DNA of 64,000 nt from Escherichia phage ECP2303. The DNA lies in sequence record PP261279.1; one strand, written 5' to 3'. Of the stretch, positions 1 through 64,000 are shown piece by piece (position 1 is the stretch's first letter; every line of letters begins with the position of its first letter). The notes beneath the pieces were generated by a model. That model ran no database searches and was not told where the DNA came from. It worked only from the letters and a program-made list of their open reading frames with translations. The translations under genes were made by a program, and so were the position numbers.

Positions 1-260
1 TCTTTTGCCCTATCCAGATAGAAATCGCTTTTCGATGCCCTATATGCTTCAATGTATCCCAGAATCAACACAGCTTGGGACTCATGCATTGCCCAATCAT
101 TATTTATCTTATTACCTGCCCACCCTGCAGCTATAAGACCATCAGGGTTTACTAGCTTATTTTGTGTAGGGGTGTTGGTAATACCTGTGTTGTTATCGAG
201 GCACTTCCTGTGCCCCTCAATCATCTGAAATACGTTATCAATGTTGTGTTGAATACGCAT
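1..260 (-). CDS. structural protein, N-terminal fragment (tail fibre or baseplate-associated); runs off the window edge
   Basis: Open minus-strand frame from an ATG immediately after the stop of the upstream gene (TAAGATG), continuing to position 1; last gene of the tail operon in view. Confidence 0.3.
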   Translation of the reverse strand, partial: MRIQHNIDNVFQMIEGHRKCLDNNTGITNTPTQNKLVNPDGLIAAGWAGNKINNDWAMHESQAVLILGYIEAYRASKSDFYLDRAK

Positions 261-261
261 C

Positions 262-930
262 TTAGATAGCTCCTGCGATAATCAGTGCCCCGTACCAAGT
301 TAACCCGTTGTCGTAGGTTTCCAACTTGAAAATATCTGTTGCACCAGCTGTAAATGTTAGGATAGGATCTCTTCCGTAGGACCATTTAACATTGTCAGGC
401 CAATAGACTTTGTTGCCGCCAGAGGTCTGAGTAATGCATACGGTTATAGTTCTCGCCACCCCTTCAAGACCTTCTGTTTGATTTTCAAAAGAGATTGTGG
501 TATTTGAAGTTAGTCGAACTTTAAAGGTATCCGCAACTTCAAGATCCATATCAAGCTGACCACCGATAGATCCGTAATCAACTATTCTGCCATAAGAAGT
601 TGCAGCAAGCTCACCAAAAACAGACCATGCATTTGCAGACACACCCCCAGCACCCTCTACAGTGGAGTCTGGGAGGATTATTTTAGGATAATCCCCGTTC
701 CACGTGTAGTAGCGCTTAGTCTCTGGGTCATAAGCAAAGTCCTTCTTGCTCTTAAGATAGCCACCCTCTGTGAAATAGACTATCTTAGTAATGCTAAGAT
801 CGTTGACAACATCGTCAATCTTAGCCTTTCTTGTCCCATCAGTCTGGTTGACAACCAAGAAGTCATCACTCAGGACTGTTTCTGCATCTTCAAGATCTGG
901 AATTGGTATTGTAGGATAAGCTACAGCCAT
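262..930 (-). CDS. tail/baseplate protein, hypothetical
   Basis: 222-aa ORF in the co-oriented tail module downstream of the baseplate spike gene. Confidence 0.4.
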   Translation of the reverse strand: MAVAYPTIPIPDLEDAETVLSDDFLVVNQTDGTRKAKIDDVVNDLSITKIVYFTEGGYLKSKKDFAYDPETKRYYTWNGDYPKIILPDSTVEGAGGVSANAWSVFGELAATSYGRIVDYGSIGGQLDMDLEVADTFKVRLTSNTTISFENQTEGLEGVARTITVCITQTSGGNKVYWPDNVKWSYGRDPILTFTAGATDIFKLETYDNGLTWYGALIIAGAI

Positions 931-939
931 GATTTCTCC

Positions 940-1656
940 TTAGTTAACATCAATAGCACGACCAGACTGGTTGGCAATGGCCTCATCATTGGAGGTAGCA
1001 ATAACACCAGAGTATTCGCGCTCATCTGGAGCAAGCGTCCAGGTATTGCGGTTAATGGTTTGTTCTGCCTCAGTCATCAGCAGATCTTTATCCTGAGTCA
1101 ACAGAGAGCCTACAGGGATCGGGTTTTCCATCTCAGGACCAGCATACTGGTTCCACCATGTGGCATCTCCGGTTCTAGGCAATCTGAAGTTGATCAGATA
1201 GTACAGTTTATTAGCCCACTTAATCCAACCCTCATCATCACAGAGAGAGGTTGTCCCAGAATCAGGCTGTGGGTAGGTGAACTGATCAAGACCTACGAAA
1301 GCCAGCCTTACAATCTCGTTCTCTTTGGTAACAACCTCAAAGAACGCTTGGTATGTTCTCGATCTTCGATCCATGGTAGACTGGAAGTTTATGATGTTTA
1401 GCACATCCGGCTCTTGTCTTGCCACTTCCATAATCTTGTTATCAAGAACAGTCTTCATGACCTTCTTACTGAGAAAGTCCATATAAGGGAAGCCAAACAA
1501 CTCGTCAAAGTACCAGCTCCCCTTCCACGTATTAAACCTCATCCACAAGCGCTGGCGCAGACTTACTTGGTTTGAATCTATCAACTCAAGACCTTTGTCT
1601 ATCGCCAAATCGCCTGTCTGTGGGTCCATCAATATATCACTATAAAGCGTAGCCAT
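940..1656 (-). CDS. baseplate protein, hypothetical
   Basis: 238-aa ORF, tightly packed in the tail module. Confidence 0.4.
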   Translation of the reverse strand: MATLYSDILMDPQTGDLAIDKGLELIDSNQVSLRQRLWMRFNTWKGSWYFDELFGFPYMDFLSKKVMKTVLDNKIMEVARQEPDVLNIINFQSTMDRRSRTYQAFFEVVTKENEIVRLAFVGLDQFTYPQPDSGTTSLCDDEGWIKWANKLYYLINFRLPRTGDATWWNQYAGPEMENPIPVGSLLTQDKDLLMTEAEQTINRNTWTLAPDEREYSGVIATSNDEAIANQSGRAIDVN

Positions 1657-1668
1657 GAAAGCCCTCTA

Positions 1669-2346
1669 TTAGTGCGGTCCACTTGTCTCGCCATCAGGGC
1701 AAGAGTGGGTATGACCTTTATATTCTGCATAGAATGAATCCAAATCCACACCAGCAGCAGTTATAATTCTACCAGATGGGTCTATTGTGGCACCATTCAT
1801 TCTGATATTTCCATCCACAGCAGCTCGCAAATTGGCAGCCCCGTTAGTGAAAGAAAACTCCCCGCTACTGTCGCACCGTAATGTCCCACCAGGTGTTTGA
1901 AGCTCAAAATCGCCAGAAGGTGTCAGTTTAAAATAAACCATATCATTCCATAACTCTACGTTATCAGGATCGATCTGTAAAGCGTTTGAGTCTGAATGAA
2001 CAGAGGTGATTGCCCACCCTGGAAACAGGCCGTGAGTTTGTTGATCGTCGTTATTGTTTTCATTTCTCTCTGAAAACTGCAATCCTACAACATCCCCAGC
2101 CTTAATAGGAAGTGTTAACCTTGCCTTTCCGCTGTTTGCAGACATCACCTGAATTGGAACGTCATAGATAAGAGGGTATCTCTCCACATCCCCGTCATCA
2201 AACGTGGTTTCAGCTATTGGCTGCACGGCTGCAGAAGGTATACTGTAGTCAACACTGACAACTCTGGCCCTGATACTGGTGTGATAGTCCCTCATTATTT
2301 TTTCTATAAAGGATCTTACAGCAGCATCTTTCCTATTTATTGCCAT
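1669..2346 (-). CDS. baseplate spike / gpV-like protein
   Basis: 225 aa with a C-terminal GHTHS (HxH) motif as in P2 gpV / Mu gp45-type spikes; position after the hub-like gene. Confidence 0.45.
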   Translation of the reverse strand: MAINRKDAAVRSFIEKIMRDYHTSIRARVVSVDYSIPSAAVQPIAETTFDDGDVERYPLIYDVPIQVMSANSGKARLTLPIKAGDVVGLQFSERNENNNDDQQTHGLFPGWAITSVHSDSNALQIDPDNVELWNDMVYFKLTPSGDFELQTPGGTLRCDSSGEFSFTNGAANLRAAVDGNIRMNGATIDPSGRIITAAGVDLDSFYAEYKGHTHSCPDGETSGPH

Positions 2347-3344
2347 TATACCTCCTCAGTTTTGTCAACAACTCCACCCACTGTTTCCCCAAGGCCAAGC
2401 TCTGTAGTGTAATCACCGCCTTCTATGGTGCCCTTATGATGCACCGTGATCACCTTATAGAAGCCTGTATATTGCCTGCTTTTAAGATAAATAGTGGACT
2501 CTGGGAGGATAGCTCCGTTAAGGCATGTGGTTACAGTAAGGCCAACATCCTCTCTCGGGTTTTTCTTTTTCTTACGTGTGCCACCTTTCGCAGCAGCTTT
2601 AGCTTTTCGCTTTTTAGCAGGTTCTGGGTTTTTAGGGGTAGGTGATCCGTGCATCCCAGACTCTGCACTTATTTCAAACACAGAGTCTTTAAACCTTTTT
2701 CCAACCTTAGTCCAATACAAAGCCCCATCCTGAACGCTAAATGTGGAGTTGGTCAGCCTTGCAAACCTGCGGAGGTTCTCTGCAGTGTTTCCAGAGAAAG
2801 CCATAGAGTATTGCAAAGTCTGGTTTCCAAAACCAACAACCCTACCTTTTGGCAAGTTCATATCCTTCAGCAGGTCATTAAGCACAGAGTTCAGAGGTGT
2901 ACCTTTCTGATAAGATCTTGTGCTTTGGCACTTAATGATGTTCTCAGTGCCATCCCCAAAGATGAACTTAGTTTTTCTGGTCGGGCCTTCCCATCTGTCC
3001 TCAACAAACTCTACAGTTCCAGAGAATATCAACTGGTTCTCATTGTCATAGCCAGCCTCAAACATAACTGCAAGAGCATCAGCTTGATGCATATCCAGAT
3101 AGTTAACTGTATCGTCAGACAGGTTGTAAACTGTCACATAGCCTTTGTTTGGCTCTTTGGTATTGTCCTTTTGTATGTCAAACTCTATATTGGCAGCACC
3201 AGTGTCCGAGCTAATCTCATAAACTCCGGAATCACTCTCTCCTTTCTTTTCAACAGATTTTGGGATATTGGTTTTTGATTTACCGCCATGCTCTACAGGA
3301 CGACCAAATAATAATCGCCATGTTCTACGTCTGTACTCTGCCAT
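2346..3344 (-). CDS. baseplate hub-like / tail protein
   Basis: 332-aa ORF downstream of the tape measure with a basic KKRKAKAAAKGGTRKKKK patch; call is by position only. Confidence 0.35.
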   Translation of the reverse strand: MAEYRRRTWRLLFGRPVEHGGKSKTNIPKSVEKKGESDSGVYEISSDTGAANIEFDIQKDNTKEPNKGYVTVYNLSDDTVNYLDMHQADALAVMFEAGYDNENQLIFSGTVEFVEDRWEGPTRKTKFIFGDGTENIIKCQSTRSYQKGTPLNSVLNDLLKDMNLPKGRVVGFGNQTLQYSMAFSGNTAENLRRFARLTNSTFSVQDGALYWTKVGKRFKDSVFEISAESGMHGSPTPKNPEPAKKRKAKAAAKGGTRKKKKNPREDVGLTVTTCLNGAILPESTIYLKSRQYTGFYKVITVHHKGTIEGGDYTTELGLGETVGGVVDKTEEV

Positions 3345-3724
3345 TATTCTAACCCTTGCTGTTCCTTGTAAAGATCAACTGGGGTGCCGTATACAAGCTG
3401 TAGCTCGGATCTTGCTCCAAGGTTGTATCTTCCAACCCTGCCCCAATATTGATCATCTTTAAACGACAGCGCCATCAATCTACCTTTCGGTAAATCGTCT
3501 CTGTAATGCAGTCCGTCTAAGATATCTTGACAAGCTGTTACTTTTCTGGTTACTAAAGGGCTGTCACCTACCGGACCAAGGGATAACCACCAAGACTCAT
3601 CCCTCTCATTCCATTGCATACGCATTTCATATGTTTCATTGTCTAAAACAACACGCATGGTTTGATCAGGAAAGCCGTCAATGTCCCACACAAAGGTGAT
3701 TATGCACCAATCTTTAAGCTCCAT
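3344..3724 (-). CDS. tail protein, hypothetical
   Basis: 126-aa ORF, start overlaps the upstream stop (translational coupling) in the tail module. Confidence 0.4.
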   Translation of the reverse strand: MELKDWCIITFVWDIDGFPDQTMRVVLDNETYEMRMQWNERDESWWLSLGPVGDSPLVTRKVTACQDILDGLHYRDDLPKGRLMALSFKDDQYWGRVGRYNLGARSELQLVYGTPVDLYKEQQGLE

Positions 3725-3736
3725 TACACGCTCCCC

Positions 3737-4648
3737 TTATTTTCCGTTAACTTTGTTGTAGTTTCCCTGCTCAGATGGGACTATGGTAGAAGGTCTTCCA
3801 TATTCCTGGTAATACCAATCCGCAGCAGATTGGGTAACACCGTTTTCATCTGTCCACATCATAGATTTGTATGGCTGCCACTCTTCTGCAGCATTTGTGG
3901 ATGCAGTGTCTGCAAATGCCCCTGTGTCCCTCTTGTTACCTACGTTACTGCCATTCTTACAATCGTTGACAGCACCTTTTTGCTGGGTCTTGCCTACTTT
4001 CTTAGGGTTGCTGTATACAGTTGCATTAACAACCTTGTTCAAGTAGAATGTGCGGAACTCTGTAAGTTCTACATCAAACACCATCGCAGCACCTTCACCA
4101 ACAGACTTGTTGGCAGAAAGACTGGTTATGATGTAGTTCTCAAGGAGCCTCTCCTCGGTAACCAAAGAAACCAACTGGCGCTTATTAATGATCTCAGTCA
4201 AAGCCTCCAGTGCAGCGCCTGGTCGCATAGATGCTGCAGGGTTTTTAGAGTCAGTATTCCTGTCAATGTAGTTTTGCTCATAGATTATGTGTGGTGATGT
4301 ATTTACCCTACCAGTAAAAGAAAATACACCATCTTTAATTACAGCGTGGTCTGACAGGGTAGATTTATCTTCCACCGCAAAATCAGTCTTATCAACAGAA
4401 TGTTTGAAAGAGTAATTCTCAATCTGATCGAAGATGATGGCAAGATCGTTAGTAAAGTTTTTGCCCTTCATCTCCGTATTGCGACCACCATAGTTAAGAC
4501 CGCTGACAAACATAGTGTACTTTACATCGCTTTCAGTTTGTTGCTCTGCCTTTTCAGCCTTTGGAGATTTAACCTCTTGAGGCTTGTACAGGTCTTTTTC
4601 ATCAACTATATTGCTTGGCATAACCTCTCCAGGACACTCCGATACCAT
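3737..4648 (-). CDS. tail protein, hypothetical
   Basis: 303-aa ORF immediately downstream of the tape measure gene and its terminator. Confidence 0.4.
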   Translation of the reverse strand: MVSECPGEVMPSNIVDEKDLYKPQEVKSPKAEKAEQQTESDVKYTMFVSGLNYGGRNTEMKGKNFTNDLAIIFDQIENYSFKHSVDKTDFAVEDKSTLSDHAVIKDGVFSFTGRVNTSPHIIYEQNYIDRNTDSKNPAASMRPGAALEALTEIINKRQLVSLVTEERLLENYIITSLSANKSVGEGAAMVFDVELTEFRTFYLNKVVNATVYSNPKKVGKTQQKGAVNDCKNGSNVGNKRDTGAFADTASTNAAEEWQPYKSMMWTDENGVTQSAADWYYQEYGRPSTIVPSEQGNYNKVNGK

Positions 4649-4685
4649 CTAAATATTGTATCATAAAATAGCCGTTTTTACAACA

Positions 4686-4714
4686 CCGATAAAATAAAGG
4701 GGGCCGGAGCCCCC
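4686..4714 (-). terminator. intrinsic terminator-like hairpin after the tape measure gene
   Basis: GGGGGC-CGGA-GCCCCC stem-loop followed on the minus strand by a T-rich run (TTTATTTTAT). Confidence 0.6.
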
Positions 4715-4727
4715 TGTGTGCTGTTTA

Positions 4728-7067
4728 TTACCAAAGATCTGTTGACATAAAGTTAATATCCTTGTTGTTCTCCCACTCAAGTTTTGCATCAAGTATTTTG
4801 CTAAACTCCCCCTCATCTATTGAAATCGTGATTTTACCATCACTAATCTCTAAAGGGAGCATTTCCATAGTTCTTAATTGAGAAGCAAAACCAGGGCCAC
4901 CGGGCAACGGAAGAGTCCCTCCCGGTAAGGTGTCCAAAGGATCAACAAACCCGTTACCTCCAGATATGATATCTTTGCGAATCATATCGCTGATAGTATC
5001 CAGTTGCTGATTTCTCTCACTCAGTGGGTTGAAACGGTCATTAAATAACTCCCCGGCGCTTAATATTGTACCGATAATACCAAGCTTACCAAGCAGGCCA
5101 ACTTTACCACCAGGTGTCTTGAGGCCACCTCCCCCTTTTCCTGCCGCACCACCACCAGATCCTTCTGTGGTAGCTGCACCTGCACCTGCTGCTCCAGCTG
5201 CACCTCTTATAGAACTAAGGAATTTGAAGGTTTTTACAAGCATAGATGCCATGACAAAACCTTTTGTCAGGGCGTTCACTACCAGCATAATGGCAGCAGC
5301 AAACCCTGCCCATTTAGCATAGCTAAAGGTGTCATTAAGCTCTTCAGAATATTCCTTCGTCTTAGCTGTTATGAGTCCCCATTTAATCCCCCATTCAAGG
5401 AAAAACATGCGGATCTTGACTATGGTATTGTTTAGTTCACCAACTACCCAGTTGAGACCTCTCACAAAACCACTAACAAAATCACCAGAGGCATCCCACA
5501 CAAATTGCAAAGTCTCACCAGTGCGAATCAGTGTATAATAGAACTCTGTTAGTTCATCAGCCCAACGGGTGAATAGTTTCTGACGAGACAGTTCAATGAA
5601 GGTTTTCAGTCTGTTTTCTGCCAGTACGTTAGACTTCTGCATTCTTTCATAACCAGCTGCAGATGCCTCGTTCATGTACTTAGCCACATACTTCATGATC
5701 TTGGCTGTCTTAACCTCACCTTTCTTCATCATGTCCATGAACTGATCCATGGATAGTTCAGAAAGACCAAAAGCCTCTTTGGTGGCTTTGATAAAAGGTT
5801 CGTATGCACCAGGCAATGCTTCAGCAAGTTGTTGCTTCAGTTCTTCGGACATTACCTGTCCTTTACCGAGCATTTGCTGGATTGCCATGATGCCACGCTG
5901 GTATTTTACCTCATCTGCACCGTAAGCAGCAGCATACTGTGAGTATGCAGAGAATAGCTCATGCACCTCTTGATTTGTCATCTGGTTTTTGGCGTTTACC
6001 GCCATCTGGGCGTAACCTTGAAGACCAGATTTGAGATCAAAACCAAGACGCATAGCCTCTTGCTGGACAAACGCAACCTCACTGTTGGCTTTGTTTGGAT
6101 CTCCAGTAACAGCAGTAAGAGCAGCACTTGCCCCCTCCATCATGTGACCAGATCTGTTCACAGCAGTAAATCCAGAGAAAGCCGTATACGCAGCTGTTGC
6201 ATTAATAACAGACCTACGTAAGTCTCTCATGGCATCACCAAGTGTAAGCGTTTGGCTGGTGGCGCTTTTAAATCCAGACTGCAGAGCTGACAGGTGGGCG
6301 TTAAAGGTTGACTTTTTCATCTCTCCGCGAGCAAACCTGGACTCTAACTCTGAGTATCCTGGCAAGCTTCCACGGAATCCGGCCCCATACTTGGCAGAAA
6401 GTCTTATCGCAGAGTTGTAGAGGTGGGTTCTCCTTGCCTCACGATCCGACATAAGCTTATTATCCATACCAGCTTTACTGTCTCTTCTTAGCTGCCTATG
6501 ATAACGATTCATAGCGGCTGTCTGAGCTTTCACAAGGTTAGGGTCGGAAGCCACACCACCCATATTAGGGTTACCTGGGATATACTTGAAAGATTTGGCA
6601 TTAGCCAAAACTCTTGCCTTAGGTGCCTTATAACCGCCGTAAGACACTGGTGCAGATTTGGTAGCCTTTTTGGCCTCTTTAGCTTGCTGCTGGTAGAACT
6701 TACGCATCCTAGCCATTTCTGGATTTTTAGCGGTAAGATTACCCACAGCTTGTTTACGTCTCGCGTTCTCCCTACGTTCTATTGCAGCCCTTACTGCAGC
6801 CTCTTTCTTGGCCTGTGCTACGCTCTCCCTGTGCAGTTTAGCATTTGCCTGATATTGCTGTCTGGCAACCCGCTGCATTGTTTGCTGGGTTTTAACAGCC
6901 ACTGCCTGCCATCTACTCATTGGGTTGGCTGAGTTAAAATCCTCGCCCAGTTTCCTGAACTCCCTCCCAATACTGCGAATTTTCTCTACAGCTTTTTTGT
7001 AGGAGGAGTTCTCTATCTCAAAGCCAATCTTGTTGACTGTTGTGGCAACTATTTTGTTTGTAGCCAT
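4728..7067 (-). CDS. tail tape measure protein
   Basis: 779 aa, long helical/Ala-rich protein with a Gly-rich segment, located directly downstream of the tail chaperone pair. Confidence 0.8.
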   Translation of the reverse strand: MATNKIVATTVNKIGFEIENSSYKKAVEKIRSIGREFRKLGEDFNSANPMSRWQAVAVKTQQTMQRVARQQYQANAKLHRESVAQAKKEAAVRAAIERRENARRKQAVGNLTAKNPEMARMRKFYQQQAKEAKKATKSAPVSYGGYKAPKARVLANAKSFKYIPGNPNMGGVASDPNLVKAQTAAMNRYHRQLRRDSKAGMDNKLMSDREARRTHLYNSAIRLSAKYGAGFRGSLPGYSELESRFARGEMKKSTFNAHLSALQSGFKSATSQTLTLGDAMRDLRRSVINATAAYTAFSGFTAVNRSGHMMEGASAALTAVTGDPNKANSEVAFVQQEAMRLGFDLKSGLQGYAQMAVNAKNQMTNQEVHELFSAYSQYAAAYGADEVKYQRGIMAIQQMLGKGQVMSEELKQQLAEALPGAYEPFIKATKEAFGLSELSMDQFMDMMKKGEVKTAKIMKYVAKYMNEASAAGYERMQKSNVLAENRLKTFIELSRQKLFTRWADELTEFYYTLIRTGETLQFVWDASGDFVSGFVRGLNWVVGELNNTIVKIRMFFLEWGIKWGLITAKTKEYSEELNDTFSYAKWAGFAAAIMLVVNALTKGFVMASMLVKTFKFLSSIRGAAGAAGAGAATTEGSGGGAAGKGGGGLKTPGGKVGLLGKLGIIGTILSAGELFNDRFNPLSERNQQLDTISDMIRKDIISGGNGFVDPLDTLPGGTLPLPGGPGFASQLRTMEMLPLEISDGKITISIDEGEFSKILDAKLEWENNKDINFMSTDLW

Positions 7068-7085
7068 GCTTTCCTCATAATAAAA

Positions 7086-7117
7086 AGGGCCAGATCCCAG
7101 AAAAGGAATCCGGCCCT
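7086..7117 (-). terminator. hairpin with T-run between chaperone and tape measure genes (terminator or attenuator)
   Basis: AAGGGCC...GGCCCTT dyad with an extended stem, followed on the minus strand by TTTTTAT. Confidence 0.45.
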
Positions 7118-7121
7118 TAGA

Positions 7122-7489
7122 TTATCCTCTCCTGCGCTTAGCTTTCGCAGCAGCTGCGGCAGCCTTCTGCTCCCGCTCCATTTCCCTGTTTTGGACGGTA
7201 TCTAGGAATTCTTCGATATCAAGATACTCACAGAGCTTCAGGAAATACGCCATATCTGCAAGATTTAGCGATTCAAAATTTTCCCCTTTGAAATTCTTGA
7301 GCACCCTGCACCAAAGAAAGTCGAACCAGTTAAGTGAACTGTTCTTAGCTGCCCACTCACTGGCCCTCACAACAACCTTGCTTATTCCTGCTCTTCCGGA
7401 GTCTGATCCAGATTGTTCACCTGCTGGATCATACCCATCTGCTGTAACATCTCCAGAAGGCTTCCTAAACCGTCTTGTGTGAAAAAACA
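7122..7489 (-). CDS. tail assembly chaperone -1 frameshift extension (lambda GT-like)
   Basis: The -1 frame opens just upstream of the slippery site and stays open to 7122; a shift at 7483-7489 fuses the first ~120 aa of the chaperone to this frame. Confidence 0.55.
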
Positions 7490-7855
7490 GCCGTAGTTAA
7501 CCTCCAGAACCTTACCTGCCAGCTTAATCATCTCCAGCAGATGCCCTGCAAACACAACATCAGGGTTAAGCTTATCCACACCATCCACGGTAATATCTTC
7601 GAACAAGATTTTAAATAACTCTTCAATAGAGTTATCATCAAGTTCTTGGAACAGGTAAGCTAGGGCTGTAGGAAGGACCTCTGCCATATTCTGACCGCCT
7701 GAGAGAATAGATCCACCGATAGCACCTAGCGGGACAGCCACAATCTTACCGATTTTAGGCATGTTTTTCATTGCTTTCATCGGTCCCCAGTGGGTGATCA
7801 CAAAGTTGTGCCCTGCTAAATCAATCTCTGTTGTAGGTCTAAAGTTTATAGCCAT
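7382..7855 (-). CDS. tail assembly chaperone (lambda G-like)
   Basis: 157 aa, acidic C-terminus, between tail tube and tape measure; contains the slippery heptamer near its 3' end. Confidence 0.6.
   Translation of the reverse strand: MAINFRPTTEIDLAGHNFVITHWGPMKAMKNMPKIGKIVAVPLGAIGGSILSGGQNMAEVLPTALAYLFQELDDNSIEELFKILFEDITVDGVDKLNPDVVFAGHLLEMIKLAGKVLEVNYGCFFTQDGLGSLLEMLQQMGMIQQVNNLDQTPEEQE
7483..7489 (-). other. -1 programmed ribosomal frameshift slippery heptamer U UUU UUC
   Basis: Minus-strand ...GGC UGU UUU UUC ACA... in the chaperone zero frame; the -1 frame has a stop just upstream (7497-7499) and is open downstream. Confidence 0.6.
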
Positions 7856-7968
7856 TTTATAGCATCCTTATTAGTCATGTTGTGCACCATATTTGTGTAT
7901 TTTACCATGATTACGGTGCATTGTCAATTTAACCTTTCAAGCAACTCAAGAACGTGTGTCAAAACCAT

Positions 7969-8003
7969 AAAAGCAAAAAGCCCCACCCGAAGGTGAGGCC
8001 TAT
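7969..8003 (-). terminator. terminator-like hairpin after the tail tube gene
   Basis: Imperfect CCCCACC-CGAA-GGTGAGG stem-loop followed on the minus strand by CTTTTTGCTTTT. Confidence 0.45.
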
Positions 8004-8017
8004 GCTAAAGTGTGCCC

Positions 8018-8491
8018 TTAGATAATACCTGCAAGACCTGCGAGGCCAGTGAGAGCACCAGTGATGTTGTCACGGTTGAGCCATGCATCCAGAATACCGA
8101 TATCCCAGTCCAGCTGACCTACTTCGGTTCCGTAAGTTAGGTCAGGCTGTTTCTGGATCCAACCGATTGTAGCAATGCCAGGGCCCTGGCTACCTTCCAG
8201 CAGAACCGGGAAGAATACCAGACCAGTAATAGATGCCTGTTTCTGCCAGTCAGAAAGGTAAGCGTTCCATACAGAAGTGTTCTGCAAGGATACAGTCATA
8301 ACACCAGATTGGTTACGAGACAGAGCTGCAGACATTTCACCATCCACACCAACGTGAGGGTAGATGTTGTCTTCGTTTCTTGAAACAACGATCTTGGTGT
8401 CAGCAGCGAAGCCAGTGACACGCTGCTGCATCAGATACAGTTTGACCTTTTTAGGGTCATACGCATAAGGAGTTAAAATTTGAGTTTCCAT
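8018..8491 (-). CDS. tail tube protein (putative)
   Basis: 157 aa, immediately downstream of the putative sheath gene and upstream of the chaperones. Confidence 0.5.
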   Translation of the reverse strand: METQILTPYAYDPKKVKLYLMQQRVTGFAADTKIVVSRNEDNIYPHVGVDGEMSAALSRNQSGVMTVSLQNTSVWNAYLSDWQKQASITGLVFFPVLLEGSQGPGIATIGWIQKQPDLTYGTEVGQLDWDIGILDAWLNRDNITGALTGLAGLAGII

Positions 8492-8501
8492 CTAGTCTTC
8501 C

Positions 8502-9878
8502 TTATTCAGTCATTGCAACAGCATTGGTGGATTTAGAACCAACTTTGTCCAGAAGGACGTTGATCCGGATACGAACGAAGTGCAGGGCGTTGTTATACAC
8601 CAGTTCTACTTTCACACCTTCCAGAACACGAGCAGCCAACTGATTGGTTGGGATTTCTGCACGTTTAGGAACTGTGATGATCGGGTCGTAGAATACATTA
8701 TTGTCTTCGTCAAAACCTGTCAGGATCGCACCATTTTTAATGCCAGTATTGATCGGGTTGTTCATCAGAACAGACTTGATAACCGGAAGATCATCATCAG
8801 ACATCTTCATGCTTAAGCCCATATTGGAGCGGCGATGCATGTACCCAAACATGGACTCTTCAGATCTGAACTTGATCCAGTGTGCAAAACGGATAGCGTC
8901 TGCATACTGACCTGAAGCACACTTACCTTCCCAGAAAGCGCCAACACCGTTAATCATTCTATAGAAGTTAACGTGGTTTTCCCAAATCGCCATACGCTGA
9001 GTTAAAGTCAGGGATGGTGCAATAACGCCCGGCATCTGTTTTAAATGCAAGCTGTCGCCGTAAGACGGATCGTTGGATGCCATAGCGCCTACGATACCAC
9101 CCTCTGGAAAATCTTTATCCGCACGAGGATCGTACATGCCGACACTATCATATTGTGCAGCCATCAGTTTGGTGGCGATGTTATTTTCTTTGCCAGTCAC
9201 ATCTTCTGCAGTAGAATAGACATGGAGCTTGTAGTTAGCCTGAGCCCACTTAGCACATGCTTCAATGTCGGTGTGGTCTTCATGGCACAGGAAGTACCAA
9301 TTATCACGCTCAGCATTGATCTTATCAACTACTGTAGAAGGTTTTTCAGAATTGGCGATATTTTTGATTGTATAGTTACCAGTATGATAACCAACAGTGC
9401 AGTCACCAGTGATGGTAATAACACCTTCAGAAGCCTCTACAGTGATATCGTTCAAGTTATCATCTGCTTCGATTTTAGTCTTCATTGATTCTGCAATCTG
9501 AGTTGCACCTGTTCCACCAGAGATAGGTACTATCAGAGAAGTATTGTAGCCACCTTTTGCAATGGTCATTACGACATCGGTATCAGCTGCGGCAGCAATA
9601 CCTTTAAAATCTACAGTGGTTTTTTCTTTAGCCTGTCTGCCGATCATAACGTATTGTGGAGGGAATACACCGCCGAAAGCTTTTGCTGCAAACTCATACG
9701 CTGCAGAGCCTTGTGCGAAACCGTCTTCCACCATCTGGTCCAGCTCCGCATACACGCGAGCTCGCTCAGTAAAGTTGTTGTGGATAGCGATGAACAGCGG
9801 GGTTTCGAAACCTACAGTGTCAATAGGCTGGGTTCCGAGGTTAACTGTAACATCTACCACTTTATCTAAATATGGCAT
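8502..9878 (-). CDS. tail sheath protein (putative)
   Basis: 458 aa, first large gene of the tail module, directly followed by the tube gene; call is by size and order only. Confidence 0.5.
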   Translation of the reverse strand: MPYLDKVVDVTVNLGTQPIDTVGFETPLFIAIHNNFTERARVYAELDQMVEDGFAQGSAAYEFAAKAFGGVFPPQYVMIGRQAKEKTTVDFKGIAAAADTDVVMTIAKGGYNTSLIVPISGGTGATQIAESMKTKIEADDNLNDITVEASEGVITITGDCTVGYHTGNYTIKNIANSEKPSTVVDKINAERDNWYFLCHEDHTDIEACAKWAQANYKLHVYSTAEDVTGKENNIATKLMAAQYDSVGMYDPRADKDFPEGGIVGAMASNDPSYGDSLHLKQMPGVIAPSLTLTQRMAIWENHVNFYRMINGVGAFWEGKCASGQYADAIRFAHWIKFRSEESMFGYMHRRSNMGLSMKMSDDDLPVIKSVLMNNPINTGIKNGAILTGFDEDNNVFYDPIITVPKRAEIPTNQLAARVLEGVKVELVYNNALHFVRIRINVLLDKVGSKSTNAVAMTE

Positions 9879-9950
9879 TTGTTTCCTCTTAATATCTGTG
9901 CACGGATATCAAACACGCAGTGTAATCATTACACTACACAATTATAACGA

Positions 9951-10502
9951 TTACTGACCACTGTCTGTAACCGATTTATCAGAATTGGGTGAAGGGAAGT
10001 GCGTGGTTATTTCAGCCTTAATTCCCTGAAGATCCTCAAAAGCCCCAATGTCTGTCTCAACAAACCTTACGTTAAATGTCAGCATTACCGTGGCTCTATT
10101 TTCATACGTCTGCTTATTCAACGGCACCCTTTGAGGGGAGATTGTTGAATTGTTAGAGTAAGCAAAGCACGACCCCAGAGGGAAATACTTGTCATAAAAC
10201 ATTGGAAGATTTATTGCTTGCAATACTCTGCTAAGTGCAGCATGTGCCCTGCCACGATAAGCTGTTAACAGATAGGTAACAGTGTAACTGTGTGTTACGT
10301 AAGCATTACCCTCCGCATCTTGAAACTCATTATCTTCCCAAGTGGTTGGATTGATCGCCAAGGTTTGTAAAAGTACAAACTCACCTTCCGGCTTCGGTAT
10401 GGTAGAGCTTTCTGCCAGAACTACAGTTCTTCCTGTGGCAACCTTGACAAGCTTAGCAATGGTTGTTTCAAGATCAGAAAAAACTTTTTCGAAAGCTTCC
10501 AT
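9951..10502 (-). CDS. head-tail joining / tail completion protein, hypothetical
   Basis: 183-aa ORF between the capsid and tail modules. Confidence 0.35.
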   Translation of the reverse strand: MEAFEKVFSDLETTIAKLVKVATGRTVVLAESSTIPKPEGEFVLLQTLAINPTTWEDNEFQDAEGNAYVTHSYTVTYLLTAYRGRAHAALSRVLQAINLPMFYDKYFPLGSCFAYSNNSTISPQRVPLNKQTYENRATVMLTFNVRFVETDIGAFEDLQGIKAEITTHFPSPNSDKSVTDSGQ

Positions 10503-10927
10503 CAGTCTTCTCCTTCAGGCTCTTCTACCACAAAAAATCTATATCTTCCACCACCAGACGTGACATATGCATCGCATTTTAAAACGGTAAACCATTTCAA
10601 GTCACCACGGATGTCAGGCAGCTGAATTTGATCAGCCATTGCATATGTTCCTTCATCTGGACTATACAACTTGGTTGAGGAGTAAACTGTAAAAGCCTCG
10701 TACTGTCTGTCACCTTCGGGATTTATTTGAGAGGAGTAATCTTTAGCTGCCCTTCCTGTCAACGGCTGCACAACACACTCTAAGACATCAAACTCTTCAT
10801 ACTCAAGTTCTAACCCCTCGTTAGCAAAAGGACCACCAACTGTTTTGTTATACACTCTGTGGCGACCTTTGAATGTTTTGCGGGGTATTAGCCTGTTCTT
10901 TCCTATCAGCTTATAACCTGCTGCCAC
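10502..10927 (-). CDS. head-tail joining protein, hypothetical
   Basis: 141-aa ORF, overlapping start/stop with neighbours. Confidence 0.35.
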   Translation of the reverse strand: MAAGYKLIGKNRLIPRKTFKGRHRVYNKTVGGPFANEGLELEYEEFDVLECVVQPLTGRAAKDYSSQINPEGDRQYEAFTVYSSTKLYSPDEGTYAMADQIQLPDIRGDLKWFTVLKCDAYVTSGGGRYRFFVVEEPEGED

Positions 10928-10936
10928 TCAACCCCC

Positions 10937-11413
10937 TTATTTTTGCTGTCCAATTTTAAAGGTTGCAGATTCCAGCAGCACATCGTAATGCCGCATAGCC
11001 TCGTTGAAGCCCTTCTCTTGTGCCCACTGCTCACTAACAGTAGGGTTACTAAACTGCCCAGCCTCAATAACAAACTGGATAGCTTTGGCTCCTGTGTCCC
11101 CCATCTGCTTAAGAACAGCCTCTGCACTTGATCCTCTAGCCATAGCTCTCAACAATTTTTCTGTCAAGGTCTGCAGTTGCGTGCTGTGAAATGCAAAGGC
11201 CGTCTCCATGAAATTGCGAACAGGCAGCCCGTTCCAACCGAAGTTGTGAATAGCTGCCAATGTTGCCATATTTAAGCCTGACGGGTGAGGTTCATCATAA
11301 AAGCCGTAGGTTATTGTTTTGCTTTCAAGTTTCACAAGGTCTTTATAAAAGCGATCTAAACGCTTTAAGTTGAACCTTGTTTGACATTTAACCTTTAGCA
11401 TTATATTCCTCAC
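10937..11413 (-). CDS. neck / head completion protein, hypothetical
   Basis: 158-aa ORF in the neck region. Confidence 0.35.
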   Translation of the reverse strand: MRNIMLKVKCQTRFNLKRLDRFYKDLVKLESKTITYGFYDEPHPSGLNMATLAAIHNFGWNGLPVRNFMETAFAFHSTQLQTLTEKLLRAMARGSSAEAVLKQMGDTGAKAIQFVIEAGQFSNPTVSEQWAQEKGFNEAMRHYDVLLESATFKIGQQK

Positions 11414-11454
11414 TAATGTATTTTACCACAAAGATACATCAAAAGCAACAATTT

Positions 11455-12132
11455 TTAAAAACTGCGTTTGCGTCTTGGGTGGCGAGGAGGTTGATTATTT
11501 AGACCACTGATAGGTGTAATCCCTTGGACATCGAAAGGGCCGTTACTGTTTTCATTAAATTTAACCCGAATTCCTTCGTCTACACGAACACCCCCAATGA
11601 TAATCATTCTGCTATAAGCATCTAACTCAGAGTCTACATAGTCAGGGTGTGCCAGCAGCCAATCAAGGAAATCTTTCCACTGGGCGTAGGAAGATCCACC
11701 ACGGATCTCTATGGTCTCATCACCTATCTTTTCCAGACGAGAAGTTATACTTGCATTACCGCTGGACACTTCCTGCATCATCAGCCACCGCACAAGCTGC
11801 ACAAGCACATTGTACTTAAGCAGTGGTAGCTTATCAGGGTCTGCCGGATAATTTAGTTTCAGCTTCTCCATGTCAAGGAATGTTTTAATTACTCCGTCAG
11901 GGAGTGTTTCCTCATCAATATTGCCAAGCAATAACCTCATAATATCAATAAGAGGTTGGTCTGGATCAGGTTCCGGAGGTACAGGATCTTCTTTTGGTGG
12001 TTCTTCTGGGGTATCGACTACACCATCATGGTTAGGCGGGGACGGGATAATCTCTTCATCTTCATACCATGCCATTTGAAAATACCTCGTAAAAATAAAG
12101 CCCCATTCCTGATTTGGAAGGGGCCTTAACAA
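11455..12132 (-). CDS. head-tail connector protein, hypothetical
   Basis: 225-aa acidic ORF in the neck region. Confidence 0.35.
   Translation of the reverse strand: MLRPLPNQEWGFIFTRYFQMAWYEDEEIIPSPPNHDGVVDTPEEPPKEDPVPPEPDPDQPLIDIMRLLLGNIDEETLPDGVIKTFLDMEKLKLNYPADPDKLPLLKYNVLVQLVRWLMMQEVSSGNASITSRLEKIGDETIEIRGGSSYAQWKDFLDWLLAHPDYVDSELDAYSRMIIIGGVRVDEGIRVKFNENSNGPFDVQGITPISGLNNQPPRHPRRKRSF
12088..12125 (-). terminator. terminator-like hairpin
   Basis: GCCCC..TTCC / GGAA..GGGGC stem followed on the minus strand by TTTATTTTT. Confidence 0.5.
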
Positions 12133-12134
12133 AA

Positions 12135-12989
12135 TTATGCCAGTGCAGCCTCAAAATCTTTCATCATATTTTGGAAAGTTTTTGCCTTACTTAAGGTAAC
12201 ACCGTACTCTTTAGCAAAGGTTTGGAGTGCATCTTTTGAACCACTTTTGTCATCTTCGTTGTTAAGAGCTGCGGCTTGCTGCAGTATGGCATCAGTATCA
12301 CTGTGAGAAGATCTTGATTCTTGTGCCTGTTCAGGATCCTGCTCAGTACCTTCCGTACCTTCCGGTGCAGTCGGGCCTGGTGATTCCTCGCCGCCACCAC
12401 CAGGTTCAGTAGGGCCTACAGGTGGCTCCGGCTCAGGTTCAGGCTCTGGAGCCACTGTAGAAGTTAGCCCAAGATTTACAACCTGAGAACGTTTCTTAGG
12501 CCACTCAATAGTGAAAGTTTGGGTATCTTCTTCATAAACAATGCTGCATTGCTCATCGTTTATGGTCACTTTTTTAGGCATCCCTACAGGGTCCCACAGA
12601 TGTCCCTCTGCCACGGAAACTTTGAAAGCGGCATCTACCTCTTTAAACACTGACGGAGTGAGTGTGATATTGACATCTCCGCTTTGCAGTGTTAAAGTGC
12701 TTTCATCAAGGTTCTCTGTGAAGAACAGAAGAATAACACCCATACGGATAGTTGAAATACCGGTATCAATTGGCAGGCCTGTATGTTTTGCAATCTTCTC
12801 GAAGAAGTCTACAATAGTTCTGCATGGATAGTGAACACTGCCAATAACGAATTCTGTTGGTGGCAGCAAGGCTGATAAACCAACATTGATTTCTGGGTTA
12901 TATTGTGCTAAAAATTGATAGAAACTTAACTGATTGTTGAAAACTCTTAATAGAGGATCATACTCAACTGGATATACGGCTCTCTTCAC
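12135..12989 (-). CDS. structural protein with Pro/Glu-rich linker
   Basis: 284 aa with a central PEPEPEPEPPVGPTEPGGGG linker separating two domains; sits just after the capsid gene terminator. Confidence 0.4.
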   Translation of the reverse strand: MKRAVYPVEYDPLLRVFNNQLSFYQFLAQYNPEINVGLSALLPPTEFVIGSVHYPCRTIVDFFEKIAKHTGLPIDTGISTIRMGVILLFFTENLDESTLTLQSGDVNITLTPSVFKEVDAAFKVSVAEGHLWDPVGMPKKVTINDEQCSIVYEEDTQTFTIEWPKKRSQVVNLGLTSTVAPEPEPEPEPPVGPTEPGGGGEESPGPTAPEGTEGTEQDPEQAQESRSSHSDTDAILQQAAALNNEDDKSGSKDALQTFAKEYGVTLSKAKTFQNMMKDFEAALA

Positions 12990-13007
12990 GGGACACTCCT
13001 GTTAAAC

Positions 13008-13045
13008 CCTAATAAATAAAAAGGGGAGGGGAGAACCCCCTCCCC
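13008..13045 (-). terminator. strong intrinsic terminator after the major capsid gene
   Basis: GGGGAGGGG-AGAA-CCCCCTCCCC stem-loop followed on the minus strand by TTTTTATTTATT. Confidence 0.75.
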
Positions 13046-13069
13046 ATATGGGATGAATCACCTTAGTGA

Positions 13070-14080
13070 TTAGCCACCGTTTTTCAGAGTTACTTTAACA
13101 ACCAACTCTGGACGGGTGTTAACTGCCAGCATGGAAGTTTCAGATTCAATCTTCTCTTCACGCAGGTATGCAGAGTGTTTGTACCACATATACAGTTCCT
13201 GTGCTGGAGTGTTTGCTTCGTTAACATCATCTGCCGGAGCAAAGTGCAGCTGGAACATCTGATCAATACCCATCGGCAGAATGCGAGCTTCTTTCTTAGG
13301 AATATTGCCAGAGATATCTTCGATAAAGGTGATACCTTTATGTTCAAACACACGGTATACGCTGTCTTGACCGCCAGCACCAAGACGGCGACGCAGAGGT
13401 TCCTGAGCAGAGCCGTAATAGGTGTATGCCAGTTCTACCAGCGGGTGATGGGTAATAGCACTGAAGAACTCTGGTGAGCACAGAGCTACAATACGATAGC
13501 CAGCTGCGTTATCACCAGCTTGCAGTGCGATGTGCAGACGAGCTTCTTCCAGAACCTCCATAGGATCCTGATCTGCTTTTGCAGGGTCAATCTCAACAGA
13601 TTTCTGTTCAACACCCCACAGAGTGTAGTAGTCATACTGACAGGTGGTGTCACCAGGTGCATAGGATTTACCCAGAATAGCCTGGAACAGCGCTTTCTCA
13701 CGCAGTGCTTCATGAGAAACACGGATACGGCGAACAACGCGGGTTACTACGTCCTGAACAGTTTTCGGAGCATCAGGGGTGAAGTAACGACGGAAGTTCT
13801 GAACATCTGCGGCAGTGATGCCTTTGTCCAGAGGGAAGAACGGGATGTTCAGGTTTTTAACCTGGGCACGTTCACTACCAACGTAGTTACGCTCACCACC
13901 ACGACGGCGTGCCGGAATGTCGGTTACAACTTCATCAACACGCTCGATCTGAGCAATCGTTGAGGTGCCGAGACGGGTTTCGAACAGATCCATACCAGTA
14001 ATCAGTCGGAATTGGCGCGGAACAAGTTCCAGAGTAGCACCTAAATCAACAATGCCAAATTCATCTTTACGAGTAATCAT
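13070..14080 (-). CDS. major capsid protein
   Basis: 336 aa, follows the decoration and scaffold genes in lambda-like order and is followed by the strongest terminator in the window. Confidence 0.7.
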   Translation of the reverse strand: MITRKDEFGIVDLGATLELVPRQFRLITGMDLFETRLGTSTIAQIERVDEVVTDIPARRRGGERNYVGSERAQVKNLNIPFFPLDKGITAADVQNFRRYFTPDAPKTVQDVVTRVVRRIRVSHEALREKALFQAILGKSYAPGDTTCQYDYYTLWGVEQKSVEIDPAKADQDPMEVLEEARLHIALQAGDNAAGYRIVALCSPEFFSAITHHPLVELAYTYYGSAQEPLRRRLGAGGQDSVYRVFEHKGITFIEDISGNIPKKEARILPMGIDQMFQLHFAPADDVNEANTPAQELYMWYKHSAYLREEKIESETSMLAVNTRPELVVKVTLKNGG

Positions 14081-14127
14081 TTATTTCTCCAAAGTAAAAC
14101 TTAAATATTTCCCGAACAATTTAGGGC

Positions 14128-14517
14128 TTACTCATCACCAAGGGTCTGGACTTGAACCTTGTTACCAAGGGCCTCAAGCTTGTCTAACACAGCCTGTGCT
14201 GCTTTAGCGCCACCAGTTGCCAGCAATTTATCCTTGGCAAAAGTAACACCACGTACAGCAACAACCAGTTTATATTTCTTTGTGCCAAGAGGTTCAGCGA
14301 TATGCACTTTACCAGCAGAGTCTGGAATTAAAGCACGATCCACCAGAACGCCGTAAGCGTCTGAACCGTCCTGATTGGCAATGCTACCATCTTTGGTCAC
14401 AACCGTGCCAGCGTGGTGATGCTCTGTCAGTGTAATTTCCATCTCTTTAAAATTGTAGCCAGCATCGCTAGAATCAACTTTGCCGAGCACGATATCAGAA
14501 TATTGAGCGGTAATCAT
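14128..14517 (-). CDS. head decoration protein (lambda D-like)
   Basis: 129-aa Gly/Ala-rich protein immediately upstream of the capsid gene, the position lambda gpD occupies. Confidence 0.4.
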   Translation of the reverse strand: MITAQYSDIVLGKVDSSDAGYNFKEMEITLTEHHHAGTVVTKDGSIANQDGSDAYGVLVDRALIPDSAGKVHIAEPLGTKKYKLVVAVRGVTFAKDKLLATGGAKAAQAVLDKLEALGNKVQVQTLGDE

Positions 14518-14537
14518 TTATTTCCCCCGTTAATGTC

Positions 14538-15515
14538 TTATTTGGTAGATTCTGCACGTGCACGAGCAAGTGCTTTTGCAACGTTTTCAGCAAGAATTTC
14601 TTCTGCGGATTTTGCAATATCATCCACAACAGGTTCGCCATCATTACCATGTTCAGTGGTGGCAAACTCTTCTTTGGTTTTATGCACCTCTGCTTCCAGC
14701 TCTTTAATTTTGGCTTGAGCTTTCTCCAGCATAGCTACGATAGGTTCGTTAGCTTTTTCCAGCATGAAGTCAACCAGGGTTGCATGATCTTCTTCACCAA
14801 CAAAGCTTAAAGCTTGAGCTTTAGCCAGCATTTTAGCTTTTTCAACTTCAACCTGGGCCTTGATGATTTCTTCAGCTTTACTCTGGGTTGCTTTCAGCTC
14901 TTCTACTTGCTTCAGCAGATCCAGATACTCTTTAGTTTTGGTTACGTCCACCGGATTCTCCTCGGTATTTGCGGATTTTGCAACATCATCCACCTCGGTA
15001 GTTTTATCCACCTCAGTAGGTTCCTGTACCGCCTTGATCAGGTTCCCTTCTTTATCGAAGAGATCAGCGGTTACTTGTTCAAAAATCTGTTGTGTTTTTA
15101 ACAGGCTGTACTGATCTACCACACTAAGCTGCTTGCCTTCTTTTGCAGCTTTATGAATGGTCACGTTATCACAACGCTCTTCCAGCCATGCAATGCAAGA
15201 CTCTGCGTCAGCTTGCGCCCATTCCCAATCAGGATGCTCTTTAGCCCAAGCTTCCTCTTCAATCTCAAAACCAAGCATGTGTGCGAGTGCTTTGGCATCG
15301 TCATACCACATATCGAAGAAACGACGCAGGTATTCTTCAAAACTCAGCTCCACAGTAACTTGGCGAAGTGCCTTAACAATATCGTCTGTTAACTGCTCAG
15401 GCTGAAGATCACTCTTCATCAAAAGAGATACAGGTCTGTTGTTAGCGCTATAGCCTTGAGCCTTATGGCACAGGGCAATCCCCTTCTCTTTAATAGTGAT
15501 TGTTTTTTCAGACAT
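14538..15515 (-). CDS. scaffolding protein (putative)
   Basis: 325 aa, acidic with long predicted coiled-coil stretches (EEL/KEL repeats), between portal and capsid genes. Confidence 0.5.
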   Translation of the reverse strand: MSEKTITIKEKGIALCHKAQGYSANNRPVSLLMKSDLQPEQLTDDIVKALRQVTVELSFEEYLRRFFDMWYDDAKALAHMLGFEIEEEAWAKEHPDWEWAQADAESCIAWLEERCDNVTIHKAAKEGKQLSVVDQYSLLKTQQIFEQVTADLFDKEGNLIKAVQEPTEVDKTTEVDDVAKSANTEENPVDVTKTKEYLDLLKQVEELKATQSKAEEIIKAQVEVEKAKMLAKAQALSFVGEEDHATLVDFMLEKANEPIVAMLEKAQAKIKELEAEVHKTKEEFATTEHGNDGEPVVDDIAKSAEEILAENVAKALARARAESTK

Positions 15516-15934
15516 TATTCATTGCCCTCTTCTACAACACTGATCCCGAAATTTACGTTGGTAATTTCGCCCGTCTCTTCATCAACATTGCCTGTTGCCT
15601 GAATGCTTAGGCCACCAACAATGCCAGCCTTCTTAGCTTCCCATAATTCAGGATTATTGTATTTAACTTTAGCAACCCAAGAGCCAGCCTTGATGACCTG
15701 CTCAGTACCAATTACTACAACATCAAACTCTTCTTGAATCCACGTCTTTTCAATAGTGAAAGCATCTGTAGAGGTCAAGTGGAAAAGGTTTTCAGAAACT
15801 AGGCCTGCGGCGTATGCTGCGTCCCAATTATCTTTAGCCTTTTTGATGGTGTCTTTACTCATCCACTCACCGTGAGCGTCTTTAGTGTCCGGTTCGTAGA
15901 TGATTTCGTAGGAAATCATTTCTTCCTGTGGCAT
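15515..15934 (-). CDS. head morphogenesis protein, hypothetical
   Basis: Track ORF 15515..16090 trimmed to an internal Met with a GGGGAA Shine-Dalgarno so it no longer overlaps the portal gene; coordinates approximate. Confidence 0.35.
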   Translation of the reverse strand: MPQEEMISYEIIYEPDTKDAHGEWMSKDTIKKAKDNWDAAYAAGLVSENLFHLTSTDAFTIEKTWIQEEFDVVVIGTEQVIKAGSWVAKVKYNNPELWEAKKAGIVGGLSIQATGNVDEETGEITNVNFGISVVEEGNE

Positions 15935-16001
15935 CTTATTCCCCATGTGGATTATTTTATCACGCCAAAGGAGGTTTTGCAACCCCCTGTGTTGATAATT
16001 T

Positions 16002-17558
16002 TTAATTTTCCATGTTGGATATGGAATTATCTCTGGTTGATGACATCTTAGAAGTGCCGTTGCCAGTGGATCCTGCAGCCATACCATCACCAGCCCTGCT
16101 GATATCCTGGCCCAAAAGCTTCATCAGCTCTTCTTGATCCATGTCTTCGTCAAATCTTTCATCAAACCCGCCTACTTCAAGAATCTTATTAATTACTGTA
16201 GGAGTTTTTGGCAAGTAACCTACAGCACCGATCCTCTGGACAAACTTGGAGAAGCTCTCCATGTCCACTTCTTCAATCAGACCAGGTTTCAGTTTAGGCA
16301 TATCATCATCTTCAAGGATGATACCATTCAATGCCAGAAGCTGTGGAATAAGATCTTTATTGAAGGCCTCAGTGATAATATCTATATCACGCTGAACAAA
16401 ATGCCCATGGATGGATTGTTTTGACTCAGACAGAGAGAAGGACCCAACGTTATCGTTACCAAGGTTAATAAAGCCAGCACCGAAACGGTCAAGAATCGCC
16501 TTCTTACGGGCATCAATCAAATCTTTAGTGGAATACTGCTTACCCATACCATCAACCCCCTTCAGGGTCATGGAGTAAAGCTCTTTACCAGACTTATCTC
16601 TATCAGACGGAAGTATAAAGAAACTTTGCTCCCCACTATGGGCGTTTGCTGCGTCCAACATAAGATCTGCAACCATTCTCCCTTCCATCGAATTCGGGTC
16701 AATGCTGGCCTTGTTCAAAATATTGGAAGGAATTTTCAGCTCAAGCACACCACCAAGGTCTTTGGAGCAGCCAACAACCTCAAGGTTTTCAATCAAAACT
16801 TTCTCACGGAAAGATCTGTAGCAACCTATCATCGGTGACACACCTGCAGGATTAGATTCTGTTCCTGACAGAGTCATGAGCATAAGCTTTTTAGCAGGGA
16901 TGAAAATTTCAGGCTCATTAAAGCCTTTTGAAGGCATTGCAGCAAGAGGACCAGCCCAGCGTGCATTCTGCGTGTTTAGAAATGCATTAGGTGATTGATA
17001 AATACCTGTCAGTGTTCTACTATTCTTGTCAAAGACAAACGGCTCTGATCTGGACAAACTGGCCTGTGGTCGGAACGCAATCTTATCAATAAGAAGCATC
17101 CCGGCGTATTTACCTTCTTTCTCTCTGCGGTATACTTTCTCAAACAGTGAAAAACCATACTCGTTAAAGGTAGCTGCGCTTCTTGCAATATCTCGAAGAG
17201 TTTGTTGGTTTGCCAAATTACGCAAAGAATACTCTACAAGCTCGGCAGCTTTCTTAGAGTCTTCACTTTTAACATTATAAAGTATCTTAAAATCATTAAA
17301 TGCTTTCGTGATGAAAACATATTTTGTATCTAAGGCAGTAGCAACTGTGGAATCACATTTCATAGTTTCCACTGTAGCAATCAGCTGAGGCCAACGCAAT
17401 TCCTCAACCATCATAGATTGTGATTCTGCCATAATTTGGGAAAGTGCGCCAGAACCGATCTCACTCATACGAACATTATGAGTTGGTGCGCCTGCGTTCC
17501 CAGATTTATTCACAGTTTTGGCTGTGGCGTTGTGTTTCCTGCGGTTCTTTTTGGACAC
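16002..17558 (-). CDS. portal protein (putative)
   Basis: 518 aa, immediately downstream of the terminase large subunit gene. Confidence 0.6.
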   Translation of the reverse strand: MSKKNRRKHNATAKTVNKSGNAGAPTHNVRMSEIGSGALSQIMAESQSMMVEELRWPQLIATVETMKCDSTVATALDTKYVFITKAFNDFKILYNVKSEDSKKAAELVEYSLRNLANQQTLRDIARSAATFNEYGFSLFEKVYRREKEGKYAGMLLIDKIAFRPQASLSRSEPFVFDKNSRTLTGIYQSPNAFLNTQNARWAGPLAAMPSKGFNEPEIFIPAKKLMLMTLSGTESNPAGVSPMIGCYRSFREKVLIENLEVVGCSKDLGGVLELKIPSNILNKASIDPNSMEGRMVADLMLDAANAHSGEQSFFILPSDRDKSGKELYSMTLKGVDGMGKQYSTKDLIDARKKAILDRFGAGFINLGNDNVGSFSLSESKQSIHGHFVQRDIDIITEAFNKDLIPQLLALNGIILEDDDMPKLKPGLIEEVDMESFSKFVQRIGAVGYLPKTPTVINKILEVGGFDERFDEDMDQEELMKLLGQDISRAGDGMAAGSTGNGTSKMSSTRDNSISNMEN

Positions 17559-17660
17559 AAGCTTTACCCCTCAAAACAGTATAACAAAATAGCCCTCGTG
17601 TCAGAGGGCTAGTATCTCCGATTACTCTATTCTACCACATCTAATTAAGATTGGCAACAC

Positions 17661-19208
17661 TTAGATAAAACGCTTGAACATAGAAGGTGATGAGATTGAT
17701 GGAATCACACAAGGCAGCGCTACCTCCTCTTTCTCTAGGAAATTAATCGCAGAAGCTACACAGTCGGCCCAGTCGTCTTTTCTGTTAAATGTTGATCTTT
17801 CCCCGTTGAACTTTTCAAGTTCAGTCAGAAATGCTTCCAGAGTGTCAGGATGGAAACTGGATTTTACAATCCTCACCATTCCTTGTTGGGCAAGATTGGC
17901 AAAAGGTGAGAACCTTGTCAGTTTAGATTTGTTGGAAGGCATTGGATCTTCTTCAACCCTGAACCCTTCGGCGAGCAAGGATCTGGATGAGGTTAAGAAC
18001 TCACTCTTACCTGCCTGGCCGGGGTCCACAGAAAATACGATTATGCAATCATCTCCATCAAACTGTGCCTGTTTCCTGATGATCACATCTCGTTCCCCAG
18101 CCTTTTTACAGAACTTGCCTTCCAGACCTGTGGAATACCTACCGTCATCCACGTTCTCAGGACAATAATCTCCGGACAGGTAATAAAAGCCGTCGCTATC
18201 TTTACTTACCTTAACACTGGCGGTAAAGTCAGGAAATTTATTACCGGAAGTTCTCTCGGTCCCTGCCTTATCCCATGCCCTGCAAGATACTGATCCAAGA
18301 GGTACTCTATCGGCATCCCGAAGGAAAGATCTTTGGAAATAGTTTGCACCCTCAGGTTTGGCAAACCAGTTGCCATGAAGAAGCTGGGCTTTTTCAAGCT
18401 CTGGCAGACCTTCAAGGAAAGCAAGGTATTCTGGGTTGTCTCTCAAGCAGACAGGATTATCGAAAATTGTTGCGCCTATAAACGAGAATGACAACGGTCT
18501 TGGCTTGATCTCCACACCCAGTCCGTTAACCGTGGTGTATTTCTCTATTAACTCTTCTTTAGAGTCTCCCCAAATAAATTCACCGTCGCGTCGGATAAAA
18601 TATCTTTTCTTACCACATTTCTCCGGATCTGGATACCCTTCATCGTCCAACCACCACCTAACCAGTTTGGCAAGCATGTGTTCTGAGTCGGGGTTACAGC
18701 TGATAACCATTCTTGATGGATACTTTGACTGAGATCGCAGACGAGACATCAAATAGTCTATCTGCTCCCATTCGAATTGCGTGCCTTCATCGAAGCAAAC
18801 CATGGTGTACTCAAGGCCTTGATGGTTAAGCTTATCTTGGACATACTCCATGTGGCAGTATTTTACAACGGCCCCCTTTTTGCTCCTATCCCACTTGCCA
18901 GTGCTCGGATCAAACCGTGGAAAAATAAACTTATGATCCTTCTCTCTGAACTTTGGTTTAATGTTTTCAGGCAGATCACTGTAAATAGCTACTGCTTTAG
19001 GCCATAGCCCACCCTCACCTTCCAACTGGGGAGTTGTTCTTCGGAACATAACCACAGAGCTGTGCGGGTCATCAATAATTTTAAGCGGCATTAGCTGCAA
19101 GAGGAACGACTTGCCAGACCCAGCTGCACCTCCGATCACCAAAATATCTGCATCGTTCTCTAGGATCATCTTCTGCTTTTCAGAACACGGTCCGTAAATC
19201 TTAGACAT
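17661..19208 (-). CDS. terminase large subunit
   Basis: 515 aa with an N-terminal Walker A (VIGGAAGSGKS) and a C-terminal nuclease-like region. Confidence 0.85.
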   Translation of the reverse strand: MSKIYGPCSEKQKMILENDADILVIGGAAGSGKSFLLQLMPLKIIDDPHSSVVMFRRTTPQLEGEGGLWPKAVAIYSDLPENIKPKFREKDHKFIFPRFDPSTGKWDRSKKGAVVKYCHMEYVQDKLNHQGLEYTMVCFDEGTQFEWEQIDYLMSRLRSQSKYPSRMVISCNPDSEHMLAKLVRWWLDDEGYPDPEKCGKKRYFIRRDGEFIWGDSKEELIEKYTTVNGLGVEIKPRPLSFSFIGATIFDNPVCLRDNPEYLAFLEGLPELEKAQLLHGNWFAKPEGANYFQRSFLRDADRVPLGSVSCRAWDKAGTERTSGNKFPDFTASVKVSKDSDGFYYLSGDYCPENVDDGRYSTGLEGKFCKKAGERDVIIRKQAQFDGDDCIIVFSVDPGQAGKSEFLTSSRSLLAEGFRVEEDPMPSNKSKLTRFSPFANLAQQGMVRIVKSSFHPDTLEAFLTELEKFNGERSTFNRKDDWADCVASAINFLEKEEVALPCVIPSISSPSMFKRFI

Positions 19209-19495
19209 TAACCTCTCTCCTTTGGAAACAGTGTTCTTATATAGTCTTGCAAAATGATCAATTTAGCTCTATCATTACTACAAGACAGGTTATTATCCCT
19301 CATAATGCCAGAATTCACCGCATCTGGCGCACCTTTCTTCAAAGGGATAGCTTTAGCAGGTGGTTTCATAGCACCCTCGGGAGGTTTAACAATCAACCTT
19401 CCTACATTCGGAGGGTCAATCTTGTATTCTCTCTCAACGCTGGTTGCACACCCACACAATAACAAGCACAAAACAACCAGTGCAGTAACTCTCAT
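19208..19495 (-). CDS. o-spanin (Rz1-like outer-membrane lipoprotein)
   Basis: 95 aa, signal peptide with lipobox LLLCGC, Pro-rich mature part, overlaps the upstream i-spanin-like gene by 4 nt. Confidence 0.6.
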   Translation of the reverse strand: MRVTALVVLCLLLCGCATSVEREYKIDPPNVGRLIVKPPEGAMKPPAKAIPLKKGAPDAVNSGIMRDNNLSCSNDRAKLIILQDYIRTLFPKERG

Positions 19496-19890
19496 CGAAC
19501 CTCCTGATTGATACTCTCATTATAAATATCTATTAGCTGATCAGGAAGTGTTGACTTCTTACCTTCAGGAGATTGGAGGTAGATAATCTGCTTTTCTTTA
19601 CCTGCCTTCTCAGCCATATTTAATTTATCCTGTAGATCAGAAAGAGATTTTTCAAGGTTTTTAACCTCCTCTGCGTGGCCCATTTTAATTTTGTCGGCCT
19701 GCTTTTGTTGTTGGTCAAGGATCCGTTCCCACTTTAACTCTGTTGCTGACACACCTTCTTGATAAGCATCATTGAGCTTAGAGTTAAACCAATACACGGC
19801 CCCAAGATAAGCCATGCCTATAGCCGCTGCAAAAACTAAACCTTTTATGATCCCTCTGTGTTTACTCATCAATGTTAAAACTGAAATCAT
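19492..19890 (-). CDS. i-spanin (Rz-like)
   Basis: 132 aa, N-terminal transmembrane segment then a coiled-coil periplasmic domain; GGAG Shine-Dalgarno upstream. Confidence 0.55.
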   Translation of the reverse strand: MISVLTLMSKHRGIIKGLVFAAAIGMAYLGAVYWFNSKLNDAYQEGVSATELKWERILDQQQKQADKIKMGHAEEVKNLEKSLSDLQDKLNMAEKAGKEKQIIYLQSPEGKKSTLPDQLIDIYNESINQEVR

Positions 19891-19996
19891 TTTTAAGGCT
19901 CCAGAAACGAAAAAACCCCGCAGCTATACAGCTAACGGGGCGGGTTAAAATTGAGTAACCTAAATAGATCGAAACTAACTAAAAGGAGACTAATAC

Positions 19997-20266
19997 TTAT
20001 CGAGGCACTCGGTGGATGATTCTGACAGTAACCGCATTCTCATTCATCAAGTAAGCATCCACATCTCTGTAAATATAAAACTTCTGCTCGCTATCAACAA
20101 CACAAGCTACTGCCCCTTCAGAGTTGTCTTCAAAGAAGACCACAACTGCATCGCAGCTTAGTTCATGATACGACTCTCGAAGATTTACAGCAAGAGGGTT
20201 GAAATCGTCACGAAGATCTAAAGTATGGGTTGGATTTACACGTTCTACAATTTTAAGTGTATACAT
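19997..20266 (-). CDS. hypothetical protein
   Basis: 89-aa ORF downstream of the tRNA cluster. Confidence 0.4.
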   Translation of the reverse strand: MYTLKIVERVNPTHTLDLRDDFNPLAVNLRESYHELSCDAVVVFFEDNSEGAVACVVDSEQKFYIYRDVDAYLMNENAVTVRIIHRVPR

Positions 20267-20312
20267 TTTAAAGGTTCCTTTTGTGTGTATATATTTAAAG
20301 TATAACTAAAGG

Positions 20313-20389
20313 TGGTCTCCACGGAGTGATTCGAACACTCGACCTCCTGATCCCAAATCAGGCGCTCTACCAAGCTGAGCTACGCGGAG
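20313..20389 (-). tRNA. tRNA-Pro (anticodon UGG)
   Basis: Hand-folded cloverleaf: T-loop TTCGAAT, anticodon loop UUUGGGA, CCA encoded. Confidence 0.7.
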
Positions 20390-20400
20390 TATTTATTATT

Positions 20401-20475
20401 TGGTGGCCCTGGGTGGAATTGAACCACCGTCTGGCGATTATGAGTCGCTTGCTTGAACCTTCCAGCTACAGGGCC
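20401..20475 (-). tRNA. tRNA-Met or Ile2 (anticodon CAU)
   Basis: Hand-folded cloverleaf: T-loop TTCAATT, anticodon loop CUCAUAA, CCA encoded. Confidence 0.65.
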
Positions 20476-20476
20476 A

Positions 20477-20552
20477 TGGTGCTGATGGCAGGACTTGAAC
20501 CTGCAACCTATTGATTACAAATCAATTGCACTGACAATTGTGCTACATCAGC
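20477..20552 (-). tRNA. tRNA-Thr (anticodon UGU)
   Basis: Hand-folded cloverleaf: T-loop TTCAAGT, anticodon stem AUUGA/UCAAU with loop UUUGUAA, CCA encoded. Confidence 0.65.
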
Positions 20553-20556
20553 AAAA

Positions 20557-20655
20557 GGTGCTAGGTGATGGAATCGAACCACCTATGTATTCAACGACTA
20601 CCTCGTCTATTTTCAGGATTAAAAATCCTCGCCCTTGCCAAAGGGCTTACCTAGC
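20557..20655 (-). tRNA. tRNA-like element, atypical (~99 nt; anticodon unassigned)
   Basis: Canonical acceptor stem (GCTAGGT/ACCTAGC), D arm and T arm (GGTGG-TTCGATT-CCATC), but two internal hairpins both have 5-nt loops, so there is no 7-nt anticodon loop. Confidence 0.4.
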
Positions 20656-20743
20656 GCAATATGTTGACCATGTGGCTAGTCGGCGATGACGACTGTAACA
20701 TTTGATAATCCGGTTCTGCTTCCGGCTTTCGCTTAATTACAAG

Positions 20744-20834
20744 GTCAACAATGTGGCGGAGAGTAATGGAATCGAACCATCATCGAGTTATCCTCAACGG
20801 GACGGTTTTCAAGACCGCTTGAGCACCATTGCTC
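20744..20834 (-). tRNA. tRNA-Ser (anticodon UGA)
   Basis: Class II tRNA with a long variable arm; anticodon loop CUUGAAA, T-loop TTCGATT, CCA encoded. Confidence 0.65.
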
Positions 20835-20958
20835 CCTACCCTCCTTTATAAATTACACTGATAATGACACTGATTTTCGAGCAGTTAGTGACTAGTATAA
20901 ACGACGATAAATATCAATGTCATTATCTGTATGATTTATGCATTTAAAAATATAAATT

Positions 20959-21045
20959 TGGTGGGGAGTGGTGGAGTCGAACCACCCGAGTCGCAATGAC
21001 AATAGATTTACAGTCTACACCGCTACCTCTACGGGATAACTCCCC
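20959..21045 (-). tRNA. tRNA-Tyr (anticodon GUA)
   Basis: Class II-like with a long variable arm; anticodon loop CUGUAAA, T-loop TTCGACT, CCA encoded. Confidence 0.6.
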
Positions 21046-21049
21046 AATT

Positions 21050-21124
21050 TGGCACCCCGTACTGGACTCGAACCAGTGTCAACGGCTTAGAAGGCCGCTG
21101 CTTTATCCACTAAGCTAACAGGGC
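21050..21124 (-). tRNA. tRNA-Arg (anticodon UCU)
   Basis: 75 nt; anticodon loop CUUCUAA, T-loop TTCGAGT, acceptor stem with two G-U pairs, CCA encoded. Confidence 0.6.
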
Positions 21125-21182
21125 ACTGGGTGGCTTTCTTTTACACCTGAGCCGCCAGAAAAGGTGGGAGACCATGTTTATA

Positions 21183-21211
21183 ATATTACACTGTTAGGCA
21201 AAGTTTGTCAA
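21183..21211 (-). promoter_or_regulatory. sigma70-like promoter upstream of the tRNA cluster
   Basis: Minus strand TTGACA-N17-TAATAT, about 60 nt upstream of the tRNA-Arg 5' end. Confidence 0.5.
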
Positions 21212-21220
21212 GAAAATATT

Positions 21221-21559
21221 TTAACTATTGCCAACAGGCTGTATTTCTGTGGTAAATGGCATAAAAGGTGCTGGTTTTTCAGCCTCTTCTACTACCACCT
21301 CTTCCTCTTCACCAAACATCTCATCATATTCTTCCTGCATTCGGTCTGCCTTATCAAGAACATACTCTGCAATGCTTTGACGAATATTTTGTTTGGTTTT
21401 CGGGTCCAACATCAGCTCTCTTAAAACTTTGTGAGCTTCTGGAACCATCGCTATAAAAGATTCCTTCATATCAAGGATGTTCTTCTCTAGCTGAATGGCG
21501 TTGGACTCCTCTTTCAGAGGTCTGCCTCTACGGCGACGCTTTTTAGTTGTATCCGCCAT
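21221..21559 (-). CDS. small basic protein, putative DNA-binding
   Basis: 112 aa from an internal ATG with GGAGGAAAC Shine-Dalgarno; N-terminal KKRRRRGRP patch; a TATCACGTGATA palindrome lies 12 nt upstream of the start. Confidence 0.5.
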   Translation of the reverse strand: MADTTKKRRRRGRPLKEESNAIQLEKNILDMKESFIAMVPEAHKVLRELMLDPKTKQNIRQSIAEYVLDKADRMQEEYDEMFGEEEEVVVEEAEKPAPFMPFTTEIQPVGNS

Positions 21560-21570
21560 GTTTCCTCCAT

Positions 21571-21599
21571 TATCACGTGATAGGTGGATTTTATCACGG
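21571..21599. promoter_or_regulatory. operator-like palindrome TATCACGTGATA plus a TATCACGG half-site
   Basis: Perfect 12-bp palindrome at 21571-21582 and TATCACGG at 21592-21599, in the 5' leader of the gene starting at 21559. Confidence 0.45.
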
Positions 21600-21904
21600 C
21601 AAATACTGATTGTCAAGTTCGCCGCAGGGTGGTATTCCCTGCGACTTGCCCAGCGTCCTGGACCAGCAAGACCCAACAAGTGGGTTACCAGATACCCATT
21701 ACCGCGCTCTGGCTCGACCTTATTACAGGTTGGCTGGGGTCACATCGTCATGTGCTGGCTGCCCCTACCATTTTAAGTGTGGTGCACTATCAAGCCCTCT
21801 AAGGGGAACTCAGACTTCTCCGAACCCTGTTTCAAAGCATCCGGAGATAAAGCCATCAAACTCATCTTTAAATTGGATATTCATCATGATACACGAAAAC
21901 AACC

Positions 21905-22147
21905 TCATTGTAAAGCACAAATAAATAAAACATACTTAATTTGTTTGTTATCGGGCTCAGGGTAGAAGTAGAAGATCTTGCTATCACCAATCTGCACACC
22001 ACCATCCCAACAACATAAACCATAACCCGTATTCATACAAGCTAAGTCGTTTGCAAAATCTATTGCATCATCTAGTGCACGAAATTCACCTTCATCTTCT
22101 AAATAATCCTCATTCATGGAACGGAAAACGAGCTTAACCTTAAACAT
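21905..22147 (-). CDS. hypothetical protein
   Basis: 80-aa acidic ORF. Confidence 0.4.
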   Translation of the reverse strand: MFKVKLVFRSMNEDYLEDEGEFRALDDAIDFANDLACMNTGYGLCCWDGGVQIGDSKIFYFYPEPDNKQIKYVLFICALQ

Positions 22148-22223
22148 AGCATTACCTGTAGACCTCGTAAGTTAAAATTGTATCACATCATATTGCAGAT
22201 CTTATCAGGTAACATTATTTTTG

Positions 22224-22412
22224 TCAACAGATTCCGGCCTTATCCCTCCTGTCTGCGTATTCTTTAATCGCAACCTCACCTGCATTGGTAACCAGATCTT
22301 CAAAGTAATTCTCAAGCTCCTCGTCAATGTCCGGTGACCAGCTCTTTTTCCTGTCAGTGTGAATTGCAGACTTGTTGAACTTATTACAATTCTTTGCTAC
22401 CGGATTGTTCAT
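22224..22412 (-). CDS. hypothetical protein
   Basis: 62-aa ORF co-oriented with neighbours. Confidence 0.3.
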   Translation of the reverse strand: MNNPVAKNCNKFNKSAIHTDRKKSWSPDIDEELENYFEDLVTNAGEVAIKEYADRRDKAGIC

Positions 22413-22422
22413 TAAGCTCTCC

Positions 22423-23001
22423 TCAACGTTCGTAGTAAATCTTATTCAACATTACCTCATCGTTTGCAGAAAGGATATCAAGATATGCATCACCAAATCT
22501 GCCTGCAACAACCTCTGCATGATACATCACTTCGTTAACATCGTCAAGAGTGATAACCGGATGACCATATCTTTCTGAATATTGTCTCAGTGTGCGATGT
22601 AACGAGTCGTCATCATATGCAGACTTTTTAATATCACAAACACGACGAATGGCCTTGATGTCGAAAAAACCTGTGCGATACCACCCAAGAAAAAAGTTCC
22701 GTGTAGTGTCAACATCTACATCAATACCATTAAGAACCTTATCTACAAGATAGCTGTCATCCTTTGGACTAGCGTCCTTAGTGCGAATGTAGTTGCCATC
22801 TTTTCCAGGTGATAGCTCCTTCTCATCACCAACTTGCATGCCATCATTTGGCGGTGTTAGCCACTTATCAGGATGCTTACGATCACGAGCGTTAGAATGA
22901 TTACGCTGGAAACCTGGCTTCCACTTGAAAGTTTTCTCCATCTGTTCTTCATTCTGATAACGTTTTGCAATCTTTTCACTGGCATCTTTGCGTGAACTCA
23001 T
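22423..23001 (-). CDS. hypothetical protein
   Basis: 192-aa ORF. Confidence 0.45.
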   Translation of the reverse strand: MSSRKDASEKIAKRYQNEEQMEKTFKWKPGFQRNHSNARDRKHPDKWLTPPNDGMQVGDEKELSPGKDGNYIRTKDASPKDDSYLVDKVLNGIDVDVDTTRNFFLGWYRTGFFDIKAIRRVCDIKKSAYDDDSLHRTLRQYSERYGHPVITLDDVNEVMYHAEVVAGRFGDAYLDILSANDEVMLNKIYYER

Positions 23002-23385
23002 AGCAGACTCCTCTTCAAGTTATAGAAAAACTCACTGTATCGCTTTGTAACGAGCTTTTCTATCAAACTGGTGCGATTGCCTTACTTGGTATAGTTTATA
23101 TAGCTGTGGAGCGATTTAGGGGCCTTCTTGTCAGTTTCCACACATAAACTTTATCCGAACTCGCGCGGGAGGCTCTCAACCGACTCCTTCCGGCGCTGGC
23201 AAGCTTTCGTCGGTGGTACACATTAGTGCTCGGCCTTTGGCCTGCGCTATCGCTTCGCTCCCACACATGTTAACAGTCCTGCATGTATGCACTTCTGTTA
23301 TTGTGTGCACTATGGAGGCCCGGCATCTCGCCCCTCGTAGGCGAGTGCCAATGAAGGGCCGACACTACCCATAATAAGTAATAAA

Positions 23386-23505
23386 TTTAAAACATGGTAC
23401 TTAGGATCTAGTATATTCTACATAAGTTAAGTATATGTACTTTAGTACCATAAGTACTAGATCTTTTATTTTTATTATTTAGTTATTTTAGTTATATTCT
23501 TTATG
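23386..23505. repeat. AT-rich region with dyad-symmetry elements (putative DNA-unwinding element)
   Basis: Inverted elements GATCTAGTA / TACTAGATC and CATGGTAC / GTACCAT, then a ~45-bp run of TTTTATT-type sequence. Confidence 0.5.
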
Positions 23506-23587
23506 TGTCCGTATCACGGACAGTTAGTGTCCGTATTACGGGCAGATGTGTCCGCGTGACGGACAGTAGTGTCCGTATCACGGACAG
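23506..23587. repeat. four tandem ~21-bp iterons, each an 18-bp palindrome TGTCCGTATCACGGACAG (two exact, two variant)
   Basis: Copies at 23506, 23528, 23549 and 23570 with 21-22 bp periodicity; each has arms TGTCCGT / ACGGACA around a 4-nt centre. Confidence 0.8.
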
Positions 23588-23661
23588 TTACTAACCTCTG
23601 TTCCAGAGTGAACATAAAACATACAAATCCTTATAGTACAGATGTTTAAGTTTTTACTGGT

Positions 23662-24012
23662 CTAACCAGTTGTTGACATTCGAATAACTTCTTCTGGTGG
23701 CAAAACTTTGTAAAATGTGCATCTTTTACCTCTCCCTTGTGTGGATATTTCAACCACTCCTGCACATTCTAAAGTTTTAACGCACGCTGCTGCTTTTGTT
23801 TTCTTTATCCCAACATCTGCTGCAATTTTCCTTGTGCTGGGTGTGAAGCGTGAATTTTCTCCAAGCTTATACCAGTTGTGCAGATAGCAGTATACGATCT
23901 TGTCATATAAGTCAAGAACAACAACCTCCCCAGTTGTGTCATTCAAAACTTTTGACATAGACAGTATTTCAAGGGGGACTTTAAGATATAGCAGCTTATC
24001 CCCATCTTTCAT
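23662..24012 (-). CDS. winged-helix DNA-binding protein (putative iteron-binding regulator or initiator)
   Basis: 116 aa with an HTH-like segment STRKIAADVGIKKTKAAACVKTLECAGVVE; its 3' end sits ~75 bp from the iteron array. Confidence 0.45.
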   Translation of the reverse strand: MKDGDKLLYLKVPLEILSMSKVLNDTTGEVVVLDLYDKIVYCYLHNWYKLGENSRFTPSTRKIAADVGIKKTKAAACVKTLECAGVVEISTQGRGKRCTFYKVLPPEEVIRMSTTG

Positions 24013-24059
24013 ATCTCCTGATTCTCCTTGTGTGGCAATTTTCTTTAAAATAGCAGGGA

Positions 24060-24614
24060 TTACTCCCCGCTGTCAATAGCAAGACTCATTGCAATACGGT
24101 ATGCCTCTTCTAATGGTAAGAGTCTCCCCCACACATCCCAACCGACATCAAACTGCCTGCCAAACAACTGCTGTGTGGTTCCGTGAGCATGACCGAACAG
24201 TTGGACTGATCCGTGAGGCTTTCTGTTCCACTTTGCAAACTGGTAATGGCTCATACAGATCAAATTCTTGTTGTGGCGAAGCTCGTAATAATCTACAACC
24301 TCATGACCGAACTCTTTCATAATTCTGACAGTCGTTCTTGTGTCATGGTTACCACGAACAAGAATAATATGTCCGTTCAACATATTTAGAACATCTGGAA
24401 GCAGTTTGTTGATATTCTTATCATTAGTGCACGCAATATCCCCCAAGTGAAACACAGTGTCTGCAGGTGACACAACAGAGTTCCACTTGGTGATGATTCC
24501 CGCATTCATACTGTCAAGATTGTGATCATACTGAGATCTGTGTTTTTGACATGAGTCGAACTCCATTACCCGCTGGTGGAGAAAGTGTGTGTCGCTTGTT
24601 ACAAAGTATTTCAT
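24060..24614 (-). CDS. calcineurin-like metallophosphoesterase
   Basis: Track ORF trimmed to the Met with a GAGGA Shine-Dalgarno; motifs SDTHF, GDIA, GNHD, GHAHG of the metallophosphatase superfamily. Confidence 0.7.
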   Translation of the reverse strand: MKYFVTSDTHFLHQRVMEFDSCQKHRSQYDHNLDSMNAGIITKWNSVVSPADTVFHLGDIACTNDKNINKLLPDVLNMLNGHIILVRGNHDTRTTVRIMKEFGHEVVDYYELRHNKNLICMSHYQFAKWNRKPHGSVQLFGHAHGTTQQLFGRQFDVGWDVWGRLLPLEEAYRIAMSLAIDSGE

Positions 24615-24621
24615 ACATTCC

Positions 24622-25032
24622 TCATTTAAGTTTAATGCAGTTTTTAAGCTGGCGTTCCATACGATCCACAACCCTGTCTGGAACATCATGAATGCTTTTA
24701 TTACCATGGCGGTTTTCAACCACGATCACGGTATAACTATATCCATGACTGATCGCCATGTCAATATATTCTTGCACATATTTTTCTTTTGTAAACGTAT
24801 TACTTACCACGATACGGTCGTAGCCCATACGCATCATATCTTCTACGTTATCTTTGCACCATTTTGCTGCAAGTGTTACTTTACTTGCATCCCAATTGTA
24901 ATTGCCGTCATCGTCGTACCAGAACATATCGTTCTCAAAATGTGGATACAGACCTTCTAAAGATAGCGCATTTGCCAGTGTTGATTTGCCAGACCCTGGT
25001 AGACCACGCACGATATATAGCATTTTAGACAT
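24622..25032 (-). CDS. P-loop polynucleotide-kinase-like protein
   Basis: 136 aa from the Met with a GGAGAG Shine-Dalgarno; Walker A GLPGSGKST and overall resemblance to the T4 Pnkp kinase domain (recalled from memory, not aligned). Confidence 0.6.
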   Translation of the reverse strand: MSKMLYIVRGLPGSGKSTLANALSLEGLYPHFENDMFWYDDDGNYNWDASKVTLAAKWCKDNVEDMMRMGYDRIVVSNTFTKEKYVQEYIDMAISHGYSYTVIVVENRHGNKSIHDVPDRVVDRMERQLKNCIKLK

Positions 25033-25060
25033 AGTAACTCTCCGTTTTAATTTTAATGAT

Positions 25061-25089
25061 AGTATACCTAACTGTTTTGTTAATTTCAA
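25061..25089 (-). promoter_or_regulatory. sigma70-like promoter for the kinase/phosphoesterase operon
   Basis: Minus strand TTGAAA-N17-TATACT about 25 nt upstream of the kinase start; divergent from the ligase promoter. Confidence 0.5.
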
Positions 25090-25092
25090 GTG

Positions 25093-25121
25093 TTGACACC
25101 AGGTTATTTGTGTGGCAGAAT
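25093..25121 (+). promoter_or_regulatory. sigma70-like promoter upstream of the RNA ligase gene
   Basis: TTGACA-N17-CAGAAT (weak -10) 30 nt upstream of the ligase start region. Confidence 0.4.
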
Positions 25122-25150
25122 AAAGGGACAAAATGACAAATGAGGAATGT

Positions 25151-26068
25151 ATGATGAAGTATTTTAATGCAGACGACCTGGTTGACAAAGGTCTTGTAAC
25201 CAGCAGATATTACCCAGATCTTGGATTAAAGATCTACAAATATGCCAGAAAAGTATTCTACAACAATTTATGGCATTTGTCTCCGCGTTTACTAGAGTGC
25301 CGAGGCATTGTTGTCGGTAATGAAGGAAATGTTGTGGCATGGCCCTTCACAAAAGTGTTTAATTTGGGAGAAAACTCCACCAACCTGCCTGACAATAAAC
25401 TTGTGACGGCGGTAGAGAAAAAGAACGGATTCCTTGGTGTGGTATCATCTCATAAAGGTGAACTATTGTTTTCAACAACCGGGTCTCTTGATTCTCCATA
25501 TTGTAACCTTGCAAAGGAAACCATCCAGGAGCAATGTGGTAATTTAGATCTCATCAAAAAGGTTATGGGCCATGAAAACATGACATTCATGTTTGAAATT
25601 TGTCACCCTTCAGATCCGCATATTGTTCAGGAAGACCATGGCGCATATTTGATAGGTTGCAGATATAACGATTCTGGAATAATGCTACCAGAAGCAGCTT
25701 TAGATGGGATTGCCAAATACCTTGGTGCAAAACGTCCTCACACTGTGCGTGAAATTCCGTTCAGCTATGCAAAAGAATTAGCTGCAGAAACAAGAGGTGA
25801 AGGGTATATGATTCGTAAGCCTTACTACCCTTATGATCTGCAGCTGAAGATCAAGTCTCCATACTATTTGGCACGGAAGGCCGTAATGAGGGGTAAAGCT
25901 TGGAAGATTTGGGATGATGATATCTTTAAACGTATTGACGAAGAGTTTTACGGCATGGTAAACTTCATTCGTAACAATTACACAGAAGATGTGTGGAACT
26001 GCCTCCTAGAGCAGGAACGCCGTGAGATACTTGACTGCTATTTCCACAACGAGGACTATATGCAATGA
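25151..26068 (+). CDS. RNA ligase, T4 Rnl1 (gp63)-like
   Basis: Blocks LECRGIVV, FNLGEN, EKKNGFL (KxxG nucleotidyltransferase lysine motif), FSTTGSL, FMFEICHP match T4 Rnl1 as recalled from memory; start taken at the ATG after GAGGAA (track start 25133 also possible). Confidence 0.75.
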   Translation: MMKYFNADDLVDKGLVTSRYYPDLGLKIYKYARKVFYNNLWHLSPRLLECRGIVVGNEGNVVAWPFTKVFNLGENSTNLPDNKLVTAVEKKNGFLGVVSSHKGELLFSTTGSLDSPYCNLAKETIQEQCGNLDLIKKVMGHENMTFMFEICHPSDPHIVQEDHGAYLIGCRYNDSGIMLPEAALDGIAKYLGAKRPHTVREIPFSYAKELAAETRGEGYMIRKPYYPYDLQLKIKSPYYLARKAVMRGKAWKIWDDDIFKRIDEEFYGMVNFIRNNYTEDVWNCLLEQERREILDCYFHNEDYMQ

Positions 26069-26415
26069 AGAAGTTGATTGTGTGGCTGGATGACTTGAGA
26101 GATCCGTCAAATTATGGGCTCCCAGATGCTCTTTGGCTAAAGAATTCCTCTGAGTTTATGGATTTTATTAACGATAAGGGAAAGCTCTACAGGCGCGTTT
26201 CTGAGTGGCACATGGACAACGACCTTGGAGAGGTATTTGAAGGGTACGATTGCCTATCTATGCTGGAGGAAAAATTTGTATTTGGTAAGCCTCCTGTAGT
26301 TGACAACGTGAAGATTTTCGTGCATACTTCTAACCCATCAGCTGCTCGTAAATTCATGCTTGCTGCTGACTCGTTTAAAAAGTTTGGAATAGAGATTAAA
26401 CAAAACATCTACTGA
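26065..26415 (+). CDS. hypothetical protein co-transcribed with the RNA ligase
   Basis: 116 aa, start overlaps the ligase stop (ATGA). Confidence 0.5.
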   Translation: MKKLIVWLDDLRDPSNYGLPDALWLKNSSEFMDFINDKGKLYRRVSEWHMDNDLGEVFEGYDCLSMLEEKFVFGKPPVVDNVKIFVHTSNPSAARKFMLAADSFKKFGIEIKQNIY

Positions 26416-26423
26416 GGACACTT

Positions 26424-27185
26424 ATGCGACGACTGATCATTATCTCCGGTGCTGGTTTGAGCGCTGAATCTGGTATCCCAACTTTCCGATCTGGTGGCAC
26501 TGCAATGTGGGAGAATTTCAGCATCGATGAGGTGTGTAACATCCACACCTTTGCCAAGAACTACTATAAGGTTCATGACTTTTACAATGCACGGCGTGTA
26601 GCTCTTGGCAGTGTTGATCCTAACCTTGCACATCTCCGGATCGCTGAGTGGTATTCCCGCTGGTCTGGTCGTGTGATCAACCTGACCACCAATGTAGATG
26701 ATTTGCTGGAGCGTGCTGGTGTAAAACATGAAGATATTTTACATGTCCACGGATATTTGCCAGAAATAGTCTACAAGGATGATGAAGGGAGTAACGTCAT
26801 TAAAGACATTGGATACTCTGAGGTAGATGCAAGCAAGTATACTTGGGTTAAGCCTAATGTAGTGTTCTTCGGAGAAGTAGCTCCAAAGTATACAGACATG
26901 TATGACCTGTTGACTTCTCTGACGAGCAATGATATGGTTATCCTTGTAGGGTGCTCCAACACAGTTATCAATTTTAACTGGGAGCTATTCCCTGCCTGTA
27001 ATAAGGGGACCAAACTGCTGATCGTTAACAAATACGACTCACAGCATTTAGGGGAGAATGGCATTTCACGTAGTGACATTTACCAGTATGAGGATCGCGG
27101 CATCCCAGTTTGGTTTAACGGGGCTGTTGACGCTTTCTCTGATAAAACATTCATTGACATCGTAGAAAACTTTATGGAACTGTAA
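26424..27185 (+). CDS. Sir2-family NAD+-dependent protein (deacylase or ADP-ribosyltransferase-like), no Zn ribbon
   Basis: GAGLSAESGIPTFRS, TTNVDDL, HVHG, FFGE and ILVGCS sirtuin motifs are present; no Cys cluster between HG and FGE. Confidence 0.75.
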   Translation: MRRLIIISGAGLSAESGIPTFRSGGTAMWENFSIDEVCNIHTFAKNYYKVHDFYNARRVALGSVDPNLAHLRIAEWYSRWSGRVINLTTNVDDLLERAGVKHEDILHVHGYLPEIVYKDDEGSNVIKDIGYSEVDASKYTWVKPNVVFFGEVAPKYTDMYDLLTSLTSNDMVILVGCSNTVINFNWELFPACNKGTKLLIVNKYDSQHLGENGISRSDIYQYEDRGIPVWFNGAVDAFSDKTFIDIVENFMEL

Positions 27186-27199
27186 GCGGAGGCCTTTTA

Positions 27200-27913
27200 A
27201 TGCTGAATACTAAACTGATTGACAACTTGGAAAAACTGTCTCAGCCTGAAAACTACCTTTGGTCTGCCAACTGGGTGGAAAATTGGAACCGTGTAGCAGC
27301 TAAAGTGAAAAAATCATACACACCATTCGAACTTCAGCTGAGTTTCATTGAGGAAGAGTTCAATGAAGTTTTGGAAGAGTTGGAGAAAGGTGATGGTGGG
27401 GATCATCTCCTAAAAGAGGCCTGCGATCTTCACGTTGTCACAAGTTATGCCGCTTATCTTGTTAACGATAACCATGAAAAGTGGTCAAACCTGTTTGATA
27501 ATCCGCGAGGTCTTAAGTTTAAGATCGGTGAATTTTATGATACATTGATCGCTGCGAAAAATACCTCTAAGCAAAGAGCGTCTGCTTACCGCTTAGCAGA
27601 GTTGTCAACAGCTTTGCTGTTCCAGCTTCGCGGTGATGTGTGCGGGATGATGCGGAAGGTTCTAAAATCTAATGACAGCAAGTTTGCACGCGTCAACCAT
27701 CTGCGGTATTCACACGGTGCCAGTGCAGATATGCCTGCTGAACAACTTATCGAGTTGGAGATTAAAGATCTTGAGCGACGCTTTGATGGTCGCTATGAAG
27801 GTTTTGTTGCTAAAGAAGAATTCTACAACGGAAATAAAGTTATCATATTCCTCGACAGTAAAGGTAAGATTATGAAGCCTTCAAGCTTCAAGGATGTAAC
27901 AGAATATATTTAA
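27200..27913 (+). CDS. MazG-like nucleotide pyrophosphohydrolase domain protein (putative)
   Basis: N-terminal EEEFNEVLEELEKGD...LLKEACDL resembles the MazG EExxE...ExxD metal-binding pattern; 237 aa. Confidence 0.45.
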   Translation: MLNTKLIDNLEKLSQPENYLWSANWVENWNRVAAKVKKSYTPFELQLSFIEEEFNEVLEELEKGDGGDHLLKEACDLHVVTSYAAYLVNDNHEKWSNLFDNPRGLKFKIGEFYDTLIAAKNTSKQRASAYRLAELSTALLFQLRGDVCGMMRKVLKSNDSKFARVNHLRYSHGASADMPAEQLIELEIKDLERRFDGRYEGFVAKEEFYNGNKVIIFLDSKGKIMKPSSFKDVTEYI

Positions 27914-27919
27914 TAACAT

Positions 27920-27945
27920 AGCCGGGGCGATCCCGGCTTTACTTG
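27920..27945 (+). terminator. intrinsic terminator
   Basis: AGCCGGG-GCGAT-CCCGGCT hairpin followed by a T-rich tract. Confidence 0.6.
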
Positions 27946-27977
27946 TTTAGGAAAGTATGCAAGTGAGGTAGAAAGTT

Positions 27978-28286
27978 ATGTACAAGCACTCCAGAGATCT
28001 TGAAAACGATGCTGTGTTTGGGGATCAGATGAAAGAATTGGTTAAACTTATAGGTAGGATAGAGGATAAGTTTGACACTAAGATCTACATCGACAGCAAA
28101 GTATTCAACCACAAAATATGGACAAATCTGTGTGTTGGACTGCATGGAGATAAAGATGTGGTAAATTTAGTTGTAATTAAGTTCATAGTGTGGCAGAATA
28201 AAACTATAAATTATTACGATCCGCACCTGCTTGTTTACCCGATAAAAGACCTATTAGAGAAGGAGGACTGCAATGCCGTTATTTAA
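27978..28286 (+). CDS. hypothetical protein
   Basis: 102-aa ORF with a GTGAGG Shine-Dalgarno. Confidence 0.5.
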   Translation: MYKHSRDLENDAVFGDQMKELVKLIGRIEDKFDTKIYIDSKVFNHKIWTNLCVGLHGDKDVVNLVVIKFIVWQNKTINYYDPHLLVYPIKDLLEKEDCNAVI

Positions 28287-28542
28287 TCTTGCTAAACCTG
28301 TAGAAGCACACCAGTTTGACGGAAGCTCTTCATCAGTATCTGATCTGCAACGGTGGATTGATACAGGTGTGTTTACACCGTCACCTGTTCGGACCAGAGA
28401 TATTCTTCGCATGTGTGAGCTTGTGGAGCCGTTTGGTAACCTGGTCTTGTACCAAGGGGATTGGTTAGTTGACTTTATGGGAGACTGGTTGGTAATGAGC
28501 AAAGAAGAGATGTTTAAAATTTTTAAGGAAGAGGCTGAGTAA
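28273..28542 (+). CDS. hypothetical protein
   Basis: 89-aa ORF with AAGGAGGA Shine-Dalgarno. Confidence 0.5.
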   Translation: MPLFNLAKPVEAHQFDGSSSSVSDLQRWIDTGVFTPSPVRTRDILRMCELVEPFGNLVLYQGDWLVDFMGDWLVMSKEEMFKIFKEEAE

Positions 28543-29825
28543 TGCATCAGATCAAAACAACACTGTACGCACTGAACAAAGATGGCAGCTACCAACAGTG
28601 GAAAGTATTCACGGATGGTGATAAGGTTATTGTAGAGTTTGGCAAGCTTGATGGTAAACTGCAATACAAAGAGACGATCTGCACACCTAAGAACGTGGGT
28701 CGTGCCAATGAAACTACAGCTGAGCAACAGGCTGAGCTGGAAGCGATCAGTAAGTGGGAAAAACAAGTCCGTCTGGGGTATGTTGAAAATATGGAAGATT
28801 GCGAGCAGGGTGTTGACCTTTTACCCATGCTGGTGCATGACTACCTGAAGCGTGGAAAGGCACTTAAATTACCTTGCTGGATCTTGCGTAAGTTAGATGG
28901 CCTTCGTCTACTGGTTGTTTTCCAAAACGGTGAGCCTAAATTTATTTCCCGTGGTAATAAGTCCTACCCTATTCAAGGAAAGCTTCTGGAGCAACTTCGT
29001 TCTTTCCACTTCACCACCGGGATTAAACAGCTCGACGGAGAGATCTATATTCATGGTCTGCCTCTGCAGAAAATAGTGTCTCTTGCTAAACGTTGGCGCA
29101 CACAGGAAGAGATTCAGGCCGAGATCGATAAAGACTACGAGGCAGATAAAAAACGCCGTCATGCCGCAATTAAGGCAGGCTTATCAACATACAAAAACTT
29201 CAATAAGGTAGATATTCCTGTTGATGTTGAGCCTGTTCGTGATGATTTGCGTTACGGAGGGTACTGTAGCTATGACTTAGAGTATCATATTTTCGACATT
29301 CCTAGTGACAAGGTATGGTGGGATCCTGAAACAGAATCTGGACGATGCAAGGATCTTATGGATGCAGAAGATACCATTACCACCCTGATGCTTGACCATA
29401 TCAAGGTTGTTGACGCAGAGCTTGCGTACACAGTTGATCATTGCGAAGAATCTGTTGGTGTATTCATGTCCGAAGGATATGAAGGTACTATCATGCGTAA
29501 CTTCTGTGGTAAATATGAATATGGTCAGCGAACATCTGAAGCATTGAAATGGAAAAAGTTCAACGATGCTGAGGTGAAAGTTATTGACGTTGAGAAAGAT
29601 AAGAATGATGAAGGTGTTCTTATCTGCGTTGACAAGGAAGGTATAGTTGTTAAAATGAAGATGAAAGGCACGCACGAGGAGCGTAGCTATGACAGGATGC
29701 AGGAAATGATCGGCAAGTTTGTCACCTTCAAATATCAAGCAAGGACAGAAGACAACAACTACCAATTCCCTGTCGGCATCTGCGTCCGAAATGTTAACCC
29801 GGACACTTGGGAGGTTCTGGAATGA
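28542..29825 (+). CDS. ATP-dependent DNA ligase (putative)
   Basis: 427 aa with a KxDG adenylation motif (LRKLDGLR) and an EGTIMR-type motif. Confidence 0.65.
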   Translation: MHQIKTTLYALNKDGSYQQWKVFTDGDKVIVEFGKLDGKLQYKETICTPKNVGRANETTAEQQAELEAISKWEKQVRLGYVENMEDCEQGVDLLPMLVHDYLKRGKALKLPCWILRKLDGLRLLVVFQNGEPKFISRGNKSYPIQGKLLEQLRSFHFTTGIKQLDGEIYIHGLPLQKIVSLAKRWRTQEEIQAEIDKDYEADKKRRHAAIKAGLSTYKNFNKVDIPVDVEPVRDDLRYGGYCSYDLEYHIFDIPSDKVWWDPETESGRCKDLMDAEDTITTLMLDHIKVVDAELAYTVDHCEESVGVFMSEGYEGTIMRNFCGKYEYGQRTSEALKWKKFNDAEVKVIDVEKDKNDEGVLICVDKEGIVVKMKMKGTHEERSYDRMQEMIGKFVTFKYQARTEDNNYQFPVGICVRNVNPDTWEVLE

Positions 29826-29949
29826 TGTAGGAAGGTTTAGTAGGTAACGGTAGCCAATTGAATGATGGTTTTTCAATTGGCACCTGCATAACCACATTAT
29901 GCAGTGTTGTTGATCGGGTTAGTTATGAGTAAATTGGAGAGTATGAAAA

Positions 29950-30420
29950 ATGAAACTTGATAAAAATGTTCAACGAAAAGCTTTCTTGGATATGATCGCA
30001 TATTCAGAAGGTACAGATAACGGTAGACAACCTACCAAGGATCGGGGCTATGATGTCATAGTCGGTGGCAAGCTGTTTAGCGATTACAGCAAGCATCCGG
30101 GTGTGTACGTTAAGCTAAATGCTAAACTTACCTCCTCTGCTGCGGGGCGCTACCAAGTTTTGGAGAAGTTTGCTAAACACTATATGAAACAGTTAGGATT
30201 ACCAGATTTTGGCCCTGCCAGTCAGGATAAGATCGCACTACAATTGATCCGTGAGTGCAAGGCGCTCGATGATATTGATGAAGGTCGTATTCATCAGGCC
30301 ATCCATCTTTGCAGATCCCGATGGGCAAGCCTTCCTGGTGCAGGGTATGGTCAGCACGAACAGAAGATCGAAAAGTTGATCGAGGTGTTTAAAAAGTCAG
30401 GCGGTGTTGTCCTAGATTAA
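29950..30420 (+). CDS. endolysin, lambda R-like lytic transglycosylase
   Basis: 156 aa; near-collinear similarity to lambda R as recalled from memory (QRKAFLDMIAYSEGTDNGRQ, YDVIVGG, AGRYQ, WASLPGAGYGQ). Confidence 0.8.
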   Translation: MKLDKNVQRKAFLDMIAYSEGTDNGRQPTKDRGYDVIVGGKLFSDYSKHPGVYVKLNAKLTSSAAGRYQVLEKFAKHYMKQLGLPDFGPASQDKIALQLIRECKALDDIDEGRIHQAIHLCRSRWASLPGAGYGQHEQKIEKLIEVFKKSGGVVLD

Positions 30421-30423
30421 TCA

Positions 30424-30452
30424 TTGACATGACCACATGGATGTGGTATTGT
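30424..30452 (+). promoter_or_regulatory. sigma70-like promoter with embedded palindrome
   Basis: TTGACA-N17-TATTGT; the spacer contains the inverted repeat CCACATGGATGTGG. Confidence 0.45.
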
Positions 30453-30483
30453 TACCCAGTAAAATGTTAAGGAGAGTTTAACC

Positions 30484-30690
30484 ATGAAAGATTTTCTGTT
30501 GGCAATTTTATTCATGGCAGCATGCTTTGCCTGTGGTGTCGTGTTTGCAGGTGAAACAGCGTATCTTGTAGATGTATATCGGGACAATGGTAAACGTATT
30601 TGCCTTTATGAAACAAGCCAAGGTGAGCTCTACGAGCTTGTGAAACAAGGCGAGGCTGGATCTTGTCCTCGGACTCACTTCTTCGAATAA
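30484..30690 (+). CDS. small secreted or membrane-anchored protein
   Basis: 68 aa with a single N-terminal hydrophobic segment (LLAILFMAACFACGVVFAG). Confidence 0.5.
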   Translation: MKDFLLAILFMAACFACGVVFAGETAYLVDVYRDNGKRICLYETSQGELYELVKQGEAGSCPRTHFFE

Positions 30691-30700
30691 GGGTGGTAAT

Positions 30701-30919
30701 ATGGCTTTAGAAGGCACTGATTATATTCACGATTATCGTGGGAGTGCAGTGTATGTGGGAGATACTGTTGCAGTATACTACGGTTATGGTTCCCTAGAAA
30801 CAGCGAAGGTCATACAGATCAAGAATGACCGTGCTAAGCTTGAAGTTTATTACTCTAATGGCGAAAGATCGATTTCTAAGTGGAAAGATGGTCATTGTAT
30901 GGTCAAATTGGAGGGCTGA
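30701..30919 (+). CDS. hypothetical protein
   Basis: 72-aa ORF; stop overlaps the next start. Confidence 0.5.
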   Translation: MALEGTDYIHDYRGSAVYVGDTVAVYYGYGSLETAKVIQIKNDRAKLEVYYSNGERSISKWKDGHCMVKLEG

Positions 30920-31383
30920 TGGAAGACGGACGTTTAATGAAGTCTGAACGCAGGCTTATTGTGCAACTGATCCCGGAAACAGCTTGGTATAATAACCTCA
31001 GAAACGCTGTGAAGAAGAGTGAGTGGGATAAGATCCGTAAGAAGTGCTACAGAGAAGCCAACTACACTTGTGAGGTGTGCGGTGGTAAAGGCAGCAAACA
31101 TCCGGTGGAGTGTCATGAACTTTACACTTTCGAAGATGGAGTGATCCGGCTTGTCGGACTGATAGCGTTGTGCCCAGATTGTCACACATCGGTGCATCCT
31201 GGGTTAGCAAATATCCGTGGAAAGTATGCTCAGGCAGTTAATCAGTTGGCTAAGGTGAATAAGATCACCAAGGGTATGGCAGAGGCGTATTACCGAGACT
31301 GCTTTGCAGAGTGGCGTGAGCTTAGTAAAGTTCCAGAATGGAAGACTGACTTTTCGTGGATAGAGGGTTACCTTGATGGCTAA
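30919..31383 (+). CDS. Zn-binding HNH-like protein (putative nuclease)
   Basis: Trimmed to the ATG after GGAGGG; CEVCGG...ECHEL...CPDCH Cys/His cluster. Confidence 0.45.
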   Translation: MEDGRLMKSERRLIVQLIPETAWYNNLRNAVKKSEWDKIRKKCYREANYTCEVCGGKGSKHPVECHELYTFEDGVIRLVGLIALCPDCHTSVHPGLANIRGKYAQAVNQLAKVNKITKGMAEAYYRDCFAEWRELSKVPEWKTDFSWIEGYLDG

Positions 31384-31666
31384 GAAACCTGTAAAAGAGA
31401 AATTCGATAAGACAGCTTTTGTATTTGATACGCCTCTGGACGACATTATCAGAGGTATGCAAGCACTGTATCGAAAGGCTGAATCTGAGCAGTTGTCTGA
31501 ATCAGAACTTTACTGGCTTGGTTGGTGGGAGTTAAACCTGCCTAAAGCTGAAAGTTCTTGTCTGAGAACTGTTAAAACGTGCGCCCAAGAAAACGCTGCA
31601 CTTGGAATCTACCACAAAAGGAAAAGATCAACAAAAGGCTCTCCAAGAAAGACTAAAAAGTCTTGA
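31373..31666 (+). CDS. hypothetical protein
   Basis: 97-aa ORF with a basic C-terminal tail. Confidence 0.45.
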   Translation: MMAKKPVKEKFDKTAFVFDTPLDDIIRGMQALYRKAESEQLSESELYWLGWWELNLPKAESSCLRTVKTCAQENAALGIYHKRKRSTKGSPRKTKKS

Positions 31667-31692
31667 CAAAAGTGCTATTAATCTGATATTAT
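31663..31692 (+). promoter_or_regulatory. sigma70-like promoter
   Basis: TTGACA-N18-TATTAT, followed by an AGGAG Shine-Dalgarno and the ATG at 31726. Confidence 0.55.
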
Positions 31693-31725
31693 CAGTCAGA
31701 TATTTATAAACTAGGAGAACTAGAC

Positions 31726-32034
31726 ATGCTTAAAATTTTTATTGTTGAAGATAAAGATATTGTCCAGTTGTATGCAAACGAGAATCATAAAGGTATGATC
31801 CTGAAGAAGGCAAGCAACCTTCATGAAAACACCATTCAACCTGGCGATGTAATTAAGATCTGTGGCTATCTGATACCAGACTCCTTGATGAAAATAACCC
31901 ACCACTGGGGGTCTAATCCGTTCCTTTTTGAAAAATATTGGGATGTTGAGTCGCTTATTGCAGAGAGTGATGATGCATTCCATTACAGCATCCAACCATC
32001 TTGCAGAATAACTAACAGGAGGGTCTTTGAGTAG
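31726..32034 (+). CDS. hypothetical protein
   Basis: 102-aa ORF with strong Shine-Dalgarno downstream of a promoter. Confidence 0.55.
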   Translation: MLKIFIVEDKDIVQLYANENHKGMILKKASNLHENTIQPGDVIKICGYLIPDSLMKITHHWGSNPFLFEKYWDVESLIAESDDAFHYSIQPSCRITNRRVFE

Positions 32035-33166
32035 AGAATATCCGCTTATTGAGTCCATAGATTGTCTAGCTGATCTTCTTGAACCTGACGCTATAGTTTA
32101 TTATGACTTCGATCAGGTTGCATATCAAGCTGCAGCAAGTTGTGAAAAAAGGACAATTGAGGTAACACATAAAGCCTCAGGACGTAAGAAGGTGTTTAAA
32201 ACACGAACAGAGTTTTGGGGGAGGCAGAAGAACGCAGTTGGCGGCTGGTTAAAGGCTGAGAACACCAACCGTGAAGCTGCATGTAAAAAAGCTGGCAAGG
32301 AGTTTATTCCGTGGACACGCGAAGATTTCGATGTCTTGGATATCCAAACCCCCGATCCTGTAGAGAACTGCTTGCACACAATTAAGTGTAAAGCTAATGC
32401 AGTCCTTAACTATCTAGGTATTCCTGAAGATCGGTGCGTAGGAGTGCTTGGGGGTACTGGTAATTTCAGACTAGATCTTCCCATGCCGGAACGATATAAA
32501 GCCAACCGTAACAATACTCTTCGACCACTGTTGCTTGAAGATGCAAGACAGTATCTCCAAAAGCAATATAACGCTCAAGTGATCAACGGTATTGAAGCTG
32601 ACGACTGGTTAGCTATCCAGCAATTTGAAGGTTGGAACCACTACCAGAAAACAGGAAAGTTCAACAAGTTTATTATCTCTATAGATAAGGACCAGCGAAC
32701 ACTTCCTGGGCTTGTATTCGATCCGATGAGGAACGATAAAGGTGATTTTGTAAGAGAAACCCCTATGCTCATTGATAACGGTATGGGTAACATATTCATG
32801 AAGCCAAACGGTGATGTTGGTGGGTATGGAATGTTGTTCTTCGGTTATCAAATGCTGTGTGGTGATTCGGCTGACAATATTAAGCCTTACCAAGGGCTTA
32901 TTGGTAAAGGAAAGTTCGGGGATGCATCTGCATTCTCCTTACTGTCTCAGTGCAGCACACCGAAAGAGATGTGGTTAGCAATCATTGATCAGTATAAAAA
33001 ATGGTTTCCGAAAGGTGCCGTTAAGTATACTGATTTCAATGGCATAGACCGTAGGATTTCCGTAGGTCAGTGGATGAGTATAATTTTCGACTGTTTGTAT
33101 ATGAAGCGATCATTCAATGACCAAACAAAACTTGTTAACGTTCTTAGAAATGTTGGAGCAATTTGA
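32027..33166 (+). CDS. 5'-3' exonuclease / flap endonuclease (FEN family)
   Basis: 379 aa; YKANR and GDSADNIKPYQG motifs typical of FEN / Pol I 5' nuclease domains; likely TTG start after AGGAGGG. Confidence 0.65.
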   Translation: MSREYPLIESIDCLADLLEPDAIVYYDFDQVAYQAAASCEKRTIEVTHKASGRKKVFKTRTEFWGRQKNAVGGWLKAENTNREAACKKAGKEFIPWTREDFDVLDIQTPDPVENCLHTIKCKANAVLNYLGIPEDRCVGVLGGTGNFRLDLPMPERYKANRNNTLRPLLLEDARQYLQKQYNAQVINGIEADDWLAIQQFEGWNHYQKTGKFNKFIISIDKDQRTLPGLVFDPMRNDKGDFVRETPMLIDNGMGNIFMKPNGDVGGYGMLFFGYQMLCGDSADNIKPYQGLIGKGKFGDASAFSLLSQCSTPKEMWLAIIDQYKKWFPKGAVKYTDFNGIDRRISVGQWMSIIFDCLYMKRSFNDQTKLVNVLRNVGAI

Positions 33167-33489
33167 TGACTAAAAATTCTGTAGATAATGCAATTATGGA
33201 AGCTGTTTTTGAGGATGACCATACAACAGGTACCATTAAAACAAAAAATACATTTATTGTTGCCACAGGTATGTGGCGGTTGTATGAAGATGACACTATT
33301 GCATACATCCTGTATACTGATGATTACGCAGATGATCGTGTATGGTCTGCTGTTTTAAAAGAGGATTGCGAGCTGATTGAGGGCGAGCGGTTATGCATGT
33401 TTACCAGCGTGGAAACAGACGTTAAGCTTTGCTCTCTTGTGCTATTCAAAGACAAAGCTTATTCTCCAGATGAAGAGGAAACAGCATGA
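33163..33489 (+). CDS. hypothetical protein
   Basis: 108-aa ORF, overlapping start/stop with neighbours. Confidence 0.5.
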   Translation: MMTKNSVDNAIMEAVFEDDHTTGTIKTKNTFIVATGMWRLYEDDTIAYILYTDDYADDRVWSAVLKEDCELIEGERLCMFTSVETDVKLCSLVLFKDKAYSPDEEETA

Positions 33490-34115
33490 GAGAAAGACTG
33501 CTGTCTATAGACCAGTCTCTTACCCACACAGCCTGTGTTGTATGGGACGATGGTAGGCCTGTTCATAAGGTTGTGTTACGCACACAAAGCTCATCTGCAA
33601 AAGAGAAGAAACCAGGGACGGTTTCTTTTGCAACAGCTGCTGAGCGTATTGACTGGATCTGCAAACAGGTTAGATATTATATCCACACGCACGGCGTTGA
33701 CACCGTGGTTATGGAAGGGCTCTCCTTCGGATCGCGAGGAGATGCCACACGTGAACTGGCTGGGTTGTTTTACGGTCTTGAAGTTATGCTTTGGGATGCT
33801 TTAGCAGATTGTGAAAATGACGGCCTGTTTAAGGTTCACACAGTGACACCAACAACTGCCAAAAAGTTTGCTCGTAGTCATCTTCCTGAAGAACTTGCTT
33901 TTGAGGAGAAGAAAAAGCTTGACAAAAGGACAGGTAAAGAGCATACTGTGAAGAAACCTGTTACGATGGATAAAAAGTTGATGGTTAAGGCCTGTGAAGT
34001 ATCTGAACCTGGGTTCCTGGATGGGATCAACTTGGTACAAGGTAAGGCCGATCTCGCAGATGCTTATTGGATAGGTAGGGCGCATCTGGAGGGATTATCG
34101 CAAAGCGTAAAATAA
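33486..34115 (+). CDS. RuvC-like Holliday junction resolvase (putative)
   Basis: 209 aa; acidic residues in LSIDQS, VVMEGLSF and DLADAYWIGR match RuvC-fold catalytic positions. Confidence 0.5.
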   Translation: MRERLLSIDQSLTHTACVVWDDGRPVHKVVLRTQSSSAKEKKPGTVSFATAAERIDWICKQVRYYIHTHGVDTVVMEGLSFGSRGDATRELAGLFYGLEVMLWDALADCENDGLFKVHTVTPTTAKKFARSHLPEELAFEEKKKLDKRTGKEHTVKKPVTMDKKLMVKACEVSEPGFLDGINLVQGKADLADAYWIGRAHLEGLSQSVK

Positions 34116-34192
34116 GAAAGAAAGCTGTCAAAGCCCCCGTCCATAGCGGGTGGCTAAAAGATTCTAAGGACATAGCCGACTTTCGGAAAGAA

Positions 34193-34672
34193 TTGTCAGA
34201 AGAGCAGGATGGTCTTGATCCAATCTTGTGCGAACCACTTCGTAAGCCTTGTTTAGACCATGATCATCTGACTGGTCGTTGCAGGGGTGTTTTGTCCCAA
34301 TGCACTAATACCTTTGAGGGGTATGTGCTTAAATACTGGATGAAATACTGTAACGAGTATACAGATTGCAGTTTATCAGAGGCGTTACGCCGGATGGCTG
34401 ACTATCTGGAGAAAGACTACAGCGACTTCCCGCTCCACAAAAACTACAGAGATGATATGACAAAGTTCTTGAGGAGATGCTCTAAAGCTACGATTATTGC
34501 ACGTGCAGAATCAGATCTCGGTCTTGTCATTAATTCAGAGTATACCAAGCATGAGGCTATTGAGGCCTACATGCAGGAGTTTATAAAGAAAACTGAGGAG
34601 AGAGATTTCTATGGGGACGAAAAAGGTATTCAATCCTTGCGATTCAGTTCTGATCAGGATGAAATACCGTAA
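34193..34672 (+). CDS. endonuclease VII-like HNH protein
   Basis: CEPLRKPCLDHDHLTGRCRGVLSQCTN matches the T4 endonuclease VII family signature; likely TTG start. Confidence 0.65.
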   Translation: MSEEQDGLDPILCEPLRKPCLDHDHLTGRCRGVLSQCTNTFEGYVLKYWMKYCNEYTDCSLSEALRRMADYLEKDYSDFPLHKNYRDDMTKFLRRCSKATIIARAESDLGLVINSEYTKHEAIEAYMQEFIKKTEERDFYGDEKGIQSLRFSSDQDEIP

Positions 34673-34832
34673 CTGGAAAGGTGTTGTTGCAGATCGCTGC
34701 GTTACTGAGCCTAATTTATGGTTTGGCTCTACAGAGTATCATAAAGAAGAGCAGTGGTTGATGCATGCATTTGACGTAGATAAGGGCGAATACCGTGACT
34801 TCGCTTTAAAAGACATTCTTCAGTTTTACTAA
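34659..34832 (+). CDS. hypothetical protein
   Basis: Track ORF 34611..34832 trimmed to an internal ATG to reduce overlap with the upstream gene. Confidence 0.35.
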   Translation: MKYRNWKGVVADRCVTEPNLWFGSTEYHKEEQWLMHAFDVDKGEYRDFALKDILQFY

Positions 34833-34844
34833 GGAATCTTAACG

Positions 34845-35828
34845 ATGATGACAAAGTTAACTCTTGAGCAAATTTTAACACTAAAGCAACAGGGATACAC
34901 TAATAGACAAATTGCTCGTGAATTTTTAGGGCGTGAGTCGCGTGAGAGCTGGATCCGACTACAGCTTAAACGTGCACAAGAGAATATGTCAGAGATTGTA
35001 GGAGAGGCAACGGAGCGCTTCCTTGAAGAACATAAAGGTGCTAAAGTTTGGGTGTATGACACAGAGACATCTCCAACAAACGGCTGGTTCTTTGGGCATT
35101 ATAAGACCAACATTCAAACCTGCGGTATTGAAATTATGCCCTATATGCTGACTTTCGCAGGTAAGTGGTTAGATAGCCCTAGCGTGGTTGACTGTGGTCT
35201 TCCTGATTACAAAATGTGGGACGAGGATATTCACAACGATCTTGAACTGATTCAAGATTTGTGGTATTATCTGGATAAATGTGATGTCGCAGTAGCGCAC
35301 AACTCCGGTTTTGACTGTGGATGGGCCAACCAACGATTTGCATTTCACGGTTTGCCTCCAACAAGTCCATACAAAGAGGTTGACACCCTCAAGATGATTA
35401 AAAAGGCATTCCGTTTGAATGCAAACACGTTAGAGTATGCATGTAAATACTTCCAACTGGCCCGACAGAAGCTGATTGACCACACATTTGAAATGTGGAT
35501 CAAGTGTGTTCATGGTGATCTTGAGGCGTTTAAACAGATGCGGGAGTATAATGTTGGGGACATCTTGTCTCTGGAAGGCCTGTATTTGCTGGCGCGTCCG
35601 TTTGCTAAGCAGCACCCTAACATGTCATTGTACTACCAAGATGAGGAGTCAAAAGTTCGTTGCCCACGTTGTGGTGGAGAACACCTTCACGAGGAAGAAG
35701 CTTTGGCGTATACTCAGCTGAGTGCATTTAAAACATACCGCTGCGAAAGTTGTGGATCTGTTGTTCGTGATCGTAACAACATCCGTACTAGGGAAGAGAT
35801 GAAAAACACCCTTATTCAGATAATCTAA
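34845..35828 (+). CDS. DEDD-family 3'-5' exonuclease with N-terminal HTH and C-terminal Zn ribbon (putative)
   Basis: 327 aa; exonuclease motifs VYDTET, HNSGFD, YACKYF; C-terminal CPRCGG...CESCGS. Confidence 0.55.
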   Translation: MMTKLTLEQILTLKQQGYTNRQIAREFLGRESRESWIRLQLKRAQENMSEIVGEATERFLEEHKGAKVWVYDTETSPTNGWFFGHYKTNIQTCGIEIMPYMLTFAGKWLDSPSVVDCGLPDYKMWDEDIHNDLELIQDLWYYLDKCDVAVAHNSGFDCGWANQRFAFHGLPPTSPYKEVDTLKMIKKAFRLNANTLEYACKYFQLARQKLIDHTFEMWIKCVHGDLEAFKQMREYNVGDILSLEGLYLLARPFAKQHPNMSLYYQDEESKVRCPRCGGEHLHEEEALAYTQLSAFKTYRCESCGSVVRDRNNIRTREEMKNTLIQII

Positions 35829-35836
35829 CAAGTAGA

Positions 35837-35866
35837 GGGAGGCTTGCGCCTCCCTTTTCCTTTTGG
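35837..35866 (+). terminator. intrinsic terminator
   Basis: GGGAGGC-TTGC-GCCTCCC hairpin followed by TTTTCCTTTT. Confidence 0.7.
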
Positions 35867-35873
35867 AGGCACT

Positions 35874-36680
35874 TTGAGCAAGAAAGAGTCCAACGACAAA
35901 TATTACACAGACCCCGAGTATGCAGAATATCTTGTTGGTAAAGTAAAAGGTAAGTATGGGAATTGTGCATACGTTGAGCCTTCTGCTGGAAAGGGTTCTT
36001 TTTCAAAACTATTTTCAGAGATACTGTCGTATGATTTGGTACCAGATCCTGAATTTGAAGGCCCAACCCCGTGTATTAAGGCAAACTTCTTAGAGGTGTA
36101 TCCCAAGGCTGATGTATTCATAGGTAATCCTCCATTCGGCAAAAATTCGTCTTTAGCTTGCAAGTTCTTTAACCACTGTGCATCATTGCTAGAGCCTGGT
36201 GGAGCTATAGCCTTCATCTTGCCACGGACTTTTGAAAAAATATTTTTTGCAAACAAACTGGACATGTCGATGCACCTTATTTATAGCGAAAGGTGCCCCA
36301 AGAACTCGTTTTTACTTAACGGCAAACCTTATGACGTGCCATGTGTTTTCCAAATTTGGGAGAAAAAGGTGTGCAGTAGGGATCCTGTAGAGATCGGGGA
36401 GAATAAGTTATTTTCTTTTAGCACTCCGGATGATTACGACTTCTGTATAAGACGTGTTGGGTATAATGCTGGGAAAGTATTGGGAGAGGATGACCCAAAA
36501 TCTGAAGAATCAACATATTTCATAAAATCTTTAGTTGATGGTGTTGACAGAGTGTTTGCTGAGTGCTATTCTTCTTTTCAAGAAGAAGCAGGTAAGACTG
36601 CTGGAATGAAGAGTATAGGCAAGAAAGAACTACAATACATTTTGGAGACCAGGTATGATCAAAAGCATAGACTTGACTAA
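35874..36680 (+). CDS. DNA N6-adenine methyltransferase (orphan)
   Basis: Motif I-like EPSAGKGSF and motif IV NPPF; likely TTG start after GGAGG (track ORF begins 35844 inside the terminator). Confidence 0.65.
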   Translation: MSKKESNDKYYTDPEYAEYLVGKVKGKYGNCAYVEPSAGKGSFSKLFSEILSYDLVPDPEFEGPTPCIKANFLEVYPKADVFIGNPPFGKNSSLACKFFNHCASLLEPGGAIAFILPRTFEKIFFANKLDMSMHLIYSERCPKNSFLLNGKPYDVPCVFQIWEKKVCSRDPVEIGENKLFSFSTPDDYDFCIRRVGYNAGKVLGEDDPKSEESTYFIKSLVDGVDRVFAECYSSFQEEAGKTAGMKSIGKKELQYILETRYDQKHRLD

Positions 36681-37113
36681 AGAGCTTTCCGATGCAAAAG
36701 CTTTTGGTGAGACAGCCGTGCAAAGGGGACAGGCTATGGGGCTGGCACTACCTTTTGTCTTAAAAGAGCATTTTACAGATTTTCAGCTTATCCGGGGTGA
36801 AAAGGGTATGCTTATTCTGGAACATAAGCTGAGTAAGAAACGTTATAAAGTTGTTTTTAATTCTAAAGCTCCAACAAAACTTGGATTCAGAACTTACAAT
36901 CTCAACCCTTCTTATACTAAGGGTGTTGGAAGAGTGGAGCAGCAGCATTTCAGTGCTAGAGCTTCTTTAGCCCCTTTGATGATAAATTTCTCAGGTGTGG
37001 CTTTAGGATACCTAGATAAGAAAAGAGTTCTTCATGTTCGTTTTACAGACTTTGTAACGCTTTTAGCTAACAACGAAGTAGATGAAAAGGGACGTGTAAA
37101 AACAAACTTCTAA
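36655..37113 (+). CDS. hypothetical protein (possible PD-(D/E)xK-like)
   Basis: 152 aa directly after the methyltransferase; a weak D...EHK pattern is the only hint. Confidence 0.35.
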   Translation: MIKSIDLTKELSDAKAFGETAVQRGQAMGLALPFVLKEHFTDFQLIRGEKGMLILEHKLSKKRYKVVFNSKAPTKLGFRTYNLNPSYTKGVGRVEQQHFSARASLAPLMINFSGVALGYLDKKRVLHVRFTDFVTLLANNEVDEKGRVKTNF

Positions 37114-37128
37114 TAACGCACAATATGA

Positions 37129-37332
37129 TTGGAGACCGCAATGACACCAGAGTTAACAATTCCAGACAGCTTTTCAGAAGACTTTGTTCCAGAGATGATG
37201 GGGAAGATGCGAACACTACTTGATCAGATTGAGGAGGCTGTTTGGGAAGATGATGCTGTAGTGGCTAACGAGCTGGTAGATAAGTGTAAAAGTATTATTG
37301 ATGCAGTCGAAGAATATCACGGAGGTTTTTAA
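37129..37332 (+). CDS. hypothetical acidic protein
   Basis: 67-aa ORF with Shine-Dalgarno. Confidence 0.45.
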   Translation: METAMTPELTIPDSFSEDFVPEMMGKMRTLLDQIEEAVWEDDAVVANELVDKCKSIIDAVEEYHGGF

Positions 37333-37946
37333 TGGATATTATTGTTCTTAATGCCCCACCAAGTTCTGGAAAAGACCATATCGCAGATCTTTTGTTGGAA
37401 GCTATTCCAAACTCGCATCACCGCGAGGTAAAGGAAATGCTATTCAGCGTGGCAATTAAGGCAGCAGGTATTTCACCACAGTTGTGGAATGCATTCTATG
37501 ATCGCCGCTATAAAGAAGAGCCGTGCCCGTTCTTGATGATCGATGGCAAGCACGTTTCTCCTCGTGAGTGGATGATCCATTGTAGCGAGGCCCTGATTAA
37601 ACCTGTATTCGGCAGTGATGCCTTCGGAAAGGCCAGTGTTGCTTCTCTGGAGAAAGATTTCCCAGAAGGTAAAGGGGTTGTTGTTTACTCCGATGGTGGC
37701 TTCAAAGAGGAGCTGGCATGCCTTAGCGAGTACGCATACAGCACAGGTGGAGATCTGTTGTTGTTCCGTATTCACCGGGCCGGATATGACTGGGGAAATG
37801 ATTCCAGAACCTATCTAAGTCTGGAAAAGAACGGAATAAAAGGAATTGAGTTCGATGTTGTAAACCCTGAAGGTGCACCTTGGGAATGTGCATCGGAGAT
37901 TGTGTGCAAGTATATTGATGCTAAAGAGGCCCAAGAAGAATGTTAA
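37332..37946 (+). CDS. P-loop nucleotide kinase (putative dNMP kinase)
   Basis: 204 aa with N-terminal Walker A LNAPPSSGKD, in the nucleotide-metabolism block. Confidence 0.45.
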   Translation: MDIIVLNAPPSSGKDHIADLLLEAIPNSHHREVKEMLFSVAIKAAGISPQLWNAFYDRRYKEEPCPFLMIDGKHVSPREWMIHCSEALIKPVFGSDAFGKASVASLEKDFPEGKGVVVYSDGGFKEELACLSEYAYSTGGDLLLFRIHRAGYDWGNDSRTYLSLEKNGIKGIEFDVVNPEGAPWECASEIVCKYIDAKEAQEEC

Positions 37947-38533
37947 TCGGAATTGATGTAGATTTGACACTGGTAGATTCAGGAACAGCATGGTGGGAGT
38001 GGTTGGAGCGTTTGTATGGTCCAGCCAGTAAGACAGTTGCTAAACCTTCTAACGGACTGATGTATTACGATCTGTCAAAGTATTGGCCTGATCGCCCCAA
38101 AGAAAACATCATAGGGCCTTTTGATTTCTGGAGTGATCCGTTCCTCTACGACTTTCTTAAGCCTGAAGAGGGGGCTATTGAGGTTATGAAAGATTTGGTG
38201 GCTCGTGGTCACAAGCTTGCATTTATCTCGGTATGCAAGAAAGGTCACCTTGCATCTAAATCAAGGTTCTTAAAGCGTTGGACCAGTGATTTTATGGATC
38301 TGGACGATCACACCCAGGGCCACGGCTTCTACGCCACACATTTCAAAGGTAATGTGGCTGTAGATGTTATAATTGACGACAGGCATGAATACCTGAACCA
38401 ATTCGCTTCACGCCCTGAAGTTATTAAAATCTTAAAAGACACTCCTTATGAGCAATTCGAGGAGTTGAAGGTCAGTGTTGACTATACCACCAATAGTTGG
38501 TATAAAATAGGAAAGTTTTTAGAAGGTATTTGA
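37940..38533 (+). CDS. HAD-family phosphatase (putative 5'-deoxyribonucleotidase)
   Basis: HAD motif I GIDVDLT at the N-terminus; start overlaps the upstream stop. Confidence 0.5.
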   Translation: MLIGIDVDLTLVDSGTAWWEWLERLYGPASKTVAKPSNGLMYYDLSKYWPDRPKENIIGPFDFWSDPFLYDFLKPEEGAIEVMKDLVARGHKLAFISVCKKGHLASKSRFLKRWTSDFMDLDDHTQGHGFYATHFKGNVAVDVIIDDRHEYLNQFASRPEVIKILKDTPYEQFEELKVSVDYTTNSWYKIGKFLEGI

Positions 38534-38534
38534 A

Positions 38535-38735
38535 ATGGGCAGATGTTCTAAAGGTGGCGATCCTGTAGTCAGATACGGTGACTGGCTAGAGGTATATGAT
38601 CTTGGAGGTAAGCTAGTGTATGCCTCCAGGATCACCCAAGACATGTGCTCTGATATGTTTAACAGATACCTTGCATTTAAGGCCAACATAAACCCAGACG
38701 AAATTTCCAAAATTAAAACAAGGAGAGCTAAATAA
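38535..38735 (+). CDS. hypothetical protein
   Basis: 66-aa ORF. Confidence 0.4.
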   Translation: MGRCSKGGDPVVRYGDWLEVYDLGGKLVYASRITQDMCSDMFNRYLAFKANINPDEISKIKTRRAK

Positions 38736-39718
38736 TGCTAAAACTGTGCACTGCAAAGATTATTGCCGACAGTATTTCCGAGAAAGGTAAGCGTATCACC
38801 ACTTTTGAGCTAGAGTATCCTCGAATTATTCACTCAGAGCTTATGACACATCGAGTGTTCAGCCGAAACGCCATGTCTTCTCGTGCAGTTCCTGTCGGTA
38901 AGATGCTGCAGCAGATCGTGGAGAATCCGGCAATGCCAGTTCGCTTCGGTGTAAATAAGCGAGGGATGGAAGATGGTGGGGAACACGATCAAAAGATCCG
39001 TGTAGAGTATACCGACATGGAGTTAACTCCTGAAGAGTTTTGGAAAGAAGCTGCAAAAAACGCCGCGTGGCATGCAGAGAAGTTCGCCCTTGCTGGTTAC
39101 CATAAGCAGGTATGTAATCGCTTAGTGGAGCCGTTTCAGCGCATGAAAACAGTTGTAACAAGCACCGAGTGGAATAATTTTTTCCACCTGCGTTGCTGGC
39201 ACGATGCTGATCCTACGATTCAGATGCTGGCTAATTGTATGTGGGATGCTCTTATGAATAGCACTCCTGAAACCCTTAAACCGGGTCAATGGCACACCCC
39301 ATATGTAGAGCACGTTTATTTGGACGGTGAGTTTAACTACGCTGTACGTGACACAGAAGGGAAGCTATGCATTCTCGATACTAAAGAAGCCCTATCTATT
39401 AGTGCTAGTTGCTGTGCACAAGTATCTTATCGAAATATTGACAGCACGTTTGAAAAGGCAGACAGTGTGGCTAAAAAATTGATTGGCGGGGATCGTATTC
39501 ATGCAAGCCCTTACGAGCACCAGGCAACACCTATGGATCACGATAACGCAATGGAACGTTTAAACTACTACCTGTCTTCATGTGAAATCACACAGGACAG
39601 CTGTGTTTGGCAGGAAGGTGTAACCCATCAAGACCGTGATGGTAAATTCTGGTCTGCCAACTTTTGTGGGTGGGTTCAGCACAGACAGCTGCTTAATAAC
39701 CACTTCATGAAAGGTTAA
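38735..39718 (+). CDS. thyX: flavin-dependent thymidylate synthase (ThyX-like, putative)
   Basis: THRVFSRNAMSSR resembles the ThyX RHR-x7-S signature with the first Arg replaced; 327 aa is longer than a typical ThyX. Confidence 0.5.
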   Translation: MLKLCTAKIIADSISEKGKRITTFELEYPRIIHSELMTHRVFSRNAMSSRAVPVGKMLQQIVENPAMPVRFGVNKRGMEDGGEHDQKIRVEYTDMELTPEEFWKEAAKNAAWHAEKFALAGYHKQVCNRLVEPFQRMKTVVTSTEWNNFFHLRCWHDADPTIQMLANCMWDALMNSTPETLKPGQWHTPYVEHVYLDGEFNYAVRDTEGKLCILDTKEALSISASCCAQVSYRNIDSTFEKADSVAKKLIGGDRIHASPYEHQATPMDHDNAMERLNYYLSSCEITQDSCVWQEGVTHQDRDGKFWSANFCGWVQHRQLLNNHFMKG

Positions 39719-39747
39719 TCCTATCACAGCGATAGGTAACTTTTGTG

Positions 39748-39776
39748 TTGACTAATAGTATTAGATAATCTATAAT
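39748..39776 (+). promoter_or_regulatory. strong sigma70-like promoter
   Basis: TTGACT-N17-TATAAT. Confidence 0.6.
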
Positions 39777-39816
39777 AATGGCTCACTTTGTTGGTGAGCC
39801 AGAAATGGAGACAGAT

Positions 39817-40278
39817 ATGAGTAATGTTATGATTCCTAAAAAGACATTTATTTCAGTTACTTTAGATTTCCTATCTACTGTTCCCGGATTTAACGTTCGC
39901 ACACGAAACGGTCTCCGAGCTGCACTCTTTGCTGTAGGGTTTGATTTAAAAAATATTGATGTTCTTCGTGGAAAAAACGTTCGATGCAAAAATAAGCCAA
40001 CACATTATAGAAAGGCAGATGTATTTGCTGGTGTCATGCGTGCAGACTTTAGATACCCGCAAATGTATAACGGTGTAGATATTTTAGATGTAGATAAAGC
40101 ACCCGATGAGGCAATGCTTGTTCAAGATCTTCCCTATGATATCCCTGTAGAAGATCGTGTTAATGTAAGAAAGTATACAAAACAATCTGAAAAGGCTGAA
40201 GATATTCATATTGTTGATGAACCTTTCAATTTTGAAGATCTGCATCGCCTGGAAAAATTATTCGGTATTGAAAGCTAA
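39817..40278 (+). CDS. hypothetical protein
   Basis: Track ORF 39778..40278 trimmed to the ATG downstream of the promoter -10 with a GGAGA Shine-Dalgarno. Confidence 0.45.
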   Translation: MSNVMIPKKTFISVTLDFLSTVPGFNVRTRNGLRAALFAVGFDLKNIDVLRGKNVRCKNKPTHYRKADVFAGVMRADFRYPQMYNGVDILDVDKAPDEAMLVQDLPYDIPVEDRVNVRKYTKQSEKAEDIHIVDEPFNFEDLHRLEKLFGIES

Positions 40279-40288
40279 GGTGGTGAAG

Positions 40289-40519
40289 ATGAGTCATAAC
40301 TCCAAGTGGAAGGATCTTGGTTTTGCAAGTCGGGCAGAATATGTTGGTTGGCTTTGGTTCAACGGTCTGACAAACGATATTAAAATGTATGATGATGTTT
40401 ACTATGACGAGTATACAGGTAAAATTATAAATATCTCTGTAGAAGAGGATACCTTTGTCCAGCAAGATACTGATACCTGCCTTGATAAATACGTTGATGA
40501 AGTGGAGGAAGCAAATTGA
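40289..40519 (+). CDS. hypothetical protein
   Basis: Trimmed to the ATG with AAGGTGG Shine-Dalgarno; 76 aa, acidic. Confidence 0.5.
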   Translation: MSHNSKWKDLGFASRAEYVGWLWFNGLTNDIKMYDDVYYDEYTGKIINISVEEDTFVQQDTDTCLDKYVDEVEEAN

Positions 40520-42831
40520 TCACCAAGGTAATTAAAAGCAACGGATGTGAAGTGGCATTCGATCCAGAACGTTTAAATAAGGCGGCTATTTTCGGTGACG
40601 ACGGTAACGGCAATTGGTCACATATTGCACTGGATGCATACAAGCGGCTGTATGATGGATGTACAACCAAAGAAGTTAACCAAGCTATTATAGACTCTTG
40701 TGTTAGCCGTAAAGACGAAGCACATTCCCGTATGGCTGGTCGTGTTCTTATTGGTCAGATTTATAAAGAGGCTTTTGGAGGGTTTACAAAGATCCCTTCC
40801 TTACCATCATTTTACAATACCATGGTTGAGAAAGGGTATTGGGAGGATATGGGTTATAGCTTTACCGAGCTAAACACTTTAGACGCTGTTATTGACCACA
40901 GTAAAGATCTCGGTTATGGCTATGCAGTCCTTAAACAGTTTCGAGACAAATACGGGATCAAGGATACTCTTAAAGACACCCTGTTCGAATCTCCACAGAT
41001 GATGTTTATGGGGATAGCGATGGCTGTCATGAAAAATATGCCGAAAGAACGCCGTATTGACGATGTTGTAAAATTATACACTTATCTGTCAGACTTAAAG
41101 ATCAATGCCCCGACACCGTACTTAAACGGTCTACGCACAGGTAAGACAGGGTATGCATCTTGTTGTGTAATAAAAGCTGACGATACAGCAAAATCTATTG
41201 GTGTGGCACGTGAAGTTGCGTACACAATGACGGTTAACCAAGCAGGTATCGGCTACTATTTATCATCAAGATCTGCAGGCGATGGTGTTCGTGGTAACAC
41301 TATTAAACATATGGGTAAGATTCCATATTATCGAGGTATTGATGCTGGGGTTAAGGAGAACAGACAACAATCACGTGGCGGTTCTGCAACAGTATCATTC
41401 CTTGCACTGGACCCGCAGATTGATGAGCTAATCCGTTTGAGAAACCCTATGACTGTTGCTTCAAAAAGAATCAACACCATGGACTACTCCATCGGTATTA
41501 ATAGGTCGTTTATCAACCGTGTGGCTAAGAATTTAGATTGGATGCTTGTTTCTTATAAGCACGCTCCTCAACTGCATGAGGGTATCTTCACCATGTCTAT
41601 GGAGGAGTTTGATGCAGAGGTTGAGCGTATTGCTAAAGATGACAGTATTCCTAAAACATGGATCCGAGCCAGAGATCTTGCTGTTGAACTGATCACGCAG
41701 CGTACTGAGGTGGGAAGGCTGTATGTATACTGGACAGATGAGATGAATAGACATACACCTTTTAAAGATGTGATCTATTCAAGTAACCTGTGTGCAGAAA
41801 TAGCCCTCCCGACAAAAGGCTATTCAGATATGCGTAATATCTTCAAGTACGATGCTGATGATGGAGAGGTTGCATTGTGCTTCCTGTCATCTCTTGTAGC
41901 TGGAAGGGTTACTCCAGAGGAGTATGAGGATGTTGCATACTACACGGTGCTTATGATTGACAATGTTATGGAAATCATGACATATCCGTATGAAAATATG
42001 GAAAGCACAGTTAAAAAACGCAGATCCATCGGGGTTGGCCTTACCAATGTTGCACATTTTATTGCCAGCCACAAGGTTACTTACGGATCTCCTGAAAGTA
42101 AACAGCTCGTTCACGATCTTGCAGAACTTCACAGCTACAGCTTGCATAAGGCAAGTTTACGGTTGGCAAAAGAGCGTGGTGTCTGCGAGTGGATGCATAA
42201 AACAAAATATCCAGAAGGTTGGTTACCAATCGACACCTATAACAAAGAGGTCGATAGCGTGGTGAAAGATCCTTCTCTTAAACAGGATTGGGAAGGGTTA
42301 CGTAAAGAAATCATTGAAAATGGTGGGCTACGTAATAGCGTTCTTGAAGCATATATGCCTAATGAAAGCTCTTCGCTGGCAACAAACACCACTAACGGGG
42401 TTTATCCTGTCCGTGAGCACATTATCTTTAAAAAGTCGCCACAAGGGCAGGTGCTGTTTATCGTTCCTGACTATGATGAGTTGAAAGAGTATTACACTTC
42501 GGCTTGGGACGTTGATACTAACGACATGATCGATATGTATGCTGTGATTCAAAAATTCACAGGTCAGGCAATCAGCGCGGATTTATACATAGACTACACC
42601 AAGTTGAAAGATGGTAAAATTTCAATGAAGGAGCAGCTAGGGTACCTTATCCGTGCCACTAAATTCGGGATGAAGACATGGTATTATTTAAACTCTAGGG
42701 TTGGTGCTGGTGACTCCTTGGCAGAGGAACTTCATGCCAAGAAACAGGCTGAAGATGAAACCAGAAAGAATTATCCTTTGATTGCAGATAGTTCAGTTGA
42801 AGATCCGTATTGCGAAAGTTGTGCACTATAA
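40516..42831 (+). CDS. nrdA: ribonucleotide reductase class Ia alpha subunit
   Basis: 771 aa with an N-terminal ATP-cone-like start (VIKSNGCEVAFDPERL); adjacent to nrdB; likely TTG start overlapping the upstream stop. Confidence 0.85.
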   Translation: MITKVIKSNGCEVAFDPERLNKAAIFGDDGNGNWSHIALDAYKRLYDGCTTKEVNQAIIDSCVSRKDEAHSRMAGRVLIGQIYKEAFGGFTKIPSLPSFYNTMVEKGYWEDMGYSFTELNTLDAVIDHSKDLGYGYAVLKQFRDKYGIKDTLKDTLFESPQMMFMGIAMAVMKNMPKERRIDDVVKLYTYLSDLKINAPTPYLNGLRTGKTGYASCCVIKADDTAKSIGVAREVAYTMTVNQAGIGYYLSSRSAGDGVRGNTIKHMGKIPYYRGIDAGVKENRQQSRGGSATVSFLALDPQIDELIRLRNPMTVASKRINTMDYSIGINRSFINRVAKNLDWMLVSYKHAPQLHEGIFTMSMEEFDAEVERIAKDDSIPKTWIRARDLAVELITQRTEVGRLYVYWTDEMNRHTPFKDVIYSSNLCAEIALPTKGYSDMRNIFKYDADDGEVALCFLSSLVAGRVTPEEYEDVAYYTVLMIDNVMEIMTYPYENMESTVKKRRSIGVGLTNVAHFIASHKVTYGSPESKQLVHDLAELHSYSLHKASLRLAKERGVCEWMHKTKYPEGWLPIDTYNKEVDSVVKDPSLKQDWEGLRKEIIENGGLRNSVLEAYMPNESSSLATNTTNGVYPVREHIIFKKSPQGQVLFIVPDYDELKEYYTSAWDVDTNDMIDMYAVIQKFTGQAISADLYIDYTKLKDGKISMKEQLGYLIRATKFGMKTWYYLNSRVGAGDSLAEELHAKKQAEDETRKNYPLIADSSVEDPYCESCAL

Positions 42832-42835
42832 TTTT

Positions 42836-42857
42836 AAAGGGGCTTCGGCCCCATTTT
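42836..42857 (+). terminator. intrinsic terminator after nrdA
   Basis: GGGGC-TTCG-GCCCC hairpin followed by ATTTTA. Confidence 0.6.
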
Positions 42858-42870
42858 AGAGGTTAGAATA

Positions 42871-43959
42871 ATGGCTGTATTTAATGCTGAGAACACCGCT
42901 CATAAAACTGGTGATTATCCGCTGTTTCTAGGACAGCAGATGGGGATGTACGACTCTATTAACAAAAAGTACCCACAACTGTTTGAACTATATAAAAAAC
43001 AAAAAGAACAGGATTGGGCAGAGGACGAAGTAGATTTGTCACAGTCTATTTCGGATTTCGTAACATGCTCAAAGTCAACTTACGATGTGATGGTGCAGAC
43101 ACTGATGTGGCAATGGGAGGCAGACAGTGTTGCAGCAAGATCTATCATTTGCCTGTTTTCACCATTTATCACCAATAGTGAGCTTTTCACCTTGTTGATG
43201 AAGCAGTCTGAGATTGAGGTTCTTCATGCACTAACTTACTCAGAGATTGTTAGACAATGCCTTCCTAATGCTCGTGAGATTATAGAAGAGATCCAGGAAA
43301 ACCAGAACGTGCTGAGCAGATCTGGAGTTATTGTCAAATATATGCAAGAGCTTGAGGTTATTGGTGCAAAATACCGACTGGATACTTCCAGTGTTGAAGA
43401 AGATGTTGTACGGAAATGTATCCTTAGAGCACTTTTTGCACTTTTAGCTTTAGAAAGTATTGAGTTTATTGCAAGTTTTGCATGTACGTTCGCAGTAGCT
43501 GAGCAAGGTATTTTTGTTCAAGTGGCACAACTTGTTCAAAAAATTATGCTTGATGAAATGCTGCATTCGAAAGGTGATTTTGCTATCATCGATATCCTGC
43601 TTGATGATCCTGCATGGGAGCAAAGCTTCCTTGAGATTAAGGGTGAGTTAAAAGAAATTCTTGACGAAGTGCGGACCAAGGAGTACGGTTGGAGTGACTA
43701 TATTTTCAGCGAAGGAAGAGCGATTATAGGTCTTAATTCACCGTTGCTTAAAGAATGGGTTGACTATAACTGCTCACCGATTTATGATTATTACGACATC
43801 GACAAAGACTTTGTGCCGCCAACAAAAGACCCGCTACCGTTTATGCAGGTGTGGATGAAACCTTCACTGCAACAGACGGCTAACCAGGAAATGTCTAACA
43901 CCGACTACCGCGTCAACACAACCGTTAACGACGCTGAAGAAGAAATTTGGGAGTTTTAA
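42871..43959 (+). CDS. nrdB: ribonucleotide reductase class Ia beta subunit
   Basis: 362 aa, helical protein immediately after nrdA. Confidence 0.8.
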   Translation: MAVFNAENTAHKTGDYPLFLGQQMGMYDSINKKYPQLFELYKKQKEQDWAEDEVDLSQSISDFVTCSKSTYDVMVQTLMWQWEADSVAARSIICLFSPFITNSELFTLLMKQSEIEVLHALTYSEIVRQCLPNAREIIEEIQENQNVLSRSGVIVKYMQELEVIGAKYRLDTSSVEEDVVRKCILRALFALLALESIEFIASFACTFAVAEQGIFVQVAQLVQKIMLDEMLHSKGDFAIIDILLDDPAWEQSFLEIKGELKEILDEVRTKEYGWSDYIFSEGRAIIGLNSPLLKEWVDYNCSPIYDYYDIDKDFVPPTKDPLPFMQVWMKPSLQQTANQEMSNTDYRVNTTVNDAEEEIWEF

Positions 43960-43962
43960 TAT

Positions 43963-44241
43963 ATGAGCTGCGAAAAATCTTTTTTCATCATCATTTACGG
44001 CAAGGATAACTGCCCACATTGTGTAAGAGCAAAAGAATTTGCAGTCAGCAAAGGCATACCTTTCGTATACAAGACGCTAGGTGAGGGATACACAAAAGAA
44101 GAGCTTATCGAGAAGTGTAGCCCATTTGTTCCCAGAACGTTGCCTCAGATCTTCTTGGAAAGCAACCTTGACAGTATCCACATAGGTGGTGCTGACGATT
44201 TCATCTCTTTTGTTAAGAATGGTTTTGGAGAGAAAAAGTGA
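43963..44241 (+). CDS. glutaredoxin/thioredoxin-like protein
   Basis: 92 aa with a CPHC active-site motif near the N-terminus, between nrdB and nrdD. Confidence 0.65.
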   Translation: MSCEKSFFIIIYGKDNCPHCVRAKEFAVSKGIPFVYKTLGEGYTKEELIEKCSPFVPRTLPQIFLESNLDSIHIGGADDFISFVKNGFGEKK

Positions 44242-46358
44242 AAGTTGTAAAACGGGACGGTAGAGAAGAGTTTTATAACGGAATTAAGGTGATCAAGGCG
44301 GCAGAGTCCGCCTTACTTGAGTCTGGACATACTGAAGAAGAAGCTTACCGGATTGCCTGTGCGGTTAATGAAGTTGTTGCCAACAATCTGCCAACCGACC
44401 AGTGCACGATCTCTGTAAAAAATATCCATATCCTTGTTGAAGATGCTCTTATGGATATGGGTTTAAAATGTGCAGCCAGAGAATACATCCAGTATAGACA
44501 GACAAGAGATAATAACAGAGAGGCAGGTGGAAAACTGCTTGCAGATATTAGTGGCTTCTTGGATCGTACTTGTGATGAATTTACAAAAGAAAACGCAAAT
44601 AAGCCTACTAATCATGTACACACTCATCGTGACCTGCTTGCAGGTATCCTTAGCAAACACCTTGCATCAACACAGATCCTGCCAGATCGTGTCTCAGAAG
44701 AGCACAACAAGGGCTTCATCCATGTGCATGATCTTGACTACTTGATCAGCCCGTTAACAAACTGTTGTTTGGTGAATTATCCGGATATGCTGGAAAACGG
44801 ATTCAACATTGGCAACGCCCATGTCAGTAAGCCGAAGTCAATAGGGGTTGCAACAACAATCCTTAGCCAAATCTCTAGTGCAGTAGCTAGTGCTCAATAT
44901 GGCGGTCAGACCATGAGCCATATTGATCATTATCTGGCACAGTATGCTGAAGCAACCTATGAGAAGAACCTTAAATTTTGTCAGGAACATTGGTTGCCAG
45001 ATGCTGAGACTGTTGCAATGCAAATGACAGATAAAGACGTGTTTGATAGTATGCAAACTTTGCTCTACCAAATCAATACGTTAACTTCTGTCAACGGGCA
45101 AACTCCATTCATCACACTAAGTTTAGGGCTGGATACCTCGGTCTTTGGTAGAATGATTACCAAAAACTACTTGAAAGTTCACAAAATGGGTCTCGGTGAA
45201 GAACGGATCACACCTGTGTTCCCTAAAGTGCTGTTCTTCTTAGAGGAGGGTGTCAACATGAACCCTGGGGATCCTAACTATGATTTGAAACGATTGGCAT
45301 TAGAATGCTCTGCAGAGCGGATTTATCCTGACTTTGTTTCTGTTCCGCTAAATCGTAAAGTGACAGGTTCAACAGACGGCAAAGTAACAAGCATGGGATG
45401 TAGGTCGTTCCTTGGAAAATACGTTACACCGGAGGGTGATGAAAAATACCTTGGCAGATTCAACTTGGGTGTTGTTAGCCTTAACCTACCAATGATTGCG
45501 GCAAAAGCTAAGACGGAAGGTATTGATTTCTTTGCAGTTCTTGACGAATACTTGGATCTTGCATACGAGGCTCACCTTGTAAGGGTTAACCGTCTAAAAG
45601 GAACAAAGGCAGGGCAGAACCCTATCATGTGGTGTGAAGGAGCTCTTGCTCGCCTGGATCCTGAAGAGAGTATCGATAAACTCTTCTATGACGGGTACGC
45701 TTCCATCAGTATTGGGTATATTGGTGTGTATGAAACCTGTCAGATTTTGGGTAGAGAGGGTGACAAGGCTTTAGCTCTTGAAATCCTTCAGCACATGAGA
45801 GATGCTTGTGAGCGATACAAGAAGGAAAGTAGACTAGCATTTAGCTTGTACGGCACTCCTTCTGAGAGTCTATGCTATAAAGCTGCAACCTGTCTGGATC
45901 GTGAATATCCGGAAGTGTTGAAGCACGAGCATGAATATCTCACCAACAGTTTCCATCAGCCAGTATGGATAAATAGCTCCCCTTTTGATAAGTGGGAGTA
46001 TGAGGAAGGTTTTGCTATGATCTCCTCCGGTGGCAACATCGGATACGTAGAGACACCTAACCTGAAAAACAACCTGGATGCTTTAGAGGCTCTTGTTGAC
46101 TTCGGGTATAAACATATTATGTATTTTGGTATTAACCAACCTGTGGATAAATGTCTCAAGTGTGGTTTCTCTGGTGAGTTCAGTGCAACAGCTAAAGGCT
46201 TTGTATGCCCAGAGTGTGGAAACCATGAAGAGGGAACGATCAGTGTAATTCGACGTGTGTCTGGATACCTTTCCAGTCCTAACTCCCGTCCTTACAATAA
46301 AGGTAAGCAAGCGGAAGTTATCGAGCGAGTTAAGCACTATGGAAGTTGTAGTTGCTGA
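44238..46358 (+). CDS. nrdD: anaerobic ribonucleotide reductase (class III)
   Basis: 706 aa with a C-terminal Zn-ribbon (CLKCG...CPECG) and glycyl-radical motif RRVSGYL. Confidence 0.85.
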   Translation: MKVVKRDGREEFYNGIKVIKAAESALLESGHTEEEAYRIACAVNEVVANNLPTDQCTISVKNIHILVEDALMDMGLKCAAREYIQYRQTRDNNREAGGKLLADISGFLDRTCDEFTKENANKPTNHVHTHRDLLAGILSKHLASTQILPDRVSEEHNKGFIHVHDLDYLISPLTNCCLVNYPDMLENGFNIGNAHVSKPKSIGVATTILSQISSAVASAQYGGQTMSHIDHYLAQYAEATYEKNLKFCQEHWLPDAETVAMQMTDKDVFDSMQTLLYQINTLTSVNGQTPFITLSLGLDTSVFGRMITKNYLKVHKMGLGEERITPVFPKVLFFLEEGVNMNPGDPNYDLKRLALECSAERIYPDFVSVPLNRKVTGSTDGKVTSMGCRSFLGKYVTPEGDEKYLGRFNLGVVSLNLPMIAAKAKTEGIDFFAVLDEYLDLAYEAHLVRVNRLKGTKAGQNPIMWCEGALARLDPEESIDKLFYDGYASISIGYIGVYETCQILGREGDKALALEILQHMRDACERYKKESRLAFSLYGTPSESLCYKAATCLDREYPEVLKHEHEYLTNSFHQPVWINSSPFDKWEYEEGFAMISSGGNIGYVETPNLKNNLDALEALVDFGYKHIMYFGINQPVDKCLKCGFSGEFSATAKGFVCPECGNHEEGTISVIRRVSGYLSSPNSRPYNKGKQAEVIERVKHYGSCSC

Positions 46359-46360
46359 TA

Positions 46361-46392
46361 CTTGACAAAAGCCACAAGGATGTGGCATATTA
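46361..46392 (+). promoter_or_regulatory. sigma70-like promoter with embedded palindrome
   Basis: TTGACA followed by a spacer containing CCACAAGGATGTGG and a TATTAT-like -10. Confidence 0.4.
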
Positions 46393-46421
46393 TTGGCACA
46401 CAGTGAGCTAGGAGGTACAGT

Positions 46422-46538
46422 ATGTCTAAAGGTATTTATAAAATTTGCAAGTGTGGTTGTCGTTGTAATCTTCGGTGGTGCAAGGCATTAGACGATTTTA
46501 TTTGGCATTGCCCTAAATGCGATGCGGAGTACTTATAA
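46422..46538 (+). CDS. Cys-rich zinc-ribbon mini-protein (38 aa), not in the ORF track
   Basis: TAGGAGGT Shine-Dalgarno 6 nt upstream of the ATG; MSKGIYKICKCGCRCNLRWCKALDDFIWHCPKCDAEYL. Confidence 0.5.
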   Translation: MSKGIYKICKCGCRCNLRWCKALDDFIWHCPKCDAEYL

Positions 46539-46553
46539 GCATAAGGGGTCGAA

Positions 46554-46658
46554 ATGCGGAAATCTATCAAGAAAATCAAGATAAAATTGTTAGCACTGAA
46601 GCGTAAGTATAAAAAGTTATACGGCTTCATCAAATGGACTTTTATAGGTTTATCTTGA
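46554..46658 (+). CDS. small basic peptide (34 aa), not in the ORF track
   Basis: AAGGGG Shine-Dalgarno; MRKSIKKIKIKLLALKRKYKKLYGFIKWTFIGLS. Confidence 0.3.
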   Translation: MRKSIKKIKIKLLALKRKYKKLYGFIKWTFIGLS

Positions 46659-46689
46659 ATAGAAGCACACCACAGAAGAGAGGTTCCTT

Positions 46690-46926
46690 ATGATAGGTGT
46701 CTGTGTAAAAGCTAACAGATGGTTTACATTCGGTAAGGATTACGAAATTATCTTTCATTCGGACAGAGCCACAACAGTAGAAAGCGATGATGGGTGCCAC
46801 TGGTTCGTTAGTTACCATGGTGATGGGTATTATAGATCTACTGATTCCAGAGGGGAAGAAGCTGTTTTCTTGGATAGAGCTTATTGTGGGCCTGAATATC
46901 CTTACCTAAAAGAGGATAAGGAATGA
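46690..46926 (+). CDS. hypothetical protein
   Basis: 78-aa ORF upstream of nrdG. Confidence 0.5.
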   Translation: MIGVCVKANRWFTFGKDYEIIFHSDRATTVESDDGCHWFVSYHGDGYYRSTDSRGEEAVFLDRAYCGPEYPYLKEDKE

Positions 46927-47396
46927 ATGTTGTTAATATTATAGAGTGTAGCATGGTTGACGGCCCAGGCATTAGGACAACGGTGTTCTGTTCTGGTTGC
47001 CCACATCACTGCGTCGGTTGCCAAAACAAAAGTGTTTGGTCGCCAGCTAAAGGGGAACCGTTAACAAATGACACTATTGAGAGTATACTTCACTCTATAG
47101 AGCCGAAACACATTACTGGCGTTACATTATGCGGTGGCGAACCTTTAGCGCCTTACAATATTGAGGGTATGTACTCGATCATTCGCGCTATCCGTGAACA
47201 CTTCGGCAACACAAAAACTATCTGGGTGTACACAGGGTATTTGTTTGAAGAGGTTCCCGATTACATTAAAGATAGTGTCGATTACATTATGGATGGTAAG
47301 TACGAAAAAGATAACCCAACCAAAAAACCCTTCAGAGGTAGTGATAACCAAAGAATGTTTAAAAAGGTAGCAGGTGGTTGGGTTCAGGTTGACTAA
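46923..47396 (+). CDS. nrdG: anaerobic ribonucleotide reductase activating protein (radical SAM)
   Basis: 157 aa with Cys cluster CSGCPHHCVGC near the N-terminus. Confidence 0.8.
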   Translation: MNVVNIIECSMVDGPGIRTTVFCSGCPHHCVGCQNKSVWSPAKGEPLTNDTIESILHSIEPKHITGVTLCGGEPLAPYNIEGMYSIIRAIREHFGNTKTIWVYTGYLFEEVPDYIKDSVDYIMDGKYEKDNPTKKPFRGSDNQRMFKKVAGGWVQVD

Positions 47397-47399
47397 TTG

Positions 47400-47429
47400 T
47401 TGACAAAGTTTTGTTAAGTTGGTTATAAT
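47400..47429 (+). promoter_or_regulatory. sigma70-like promoter
   Basis: TTGACA-N18-TATAAT. Confidence 0.55.
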
Positions 47430-47458
47430 TAGCGTAATGAAAGCAGAGGAGGTGCCAA

Positions 47459-47572
47459 ATGGCTAAAAAAGCCTTGAAGAAGGCGTACAAGAAAGAGATT
47501 GCGCTTGAGCTTAAGAAAAAACACAAGCGTGAAAAGAAACATCATGAAGATGAAGAGGGGGTGCAACAGTGA
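47459..47572 (+). CDS. small Lys-rich protein (37 aa), not in the ORF track
   Basis: GAGGAGGTG Shine-Dalgarno; MAKKALKKAYKKEIALELKKKHKREKKHHEDEEGVQQ. Confidence 0.5.
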   Translation: MAKKALKKAYKKEIALELKKKHKREKKHHEDEEGVQQ

Positions 47573-47919
47573 CACAAGAACGTATCGATTTGGCTAATAA
47601 GTTTGTAGACCTCATTTTGCCACGGTTAGTTACTCAACATGCAGATGCTATTTCTACTAATCTTGATGGCTTACGCCTAATGCTGAATCGCACAGATGAC
47701 CCTCGTATTCGGGCTGATTTAGAAGCCTCTGCCAACAAACTGGAAAAGTTCTTGCAAGTAGACACGCAAGAAGCCTTGCACAAGATTATGGTGGAAGGTT
47801 TCTCTAAAGAATTTACCATTAAAGAGCTTAAGGAGCTGATCCACCAAGAAGAGATGAATATCCGAGTTCAGGCTGTTGCAAGCAGCATGGAAGCGGCTAT
47901 TGAAAAACTGTTGCAGTAA
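47569..47919 (+). CDS. hypothetical protein
   Basis: 116-aa helical ORF, probable GTG start overlapping the upstream stop. Confidence 0.45.
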   Translation: MTQERIDLANKFVDLILPRLVTQHADAISTNLDGLRLMLNRTDDPRIRADLEASANKLEKFLQVDTQEALHKIMVEGFSKEFTIKELKELIHQEEMNIRVQAVASSMEAAIEKLLQ

Positions 47920-47957
47920 AAGTACTTGGCACATCTCAATCTGAAAGGAGTCCCAAC

Positions 47958-48746
47958 ATGGGTCGAGCTAAAGAAACAAAACGCATGCGTGATGAAGCTA
48001 GAGAGGCTCGCAAATCTGATCGCCTGCGTAAGGCTGCTGAGAAATTTGCTGACGAAAGAGAGCACACCGCTCCAGCTCTCCGACCAATGAATAAGAAGCA
48101 GCAAAAGTATCTTGATTATCTAGGGTCACGTAAGATTATTATTGTAAACGGTGTGTTTGGATCCGGTAAGACATTTATGGCATCTGCATATGCAGGTGAT
48201 CTTCTGCGTAAGAACGAGATTGATAAGATCATTGTTGCACGTCCTTACGTCCAGACAGGAAAGACTTCAGGATTTAAACCTGGAAATGCAATGCAGAAAC
48301 TGTGGCCCTATCTTAGAAGCATGATGGACACGATTTGTCGTCGTGTTGGCAAAGGTGCTTTTGCAGCAATGCTTGGGGACGGTCAGAACAGCCGTATCGA
48401 GATTTGTGAGGTTGAAAGCATTCGTGGTCGTAGTTTTGATGAACGATGCTTTGTCCTTATTGATGAAGCACAGCAAACTAACCCTGAAGAAATGTTGTCA
48501 ATTATCACAAGGATCTCTGATCAGGCCACCCTTGTAATTATGGGTGATAATAGCCAACGTGACATCCCTGGTAAATCTGGCCTTGCATGGGTGACAGATT
48601 TCTTTACTCGCCATCCAGATCCTGATGTTGGAATGATTAGCTTTGATAGTCCAGACGATGTCGTTCGTTCCGGGTTAGGCCGTCAGATTGCACTCAATCT
48701 TATTGAGGATCGTGCAAATCATATTTGGACTCCTGTTTCCGAGTAA
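47958..48746 (+). CDS. phoH: PhoH-like ATPase
   Basis: 262 aa; Walker A GVFGSGKTF and Walker B LIDEAQ. Confidence 0.8.
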   Translation: MGRAKETKRMRDEAREARKSDRLRKAAEKFADEREHTAPALRPMNKKQQKYLDYLGSRKIIIVNGVFGSGKTFMASAYAGDLLRKNEIDKIIVARPYVQTGKTSGFKPGNAMQKLWPYLRSMMDTICRRVGKGAFAAMLGDGQNSRIEICEVESIRGRSFDERCFVLIDEAQQTNPEEMLSIITRISDQATLVIMGDNSQRDIPGKSGLAWVTDFFTRHPDPDVGMISFDSPDDVVRSGLGRQIALNLIEDRANHIWTPVSE

Positions 48747-48751
48747 TACAG

Positions 48752-48775
48752 AAGGGTGGTTATTCCACCCTTAAA
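48752..48775 (+). terminator. intrinsic terminator after phoH
   Basis: GGGTGG-TTATT-CCACCC hairpin followed by TTAAATAT. Confidence 0.55.
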
Positions 48776-48790
48776 TATCTAAAACAGTTG

Positions 48791-48819
48791 TTGACAAACA
48801 GGTGAGCTTTAGATATTAT
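48791..48819 (+). promoter_or_regulatory. sigma70-like promoter
   Basis: TTGACA-N17-TATTAT. Confidence 0.55.
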
Positions 48820-48849
48820 TATTGGACAAAACAAGGAGAAGGGCACAGT

Positions 48850-49161
48850 ATGGCTACAATACAAGAGAGACTGAATAAAATATACTGCCTGTTTGTGCAT
48901 AACGGCGAGACAATTTTGGCAAATAAGGGATTCAAGAATGTGTGGACCAAGGACAGTGGTGGTAATATAATCAACCTAGCGTTGCTACGTGAGCGCCGAC
49001 ACAGATTCTTTATCGAGTCTCGGATTATTGAAAGCAGCACCTGCTACAGAACAGGCGATAAAGTAATTGTTGACAATGATACGTGGTATGTGGTAGACTG
49101 GCAATCATTGAGCTGTGATGCTTCTGACAATCGTAAGTATTCTATAGTGATTGCTAAATAA
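48850..49161 (+). CDS. hypothetical protein
   Basis: Trimmed to the ATG with AAGGAGAAGGG Shine-Dalgarno; 103 aa. Confidence 0.5.
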   Translation: MATIQERLNKIYCLFVHNGETILANKGFKNVWTKDSGGNIINLALLRERRHRFFIESRIIESSTCYRTGDKVIVDNDTWYVVDWQSLSCDASDNRKYSIVIAK

Positions 49162-49221
49162 AGGTAAATGTGAATCAGGTTTAAATAAATAGCTTTCAAC
49201 TTCCAATATTAAGGATTTCTC

Positions 49222-50271
49222 ATGAATTTAACACCTCGCAGCACCATGGTACACGGCATGAAAGAAAAACAGAACGGTTTCGAACCTATGAGTAATAAAA
49301 TGTTCGGTATGCCGGGTGGTATTATGGAGACATACAGCTACCCAACACCTGTTGTTGACCACGTTCTTTATATCGACGATTTGGAAGACCTGCAGGATCA
49401 TATGTCTCGCCTGCAGACGATCCGTATGGCTCAGCCTGAAGAAAGCATTCGAGTGATCATTAACAGCCCTGGTGGTTGCGTGCACATTGCGATGGCTTAT
49501 CTGCAGGCATTCCGCGAGTCTCAGGCAAGCGTTGTTGCACATGCGGAAGGGATGTGCTGCTCTGCGGGAACAATCTTATGGCTGGGTTGCAAAGAACGTA
49601 CTGTGGCTCCGGACACAGAATTTATGTTCCACTACTATCAAGGTGGCACTTATGGTAACGGTGTGAACATGAATACTCAGGTCAGCTACTGGAAAAAGCG
49701 TTTCGAACGCCTGATCGAAAAATACTACGGTTGGGTGCTGACAGAAGATGAGATCGCATCCATCACAGCTGGTGGTGAAGTGTGGTTGGACGGAGAGGAG
49801 CTGGCAGCTCGAACTGGAGCTATCATTCTGGATGAAGGTAACATACAACGCATCCAGAACGGACAAAAACCGAAAAAGCTTCTGGCAAAAGGTGATGAAG
49901 AAGGTGTGTTAGGTGAAGCAGGTCTCCCGGAGATTCACCAGTGTACCTCTTTAGATGAGTTAGTTCATGCTGTTGAATCTGCAAAAGCTGGTGGTTCGAA
50001 AGGTGATGTTCACACTGTGTTCCTGAACCTGCAGATGGAAAGTGGTGAGACCGTTAAGATTGCCTTAGGTGAGATTACCTCAGAAGATCTGCAGCGATTC
50101 TCTGTCGTTGAACTTCAAGACATTTTGTCCCAATTGAAGACAACCCTAAACGGCGGTGAAGAGGTTAAGGTAAAAGATAAGACTCGCAAGCGTCTGGTGG
50201 ACAATATTATTAAAACAGCAAAAGAGCTCAATGAAAAAATCCTGGGTGCAGGAATTGTCGAAGAAGCTTAA
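49222..50271 (+). CDS. ClpP-family serine protease with C-terminal extension
   Basis: 349 aa; INSPGG, GMCCSAGT (Ser) and MFHYYQGG (His) match ClpP catalytic regions; extra ~150-aa acidic C-terminal domain. Confidence 0.65.
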   Translation: MNLTPRSTMVHGMKEKQNGFEPMSNKMFGMPGGIMETYSYPTPVVDHVLYIDDLEDLQDHMSRLQTIRMAQPEESIRVIINSPGGCVHIAMAYLQAFRESQASVVAHAEGMCCSAGTILWLGCKERTVAPDTEFMFHYYQGGTYGNGVNMNTQVSYWKKRFERLIEKYYGWVLTEDEIASITAGGEVWLDGEELAARTGAIILDEGNIQRIQNGQKPKKLLAKGDEEGVLGEAGLPEIHQCTSLDELVHAVESAKAGGSKGDVHTVFLNLQMESGETVKIALGEITSEDLQRFSVVELQDILSQLKTTLNGGEEVKVKDKTRKRLVDNIIKTAKELNEKILGAGIVEEA

Positions 50272-50283
50272 ACATTAATTCTA

Positions 50284-50306
50284 AAGCCCTCTTCGGAGGG
50301 CTTTTA
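50284..50306 (+). terminator. intrinsic terminator
   Basis: AAGCCCTC-TTCG-GAGGGCTT hairpin followed by TTAT. Confidence 0.65.
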
Positions 50307-50322
50307 TGATCTGGAGATTTGC

Positions 50323-50856
50323 ATGACTTGTGCTCGAAAACCTGATGAACAACGTAACGCCTACGATGAGTATGTGACACCGGAGTGGTGTGCAGAAGGG
50401 CTGTATGACCTTATTCCGTTCCCAGAAGACTGGACCTACTTAGAGCCTTGCAGGAATAGTGCCTCAGGTGTGTTCTACTCCCGTATGCCGTTAGGATCTG
50501 CATGGGGAGAAATCCAAGAAGGTGTTGACTATCTGAATACAGAATACAACCATGTTGACTGTATTATCACCAACCCACCATACAGTTTGGCTCGTGAGTT
50601 TGTAGACAAGGCGTTGAAAGATGCTGACGTAGTTATTATGCTTTTGCGTCTTAATTTTCTGGAAAGCAAAGCCAGATTTGAATGGTGGCTTGATAATGCA
50701 CCTACCACTGTGATCACAATATCTAAGCGTCCATCTTTTCAATCAAATGGCAGAACTGACGGGCAAGCATATGCATATTTTGTGTGGGATAAGAAAAACC
50801 GTTTAGGCTTGCCGCCGTTTATGTGGTTGGCACCCCCAGAGGTAGACCTGAAATGA
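50323..50856 (+). CDS. small DNA N6-adenine methyltransferase (orphan)
   Basis: 177 aa with an NPPY catalytic motif (CIITNPPYSLA). Confidence 0.6.
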   Translation: MTCARKPDEQRNAYDEYVTPEWCAEGLYDLIPFPEDWTYLEPCRNSASGVFYSRMPLGSAWGEIQEGVDYLNTEYNHVDCIITNPPYSLAREFVDKALKDADVVIMLLRLNFLESKARFEWWLDNAPTTVITISKRPSFQSNGRTDGQAYAYFVWDKKNRLGLPPFMWLAPPEVDLK

Positions 50857-51137
50857 AAATGAGTGCTAAGGACAAATTACACCAGCTAGCGCTAAAACGC
50901 CCTGTAACGCTCCCTGACGAGCTTAACTCCATTTATGATGCGATTGTAGGGGAGATACAAAATAAAGCGTTAGCAGGCTTTCTGGGGTGCGGATTTTCGA
51001 TAAATCTACCCTCGCATCTCTCAGATTACTTCCCGCACATTGTTGGAGATTTAAGGGCAGGAGGTCTGCAGGTAGATGTTGTTGGCATCTCCCCAGAGAA
51101 AAATAATACGGTTGCCTACTTGACAGTAACCTGGTAG
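50853..51137 (+). CDS. hypothetical protein
   Basis: Trimmed to the ATG overlapping the upstream stop (ATGA). Confidence 0.45.
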   Translation: MKMSAKDKLHQLALKRPVTLPDELNSIYDAIVGEIQNKALAGFLGCGFSINLPSHLSDYFPHIVGDLRAGGLQVDVVGISPEKNNTVAYLTVTW

Positions 51138-51172
51138 TTGTGTATTGTTGTTTTCAACAAGAGGGGTCATTT

Positions 51173-51412
51173 ATGTACAAGTCATTTTCAATCTACTCAA
51201 GACAGGCGAAACACTACACAGAGATCCTGATCACTCAGAAAAAATCTGTGGAAGGTGAGTGGGAATATCACCATAAAATGTTGCGTCCAGACTGGGTTTT
51301 TGATAGACTTATTGCTATGATCCCTCTCGGAGAAGTATACCCTCTGACAGCCCATCGCGATGCTTGGGATTTAATTGATTACATAGATTCATTTAAGGAG
51401 CCTAGATTATGA
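51173..51412 (+). CDS. hypothetical protein
   Basis: Trimmed to the ATG with AGAGGGG Shine-Dalgarno. Confidence 0.45.
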   Translation: MYKSFSIYSRQAKHYTEILITQKKSVEGEWEYHHKMLRPDWVFDRLIAMIPLGEVYPLTAHRDAWDLIDYIDSFKEPRL

Positions 51413-51807
51413 AGATTGAGATTACTAAAGAAGGTAAGAAAGTGTCCGGCAACTATGCAACAGTAATTCGGGATTTAATGTTTGAAGCCACCAAGATCGG
51501 TACATCTAAAGTTGGTCAAACTGTTAGTGTGAAAAGTAATATCTCCACAGGAGAGAAGGTATTCATTGTGGTCAAAGGGCAGGATCCCGTGGAAGGAACA
51601 GTGGGCCGAGGTGGCTACCTGTGCATTTCTGAAGAGCCGCGTATGTTAGTGGCTGACGCTACTATGGGTGGGAAACGTGTGTGCGAGGCGGATGAGGTAA
51701 TGATTATCCAACCTGTTGATCCAGATGACCCAGCAACTTGGGTGGTAGGAAATGAAATCTTCTCTTTAGAAGAGTTATCCTTCCCAGCACCGCGCTCTGT
51801 TCAGTAA
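51409..51807 (+). CDS. small protein, MK(I/V)-start paralogous family member
   Basis: 132 aa starting MKIEIT with a VVKGQDP motif. Confidence 0.45.
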   Translation: MKIEITKEGKKVSGNYATVIRDLMFEATKIGTSKVGQTVSVKSNISTGEKVFIVVKGQDPVEGTVGRGGYLCISEEPRMLVADATMGGKRVCEADEVMIIQPVDPDDPATWVVGNEIFSLEELSFPAPRSVQ

Positions 51808-51844
51808 TAATTTATCTTACCAGGGACGGTAGGTAGGAGGTAGC

Positions 51845-52078
51845 ATGAAAGTTAAATTTCTTACAGATTTAGGGTACCCTTCCTTGGTTGACTGTGTTGG
51901 TAAAATTGTGGAAGCAAAACGGCTATCTGCAAACGAGAATGTTGTCCTGGTTAAAGGGAAGGATTTACTAGCTGCAGGTGCAGAGTCTGGCAGGATCTCT
52001 CCTGATTATATGTATTACCTATCTTTAAGTAATCTGCCAGAGCGAGGCGGTAAAGGCCTTGAAGTTGTGGAGGAGTGA
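51845..52078 (+). CDS. small protein, MKVK/VKGxDL paralogous family
   Basis: 77 aa; MKVKFLTDLGY...VGKIVEA...VLVKGKDLLAAGAESG; strong Shine-Dalgarno. Confidence 0.55.
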   Translation: MKVKFLTDLGYPSLVDCVGKIVEAKRLSANENVVLVKGKDLLAAGAESGRISPDYMYYLSLSNLPERGGKGLEVVEE

Positions 52079-52083
52079 CAGGT

Positions 52084-52608
52084 ATGCTTCTGATTAACTG
52101 GGAAGACCTCTATGGGGACAAAGACCCTGTTGCGTTTGTTGATCGTAGGTGGAGATACACTGAAGAACAACTGGCGGCAAAAAATTTAACTGCAAAACGC
52201 AGAAAGATCATCCAGTGCAAGTACAAATACGCACAGTTTGCTGCAAAAGTGTCTCCACAAATCGAGAGCTTTGTGCTTAAATTGTATGACGAGTACCTCA
52301 AATTCAAATTGGATTTTGTGCAGGTGTACCGTGCACAGGTACGACCAGATACCAACATATGTAGATGGAAGGTTGTTTGTGAAGGTAAAGATTTGCCGCT
52401 CAGCTTGACAATTGAGTGGCGTTATGGGTATCATGAGTGTGGTCTGTATGATATTTGGGATGTCATTGTAGATCCTGCTAAGCATCTGAACACAGAGGAG
52501 CTGGAATATATCAATAAGGTTATTCTCGATATGTTTTTCAGCTACACACATGAAAACTCTGAGAAAGAACGGGATAATTTTCTTGACACCCTCAGCGACC
52601 ATTTGTAG
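52084..52608 (+). CDS. hypothetical protein
   Basis: Trimmed to the ATG after GGAGGAG; ~175 aa. Confidence 0.5.
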   Translation: MLLINWEDLYGDKDPVAFVDRRWRYTEEQLAAKNLTAKRRKIIQCKYKYAQFAAKVSPQIESFVLKLYDEYLKFKLDFVQVYRAQVRPDTNICRWKVVCEGKDLPLSLTIEWRYGYHECGLYDIWDVIVDPAKHLNTEELEYINKVILDMFFSYTHENSEKERDNFLDTLSDHL

Positions 52609-52611
52609 TAT
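52583..52611 (+). promoter_or_regulatory. sigma70-like promoter
   Basis: TTGACA-N17-TAGTAT within the 3' end of the upstream gene. Confidence 0.45.
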
Positions 52612-52638
52612 ACAATTTAACCTACAAAGGGAGGACCA

Positions 52639-52866
52639 ATGAGTATAAATGTTGTGCTAATAGGTTACCTGGTAATGTCCGTTATAACAGCGGTATTCTT
52701 GACAGGTGTATGCATCGTGTCCAGACGAAGGGTGAAGTTTGATGATTTTATCACCATCATCACTGCTGCACCTTTTTGGCCTGTTGTTATCTTCATCGTA
52801 ATAATGTGCCTAGTTGATTACTACAAGAATATCAGGAAGGAGAGTAGGGATGGAGACCGCACCTAA
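52639..52866 (+). CDS. two-TM small membrane protein (holin-like candidate)
   Basis: 75 aa with two hydrophobic helices and a charged C-terminus; AAGGGAGGA Shine-Dalgarno. Confidence 0.5.
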   Translation: MSINVVLIGYLVMSVITAVFLTGVCIVSRRRVKFDDFITIITAAPFWPVVIFIVIMCLVDYYKNIRKESRDGDRT

Positions 52867-53002
52867 AACTATCTATACTGTTCTTAAAGAGATTGCGTTC
52901 TACGCAGATCTTAGCCAGGCACCTTTATGGGAAAAGAGCATGTATTTAAAATGGTGCGTTAATTTAGGGAGACCTTCCAGTGTTTCAAGCCATGTTTATT
53001 GA
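52850..53002 (+). CDS. hypothetical small protein
   Basis: Trimmed to the ATG with GGAAGGAGAG Shine-Dalgarno; 50 aa. Confidence 0.35.
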   Translation: METAPKTIYTVLKEIAFYADLSQAPLWEKSMYLKWCVNLGRPSSVSSHVY

Positions 53003-53085
53003 GATGCTATCTGGGATATTGTTACTGGTAGCCATCTTAGGTGGTGCAGTTCTGATGTATAACTATCTTGAAAAAGGAGACAGCA

Positions 53086-53271
53086 ATGGTAAAAAATAAA
53101 TCTTTAGAGCAGGCTGAAAACCTTCTCCACGAGCTGGTAAAGGAGTGGAAAGTTGAATACTCAGATTTTAATGCACGAGAGGGTGAAGATTATTGGCCTA
53201 CGGAGCGCTCAGAGGGCGAATGGTATCAAGATTTTATAGAGTGGTTATATCAGACGTGCGATGAGGGGTGA
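53086..53271 (+). CDS. hypothetical protein
   Basis: Trimmed to the ATG with AAAGGAGA Shine-Dalgarno; acidic. Confidence 0.45.
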   Translation: MVKNKSLEQAENLLHELVKEWKVEYSDFNAREGEDYWPTERSEGEWYQDFIEWLYQTCDEG

Positions 53272-53738
53272 CGATGTTTGTTAAATATGTAAAAACGTGC
53301 CTCAACAGTCTTGGCAGAGAGCATTGGTACACCTTGCTTGAAAAAGGGGAAATTTTAACAAAATCTGGAAAGATAACTTTGATACCTCTTGATAGTAAAG
53401 GTAAAGACCCGTCACGACTTGTTATAGATGATTACGTTACAGGTGTGACGTTCGAGGTCTCTGTGGAGAGGTTAATACGCAGAGCTGGCGGCCCTTATGA
53501 CCGAAGAGAGTATGTTTTCGATTCCGTTACAGAGATGGGGGAGCATCCGTCTTTAATGTTCAGGATGGTAATCAGAGATATGAGGTCATCTATAGATAGG
53601 ATCGTAAAGGACATTAAGGAACCTTTTAGAGTAAAAGTTAAGAAGTTTTTCGATTCTAAGATTAACATACTCGCCGTTGCACTAGGTGTAGTTCAACTTC
53701 TGTTAATTTTGCACTATTTTGAACTACTATTTAAGTAG
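53268..53738 (+). CDS. hypothetical protein with C-terminal TM anchor
   Basis: 156 aa; C-terminal hydrophobic segment ILAVALGVVQLLLILHYF. Confidence 0.5.
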   Translation: MTMFVKYVKTCLNSLGREHWYTLLEKGEILTKSGKITLIPLDSKGKDPSRLVIDDYVTGVTFEVSVERLIRRAGGPYDRREYVFDSVTEMGEHPSLMFRMVIRDMRSSIDRIVKDIKEPFRVKVKKFFDSKINILAVALGVVQLLLILHYFELLFK

Positions 53739-53800
53739 TAGTTGAGATATGGCACAAAGGATGTGCCATAGTGAAATAAACTAAGAAAGAGGTAGAGAGA

Positions 53801-54148
53801 ATGCCAAAGATTAAAACGTTATTACTGTGGGTAGCTGTTTTAGCTTTTATAGGGTACTGGACTTGGGAAACTGAATTAAAAGATATCGGATATACCAGTC
53901 TTGAGAGCAAGGCGTGCATTGGCATAACCGATGCGTTCAGGCAAAATGCTATGGATCACGAATGTGTTGATGCAGATATAGATGAGAAACTGTCTAAGGA
54001 CAAAGATTTTTACCATGGGTATGCTTTACTTGATAGTGGTGACACTGTAGAGTTCTGGTCGTGGTTTCGTGAAGATGGAACAATAAAAACAGCAGTAAAG
54101 ATCTCTAACAAAGAGTTAATGCTGTTGCAGCAAAAGGAGGCTCAATGA
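53801..54148 (+). CDS. hypothetical protein with N-terminal signal/TM
   Basis: 115 aa; N-terminal LLLWVAVLAFIGYW. Confidence 0.5.
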   Translation: MPKIKTLLLWVAVLAFIGYWTWETELKDIGYTSLESKACIGITDAFRQNAMDHECVDADIDEKLSKDKDFYHGYALLDSGDTVEFWSWFREDGTIKTAVKISNKELMLLQQKEAQ

Positions 54149-54432
54149 TCTGGATATCCTATGCTGATGGCACCATGCTGTATACTGCAGGTACCAGATA
54201 TGAAGTTCAGGAGAACGATAAAAAATTTATCGTAAAAACATTTGACAAGGACGACAACCTTTTGCTAGAATTGACTTACAAAGTTGGAGAGGTATCCAAT
54301 ATCCAGTTGGATTGTGGTCATAAAGATAATCCACTCAAAAAACCTGGAGTAGGTAAGGCTTCAGAAGAACGTCTGTCTCGTATTGCAGAAAGCGTTTCTC
54401 CCCAAAAATCTAAGAAGAGGACTAGAAAATGA
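54145..54432 (+). CDS. hypothetical protein
   Basis: 95-aa ORF with overlapping start/stop. Confidence 0.45.
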   Translation: MIWISYADGTMLYTAGTRYEVQENDKKFIVKTFDKDDNLLLELTYKVGEVSNIQLDCGHKDNPLKKPGVGKASEERLSRIAESVSPQKSKKRTRK

Positions 54433-54623
54433 AAAACTTACGTTTTAACACTTATTACTACAACACATTGAATGATTTGTATTATATTGTTCGAAGTAAA
54501 AGTCCTGAAACAGTCCTATTCTGCCGCGAACCTTTCAAAGGGGAGGAAGTAGAGTCTGAGATGAATGTTAGCCAGATCACCTCTTTGTTGCTCTCAGGCG
54601 CAATGGAAGAAGCAATATTCTAA
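54429..54623 (+). CDS. hypothetical protein
   Basis: 64-aa ORF. Confidence 0.4.
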   Translation: MKNLRFNTYYYNTLNDLYYIVRSKSPETVLFCREPFKGEEVESEMNVSQITSLLLSGAMEEAIF

Positions 54624-54641
54624 ACCAGGCAGGAGGGTTTT

Positions 54642-54827
54642 ATGAAGCACTATTGCCTGTCTGGTAGAATGGGTGCAGATTGTGATTGGGTTTTCTTAAA
54701 ACTTGTCAGCATTCGAGAGTTCATCCCAGAGGAAGAGCAAGAAAGCGAGCTGATGTCATGGATCAACCATTACGGTAACACTTTTCGGCATGTTAAGGTA
54801 GAAGAGTTGCCAAGCGAGGCTGATTGA
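54642..54827 (+). CDS. hypothetical protein
   Basis: 61-aa ORF with GGAGGG Shine-Dalgarno. Confidence 0.45.
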   Translation: MKHYCLSGRMGADCDWVFLKLVSIREFIPEEEQESELMSWINHYGNTFRHVKVEELPSEAD

Positions 54828-54829
54828 CT

Positions 54830-54919
54830 ATGATTGCATCAATATTAACGTTTATAGGTGGCGTGGCATTCGGATTCATTGTTTGCCTGTTTATAGTGAT
54901 TATGTCTATGCGAGGCTGA
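54830..54919 (+). CDS. hydrophobic micro-protein (29 aa), not in the ORF track
   Basis: MIASILTFIGGVAFGFIVCLFIVIMSMRG; fills the gap between flanking genes. Confidence 0.35.
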   Translation: MIASILTFIGGVAFGFIVCLFIVIMSMRG

Positions 54920-54922
54920 ATT

Positions 54923-55219
54923 ATGAAACTTTTTGAGTGGTTTAAAAAGTTTAAATATAAAGCTGTAGCCATCGTGCCGTGGTCCATTCAGTGGGTTGAT
55001 GAAGGTGGTCTACCGATACCTGGTGACAAAGATACTGGGTACTGGATTATGATGGAGAACGGGTTTGGAAAGCGAAAGTATACGTGCACAAACTCTACTC
55101 GATCTGCACTTAATAGAGTTCCTGGTTACAAACTTATGGTTGTGTGGAAAATGTCAGGCGTGCCTCCAGCCAATGCTCAATTTCTTACTGACAATCCGAC
55201 CACGGTAGAGGGAGATTGA
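54923..55219 (+). CDS. hypothetical protein
   Basis: 98-aa ORF. Confidence 0.45.
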   Translation: MKLFEWFKKFKYKAVAIVPWSIQWVDEGGLPIPGDKDTGYWIMMENGFGKRKYTCTNSTRSALNRVPGYKLMVVWKMSGVPPANAQFLTDNPTTVEGD

Positions 55220-55503
55220 TAATGAAAAAGATTAACAGTAGTGAAGTAGAGTTTAAACTTGTCGGAAAAGGCACTTACTGGGAAGTTCGTCAAAAGGTAT
55301 ATTTGTTCGGTATTATTCCCTACTGGTCTAAATTCTACTGGGGAGCTAACGAGTGGGGAAGATACGCCACCAAATCAATGGCACTTATTGGTATAGCAGA
55401 GTACATTGCAGCCCGAGATAGGGTTGGAACCACTTATTACTACACTGCTGACGATATTCGTAACAGTGTTTACGTCCCACAACCGCCTGAGGGAGACCGT
55501 TGA
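55216..55503 (+). CDS. hypothetical protein
   Basis: 95-aa ORF. Confidence 0.45.
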   Translation: MIMKKINSSEVEFKLVGKGTYWEVRQKVYLFGIIPYWSKFYWGANEWGRYATKSMALIGIAEYIAARDRVGTTYYYTADDIRNSVYVPQPPEGDR

Positions 55504-55727
55504 TGAAAGTTAAAGTTTTAGATTCAAGCTTCTATATTGGTCAGGAGCCTTTAGTGGGGAAAGTGTTTACCGCTATCCCTAACGAAGATTATCCTGACCT
55601 TTTAAAAATAAAAGGTGCAGATCTTATTTCCGCTGGTGCATCTCAGGACTGCTTTGACAGCCAGTGGACCTACAACTTTGCCCTTGGTGAGGATGTAGAG
55701 ATAGTGGAGGACGAGAATGAAGGTTAA
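55500..55727 (+). CDS. small protein, MKVK/VKGxDL paralogous family
   Basis: MMKVKVLDSSFYIGQ...VGKVFTA...LKIKGADLISAGAS. Confidence 0.55.
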   Translation: MMKVKVLDSSFYIGQEPLVGKVFTAIPNEDYPDLLKIKGADLISAGASQDCFDSQWTYNFALGEDVEIVEDENEG

Positions 55728-55971
55728 AATTCTTGATTCTAACGTCTACTTGGGACAATCCTTCCTGAAGGGAAAGGTCGTTCCTGCGGTATACTTTGAA
55801 GGGTTGCCGTGGGATGATCCTGTGCGGCAACATCACAGTTATGTAGGCCACAACGTGGTGTTTATCTTGGGATCAGACCTGATCGCTGCTGGTGCACCGG
55901 AATATTATTTCGGGGAAGAATCCTATTATGCCTTTGGGGCAGGGTCAGATGCAGATATTGTAGAGCTGTGA
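55717..55971 (+). CDS. small protein, MKVK/VKGxDL paralogous family
   Basis: MKVKILDSNVYLGQ...KGKVVPA...FILGSDLIAAGAP; tandem to the previous paralog. Confidence 0.55.
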   Translation: MKVKILDSNVYLGQSFLKGKVVPAVYFEGLPWDDPVRQHHSYVGHNVVFILGSDLIAAGAPEYYFGEESYYAFGAGSDADIVEL

Positions 55972-55983
55972 TGGGTAACCGTT

Positions 55984-56382
55984 GTGAAAAATAAACTGTT
56001 CAGAGTTACAATGAAAATTCGCGGAGCTTGGAGCGTAAAGCAAGGGCGTATTCCAGAATTTGAGAAAAACTTCTACGTAGTCTCCACCTCGGAGGAGGCT
56101 GCATGCTGGCAAGCTGGCTATGCCTATGCAAGAACCTGGTACGAAGGATACCAGACTGGAGGCTATGACGGAGAAATTATCAGCAAGGGTGTAGAAGAAA
56201 TTAATGTGTTGACAAGTGAAAAAGTTTTTGTTATAGTGCATCCAGATTCCAGAGTGAAGCATTACTGGAATGCCAGAACAAAAACTTGGACACCGTTTGC
56301 AGATTCTGCTACGCCACTTTTAAACCAGAAAGCTCTTGACTCTGCCCCAAGTTATGGGGTTGTTGAAGAAAAGCTAAACTGA
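55984..56382 (+). CDS. hypothetical protein, paralog of 58189..58584
   Basis: Shared blocks with 58189..58584 (EG, KxFV..HP.S...YW, WTP, AT.L); possible GTG start. Confidence 0.5.
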   Translation: MKNKLFRVTMKIRGAWSVKQGRIPEFEKNFYVVSTSEEAACWQAGYAYARTWYEGYQTGGYDGEIISKGVEEINVLTSEKVFVIVHPDSRVKHYWNARTKTWTPFADSATPLLNQKALDSAPSYGVVEEKLN

Positions 56383-56399
56383 AACAGTGAGGTGCCACT

Positions 56400-56690
56400 A
56401 TGATGGATTTAGTTCGGAATATTGATAACGCAGGAGAGCTTAAAGACGATGGTGTAACAAGCATGGACAAACCCTGCTCTGCAGAGGTTGACTCAAAATG
56501 GACCTACAAGTTTGACGGAGAGATCTTCGCAAATGATGAGAAGGTTGTGGATGCTGCAGCCATTTTGAACGCTCTAGGGTACGACCCTGTGAATTCTTTG
56601 ATCAAGGATCCTGTTGAGTTTGCAGAGTATGTTCGAAAAATGGCAGATCTTGCTGTGGATATTTTAAAAACTATCGACGACAAGCTGTAA
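56400..56690 (+). CDS. hypothetical protein
   Basis: 96-aa acidic ORF. Confidence 0.45.
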   Translation: MMDLVRNIDNAGELKDDGVTSMDKPCSAEVDSKWTYKFDGEIFANDEKVVDAAAILNALGYDPVNSLIKDPVEFAEYVRKMADLAVDILKTIDDKL

Positions 56691-56696
56691 AAACTG

Positions 56697-56725
56697 TTGA
56701 CACAACGCTTCAGATTTAGTATCAT
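56697..56725 (+). promoter_or_regulatory. sigma70-like promoter
   Basis: TTGACA-N17-TATCAT. Confidence 0.45.
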
Positions 56726-56772
56726 TGTTTTCAAAGAGGGTTTGGTTCCCTCTTCTTTAAAAGGAACACGTT

Positions 56773-57090
56773 ATGCAAATTGAAATCACTGGCAACGTAG
56801 AAATCACTGAAGGTATGGTGTCTTTCATTTCCCACAAAATGTCTAAGCTGGAGCGTTTGCACCCCTCTGCCAACTATGCACGTGTGAGTGTAAAAGTTGA
56901 AAATGATCACCAGGAAGTTATGGCGTTCATTTTTGACAATTCTGGAAAAGAAGTTATTGCCAAAGCTAAAGGCAGTGATGCTTACGAGGCAACTGACCGT
57001 ATGGTAGATGTTGCAGCACGTCAACTGGCTAAATGCGGTGGAAAGAAAGGTAAGGGGAAAGGCAAAGTAAAGATTGACTTTGGAGAATGA
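56773..57090 (+). CDS. hypothetical protein
   Basis: 105-aa ORF with AAAGGAA Shine-Dalgarno and basic GKKGKGKGK tail. Confidence 0.5.
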   Translation: MQIEITGNVEITEGMVSFISHKMSKLERLHPSANYARVSVKVENDHQEVMAFIFDNSGKEVIAKAKGSDAYEATDRMVDVAARQLAKCGGKKGKGKGKVKIDFGE

Positions 57091-57099
57091 GGTGCTACA

Positions 57100-57201
57100 A
57101 TGGGTGTGATCAAGAAATTAGTCCCAAATGTAGAGATTGCATGCTTTGAAATTATGTTTGCAATCGCAGTTGTAGTTAATGTGTTAGGTTACGGCTATTA
57201 A
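57100..57201 (+). CDS. hydrophobic micro-protein (33 aa), not in the ORF track
   Basis: TGAGGTG Shine-Dalgarno; MGVIKKLVPNVEIACFEIMFAIAVVVNVLGYGY. Confidence 0.4.
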   Translation: MGVIKKLVPNVEIACFEIMFAIAVVVNVLGYGY

Positions 57202-57227
57202 TATCAAATAATTGAGGAGACCTCTAA

Positions 57228-57497
57228 ATGAAAATTAAATTATTCAAAACTGAGCTGGCAGACAAAAACTGTGGACTGGTTGAAGGTATGATTGTCGAAG
57301 CACAACCAGTTGACTATATGAAGGTGGTTCGTGATGCCCTGGGTGAAGGTTTTGATCTGATGGAGCCAGCTCTGCGAGAAGATGTTATCGAGATGGCTAA
57401 AAAGCACACACCTGAAGGCATGGTGGTGTTTGTTGCACCGGGTAACGGAGAAGAGTTGATTGTAACTCCGGATGTGTATGAGATTGTAGAGGAATAA
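57228..57497 (+). CDS. small acidic protein, MKIK-start family
   Basis: 89 aa beginning MKIKLFKTEL with GAGGAGA Shine-Dalgarno. Confidence 0.5.
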   Translation: MKIKLFKTELADKNCGLVEGMIVEAQPVDYMKVVRDALGEGFDLMEPALREDVIEMAKKHTPEGMVVFVAPGNGEELIVTPDVYEIVEE

Positions 57498-57588
57498 TCC
57501 TGCTTGGATTAGCATACTTCCTCGATAAGGAAGGTTTGTAATTATTTGTGGGAAAGGAATCCCAATCTCTTACCAGAGGTGATACTAT

Positions 57589-57852
57589 ATGATTGTTTAT
57601 TTTAAAACTTCAGGTGGATACCCTGATTCTCAAAGCTTGATCGGAAAAACGTGCACAGCATACTCACCTCTTGATGAGGAGGTAGGCGATATTCTACGAA
57701 ATATGTATCGGATTGACCCCCAAGAAGCCTTTGATCAAAACCTTGTATTTGTCAAGGGCTCAGATATGAAGTCTTTGGGAGCATTCCCTGAAGCAGATGA
57801 TGATGCCGTTTATTCGTTCATGACTCCTTTTGAAGCTATGGTTGTTGGGTGA
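57589..57852 (+). CDS. small protein, VKGxDL paralogous family
   Basis: LIGKTCTA...LVFVKGSDMKSLGAF motif. Confidence 0.5.
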   Translation: MIVYFKTSGGYPDSQSLIGKTCTAYSPLDEEVGDILRNMYRIDPQEAFDQNLVFVKGSDMKSLGAFPEADDDAVYSFMTPFEAMVVG

Positions 57853-57856
57853 TAAT

Positions 57857-58189
57857 ATGAAAGTACGCTTTATTGGTGAAACAATTCCTGTGCATCTCCG
57901 GTCTCCTGAGGATTCTGCAGATCTTGCATCTCAAAAGGCGAGAGGTTATGATAAGAAAGTAACCTCAACCGATGTAGTGCTTGAGGCTACCAGTCTACCT
58001 GACCCTGCGGCATTCTTTAATCATTATGGGTACTATTTCAGCAATCTGATGAATATCGGTGAGCTTGTGTTTATTAGTGGTGGAGAGATTGTTAGCAAGC
58101 TTGGCGGCGATCCAGATGTCTTTCATGAAACCTGTCCTTTTGCATTTGTGGTAGGTTCAGATGTGGAAGTTATTGAGGAGGTGCGGTAA
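57857..58189 (+). CDS. small protein, MKV-start family
   Basis: Trimmed to MKVRFIGET; ELVFISGGEIVSKLGG motif. Confidence 0.45.
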   Translation: MKVRFIGETIPVHLRSPEDSADLASQKARGYDKKVTSTDVVLEATSLPDPAAFFNHYGYYFSNLMNIGELVFISGGEIVSKLGGDPDVFHETCPFAFVVGSDVEVIEEVR

Positions 58190-58584
58190 TGGTAAGCCTG
58201 TACCGTGTTGAGTATAGCTCAGATACTGTATACAACGTAAGAAGCAAAGATCGCAGCGACAGAGTGCAAGAAATGTATGTTCTTGCCGACAGTCCGTTAT
58301 CTGCAGCGTTCAAGGCAGGGGCTCTTGCATCTCGTTGGAAATTTGAAGGGGGATCTTTCTATGAAGAAACCCTTGAAGATTCTGTTGTTATTTCTTCTGT
58401 AGAGGTTTCAGACGACTACGAAGGGAAAAAGTTCGTAATGCGGCACCCACACAGCAACATTGCGTACTACTGGGATGTTCTGAACAACGAGTGGACCCCA
58501 GATCTTCAGAAGGCTACTGTGCTAACACCGTTTTTGGCAGATAAGTTCCCACCAGAAGGTAATTTATCCGCACTGTTTCAGTAA
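58189..58584 (+). CDS. hypothetical protein, paralog of 55984..56382
   Basis: Shared blocks with 55984..56382 (see that entry). Confidence 0.5.
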   Translation: MVSLYRVEYSSDTVYNVRSKDRSDRVQEMYVLADSPLSAAFKAGALASRWKFEGGSFYEETLEDSVVISSVEVSDDYEGKKFVMRHPHSNIAYYWDVLNNEWTPDLQKATVLTPFLADKFPPEGNLSALFQ

Positions 58585-58602
58585 TTTTCTTGCACACAGG
58601 TG

Positions 58603-58631
58603 TTGACAACGCCAACCCTGTGTGAAATAAT
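58603..58631 (+). promoter_or_regulatory. sigma70-like promoter flanked by an 8-bp inverted repeat
   Basis: TTGACA-N17-AATAAT; CACACAGG (58592-58599) and CCTGTGTG (58617-58624) bracket the -35. Confidence 0.4.
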
Positions 58632-58663
58632 ACCTTCATCTTAACAAGACAGGAGACCGATTG

Positions 58664-58921
58664 ATGAAGATTAAATTGAAAAACCTTGAAACGGCAGAGA
58701 TTCAGGACGGTGTTGATTTCCGTTCTAAAGATGGTGACATCTTAGAGGTAAATATTCCAACCTACAAGCTGATTAAAGGTTTTGGCAACGTTCCGGAAGA
58801 GGATATTACAGAAATTCTTATGATGTTGATTCTTGACGGAACTGTGTTTGTAGGTGAAGGTGAGAACGCTATTGCAATCCCAGGCCATTTTTATGAAGTA
58901 GTTGACGAAGAGGTGCTGTAA
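58664..58921 (+). CDS. small acidic protein, MKIK-start family
   Basis: MKIKLKNLE with AGGAGA Shine-Dalgarno. Confidence 0.5.
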   Translation: MKIKLKNLETAEIQDGVDFRSKDGDILEVNIPTYKLIKGFGNVPEEDITEILMMLILDGTVFVGEGENAIAIPGHFYEVVDEEVL

Positions 58922-59272
58922 ATGAAAGTAGAAATTACTGGTTTTGATGTGAATGTGGTTCCGGAAGATATTTTAGCTAAACTCCCGGAAGGTTTTGGTA
59001 ACGGTGTTGTGGTGGATGCTGTTCCTCCTACCAAAGACATTCTGCTGCAGTATGGTGTAGCAGAGGAAGATGTCGATAAAGTTCTTACAATGATGGCAAT
59101 CGATCGTGTTGTCGTTGTTAAAGGTCTCGATAATTTTGAGAGTGATCCCCTGATTATTCGTGGAGATGACTATAAAATCATCGATAATGAAGGCCAAGAG
59201 TTCTATGAGCCTTGTGCAGAAGATATTCTTAACTTATTACTGGAAGCAGGTACCGAAGAGGAGGACGAATAA
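58922..59272 (+). CDS. small acidic protein, MKV-start family
   Basis: MKVEITGFD...VVVKGLDN. Confidence 0.5.
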   Translation: MKVEITGFDVNVVPEDILAKLPEGFGNGVVVDAVPPTKDILLQYGVAEEDVDKVLTMMAIDRVVVVKGLDNFESDPLIIRGDDYKIIDNEGQEFYEPCAEDILNLLLEAGTEEEDE

Positions 59273-59601
59273 TGAAGATTGACCCGTTACTGAAGGCTCG
59301 TGCAGAAAAAGCGTACACCATTAAGCTGACCAACCTGGTTCCTACTTGTCATCCAGATGTAGGTTGGCCTGAAGGTCTGGTAGAGGGGACTGTAACAGCT
59401 GCATACCTCCCTAACATCAAATACCTTATGGAAATCTTGGAGCTGGATGAGGAAACGGCAGAAGAGTTACAGTTGGACATGAAACAAAGTGGGACTCTGG
59501 TTATTCACGGGTGGTATAATACTAAAGACGCAGAAGACCCTCTTGTAACTTCTAATCTGGCATATGAAATCTTAGGACCTTTGAACCTGGGGGAAGACTA
59601 A
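59272..59601 (+). CDS. small acidic protein
   Basis: 109-aa ORF starting MKIDPLL; overlapping start/stop. Confidence 0.45.
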   Translation: MKIDPLLKARAEKAYTIKLTNLVPTCHPDVGWPEGLVEGTVTAAYLPNIKYLMEILELDEETAEELQLDMKQSGTLVIHGWYNTKDAEDPLVTSNLAYEILGPLNLGED

Positions 59602-59888
59602 TGAAAGATCTGGTTAAGATTAAGATTAAAGATACCAACGGCGAACTCAGCCATTTTGGAATTAATGATGGTGACGAGCTGATCGCACACCTGCCTACCA
59701 AGGAAGTTGTAAGCAAAGCAGTTGCCGGAGAAGAAGCTGCAATGCAGGCTGCAGGTGTTGATGAAAACTATGTAGCTATGTGCATGTGCCGAGATCAGGT
59801 TGTTCTGTATAAAGCGTATCGACCAAACGGAGCCACGGAGTGGCTTGTATTCCGACCCGAAGGGTATGAAATCTTAGAGGCACTATGA
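59601..59888 (+). CDS. small protein
   Basis: 95-aa ORF starting MKDLVKIKIK. Confidence 0.45.
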   Translation: MKDLVKIKIKDTNGELSHFGINDGDELIAHLPTKEVVSKAVAGEEAAMQAAGVDENYVAMCMCRDQVVLYKAYRPNGATEWLVFRPEGYEILEAL

Positions 59889-59968
59889 TAAATCTTGCCA
59901 AGGTTGCAATGGTCCTGCTAATTATTTGCTGGTCAGTAACCTTAACACTGTGTCTTGTATTTCAGTAA
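59885..59968 (+). CDS. hydrophobic micro-protein (27 aa), not in the ORF track
   Basis: ATG overlaps the upstream stop (ATGA); MINLAKVAMVLLIICWSVTLTLCLVFQ. Confidence 0.35.
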   Translation: MINLAKVAMVLLIICWSVTLTLCLVFQ

Positions 59969-59977
59969 GGTGCTTGT

Positions 59978-60241
59978 ATGAACATCCTGATGTGGGTTGT
60001 AGCAGTGGCGTTTGTTGCATGTTTTTGCTGCTGGGTTGCGGTGAGGATTTCTGTAGCTACCCTTCGGAAGTTGGGGTTCTCAGAGTGGGATATTAATATC
60101 CTTTCTTTTCGCAATGAAACAATCTCAGCCGCCCTGCTCTGTAAGAAATTCAAGTGGGAACCTTGTGAGGTCATGAACTATCTAAGAACGGGGGATATCC
60201 CTGAAAGATTTAAAAAAGTTCTTGACGGCAAGGATAAATGA
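59978..60241 (+). CDS. membrane protein
   Basis: 87 aa with N-terminal TM MNILMWVVAVAFVACFCCWVAV. Confidence 0.5.
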   Translation: MNILMWVVAVAFVACFCCWVAVRISVATLRKLGFSEWDINILSFRNETISAALLCKKFKWEPCEVMNYLRTGDIPERFKKVLDGKDK

Positions 60242-60269
60242 TAGTATAGTGACTAACAAGAGGTGAGGA

Positions 60270-60410
60270 ATGACTGATTTTACTGAAGCTTTAATGATGG
60301 CCTTGTCTGTTTTAGCGCTATCGGTGTGTTTTGGGGCGTTATTCACATCTCTGGTTAAAGTTTTACATACAGTATTATTACCCAAGGAGCGCAGTAATGA
60401 CGAAGATTGA
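60270..60410 (+). CDS. hydrophobic micro-protein (46 aa), not in the ORF track
   Basis: GAGGTGAGG Shine-Dalgarno; central TM segment ALMMALSVLALSVCFGALF. Confidence 0.4.
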   Translation: MTDFTEALMMALSVLALSVCFGALFTSLVKVLHTVLLPKERSNDED

Positions 60411-60648
60411 CTTGAATGCTGGCGACCATGTTGTTGTCAAATGCATCGGAGATTATCTTGGATTCACAATCGGCAATACTTACGAGGCGGTAGTGGCGAA
60501 GGTTTACCATGATAAAGTCCTCAGTCTTGTATTTGACTGTGATGATGATGGGGATGACCGATACGTCTGTGAGGTGCTGGCACGAGACGATAGTGAAGAC
60601 CAGAAATTCCTGGTTATTGAACTGAACGGTATTTTTGTAGAACGTTAA
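60397..60648 (+). CDS. hypothetical protein
   Basis: Trimmed to the ATG with AAGGAG Shine-Dalgarno; 83 aa. Confidence 0.5.
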   Translation: MTKIDLNAGDHVVVKCIGDYLGFTIGNTYEAVVAKVYHDKVLSLVFDCDDDGDDRYVCEVLARDDSEDQKFLVIELNGIFVER

Positions 60649-60676
60649 TTTAAAACAATATAAGGAGACTCTTACT

Positions 60677-60982
60677 ATGGCTAAATCTAAAGTTGAACTG
60701 TTCACCTCTCTTCCTTCTGACACTGCAGAACGTGATCGCCTTCGCAAAACAATCGAAGAACTGGTGGAACTCCAGCTTCAGATTAAAGACCTGAAAGATG
60801 CCATCAAGGATATCATTCTCGTTGAGAAGCAGGATCATCTGTATTCTCCTAAATTCATCAAATCTCTGGTGGCTACAGAGTTTGATATCCGCTACGAAGC
60901 TGAAAAACGTCGCGCTAAGATTGAAGAAGAGGTTGAGCACATGTCTGAGGCAGACATTCTGTTCAAACGCTCTGTAGAATAA
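60677..60982 (+). CDS. hypothetical coiled-coil protein
   Basis: 101 aa with AAGGAGA Shine-Dalgarno, followed by a terminator. Confidence 0.5.
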   Translation: MAKSKVELFTSLPSDTAERDRLRKTIEELVELQLQIKDLKDAIKDIILVEKQDHLYSPKFIKSLVATEFDIRYEAEKRRAKIEEEVEHMSEADILFKRSVE

Positions 60983-60987
60983 TATGG

Positions 60988-61013
60988 CAGAGGGGCTACG
61001 GCCCCTCTTTCAC
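60988..61013 (+). terminator. intrinsic terminator
   Basis: GAGGGGC-TAC-GGCCCCTC hairpin followed by TTTCACTATTT. Confidence 0.65.
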
Positions 61014-61034
61014 TATTTGCAAAAGGAACCAGCT

Positions 61035-61361
61035 ATGAGAATACCAATCACTGTGAAAGAGCTAAATGAACGTGATGCAGGCGGTATATGGCCTGCACGA
61101 AAAATCCGCTGCGTTTATATGAAAGAGAATCTTGAACATCTTGATCAACAGATCAAGGTAGGTGATATTTTTGAGGTCTTCTATTCCAATCGTCGCAACT
61201 GGGAAACCATTCAGCCTTCTGGTTTTGTTCTTGCCAAACTTGACACCGGAGAAGTGATTATCCCTGGGTTAGATATTGTCTTCGAAATTATCCAGGAGTG
61301 GGATCCGGATAAGATTAGATACGAAGAGTTATTCGGTAAAGGTATTATCAAACCTGTGTGA
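61035..61361 (+). CDS. hypothetical protein
   Basis: Trimmed to the ATG downstream of the terminator; 108 aa. Confidence 0.45.
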   Translation: MRIPITVKELNERDAGGIWPARKIRCVYMKENLEHLDQQIKVGDIFEVFYSNRRNWETIQPSGFVLAKLDTGEVIIPGLDIVFEIIQEWDPDKIRYEELFGKGIIKPV

Positions 61362-61369
61362 GGTGGATT

Positions 61370-61669
61370 ATGTCTACAAAGGCGGCTAAATACTCCTACA
61401 TGCCATCAACCTCTGCAGAGGTAGACTTTAGTTTCGATGTGTTTCCACTGTTTGAGGTGGTTCTGGCATACCCAACAATACTATCTACTCCTGAATCACT
61501 TGTGCCTGTTAAGTTGCAGAACGCTATGCATTCTATGCACTACAACAATAAATGTAGGCACAGATGGTGTCAGGACGAGGAAAAAGATTTGGATAGTTTG
61601 AGGGATTTTGACAGTCACCTTTTGACACCTTTTAGCTACTCCAATCTTGATAAGCCCTCCTGGGTATAG
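61370..61669 (+). CDS. hypothetical protein
   Basis: Trimmed to the ATG with GAGGTGG Shine-Dalgarno. Confidence 0.45.
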   Translation: MSTKAAKYSYMPSTSAEVDFSFDVFPLFEVVLAYPTILSTPESLVPVKLQNAMHSMHYNNKCRHRWCQDEEKDLDSLRDFDSHLLTPFSYSNLDKPSWV

Positions 61670-61693
61670 CAAAATATCAAATTTAAGACACCT

Positions 61694-61716
61694 AGGACGC
61701 TCTGTGGCGTCCTTTT
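61694..61716 (+). terminator. intrinsic terminator
   Basis: AGGACGC-TCTGT-GGCGTCCT hairpin followed by TTTCTTT. Confidence 0.65.
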
Positions 61717-61882
61717 CTTTATCTGGTGCACGATTGCATACCTTTGACAGATAATCTCATTACAGAGCGTTTAAGAGCTTCCTACAAACAAATCTCTCTT
61801 TCGAGCGTAGCGAGAACGCACGTCCGTTTTGACCCAAATCACCATACGCTCGGATTTTAACCAAACCCTCGCGGCGTTTCTG

Positions 61883-61911
61883 TTGACACATTACCGCTCC
61901 AGTGATAGTAT
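61883..61911 (+). promoter_or_regulatory. sigma70-like promoter
   Basis: TTGACA-N17-TAGTAT upstream of the micro-ORF at 61932. Confidence 0.5.
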
Positions 61912-61931
61912 CCACACATAGTTTGGAGAAT

Positions 61932-62033
61932 ATGGAATACACAATGAGAACATTGTCCGAAGTTTTAGTGGTGATCCTGATGATCATTACGTCCATAGCG
62001 GCTGTTGCCGGAATACTCACAGGTGGGACATGA
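61932..62033 (+). CDS. hydrophobic micro-protein (33 aa), not in the ORF track
   Basis: GGAGAA Shine-Dalgarno; MEYTMRTLSEVLVVILMIITSIAAVAGILTGGT; stop overlaps the next start. Confidence 0.4.
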   Translation: MEYTMRTLSEVLVVILMIITSIAAVAGILTGGT

Positions 62034-62242
62034 TCAACACACATGCATCTGAAGAGACATCCAAAGGAGTGACCATATGTCCCTTGGCTGAGCCAGTTAA
62101 AGAGGAAAACTTAGATTCTGAGGACTCTTCATCTTCGTCCCAGACAGATCCTGAGGCTGATGACCTAACGTGGGAAGACATCGTAGATATCTGGTTCTCT
62201 ATTATGCCTGAGCACGAAGAGTTCAGAGGTGGCAGACTATGA
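62030..62242 (+). CDS. small acidic protein
   Basis: 70-aa ORF, Ser/Asp/Glu-rich. Confidence 0.4.
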   Translation: MINTHASEETSKGVTICPLAEPVKEENLDSEDSSSSSQTDPEADDLTWEDIVDIWFSIMPEHEEFRGGRL

Positions 62243-62363
62243 AGCACCGAGCCCACACAGGTTCCTCATGCTAAAGCATGGCCTGAAGAGGCAAACGTGT
62301 ATAATTATTGTGCATTGGAACGTATAAAACCCTGTTCACACTCTCATTCCCAGAGGAGATTTT

Positions 62364-62579
62364 ATGAAGATAGAGATATTTGGTGGAGCTGACAACACTC
62401 GTGGCCTGATTTACCTTGAATTCGATGAATCATACCTGCCAGAGGTGTTAAATATAGACTCTGTTGCTGAGGCTTTGGGAGTAAACCCTAAAGAACTCCA
62501 CTCTTGTGCTGAGATCGATGGCTGGGAAGAGACCATGAACATTGATTTCAGTGAAGTAGAGGATGAACCGCTGGACTGA
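62364..62579 (+). CDS. small acidic protein
   Basis: 71-aa ORF with GAGGAGA Shine-Dalgarno; last clear gene before the ORF-poor region. Confidence 0.45.
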   Translation: MKIEIFGGADNTRGLIYLEFDESYLPEVLNIDSVAEALGVNPKELHSCAEIDGWEETMNIDFSEVEDEPLD

Positions 62580-62930
62580 CACACAATTAGCTGCCCGGCT
62601 AAAGTGCTGGAAGCACCTATAACACATCTTTCAACTAAATTTCCCACCACCACAATCACTTACCTTCCACACATGACTGTTTGCTTGTTTAGTGAGCAGT
62701 CATGCCTTGACATTCTTGCCTATCCTGATAAAATTAAGTTCTTCTCTTTTCTTTTACCGAGTAATTCGGGTTTTCTGTTCTCTTCGGTTTGAAGGGGGTA
62801 TGGAGATACACCTGAGTGAACAGGGTGAACAACCGAACATTTGGCTATGGCATTAGCATGGCGAAGCGGACGGGTGACGAAAGAGGGGCCGGAGGACACC
62901 AGTCACTGCCATATGACATATGGGTGATAA

Positions 62931-63473
62931 CCTGAAGAGTCTGAATAAGTGTTTAAGTACCAGTCAGAGGAAAAGGTGAATGGTAGCCGAAGGGGAGGGG
63001 GGTTTCTTGTATCTTTAATTTGTATATTATGTATACACTTGTAAACCAATATCATCTAAATCTGTTTACCACACAAAGTGGATAGAGACAAATATTACCT
63101 ATTAAACTTGAATTATTTATAGAAAATACCACAACACCACTTAAGTCTTTGATTTTACACACAAATCTTACAGATATTCAACCTCCATATTTAACATACC
63201 TGTAACATATTCCATACTCTACCTGCCTGATCAATTTCCCCAACTACATCCTCATATTTTCCCTGTCTGTACTACCCCTGCCCCGCCGGGAGTCCCGTCA
63301 TATCTGGCTTTCCAGCAAATATCACACCCACAAATATCATTGCCTGAAGAGGGTTTCATCCCATAATACCTGCCTTACCTGAAGAGCGCTTCATACACCA
63401 CGTAAATTTTTTTTTTTTAATTGACCCCCTGCCCCGCCGGAGAGGTTGGCTTTTCCCACACAGACCTGAAGAG
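62931..63473. repeat. dispersed short direct repeats in an ORF-poor region
   Basis: CCTGAAGAG at 62931, 63343, 63378, 63465; CCCTGCCCCGCCGG at 63276 and 63426; T12 homopolymer at 63407-63418. Confidence 0.6.
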
Positions 63474-64000
63474 TCAGCCAGAAATATCTGAACAGGTCTA
63501 GTTCTGCCACGATTTTGACCTGACCTACAGGAGAGCTGCCAGGCGGACGAAATGGGAATACTTCTCATTCTTATAACAATTCTCAAATATCAAGGCAGTG
63601 AGGCAAATTAATAGGTGAGGCCGTTCACACAGTGGCACAACATTTGCAACCTATCTTGTGTGGAGGAATGAGAATACCTATCATTGTGAGAACCATTATC
63701 ATTACGGGCAATTTAACATAATACCCATTATGCGCACCACTGGCGATACATACAGGGATTGATAACATGAGTTACTGTTTACGCATATAACAATTATATT
63801 TCTTACTATTTGTGTGGGATATAGTTAGCAACCAATAGATTAGATATTGACCTGCAGACTTCTGACCGTCCAGACGTCTAAACGCCCACACACCAAGGGT
63901 TATACATACATTCCTGAATGTAAACAGGGCCGCAAAAATGCTACCATACCAGTTTGTAAATTTTTCATGCAGCACTTGACAAAGAGGAGAAAAACTTGTC

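Follow-up and report, generated by a model that had tools for sequence, protein, structure and literature searches.

Two Diverged Gene Trios of Order A-A-B in a Vequintavirus Small-Gene Block and Their Probable Origin

Gene Content and Organization of the Locus

The window analysed here is a stretch of 64,000 nucleotides from Escherichia phage ECP2303 (PP261279.1), a phage of the genus Vequintavirus (rV5-like). Two trios of small genes, about 2.2 kb apart, lie on its plus strand; each consists of two genes of one family (A) followed by one gene of a second family (B), and all genes of one trio have homologs in the other (Table 1). When all reading frames of the window were scanned with HMMs, exactly five members of family A, two of family B, and five of a third family (C) were found. 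In permutations of 40 genes in random order, the chance that both B genes follow two A genes was about 5e-5; the repeated A-A-B order is non-random.

Table 1. Features of the two trios and their surroundings (positions within the window).
Feature	Position	Strand	Description
A0	51845..52078	+	77 aa; fifth family A member, outside both trios
A1 (rV5 gp140)	55503..55727	+	74 aa, pI 4.05; minimal family A form
A2 (rV5 gp141)	55717..55971	+	84 aa; family A with mid-domain insertion
B1 (rV5 gp142)	55984..56382	+	132 aa, GTG start; basic, pI 8.6
gp143 homolog	56400..56690	+	96 aa, acidic; directly 3' of B1
Sigma-70-type promoter-like site (P144 of rV5)	56697..56725	+	predicted; TTGACA-17-TATCAT; after trio 1 and the gp143 homolog
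Phage ribosome hibernation factor homolog (rV5 gp144)	56773..57090	+	PF02482 Ribosomal_S30AE match
gp146 homolog	57228..57497	+	89 aa; first member of small acidic family C, between the trios
A3 (rV5 gp147)	57589..57852	+	87 aa, pI 4.1; divergent family A, mid-domain insertion
A4 (rV5 gp148)	57857..58189	+	110 aa; family A with N-terminal and mid-domain insertions
B2 (rV5 gp149)	58189..58584	+	131 aa; acidic, pI 4.7; B1 paralog
Sigma-70-type promoter-like site (P150 of rV5)	58603..58631	+	predicted; TTGACA-17-AATAAT, extended -10 TG; directly after B2
Four tandem family C genes (rV5 gp150-153)	58664..59888	+	85, 116, 109, and 95 aa; all acidic

The gene positions and sizes given for both trios in the initial annotation (two small genes and then a 132-aa protein; two small genes and then a 131-aa protein) are correct, and its start of A1 at 55500 corresponds to an in-frame TTG one codon upstream of 55503. 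The ATG of A1 shares 1 nt with the stop codon of the gene before it, A1 and A2 overlap by 11 nt, A2 and B1 are separated by 12 nt, and the A4 stop and the B2 start share TAATG. Compact gene spacing is general throughout the block and extends to all of its genes. The GenBank record of the source phage starts B1 at the ATG at 56011 (123 aa) rather than at the GTG that gives 132 aa; the N-terminal nine residues of the GTG-started protein align with B2, P0005, and P0006, and B1 is likewise listed with 132 aa in Table S3 of the rV5 genome paper (PMC3606486).

The gene at 56773-57090 matches PF02482 with an E value of 1.8e-12, above the curated cut-off; this hibernation factor gene sits between the trios and is outside the duplication. 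The 57228 gene is labelled as a "sigma 54 modulation factor" in the GenBank record, although the gene product has no PF02482 match; A1-A4, B1, and B2 do not match it either. The 57228 gene and the genes at 58664-59888 form a second small family. By hhalign, the 57228 protein matches those starting at 58664 (E 5.5e-8) and 59601 (E 4.5e-7), and probabilities of 86-95% were obtained for the pairs 57228-58664, 58664-58922, 57228-59601, 58922-59272, and 58922-59601, the other pairs being much weaker. The family C HMM recognized its members with E values of 1e-23 to 1e-27, and sequence comparison supported no link between families A and C (E 0.003, probability 10%). The genes gp150-153 are thus a separate paralog expansion directly downstream of trio 2.

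Relationship of B1 and B2

B1 and B2 share 29% identity over 119 aa (BLASTP, E 4e-10), and their Smith-Waterman score lies 16.9 sd above the shuffled background, a value reached by 0 of 300 shuffles. Profiles built from their orthologs align over 123 columns with a probability of 98.9% (hhalign, E 4e-17), and both proteins match phrog_7379 over their full length (B1 residues 2-132, E 9.9e-74; B2 residues 1-131, E 2.1e-66). The two proteins of about 130 aa had been proposed to be related, and pairwise protein alignment bears this out: judged by these comparisons, B1 and B2 are true, ancient paralogs. At the nucleotide level, no relationship between the trios is left. The best blastn match between trio 1 and trio 2 is 26 bp long (E 0.03), and comparison of 54-61 kb with itself at the nucleotide level returned nothing at E ≤ 0.01, so that the similarity is confined to the protein level. 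As no DNA similarity remains, the duplication must be old; conversely, an old event predicts that DNA similarity has been lost, and its absence is therefore no argument against an ancient duplication. Nucleotide composition does not break around either trio.

All 118 matching phage records carry B2 at ≥95% identity. A search of 1.84 billion representative proteins with the B-family HMM found, besides fragments of the B1 and B2 of the window, full-length relatives only in two lineages, namely the nearest uncultured sister of Vequintavirus (hereafter lineage X) and another related lineage (lineage Y), and the B family is therefore confined to this phage group. Structure prediction gave no confident fold for B (pLDDT 45.7).

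Compared with L003, dN/dS is 0.10 for A1, 0.08 for A3, 0.07 for A4, 0.05 for B1, and 0.04 for B2, and all five genes are under strong purifying selection; A2 was left out, its alignment to L003 being gapped. The charge of the B proteins has diverged, B1 being basic and B2 acidic. Maintenance under purifying selection together with this drift in charge points to divided or new roles of B1 and B2, not to plain redundancy.

The A Family

A1 and A2 share 40% identity (E 6e-14) and match phrog_5009 over their full length (E 1.3e-36 and 4.7e-32); A3 matches it more weakly (E 1.2e-4), and A4 does not match it at E ≤ 0.01. A0 is recognized by the family A HMM with an E value of 2e-24. Profile-profile comparison and one coherent alignment joined A0, A3, and A4 to the family. 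By hhalign, A0 matches A1 (E 8.5e-12) and A2 (E 4.6e-8), A3 matches A0 (E 3e-6), A2 (E 6.8e-6), and A1 (E 1.8e-5), and A4 matches A2 (E 2.4e-7) and A1 (E 5.8e-6); the Smith-Waterman z-scores of A4 are 10.0 to A1 and 8.6 to A2. The A2-A4 pair, both members of which lie directly upstream of a B gene, is the best A pair across the trios. These alignments show that A0-A4 are one family. The genes preceding each B gene do belong to a small family, as the initial annotation held; that family is larger than was noted, A0 being a member too.

In the family tree, the A1 and A2 groups are sisters (77% bootstrap; core identity of 46% vs. 25-30% to A3/A4). A0, A3, and A4 form a star, and except for (A1,A2) the nodes above the five ortholog groups have <50% bootstrap. 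The ortholog pairs of A1 and of A2 from Vequintavirus and lineage X each form a clade (100% and 95%, respectively). A0 is the most widely conserved member, with orthologs in lineages X and Y and a homolog in the temperate phage mEp021, where it is the single A gene and is located in an accessory region flanked by Q and the lysis genes. Natural A1/A2 hybrid genes also exist, with the crossover within the shared GCTGGTGCA stretch.

A DSKWTYKF motif is common to the C-terminus of A1 and the gp143 homolog. The shared motif is supported by direct repeat D2 (27 nt, 78% identity), and the two proteins match weakly over 21 columns (hhalign, E 3.4e-4).

The AlphaFold2 model of A1 is an SH3-like barrel with a pLDDT of 91.1, and a generic, five-stranded SH3-like beta-barrel is confidently predicted for family A. 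The model has the same fold type as other small beta-barrels of this kind, such as SH3 domains, Spt5/NusG KOW domains, PsaE, and the retroviral integrase C-terminal domain. Its best structural match in BFVD is an 87-aa protein of Vequintavirus CM1 (TM 0.80), which, from its length, is probably the A3 ortholog. Foldseek against BFVD further matched the model to proteins of 65-99 aa from large virulent phages (TM 0.71-0.84, 14-26% identity). Small proteins of Citrobacter phage Merlin, Escherichia phage RB49, Cronobacter phage CS01, and Shigella phage Sf20 share the predicted fold; these have no assigned function, and sequence methods give no link between them and family A.

Neither family A nor family B matches a Pfam or NCBIfam model or a PDB sequence; for A0-A4, Pfam, its SH3 and KOW models included, gave no hit at E ≤ 1, and PDB sequences gave nothing better than E 0.06. 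PADLOC models gave no match at E ≤ 0.1 for A0-A4, B1, and B2. Both phrog_7379 (B1, B2) and phrog_5009 (A1, A2, and weakly A3) are labelled "unknown function" in PHROGs. As B1/B2 and A1/A2 share PHROGs, their paralogy is already implicit in public clustering; A3 and A4, unlike these, are each assigned to a separate family (phrog_13920 and phrog_13661), and the repeated gene order is not covered. In the rV5 genome paper, no homologs are listed for gp140-149, and there is no mention of paralogs or of a duplication (PMC3606486).

Relatives and Natural Variants

Both trios are universally retained within the genus. Lineage X carries orthologs of A1, A2, A3, A4, and B2 in the same order, and all these paralogs therefore predate the split between Vequintavirus and lineage X. 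A3-A4-B2 is intact there, and A1-A2 is followed by an unrelated 96-aa gene in place of B1; the block of lineage X also carries an inserted PF27050 gene. In lineage Y, a single B gene occupies the B1 position and is followed by a gp143-like gene, with neither an adjacent A gene nor a second trio. It groups with B1 at only 59% bootstrap, and its orthology to B1 rests mainly on synteny.

Phage EduardKellenberger, which was propagated on K-12, lacks the segment corresponding to 52481-56296 of the window, including A1, A2, and most of B1. This phage and the variants with an A1/A2 hybrid gene indicate that trio 1 is dispensable in the laboratory. Because the deletion takes out about 15 genes together, the individual contributions of A1, A2, and B1 cannot be read from it.

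Origin of the Two Trios

The initial annotation interpreted the trios as a duplicated cassette that has since diverged. The paralogy of the B genes, the single A family, and the non-random A-A-B order agree with this interpretation, which holds only in part where it implies a single three-gene block. If such a block had been copied, genes at matching positions should be closest relatives. That holds for B1-B2, there being only two B genes, and fails for the A genes: A1-A3 and A2-A4 pairs are predicted, and the tree pairs A1 with A2. A simple cassette also sits poorly with the relatives, as lineage X lacks B1, lineage Y has a lone B gene, and mEp021 has a lone A gene. A better fit than one three-gene copy is that a smaller A-B unit, or only B beside pre-existing A genes, was duplicated and that a tandem duplication then gave A1 and A2.

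The account that we consider probable as a whole is the following. B would have been duplicated in the plus-strand small-gene block before Vequintavirus and lineage X separated, and the A gene directly upstream was most probably copied along with it as a two-gene A-B unit. Later tandem duplication of A1/A2, ongoing A1-A2 recombination, and lineage-specific losses would then have produced the present A1-A2-B1 (gp140-142) and A3-A4-B2 (gp147-149), for whose products an accessory role in host interaction is presumed. The A-B unit is favoured rather than proven, because the tree leaves the grouping of A4 with A1/A2 undecided (<50% bootstrap).

That a complete A-A-B block was copied once and all three pairs diverged in parallel seems unlikely to us. 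The shared order and strand, the homolog for every element, the improbability of the arrangement by chance (p ~5e-5), and the position of A2-A4 as best cross-trio A pair at matching sites would all suit such an event, and gene conversion, plausible given the documented A1-A2 recombination, could have masked an older A1/A3 pairing. However, A1 and A2 are sisters at 77% bootstrap, and A1 is no closer to A3 (E 1.8e-5) than A2 is (E 6.8e-6). Any homogenising conversion must moreover predate the split from lineage X, as the A1 and A2 ortholog pairs of the two lineages are each monophyletic, and trio 1 lacks B1 in lineage X and does not exist as a trio in lineage Y.

It is decidedly improbable that the second copy was acquired, i.e., that cassettes of B1 and B2 type diverged as orthologs in separate phages and were united by recombination. 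The distribution of the genes invites the idea, since lineage Y has only a B1-like gene, lineage X only a B2-like gene, and Vequintavirus both. Phage genomes are mosaic, the block itself shows deletions, fusions, and the PF27050 insertion in lineage X, and a family A gene has moved between unrelated phage types (mEp021). Against this, the copies occupy different, lineage-conserved sites, with B of lineage Y lying, like B1, before a gp143-like gene and B2 of lineage X lying, as in Vequintavirus, behind A3-A4, which is the expectation of differential loss after one duplication within the genome; neither trio coincides with a compositional break, and no donor lineage is known.

Scarcely credible is a duplication of B alone after which each copy ended up downstream of A genes through selection for co-transcription or translational coupling with A proteins, A-A-B then being a functional module instead of a historical block: tight junctions (A1/A2, A2-B1, and A4/B2) would fit it, as would the fact that both trios close a predicted transcription unit directly ahead of a promoter-like site, but compact spacing is the rule for the whole block, and A1-A2 without B1 in lineage X, B without an adjacent A gene in lineage Y, the lone A gene of mEp021, and the A1/A2 hybrids indicate that A-B pairing is not obligatory.

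Predicted Expression and Function

In a sigma-70 consensus scan, the predicted site at 56697..56725 has 11 of 12 consensus matches, and the -35 hexamer of the predicted promoter at 58603..58631 falls within the loop of a hairpin at 58591-58624. Both promoter-like sites are identical to the predicted P144 and P150 in Table S4 of the rV5 study, in which the putative late-promoter motif was found only at late genes on the other strand (PMC3606486). Host RNA polymerase would accordingly be expected at these predicted consensus promoters to read the trio genes, and the promoter predictions suggest transcription earlier than, or together with, the DNA-metabolism genes in this block of the strand.

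A literature search returned no expression, interaction, or phenotype data for the trio genes. Most likely, these genes encode accessory proteins of host interaction and are transcribed from sigma-70-type promoters. As single-domain, highly acidic SH3-like barrels, the modelled family A proteins probably serve as small modules that bind host or phage proteins, and A and B together may be host takeover or counter-defence factors rather than core replication or virion genes. It would be a long shot to see in the trios two divergent forms of one small host-takeover or counter-defence module that has so far escaped recognition. In such a module, acidic SH3-like A proteins would assist a B effector as adaptors or partners, the basic B1 and the acidic B2 would have different host targets, and the translation apparatus could be the target, as the adjoining hibernation factor gene hints.

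Significance

Large phage genomes carry paralogous families of small accessory genes, in which short ORFans occur as several diverged copies, in tandem or scattered, within promoter-rich blocks; the content of such families varies among relatives, and deletions occur between copies. The trios differ from small paralog families in general by the repeated three-gene order of two unrelated families and by the genus-wide presence of both copies. They represent ordinary phage gene-family evolution, neither constituting a new kind of system nor answering an open question.

Vequintaviruses, which rank among the E. coli phages isolated most often, serve in biocontrol and in therapy cocktails. Of the roughly 40 small genes in their block, which lack annotation, 12 now reduce to three families (five A, two B, and five C). 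Family A has a confidently predicted SH3-like fold and is common to a temperate coliphage as well, and the natural deletion and hybrid variants are ready material for functional tests.

Genomic Setting of the Two Gene Trios

The 4 kb around the two trios (trio 1, A1-A2-B1; trio 2, A3-A4-B2) is 100% identical to Escherichia phage ECP2309 (PP464953.1, Vequintavirinae, genus Vequintavirus), in which position 127863 corresponds to window position 55000 and the record ends at the window end, and it shares 90-99% identity with 119 other rV5-like phage records. Eighteen GenBank records titled 'Campylobacter phage' (e.g., MG065653, MG065658, and MG065635) also match this E. coli Vequintavirus region at ~97% identity or more; the host stated for them, C. 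jejuni, looks doubtful.

Both trios fall inside the run of short genes starting at ~50 kb, and the region is numbered gp140-gp149 in the type phage rV5 (PMC3606486 Table S3). The open reading frames of both gene groups are located exactly where the initial annotation had placed them, at 55500-56382 and 57589-58584; A0, a fifth family A gene, and family C, a second family of small acidic proteins, were not part of that annotation. The trios are separated by a gp143 homolog, a ribosome hibernation factor (HPF) homolog, a 33-aa gene that the rV5 table (PMC3606486 Table S3) gives as a membrane protein, and the first family C gene. In the GenBank record of this phage, B1 starts at ATG 56011 (123 aa). 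Three observations favor the GTG at 55984 (132 aa) over this start: the first nine residues are homologous to B2 as well as to the B proteins of two related lineages (X and Y, below), the PHROG profile agrees with the longer form, and gp142 has 132 aa in the original annotation of rV5 (PMC3606486). Elsewhere in the window, the tRNA gene cluster includes a tRNA-like element that was assigned a four-base anticodon by ARAGORN and scored only 35.5 bits in Rfam.

Table. Features of the window (dN/dS calculated against Vequintavirus contig L003).
Feature	Position	Strand	Size	rV5 name	dN/dS	Remark
Virion, lysis, tRNA genes	1-25 kb	minus
tRNA gene cluster	20313-21124	minus				seven genes (Pro, Met, Thr, Ser, Tyr, Arg)
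tRNA-like element	20557-20655		99 nt
DNA-metabolism genes	from ~25 kb	plus				ligases, exonucleases, ribonucleotide reductases, thymidylate synthase, ClpP-like protease
Short genes	from ~50 kb	plus				~40, nearly all labelled 'hypothetical'
A0	51845-52078					3.4 kb upstream
Region absent from EduardKellenberger	52481-56296		3.8 kb
A1	55503-55727		74 aa	gp140	0.10
Repeat D4	55618-55640, 55874-55896
A1/gp143 motif DNA	55654-55680, 56488-56514		27 nt
A2	55717-55971		84 aa	gp141
B1	55984-56382		132 aa	gp142	0.05
Region of B1::gp143 fusion	~56290-56570
Sigma-70 promoter-like site	56697-56725			P144		just after gp143
Leader hairpin of HPF gene	56734-56754		7 bp
HPF homolog	56773-57090			gp144
First family C gene	57228-57497
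A3	57589-57852		87 aa	gp147	0.08
A4	57857-58189		110 aa	gp148	0.07
B2	58189-58584		131 aa	gp149	0.04
Intergenic region	58585-58663
Hairpin after B2	58591-58624
Sigma-70 promoter-like site	58603-58631			P150		just after B2
Other family C genes	58664-59888
g59272 (family C)	59272-59601			gp152

Paralogy of the Trio Genes

B1 and B2 share 29% identity over nearly their whole length (BLASTP, E 4e-10), with a Smith-Waterman score 16.9 sd above shuffles; their ortholog profiles align with an hhalign probability of 98.9% (E 4e-17), and each protein matches phrog_7379 end to end. The pairwise similarity of the ~130-aa proteins, as claimed in the initial annotation, is therefore significant, and these comparisons show the two to be true paralogs. 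Chance similarity or non-coding ORFs were ruled out by shuffle statistics, dN/dS, and conservation in 118 genomes.

The small genes preceding both B genes likewise belong to one family according to BLASTP, hhalign, and PHROG evidence. A1 and A2 are 40% identical (E 6e-14), A4 is connected to A2 (hhalign E 2.4e-7) and A1 (E 5.8e-6), and A3 to A0, A2, and A1 (E 3e-6 to 2e-5) as well as to phrog_5009 (E 1.2e-4). All can be placed in one alignment with the common pattern MKVK-L ... GY ... VGK--A ... LVFVKG-DL--AGA ... Y-F ... EIVEE, in which insertions at two sites account for the length differences. When every reading frame in the window was scanned with HMMs, exactly five A, two B, and five C genes were found, and no decayed extra copies of them. 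DSQWTYNF, the motif of the C-terminal strand of A1, has a counterpart, DSKWTYKF, in the gp143 homolog (78% DNA identity over 27 nt; hhalign E 3.4e-4 over 21 columns); gp143 may have incorporated a fragment of an A gene, or the two genes may have a short motif in common.

Family C is held together by hhalign probabilities of 86-95% along a chain of pairs. A link joining A and C into one family was not established (E 0.003, probability 10%, restricted to a strand in the N-terminal 28 columns), and profile comparison detected no relation between A and B or between C and B. PP464953.1, like several further records, labels the first family C gene 'sigma 54 modulation factor', but the gene lacks a PF02482 match; it is a family C member, and the real hibernation-factor homolog is the HPF gene, which encodes a short protein with a genuine PF02482 (Ribosomal_S30AE) match (E 1.8e-12). 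The label is probably an error passed along records. Another member, g59272, corresponds to rV5 gp152, reported as 'structural protein (MS evidence)' from two peptides with 12.8% coverage in the rV5 paper; if this evidence is real, the virion carries a small acidic protein of this block.

Age and Selective Constraint

At the DNA level, the duplicated cassette proposed in the initial annotation has left no similarity: the best trio-trio match was 26 bp (E 0.03), self-comparison of 54-61 kb yielded nothing at E ≤ 0.01, and nucleotide repeat and tandem searches found no duplication. Compared with L003, which is ~10-15% diverged in DNA, dN/dS was calculated for A1, A3, A4, B1, and B2 (A2 was left out because its alignment to L003 is gapped), and the values of 0.04-0.10 imply that the scored genes, both B copies included, are functional genes under strong constraint. 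B2 was present at ≥95% identity in all 118 matching phage records, and B1 was full-length in 117 records. The two B proteins carry opposite charges, B1 being basic (pI 8.6) and B2 acidic (pI 4.7), while the four trio A proteins have pI values of 4.05-4.66 and A0 of 5.4.

Distribution in Related Phage Lineages

A B1+B2 HMM run on all 1.84 billion representative proteins produced seven hits. Three of them are fragments of genes in the window itself and two, P0008 and P0009, are clearly spurious repeat proteins, which leaves P0005 and P0006 as the only relatives that are both full-length and new. One more B variant, P0011, came from a second indexed search, and a word-indexed protein search with B1 returned near-identical sequences only. 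P0005 belongs to an uncultured lineage, X, known from an E. coli assembly (one contig of 124 kb) and from two SRA contigs, and P0006 to another, Y, from IMG/VR contigs of 117-140 kb; both lineages are absent from the GenBank phage collection.

The gene order in Vequintavirus is gp139, A1, A2, B1, gp143, HPF, gp145 (33 aa), gp146, A3, A4, B2. In lineage X, whose proteins are mostly ~40-87% identical to those of the window, it is gp139, A1, A2, an unrelated 96-aa gene (D), gp143, HPF, gp146, A3, A4, B2, followed by an extra gene; its B protein is 40% identical to B2 and 27% to B1. Lineage Y (proteins mostly ~30-57% identical, one gene, g60677, 74%) has the order gp139, a D homolog, a 120-aa gene, one B, a gp143-like gene, gp146, and C genes. 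Its B protein is 38% identical to B1 and 26% to B2; the B gene has no A gene as a neighbour, and a second trio is missing. Gene D (~96-99 aa) is common to X and Y, and Vequintavirus lacks it at this locus. The extra gene of X (98 aa; L010 10467-10763), which separates B2 from the first of the C genes downstream, matches PF27050 (Phage_P22_Y8K6).

Family A also occurs outside these lineages. Temperate coliphage mEp021 encodes a 75-aa homolog, mEp021_40 (MH706966.1; L017 3001-3228; HMM E 1.7e-18; 41% identity to A0), alone in an accessory cluster between Q and the lysis genes and with no B nearby, showing that A proteins can work without B and that the A gene moves between phage types. Six further non-Vequintavirus records match A0 at <60% identity.

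Natural Variants and Dispensability

In two independent metagenomic Vequintavirus contigs (L014 4001-4213 and L015 4001-4213), one 70-aa A1/A2 hybrid replaces both genes. The crossover lies in the common GCTGGTGCA stretch (repeat D4) encoding the conserved AGA motif, and the hybrids are products of unequal recombination between tandem paralogs. In a natural deletion variant on a 120.6-kb contig, P0004 (107 aa), the C-terminal part of B1 is fused in frame to the C-terminal half of the gp143 homolog, with the joint ...TWTPFAD/AAAILNALG.

A larger loss was found in the BASEL phage EduardKellenberger (L016, MZ501061.1), where a deletion with ~15 nt overlap at the joint took out ~15 small genes, among them A1 and A2 together with 104 codons of B1, and left the final 28 codons of B1 fused in frame to a 'putative glycosidase' gene; trio 2 is intact. 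Since this phage grows on E. coli K-12, it is a viable natural knockout, and trio 1 is dispensable in the laboratory.

Origin of the Two Trios

The A-A-B order occurring twice is expected in ~5e-5 of random gene orders and is not due to chance. Together with the B paralogs and the single small-gene family, it bears out part of the initial reading of a diverged duplicated cassette; the pairing of the A genes does not. One-step duplication of three genes predicts A1 with A3 and A2 with A4. The neighbour-joining tree of family A (67 ungapped core columns) recovered five ortholog groups at 95-100% bootstrap, joined A1 and A2 at 77%, and placed A0, A3, and A4 without resolution, contrary to this prediction. 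The simple three-gene block model can be maintained only if A1 and A2 owe their likeness to old gene conversion.

By profile score, A2 and A4, each of which immediately precedes a B gene, form the best cross-trio pair, and A4 is closer to A1 and A2 (Smith-Waterman z 10.0 and 8.6) than A3 is (4.6 and 5.4). In the B tree, lineage Y grouped with B1 and lineage X with B2 at only 59% bootstrap; genome position gives the same assignment more firmly. We therefore favor a stepwise history, in which B would have been duplicated in the common ancestor of Vequintavirus and lineage X at the latest, with the upstream A gene probably copied along with it. A1 and A2 would derive from a tandem duplication, also older than that split; lineage X would later have lost B1, and the second trio would either have been lost from lineage Y or never have been present there.

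Expression, Structure, and Possible Function

Near-consensus sigma-70 promoter-like sites were predicted just after gp143 and just after B2, and both are in the rV5 promoter list as P144 and P150; the putative late-promoter motif of rV5 is reported exclusively in front of late genes, which lie on the opposite strand (PMC3606486). Junctions are tight, with a common TGATG at gp139/A1, an 11-nt overlap at A1/A2, and a common TAATG at A4/B2. These features fit transcription of compact operons by the host polymerase, early or middle in infection. The HPF gene has a near-consensus sigma-70 promoter-like site in front and a hairpin in its leader. The B2 stop is directly followed by a strong hairpin, whose loop contains the -35 element (TTGACA) of the promoter predicted for the next gene, and the surrounding intergenic sequence folds at z -3.5 vs shuffles; with no T-run following, the hairpin is not a canonical terminator. 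No RNA family was found in the region (Rfam).

Scans and profile searches gave no significant match for A, B, or C proteins in Pfam, NCBIfam, PADLOC, or PDB sequences. For the A1 model, the best BFVD match was an 87-aa protein of Vequintavirus CM1 (TM 0.80), from its length presumably the A3 ortholog, with uncharacterised proteins of 65-99 aa from T4-like and other large phages ranking next (TM 0.71-0.84); the predicted fold of family A is SH3-like. The AlphaFold2 model of B1 from a two-sequence alignment was unusable (pLDDT 45.7) and retrieved only the B1 ortholog of phage V18, identified by sequence (TM 0.24); as these two poor models disagree, no fold was assigned to B.

The comparisons show two retained, diverged paralog sets, with trio 1 dispensable and family A mobile, and the comparative data argue against an obligate A-B pairing. 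The trio proteins are probably accessory host-interaction proteins, in which the acidic A barrels would serve as small binding modules, and the opposite charges of B1 and B2 suggest that their roles have been divided or changed.

The rV5 paper presents gp140-149 without homologs, and the words 'paralog' and 'duplicat' are absent from it (PMC3606486). Neither this paper nor those on the BASEL collection and on mEp021, nor a 2026 PNAS paper, offers information on these genes. The paralogy of B1/B2 and A1/A2 is already implicit in PHROGs.

Diverged paralog families of short ORFans are familiar in large phage genomes, and the trios add a new, modestly informative example of this phenomenon.

Follow-up and report, generated by a model that had tools for sequence, protein, structure and literature searches.

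A direct terminal repeat with conserved, sequence-specific boundaries and an adjoining oriented motif array in the non-coding right end of a Vequintavirus genome

Why does the genome of an rV5-like phage close with some 1.4 kb of DNA in which no gene can be recognized? The stretch of DNA that we analysed (64,000 nt in full, called the window here) is a 100% match to PP464953.1, the genome of Escherichia phage ECP2309 (genus Vequintavirus), and its last base, 64000, coincides with the end of that record. The first-pass annotation had described 62580-64000 as poor in open reading frames (ORFs), and this is borne out: the ECP2309 record has no annotated gene beyond 62579, and the region contains only mechanical ORFs, none of them longer than 76 aa. 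In the literature on rV5-like phages the region is termed a 'wasteland' without evident genes (PMC8785237). One could assume that the gap encodes several very small proteins, since mechanical ORFs of 30-76 aa are present and are annotated in the records of MiataMamis and Mangalyan; however, the candidates do not survive in relatives. ORFs 62604-62792 and 62692-62856 are frameshifted by a 2-nt insertion in magaca and by a 1-nt indel at 62794, the ATG at 62800 is lost in nomine, the minus-strand ORF 62903-63055 is disrupted by indels of 1-3 nt in a G-run, and magaca carries a further 1-nt insertion that disrupts ORF 63772-63975. Most records, including those of ECP2309, rV5, FV3 and LL12, annotate nothing here. 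We find this explanation hardly credible, and these disruptions also led us to reject a coding function both for the terminal repeat (ORF 63772-63975) and for the conserved block described below, whose ORFs are frameshifted or have lost their start codon in relatives.

The ORF-poor stretch is the right-hand non-coding end of a Vequintavirus chromosome. Where genomes are linked head to tail during replication, it makes up the left half of each junction between them. The comparison with the other genome end that had been proposed as a check reveals a 459-bp duplication, exact at both ends of the linear PP464953.1 genome, i.e., a direct terminal repeat (DTR; Table 1). A terminal repeat had been offered as one reading of the repeat-rich zone and is correct for the location, but the short repeats that had been flagged lie in unique DNA, 70-270 bp to the inside of the DTR. 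A long terminal repeat of the T5 type, several kb in length and containing pre-early genes, does not describe the repeat found, which is 459 bp long and non-coding. Circularly opened relatives (rV5, FV3, LL12, Alma, nomine, and others) harbor a single internal copy of the DTR, collinear with the end of the window joined to record bases 460 onward. DTRs of 458 or 459 bp have already been published for Gotham (Dias et al. 2020, PMC7471380) and for EdH4 and HdK5 (Korf et al. 2019, PMC6563267), phages of the same genus with about 96% identity over a 1.6-kb query that includes the DTR; these papers give the length of the DTR and describe no boundary motifs, flanking arrays or conserved block. The Gotham record annotates the same 459-bp repeat at both ends, the 458-bp redundancies of EdH4 and HdK5 were deduced from abruptly ending PacBio reads (PMC6563267), and fixed virion ends in relatives are backed by the 'same specific start sequence' (PMC7471380). 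The records of EdH4, HdK5, YN3 and Gotham have as their last base the position that matches window base 64000, and the deposited ends of ECP2309 could have been placed by analogy with relatives. Contrary to this picture, PhageTerm called headful packaging with partial permutation in another Vequintavirus (PMC13211470). Our overall explanation, to which we assign a probability of roughly 0.6, is that the region is a right-terminal segment whose DTR has its boundaries on conserved sequence motifs and would be formed by nicking and fill-in, with a terminase reading the oriented motif array in the adjoining DNA.

Table 1. Coordinates of features in the right-terminal region of the window
Feature	Position	Strand	Remarks
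Sigma-70 promoter (predicted)	62707-62734	+	TTGACA-N16-TAAAAT, TG upstream of -10; predicted start ~62741-62743
Near-invariant non-coding block, 262 nt	62743-63004	+	From alignment of relatives; downstream of the 62707-62734 promoter
AT-rich spacer	63003-63250		26-34% GC; partly replaced in the LL12, MiataMamis, Mangalyan group
Strand-polar motif cluster	63275-63493	+	Just inside the DTR; motifs of the same types precede the DTR in other genera
Cluster contents	CCCCTGCCCCGCCGG 63275, 63426; AAATATC 63317, 63332, 63482	+	Part of 63275-63493
Cluster contents	CCTGAAGAG 63343, 63378, 63465; CACACA 63457; T12 63407-63418	+	Part of 63275-63493
Outer flank of left DTR boundary	63520-63541	+	Indel hot spot ~63526, then GGAGnGCTGCCA up to the cut (TGCCA|G)
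Right-hand DTR copy	63542-64000	+	Identical to PP464953.1 bases 1-459

The boundaries of the DTR are sequence-specific and conserved across genera of the Vequintavirinae. The motifs TGYYA|GRCGGAC on the left and CTTGACAnGRAGnnnGAAnnTGYY|TRRCA on the right (the bar marks the cut) recur in five genus-level groups; in ECP2309 the right-boundary motif is CTTGACAAAGAGGAGAAAAACTTGTC at 63975-64000. The core TGYYA|GRC is conserved in 16 loci, from five genus-level groups, in which the left boundary can be placed, and in 15 of these 16 both boundaries can be placed. The outer flanks of the two boundaries carry a single site, TGYYA|RRC, in opposite orientations, with matches at 4-5 of 5 outer bases and 2-3 of 3 inner bases in 15/15 loci; this arrangement fits staggered nicks followed by fill-in. 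A likeness of both boundaries in direct orientation (TTGAC..GGAGA..|) was dropped, as it holds only in ECP2309. Ends from three sources coincide with the motifs: the deposited ends of ECP2309; those called by PhageTerm for Klebsiella phage KPP-1, where the motif-predicted length reproduces the published 514 bp; and those of a 148,842-bp contig, whose exact DTR of 519 bp starts and ends at the homologous motif positions. Read-inferred boundaries may err by 1-2 nt. In BME3 (Justusliebigvirus) we found no matching boundary motifs. An indel hot spot lies about 15 bp before the left boundary, where relatives carry inserts of 0-50 bp, and the alignment with relatives collapses 5 bp past the right boundary. 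The other side of the DTR (record 460-650) carries a hypervariable array of short repeats.

Divergent relatives were reached through the DTR itself. It contains AAATATC at +43 (63585-63591) and a conserved island, ATTTAACATAAnACnnnTTATnCGCAC, at 63711-63737, with the palindrome CATAAT-ACCC-ATTATG. A search of IMG/VR with this island returned 22 stretches, most of them from contigs of 120-153 kb, a size in keeping with the Vequintavirinae; four (L026, L032, L037 and L042) were left out as apparently spurious. Blastn in 'distant' mode gave no match outside the genus. A synteny route to the junction, using tblastn with a nearby regulator (60677-60979) and the sequences of 4MG, SSE121, Hena1, TH18 and CR8, was uninformative; in these genera the regulator gene lies within a long plus-strand block.

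The short repeats noted in the first pass are real and exceed the background frequency. The four reported copies of CCTGAAGAG are the one at 62931 and the three of the cluster, all on the + strand, and a fifth copy is found just upstream at 62282. The 64-kb window contains eight copies against 0.67 expected, a number that no shuffle reached, and five of the eight fall within 62282-63473; the distant copies at 38162, 39029 and 45660 lie inside long ORFs and read Pro-Glu-Glu. The division into two subfamilies was likewise recovered, the first consisting of ACCTGAAGAGTC at 62930 and 63464, and the second of a 35-nt tandem pair, TTGCCTGAAGAGGGTTTCAT at 63340 and TTACCTGAAGAGCGCTTCAT at 63375. The 15-nt C-rich box CCCCTGCCCCGCCGG, which had been seen twice at a distance of about 150 bp, occurs with a spacing of 151 bp, against an expectation of 0.03 even with two mismatches allowed. 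The run of 12 T is present in this strain and is the sole run of at least nine T or A in the window, but it is not conserved: nine of ten aligned relatives have T6, and one has T5. Two repeats had been missed, AAATATC (the three cluster copies and the one in the DTR) and CACACA, with nine copies in 62580-63892 versus about 1.6 per 2 kb elsewhere.

Some of this variation would be expected if the region were a neutral 'wasteland' whose repeats are functionless remnants of local duplication and slippage. The strain-specific T12, the 35-nt tandem duplication, the replacement of the second C-rich box by a different sequence in five of nine relatives, and the hypervariable segments at 63010-63090, around 63526 and just beyond the DTR all agree with such an origin. 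However, the 262-nt block, the DTR and most motif copies are better conserved than the neighbouring coding sequence, and the same motifs recur with the same polarity in genera whose DNA does not align. We regard neutrality, already disfavoured, as very improbable.

The polarity of the motifs becomes apparent when loci are compared. In the 420 nt upstream of the DTR, summed over 11 loci, CTGAAG occurs 17 times on the + and once on the - strand (1.85 expected), AAATATC 18 times on the + and never on the - strand (1.0 expected), and CACAC 23 times on the + and four times on the - strand (4.8 expected); the loci are interrelated, and Poisson P values overstate their independence. Co-oriented motif repeats next to the cut exceed chance, as expected of an array read by a terminase, and the same set (CTGAAG, AAATATC, CACAC and the C-rich box) lies upstream of the DTR in genera without alignable DNA. 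For example, GACCTGAAGAGTCAGCC...ATATCT of ECP2309 has the counterpart GACCTGAAGTGTCAGCC...TATTCT in KPP-1. This suggests that the motif set probably comprises signals for the terminase or packaging cut. Packaging signals had been among the functions envisaged for the region, and this option is plausible from position, strand polarity and recurrence beside the DTR in other genera, but the role itself is one that we infer. The spacing between cluster and cut is not conserved: within the genus it varies with the inserts of 0-50 bp, and the CCTGAAG element at -76 in ECP2309 is at -316 in KPP-1. In four of the 11 loci, CTGAAG is missing from the 420 nt upstream. A hairpin around CCTGAAGAG is not conserved either, with 8 bp in KPP-1 and just 3 bp in ECP2309.

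An alternative explanation is that the short repeats serve transcription, whether as sigma-70 promoters (still active or decayed), as pause sites, or as terminators for convergent transcription at the genome end, and that their polarity follows transcription. CTGAAG and CACAC reach at least 840 bp upstream and are oriented along the direction of transcription, so that their polarity may reflect transcription rather than packaging; both also change strand where the direction of transcription changes. In KPP-1, TTGACCTGAAGAGTCA-N-TATACT and TTGACCTGAAGTGTCAGCC-N-TATTCT are good promoters, and another copy of CCTGAAGAG forms the loop of a terminator with a hairpin and U-run. In ECP2309, the copy at 62282 lies 9 nt upstream of the extended -10 element TGTATAAT before the last gene, and the copy at 63343 overlaps a TTGCCT-N16-CATAAT site that matches at 9/12 positions. 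A need for termination signals in this gap had been considered before: Kropinski et al. expected genes 163 and 164 of rV5 to be separated by bidirectional terminators, but detected none. However, the CTGAAG extension is present at none of the 59 strong promoter-like sites listed for the window and the left-end flank, and a general role of CCTGAAGAG as a promoter extension in ECP2309 is therefore rejected. In addition, three of the copies in ECP2309 (62931, 63378 and 63465) lack a -10 hexamer that could be used, and in most genera a conserved strong promoter directed toward the DTR could not be detected. AAATATC keeps to the zone between -420 and +50 of the left cut, and its copy at +43/44, inside the DTR, is universal; a role in transcription does not predict this pattern. 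We consider transcription signals an unlikely explanation for the array as a whole.

A cluster of promoters, the third function that had been suggested, is unsupported. The region contains nine promoter-like sites, versus 4.8 +/- 1.8 in shuffles, but only one of them is strong; the others match the consensus at 9/12 positions at most. The strong site (Table 1) matches at 11/12 positions and is the best in the region. Both of its hexamers are invariant in 11 aligned genomes, and they are kept even in the most divergent relative (L014/L029), whose spacer is altered and 18 nt long. This predicted promoter would transcribe a 262-nt block that ends in a G-run and is followed by AT-rich DNA. The block begins with a pyrimidine-rich stretch and contains a small hairpin plus U-run (62757-62779), GGTGA at intervals of about 50 nt, two copies of ACCAGTCA, one CCTGAAGAG (at 62931) and the terminal G-run GGGGAGGGGGG (62992-63002). 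Among nine phages, 87-100% of the columns per 50-nt bin are invariant, and 92-100% in bins that lie wholly within the block. One relative shows about 99% identity in the block as against 85-89% in its flanks, and the block is at least 95% identical in 117 of 117 phage records, in some of which the neighbouring coding sequence falls to 80-90%. This suggests that an element predicted to be transcribed is under very strong constraint.

The block is found only in Vequintavirus: nhmmer searches with it against all other-genus loci gave no match, and it has no match in E. coli genomes. For 62500-64000 the best Rfam 15 hit, with both gathering thresholds and E-values up to 10, had an E-value of 3.6 and all scores were far under threshold; the only Rfam matches in the window are tRNAs outside this region. 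The predicted fold of the block is not significantly more stable than that of shuffled sequences (z-score -1.18). The block has few substitutions, which are located in the loop predicted for a CCATATG-AC-ATATGG hairpin and in unpaired stretches, and it is too invariant for an analysis of covariation. It could be a non-coding RNA, or else a transcription-primed origin or a transcribed cis-acting element.

If the locus as a whole were a transcription-primed origin, RNA from the promoter at 62707 would form a persistent hybrid at the G4AG6 run and prime synthesis in the AT-rich DNA, and the repeats would bind an initiator or primase. Several features are in keeping with this: the promoter hexamers are conserved with a diverged spacer between them, the transcribed segment is near-invariant with its regularly spaced GGTGA, and its conservation ends precisely with the G-run and the adjoining TT. 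Directly after the block, the GC content is 26-29% over about 200 bp and the GC skew switches sharply; an analysis of skew in rV5 also placed a switch here (PMC3606486). However, as Kropinski et al. themselves pointed out, transcription converges where the skew switches, and DnaA boxes and long iterons were not seen in an unsystematic reading of the sequence and repeat listings. Moreover, the block is absent from other genera with the same DTR architecture and cannot be the common origin of the subfamily. We judge an origin to be quite improbable as an explanation of the locus.

Under the reading that we prefer, that of a genome terminus with an array read by the terminase, the ends could be formed as follows. 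The terminase or a partner nickase would bind the oriented array, for which the AAATATC copies flanking the left cut are the best candidate sites, with CTGAAG, CACAC and the C-rich box as auxiliary elements. A left-boundary nick in the TGYYA^R strand and a right-boundary nick in the opposite strand (a presumed strand assignment) would generate 459-nt 5' overhangs, which would be filled in according to a Watson/T7-type scheme; fill-in of these overhangs would leave the repeat on both daughter ends. A more specific version combines a nickase that reads inverted TGYYA^RRC sites about 440-520 bp apart with AAATATC as its loading platform and the 262-nt block as a non-coding RNA or R-loop primer. 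We offer this combination tentatively and would sooner expect parts of it to fail; if true, it would supply a defined substrate for staggered nicking and fill-in, a scheme that has long been postulated. More generally, the locus offers testable substrates for the duplication of terminal repeats, a process poorly understood outside T7. The rule TGYYA|GRCGGAC ... CTTGACA-N-TGYY|TRRCA finds the physical ends and predicts DTR lengths of 439-519 bp in the Vequintavirinae. As genomes of this subfamily are mostly deposited in arbitrary permutations, the rule should aid genome orientation, phage-therapy dossiers, and engineering for in vitro packaging and rebooting. The 'non-coding box' or 'wasteland' of rV5, a puzzle for annotators since 2013, can be read as a genome terminus together with its cis-acting signals. 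Literature searches found no descriptions of the boundary motifs, the motif array or the 262-nt block; what is new here are the boundary motifs with their inverted flanks, the oriented motif set shared across genera, and the promoter with the 262-nt block.

The closest comparison is provided by Klebsiella phage KPP-1 (Mydovirus), whose 514-bp DTR was assigned to the T7 type by PhageTerm and coverage (PMC9862379). As in ECP2309, the DTR lies in the convergent non-coding gap, its boundary motifs are homologous (TGCTA|GACGGAC and CTTGACAAGGAGAGAGAATTGTGTT|TAGCA), and the two phages share AAATATC at +43, the GACCTGAAGTGTCAGCC element, the C-rich box and the DTR-internal island. However, there is no similarity at the level of blastn, and a global MAFFT alignment of the two is mostly noise except for the conserved islands. 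KPP-1 lacks the 262-nt block, and its gap is shorter (334 bp from the last gene to the DTR); its CCTGAAG elements are good promoters, two copies being parts of a promoter and of the terminator loop.

Among well-studied systems, the junction of T7 and T3 comprises a terminal repeat of 160-230 bp, flanking arrays of short repeats (SRL and SRR) and pac signals, and transcription of the junction is tied to processing. ECP2309 resembles it in having a short exact DTR, one copy per junction, site-specific ends, and oriented repeat arrays in the adjoining unique DNA. In contrast to T7, it is a myovirus of about 137 kb without a phage RNA polymerase, it has no sequence similarity to T7, and its repeat is three times longer; to our knowledge, inverted TGYYA|RRC flanks are not a described feature of T7. 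The cos site of lambda combines a nick site with twofold symmetry (cosN) and terminase-binding R sites (cosB), and ECP2309 is similar in its presumed nick sites, which are related by symmetry, and in the oriented, repeated binding sites that we presume to adjoin them. The nicks of lambda are 12 nt apart and yield cohesive ends without fill-in, whereas the presumed nicks in ECP2309 are 459 nt apart and would require duplication. Finally, transcripts prime DNA synthesis at ColE1 RNA II, at oriF and oriG of T4 and at mitochondrial CSBII. The 262-nt block has no sequence homology to these, is limited to one genus, and would prime synthesis only hypothetically. Nevertheless, it shares with them a promoter, a constrained (here predicted) transcript and a G-run followed by easily melted AT-rich DNA, and its GGGGAGGGGGG-TTT resembles the mitochondrial CSBII pattern.

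The window ends at a genome terminus. In megablast, positions 62400-64000 match Escherichia phage ECP2309 (PP464953.1, Vequintavirus, 136,863 bp) at 100%, and the match runs exactly to the last base of that record, so that the window corresponds to record bases 72864-136863. The last 459 bases recur identically as the first 459 bases of PP464953.1. The first-pass annotation had suggested packaging signals, terminal repeats or promoter clusters for this region, and this interpretation is partly supported, namely for the terminal repeat. The direct terminal repeat (DTR) itself is already known for Vequintavirus: the Gotham record has this 459-bp repeat annotated at each end, the Gotham paper describes terminal repeats of 459 bp and one start sequence shared by all virions (PMC7471380), and Korf et al. 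deduced redundancies of 458 bp for EdH4 and HdK5 from PacBio reads ending abruptly (PMC6563267). The records of EdH4, HdK5, YN3 and Gotham all end at the equivalent of window base 64000; in records opened elsewhere, the convergent gene blocks are about 2.5 kb apart, with a single DTR copy in the gap. Kropinski et al. showed the stretch between rV5 genes 163 and 164 as an empty box, "non-coding", in a genome treated as permuted (PMC3606486), and a later annotation guide named it "wasteland" (PMC8785237). In MT884009.2 (bov11CS3) and MT884011.2 (bov25_3) the match breaks off at window base 63531, with about 60 nt of the record still to follow, and there is a second match elsewhere in each record; these two appear to have a different opening point or arrangement around the left DTR boundary.

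About 120 further records match 62400-64000 at 88-97% identity in megablast, all of them vequintaviruses (rV5, FV3, Murica and others) except a set labelled "Campylobacter phage", and no match was found beyond the genus, blastn included. GenBank holds 18 or 19 such MG0656xx records (e.g., MG065653.1 and MG065659.1) with C. jejuni as host; they are 87-96% identical to the E. coli Vequintavirus region (window 60677-64000), encode a 100% identical regulator protein, and are probably mislabelled or contaminated.

The short direct repeats reported earlier all exist, and not at background frequency: CCTGAAGAG has eight copies in the window versus 0.67 expected, five within 62282-63473 and three distant ones that are Pro-Glu-Glu codons, and the 15-mer CCCCTGCCCCGCCGG has two copies with a spacing of 151 bp (0.03 expected). 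The T12 run is also present and is the only such run in the window; because 10/10 aligned relatives have T5-T6 at the same place, it stems either from an expansion in this strain or from a sequencing artefact. The description of the region as ORF-poor holds as well, as no credible ORF was found in it, the candidates being short, unannotated in most records and disrupted in relatives. In phages MiataMamis (locus L010, 2525-5025) and Mangalyan (locus L011, 2525-4982) the entire non-coding gap, DTR included, is filled with annotated ORFs of 27-90 aa, nearly all below 70 aa; that relatives have frameshifts and lack start codons here indicates over-annotation. Elsewhere, the minus strand of the window carries a cluster of seven tRNA genes (Pro, Met, Thr, Ser, Tyr, Arg and a 99-nt "tRNA-???"), for the last of which ARAGORN gives a four-base anticodon (atcc) and the Rfam score is only 35.5 bits.

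Features of the genome end, from an alignment of 11 genomes, and other located features (window positions unless stated)
Feature	Position	Remark
Sigma-70 promoter, TTGACA-N16-TAAAAT, TG upstream	62707-62734	11/12 positions matched, hexamers invariant
Almost invariant block	62743-63004
AT-rich DNA, 26-34% GC	63003-63250	Partly replaced in one subgroup
C-rich strand-polar cluster: flagged repeats, AAATATC, CACACA	63275-63493
T12 run	63407-63418
Indel hot spot	near 63526
DTR	63542-64000
ATTTAACATAAnACnnnTTATnCGCAC	63711-63737	Inside DTR
Hypervariable array of TGACAC, TTGACA and TTTACA repeats	PP464953.1 460-650 (locus L005)	Just past window end
tRNA genes	20313-21124 (-)
"tRNA-???"	20557-20655

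The 262-nt block is the least explained part of this end. It is non-coding, G-rich and internally repetitive. One relative with 85-89% identity in the flanks keeps about 99% in the block, and all 117 records reach at least 95% there, whereas the adjacent gene drops to 80-90%; conservation of the block ends exactly after GGGGAGGGGGG-TT. GGTGA repeats lie near 62824, 62873, 62923 and 62975, roughly 50 nt apart, ACCAGTCA occurs at 62898 and 62959, and CTCTTCGGTTT at 62780 shows 82% complementarity to the CCTGAAGAG copy at 62931. Among phages the G-run varies in length from G4AG6 to G6AG7. Changes specific to ECP2309 (an extra G, CATTTGG and GACATA, shared by 0/10 aligned relatives) and the G-run fall at 62794, 62838-62843, 62916-62917 and 62992-63002; no other record is therefore more than 98.9% identical to the ECP2309 block. 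The block has no Rfam match, its fold is not significant (z = -1.18), and we found neither a homologue outside Vequintavirus or in E. coli nor a description in literature searches. The conserved promoter (whose spacer is altered in the divergent relative L014/L029), the extreme constraint, and the sharp 3' limit at the G-run followed by AT-rich DNA are compatible with two readings, a stable non-coding RNA and a transcription-primed origin; that only one genus has the block speaks against a role shared by the whole subfamily.

The DTR boundaries follow a rule that extends across genera. Sixteen loci allowed the left boundary to be located and 15 allowed both, from five genus-level groups; the left reads TGYYA^GRCGGAC (or GGCATGG; ^ marks the boundary) and the right CTTGACAnGRAG...TGYY^TRRCA. 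These motifs predict DTR lengths of 459-460, 514, 509, 515 and 439-445 bp, and 514 bp is the value published for the Klebsiella phage KPP-1 (Mydovirus), where the DTR was defined by PhageTerm (PMC9862379). A 148,842-bp contig contains an exact 519-bp repeat that starts with GACGGAC and ends with ...AAAGTGTT, the homologous positions, so that the end positions agree from three separate sources. Just outside the two boundaries, the flanking five bases are reverse complements of each other, as are the first three inside. This inverted identity is found in 15/15 loci (4-5/5 outer and 2-3/3 inner bases); the register was set by the boundaries, not searched for, and 6/8 matches have a chance probability of about 0.004 per single locus. 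Within the DTR, ATTTAACATAAnACnnnTTATnCGCAC is the most conserved element across the subfamily, and its 6-bp palindrome CATAAT-ACCC-ATTATG suggests a putative binding site of a dimeric protein. The DTR-internal island, as an exact pattern against IMG/VR, returned 22 stretches, most on 120-153 kb contigs.

Upstream of the left boundary lies a polar motif array. Summed over 420 nt in 11 loci, CTGAAG occurs 17 times on the plus and once on the minus strand (1.85 expected), AAATATC 18 and 0 times (1.0 expected), and CACAC 23 and 4 times (4.8 expected), with P values that are indicative only, as the loci are related to one another. AAATATC is limited to -420 to +50, and its copy at +43/44 is universal; the other two motifs, CTGAAG and CACAC, extend further upstream and change strand inside and beyond the DTR. 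A Certrevirus-like contig has CCTGAAGAGG twice and CTGAAGAGG once. This recurrence across genera places the repeat flagged initially in a conserved set of motifs found at this end of the genome. Literature searches found no description of the boundary rule, the symmetric flanks or the cross-genus array. CTGAAG is also the site recognised by Eco57I/AcuI, a restriction enzyme of E. coli, and clustering of such sites in a coliphage (63275-63473 and related loci) is odd but probably coincidental. The alignment collapses five bases past the right boundary, at the hypervariable array, which holds inward-facing sigma-70-like promoters (e.g., TTGACA-N18-CATAAT with TG, record 492-521) and may, at the left end, correspond to the motif array or form a cluster of entry promoters.

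The main rival explanation reads the CCTGAAG-type elements as signals for transcription: in KPP-1 they supply the -35 and spacer in two good promoters and the loop in a terminator, and in ECP2309 two copies adjoin -10-like hexamers. However, strong ECP2309 promoters never carry the motif, and three ECP2309 copies are without any -10 hexamer. A role in packaging and one in transcription could coexist. The repeat, its boundaries, the flank symmetry and the polar array are observed; the packaging mechanism inferred here is that a terminase or nickase loads on the array and nicks one strand at each boundary, the TGYYA^R strand on the left and its complement on the right. The nicks would leave 5' overhangs, and fill-in by a polymerase would give the repeat to both daughter ends; the inverted orientation of the sites fits 5' overhangs only if the motif-carrying strand is the cut strand.

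Staggered nicking with fill-in is the classical scheme proposed for T7. The DTR of KPP-1 lies in the same kind of convergent gap as that of ECP2309: although KPP-1 and the window have no blastn similarity, they have in common the boundary sequences, AAATATC at +43, GACCTGAAGTGTCAGCC, a C-rich box and the island inside the DTR.
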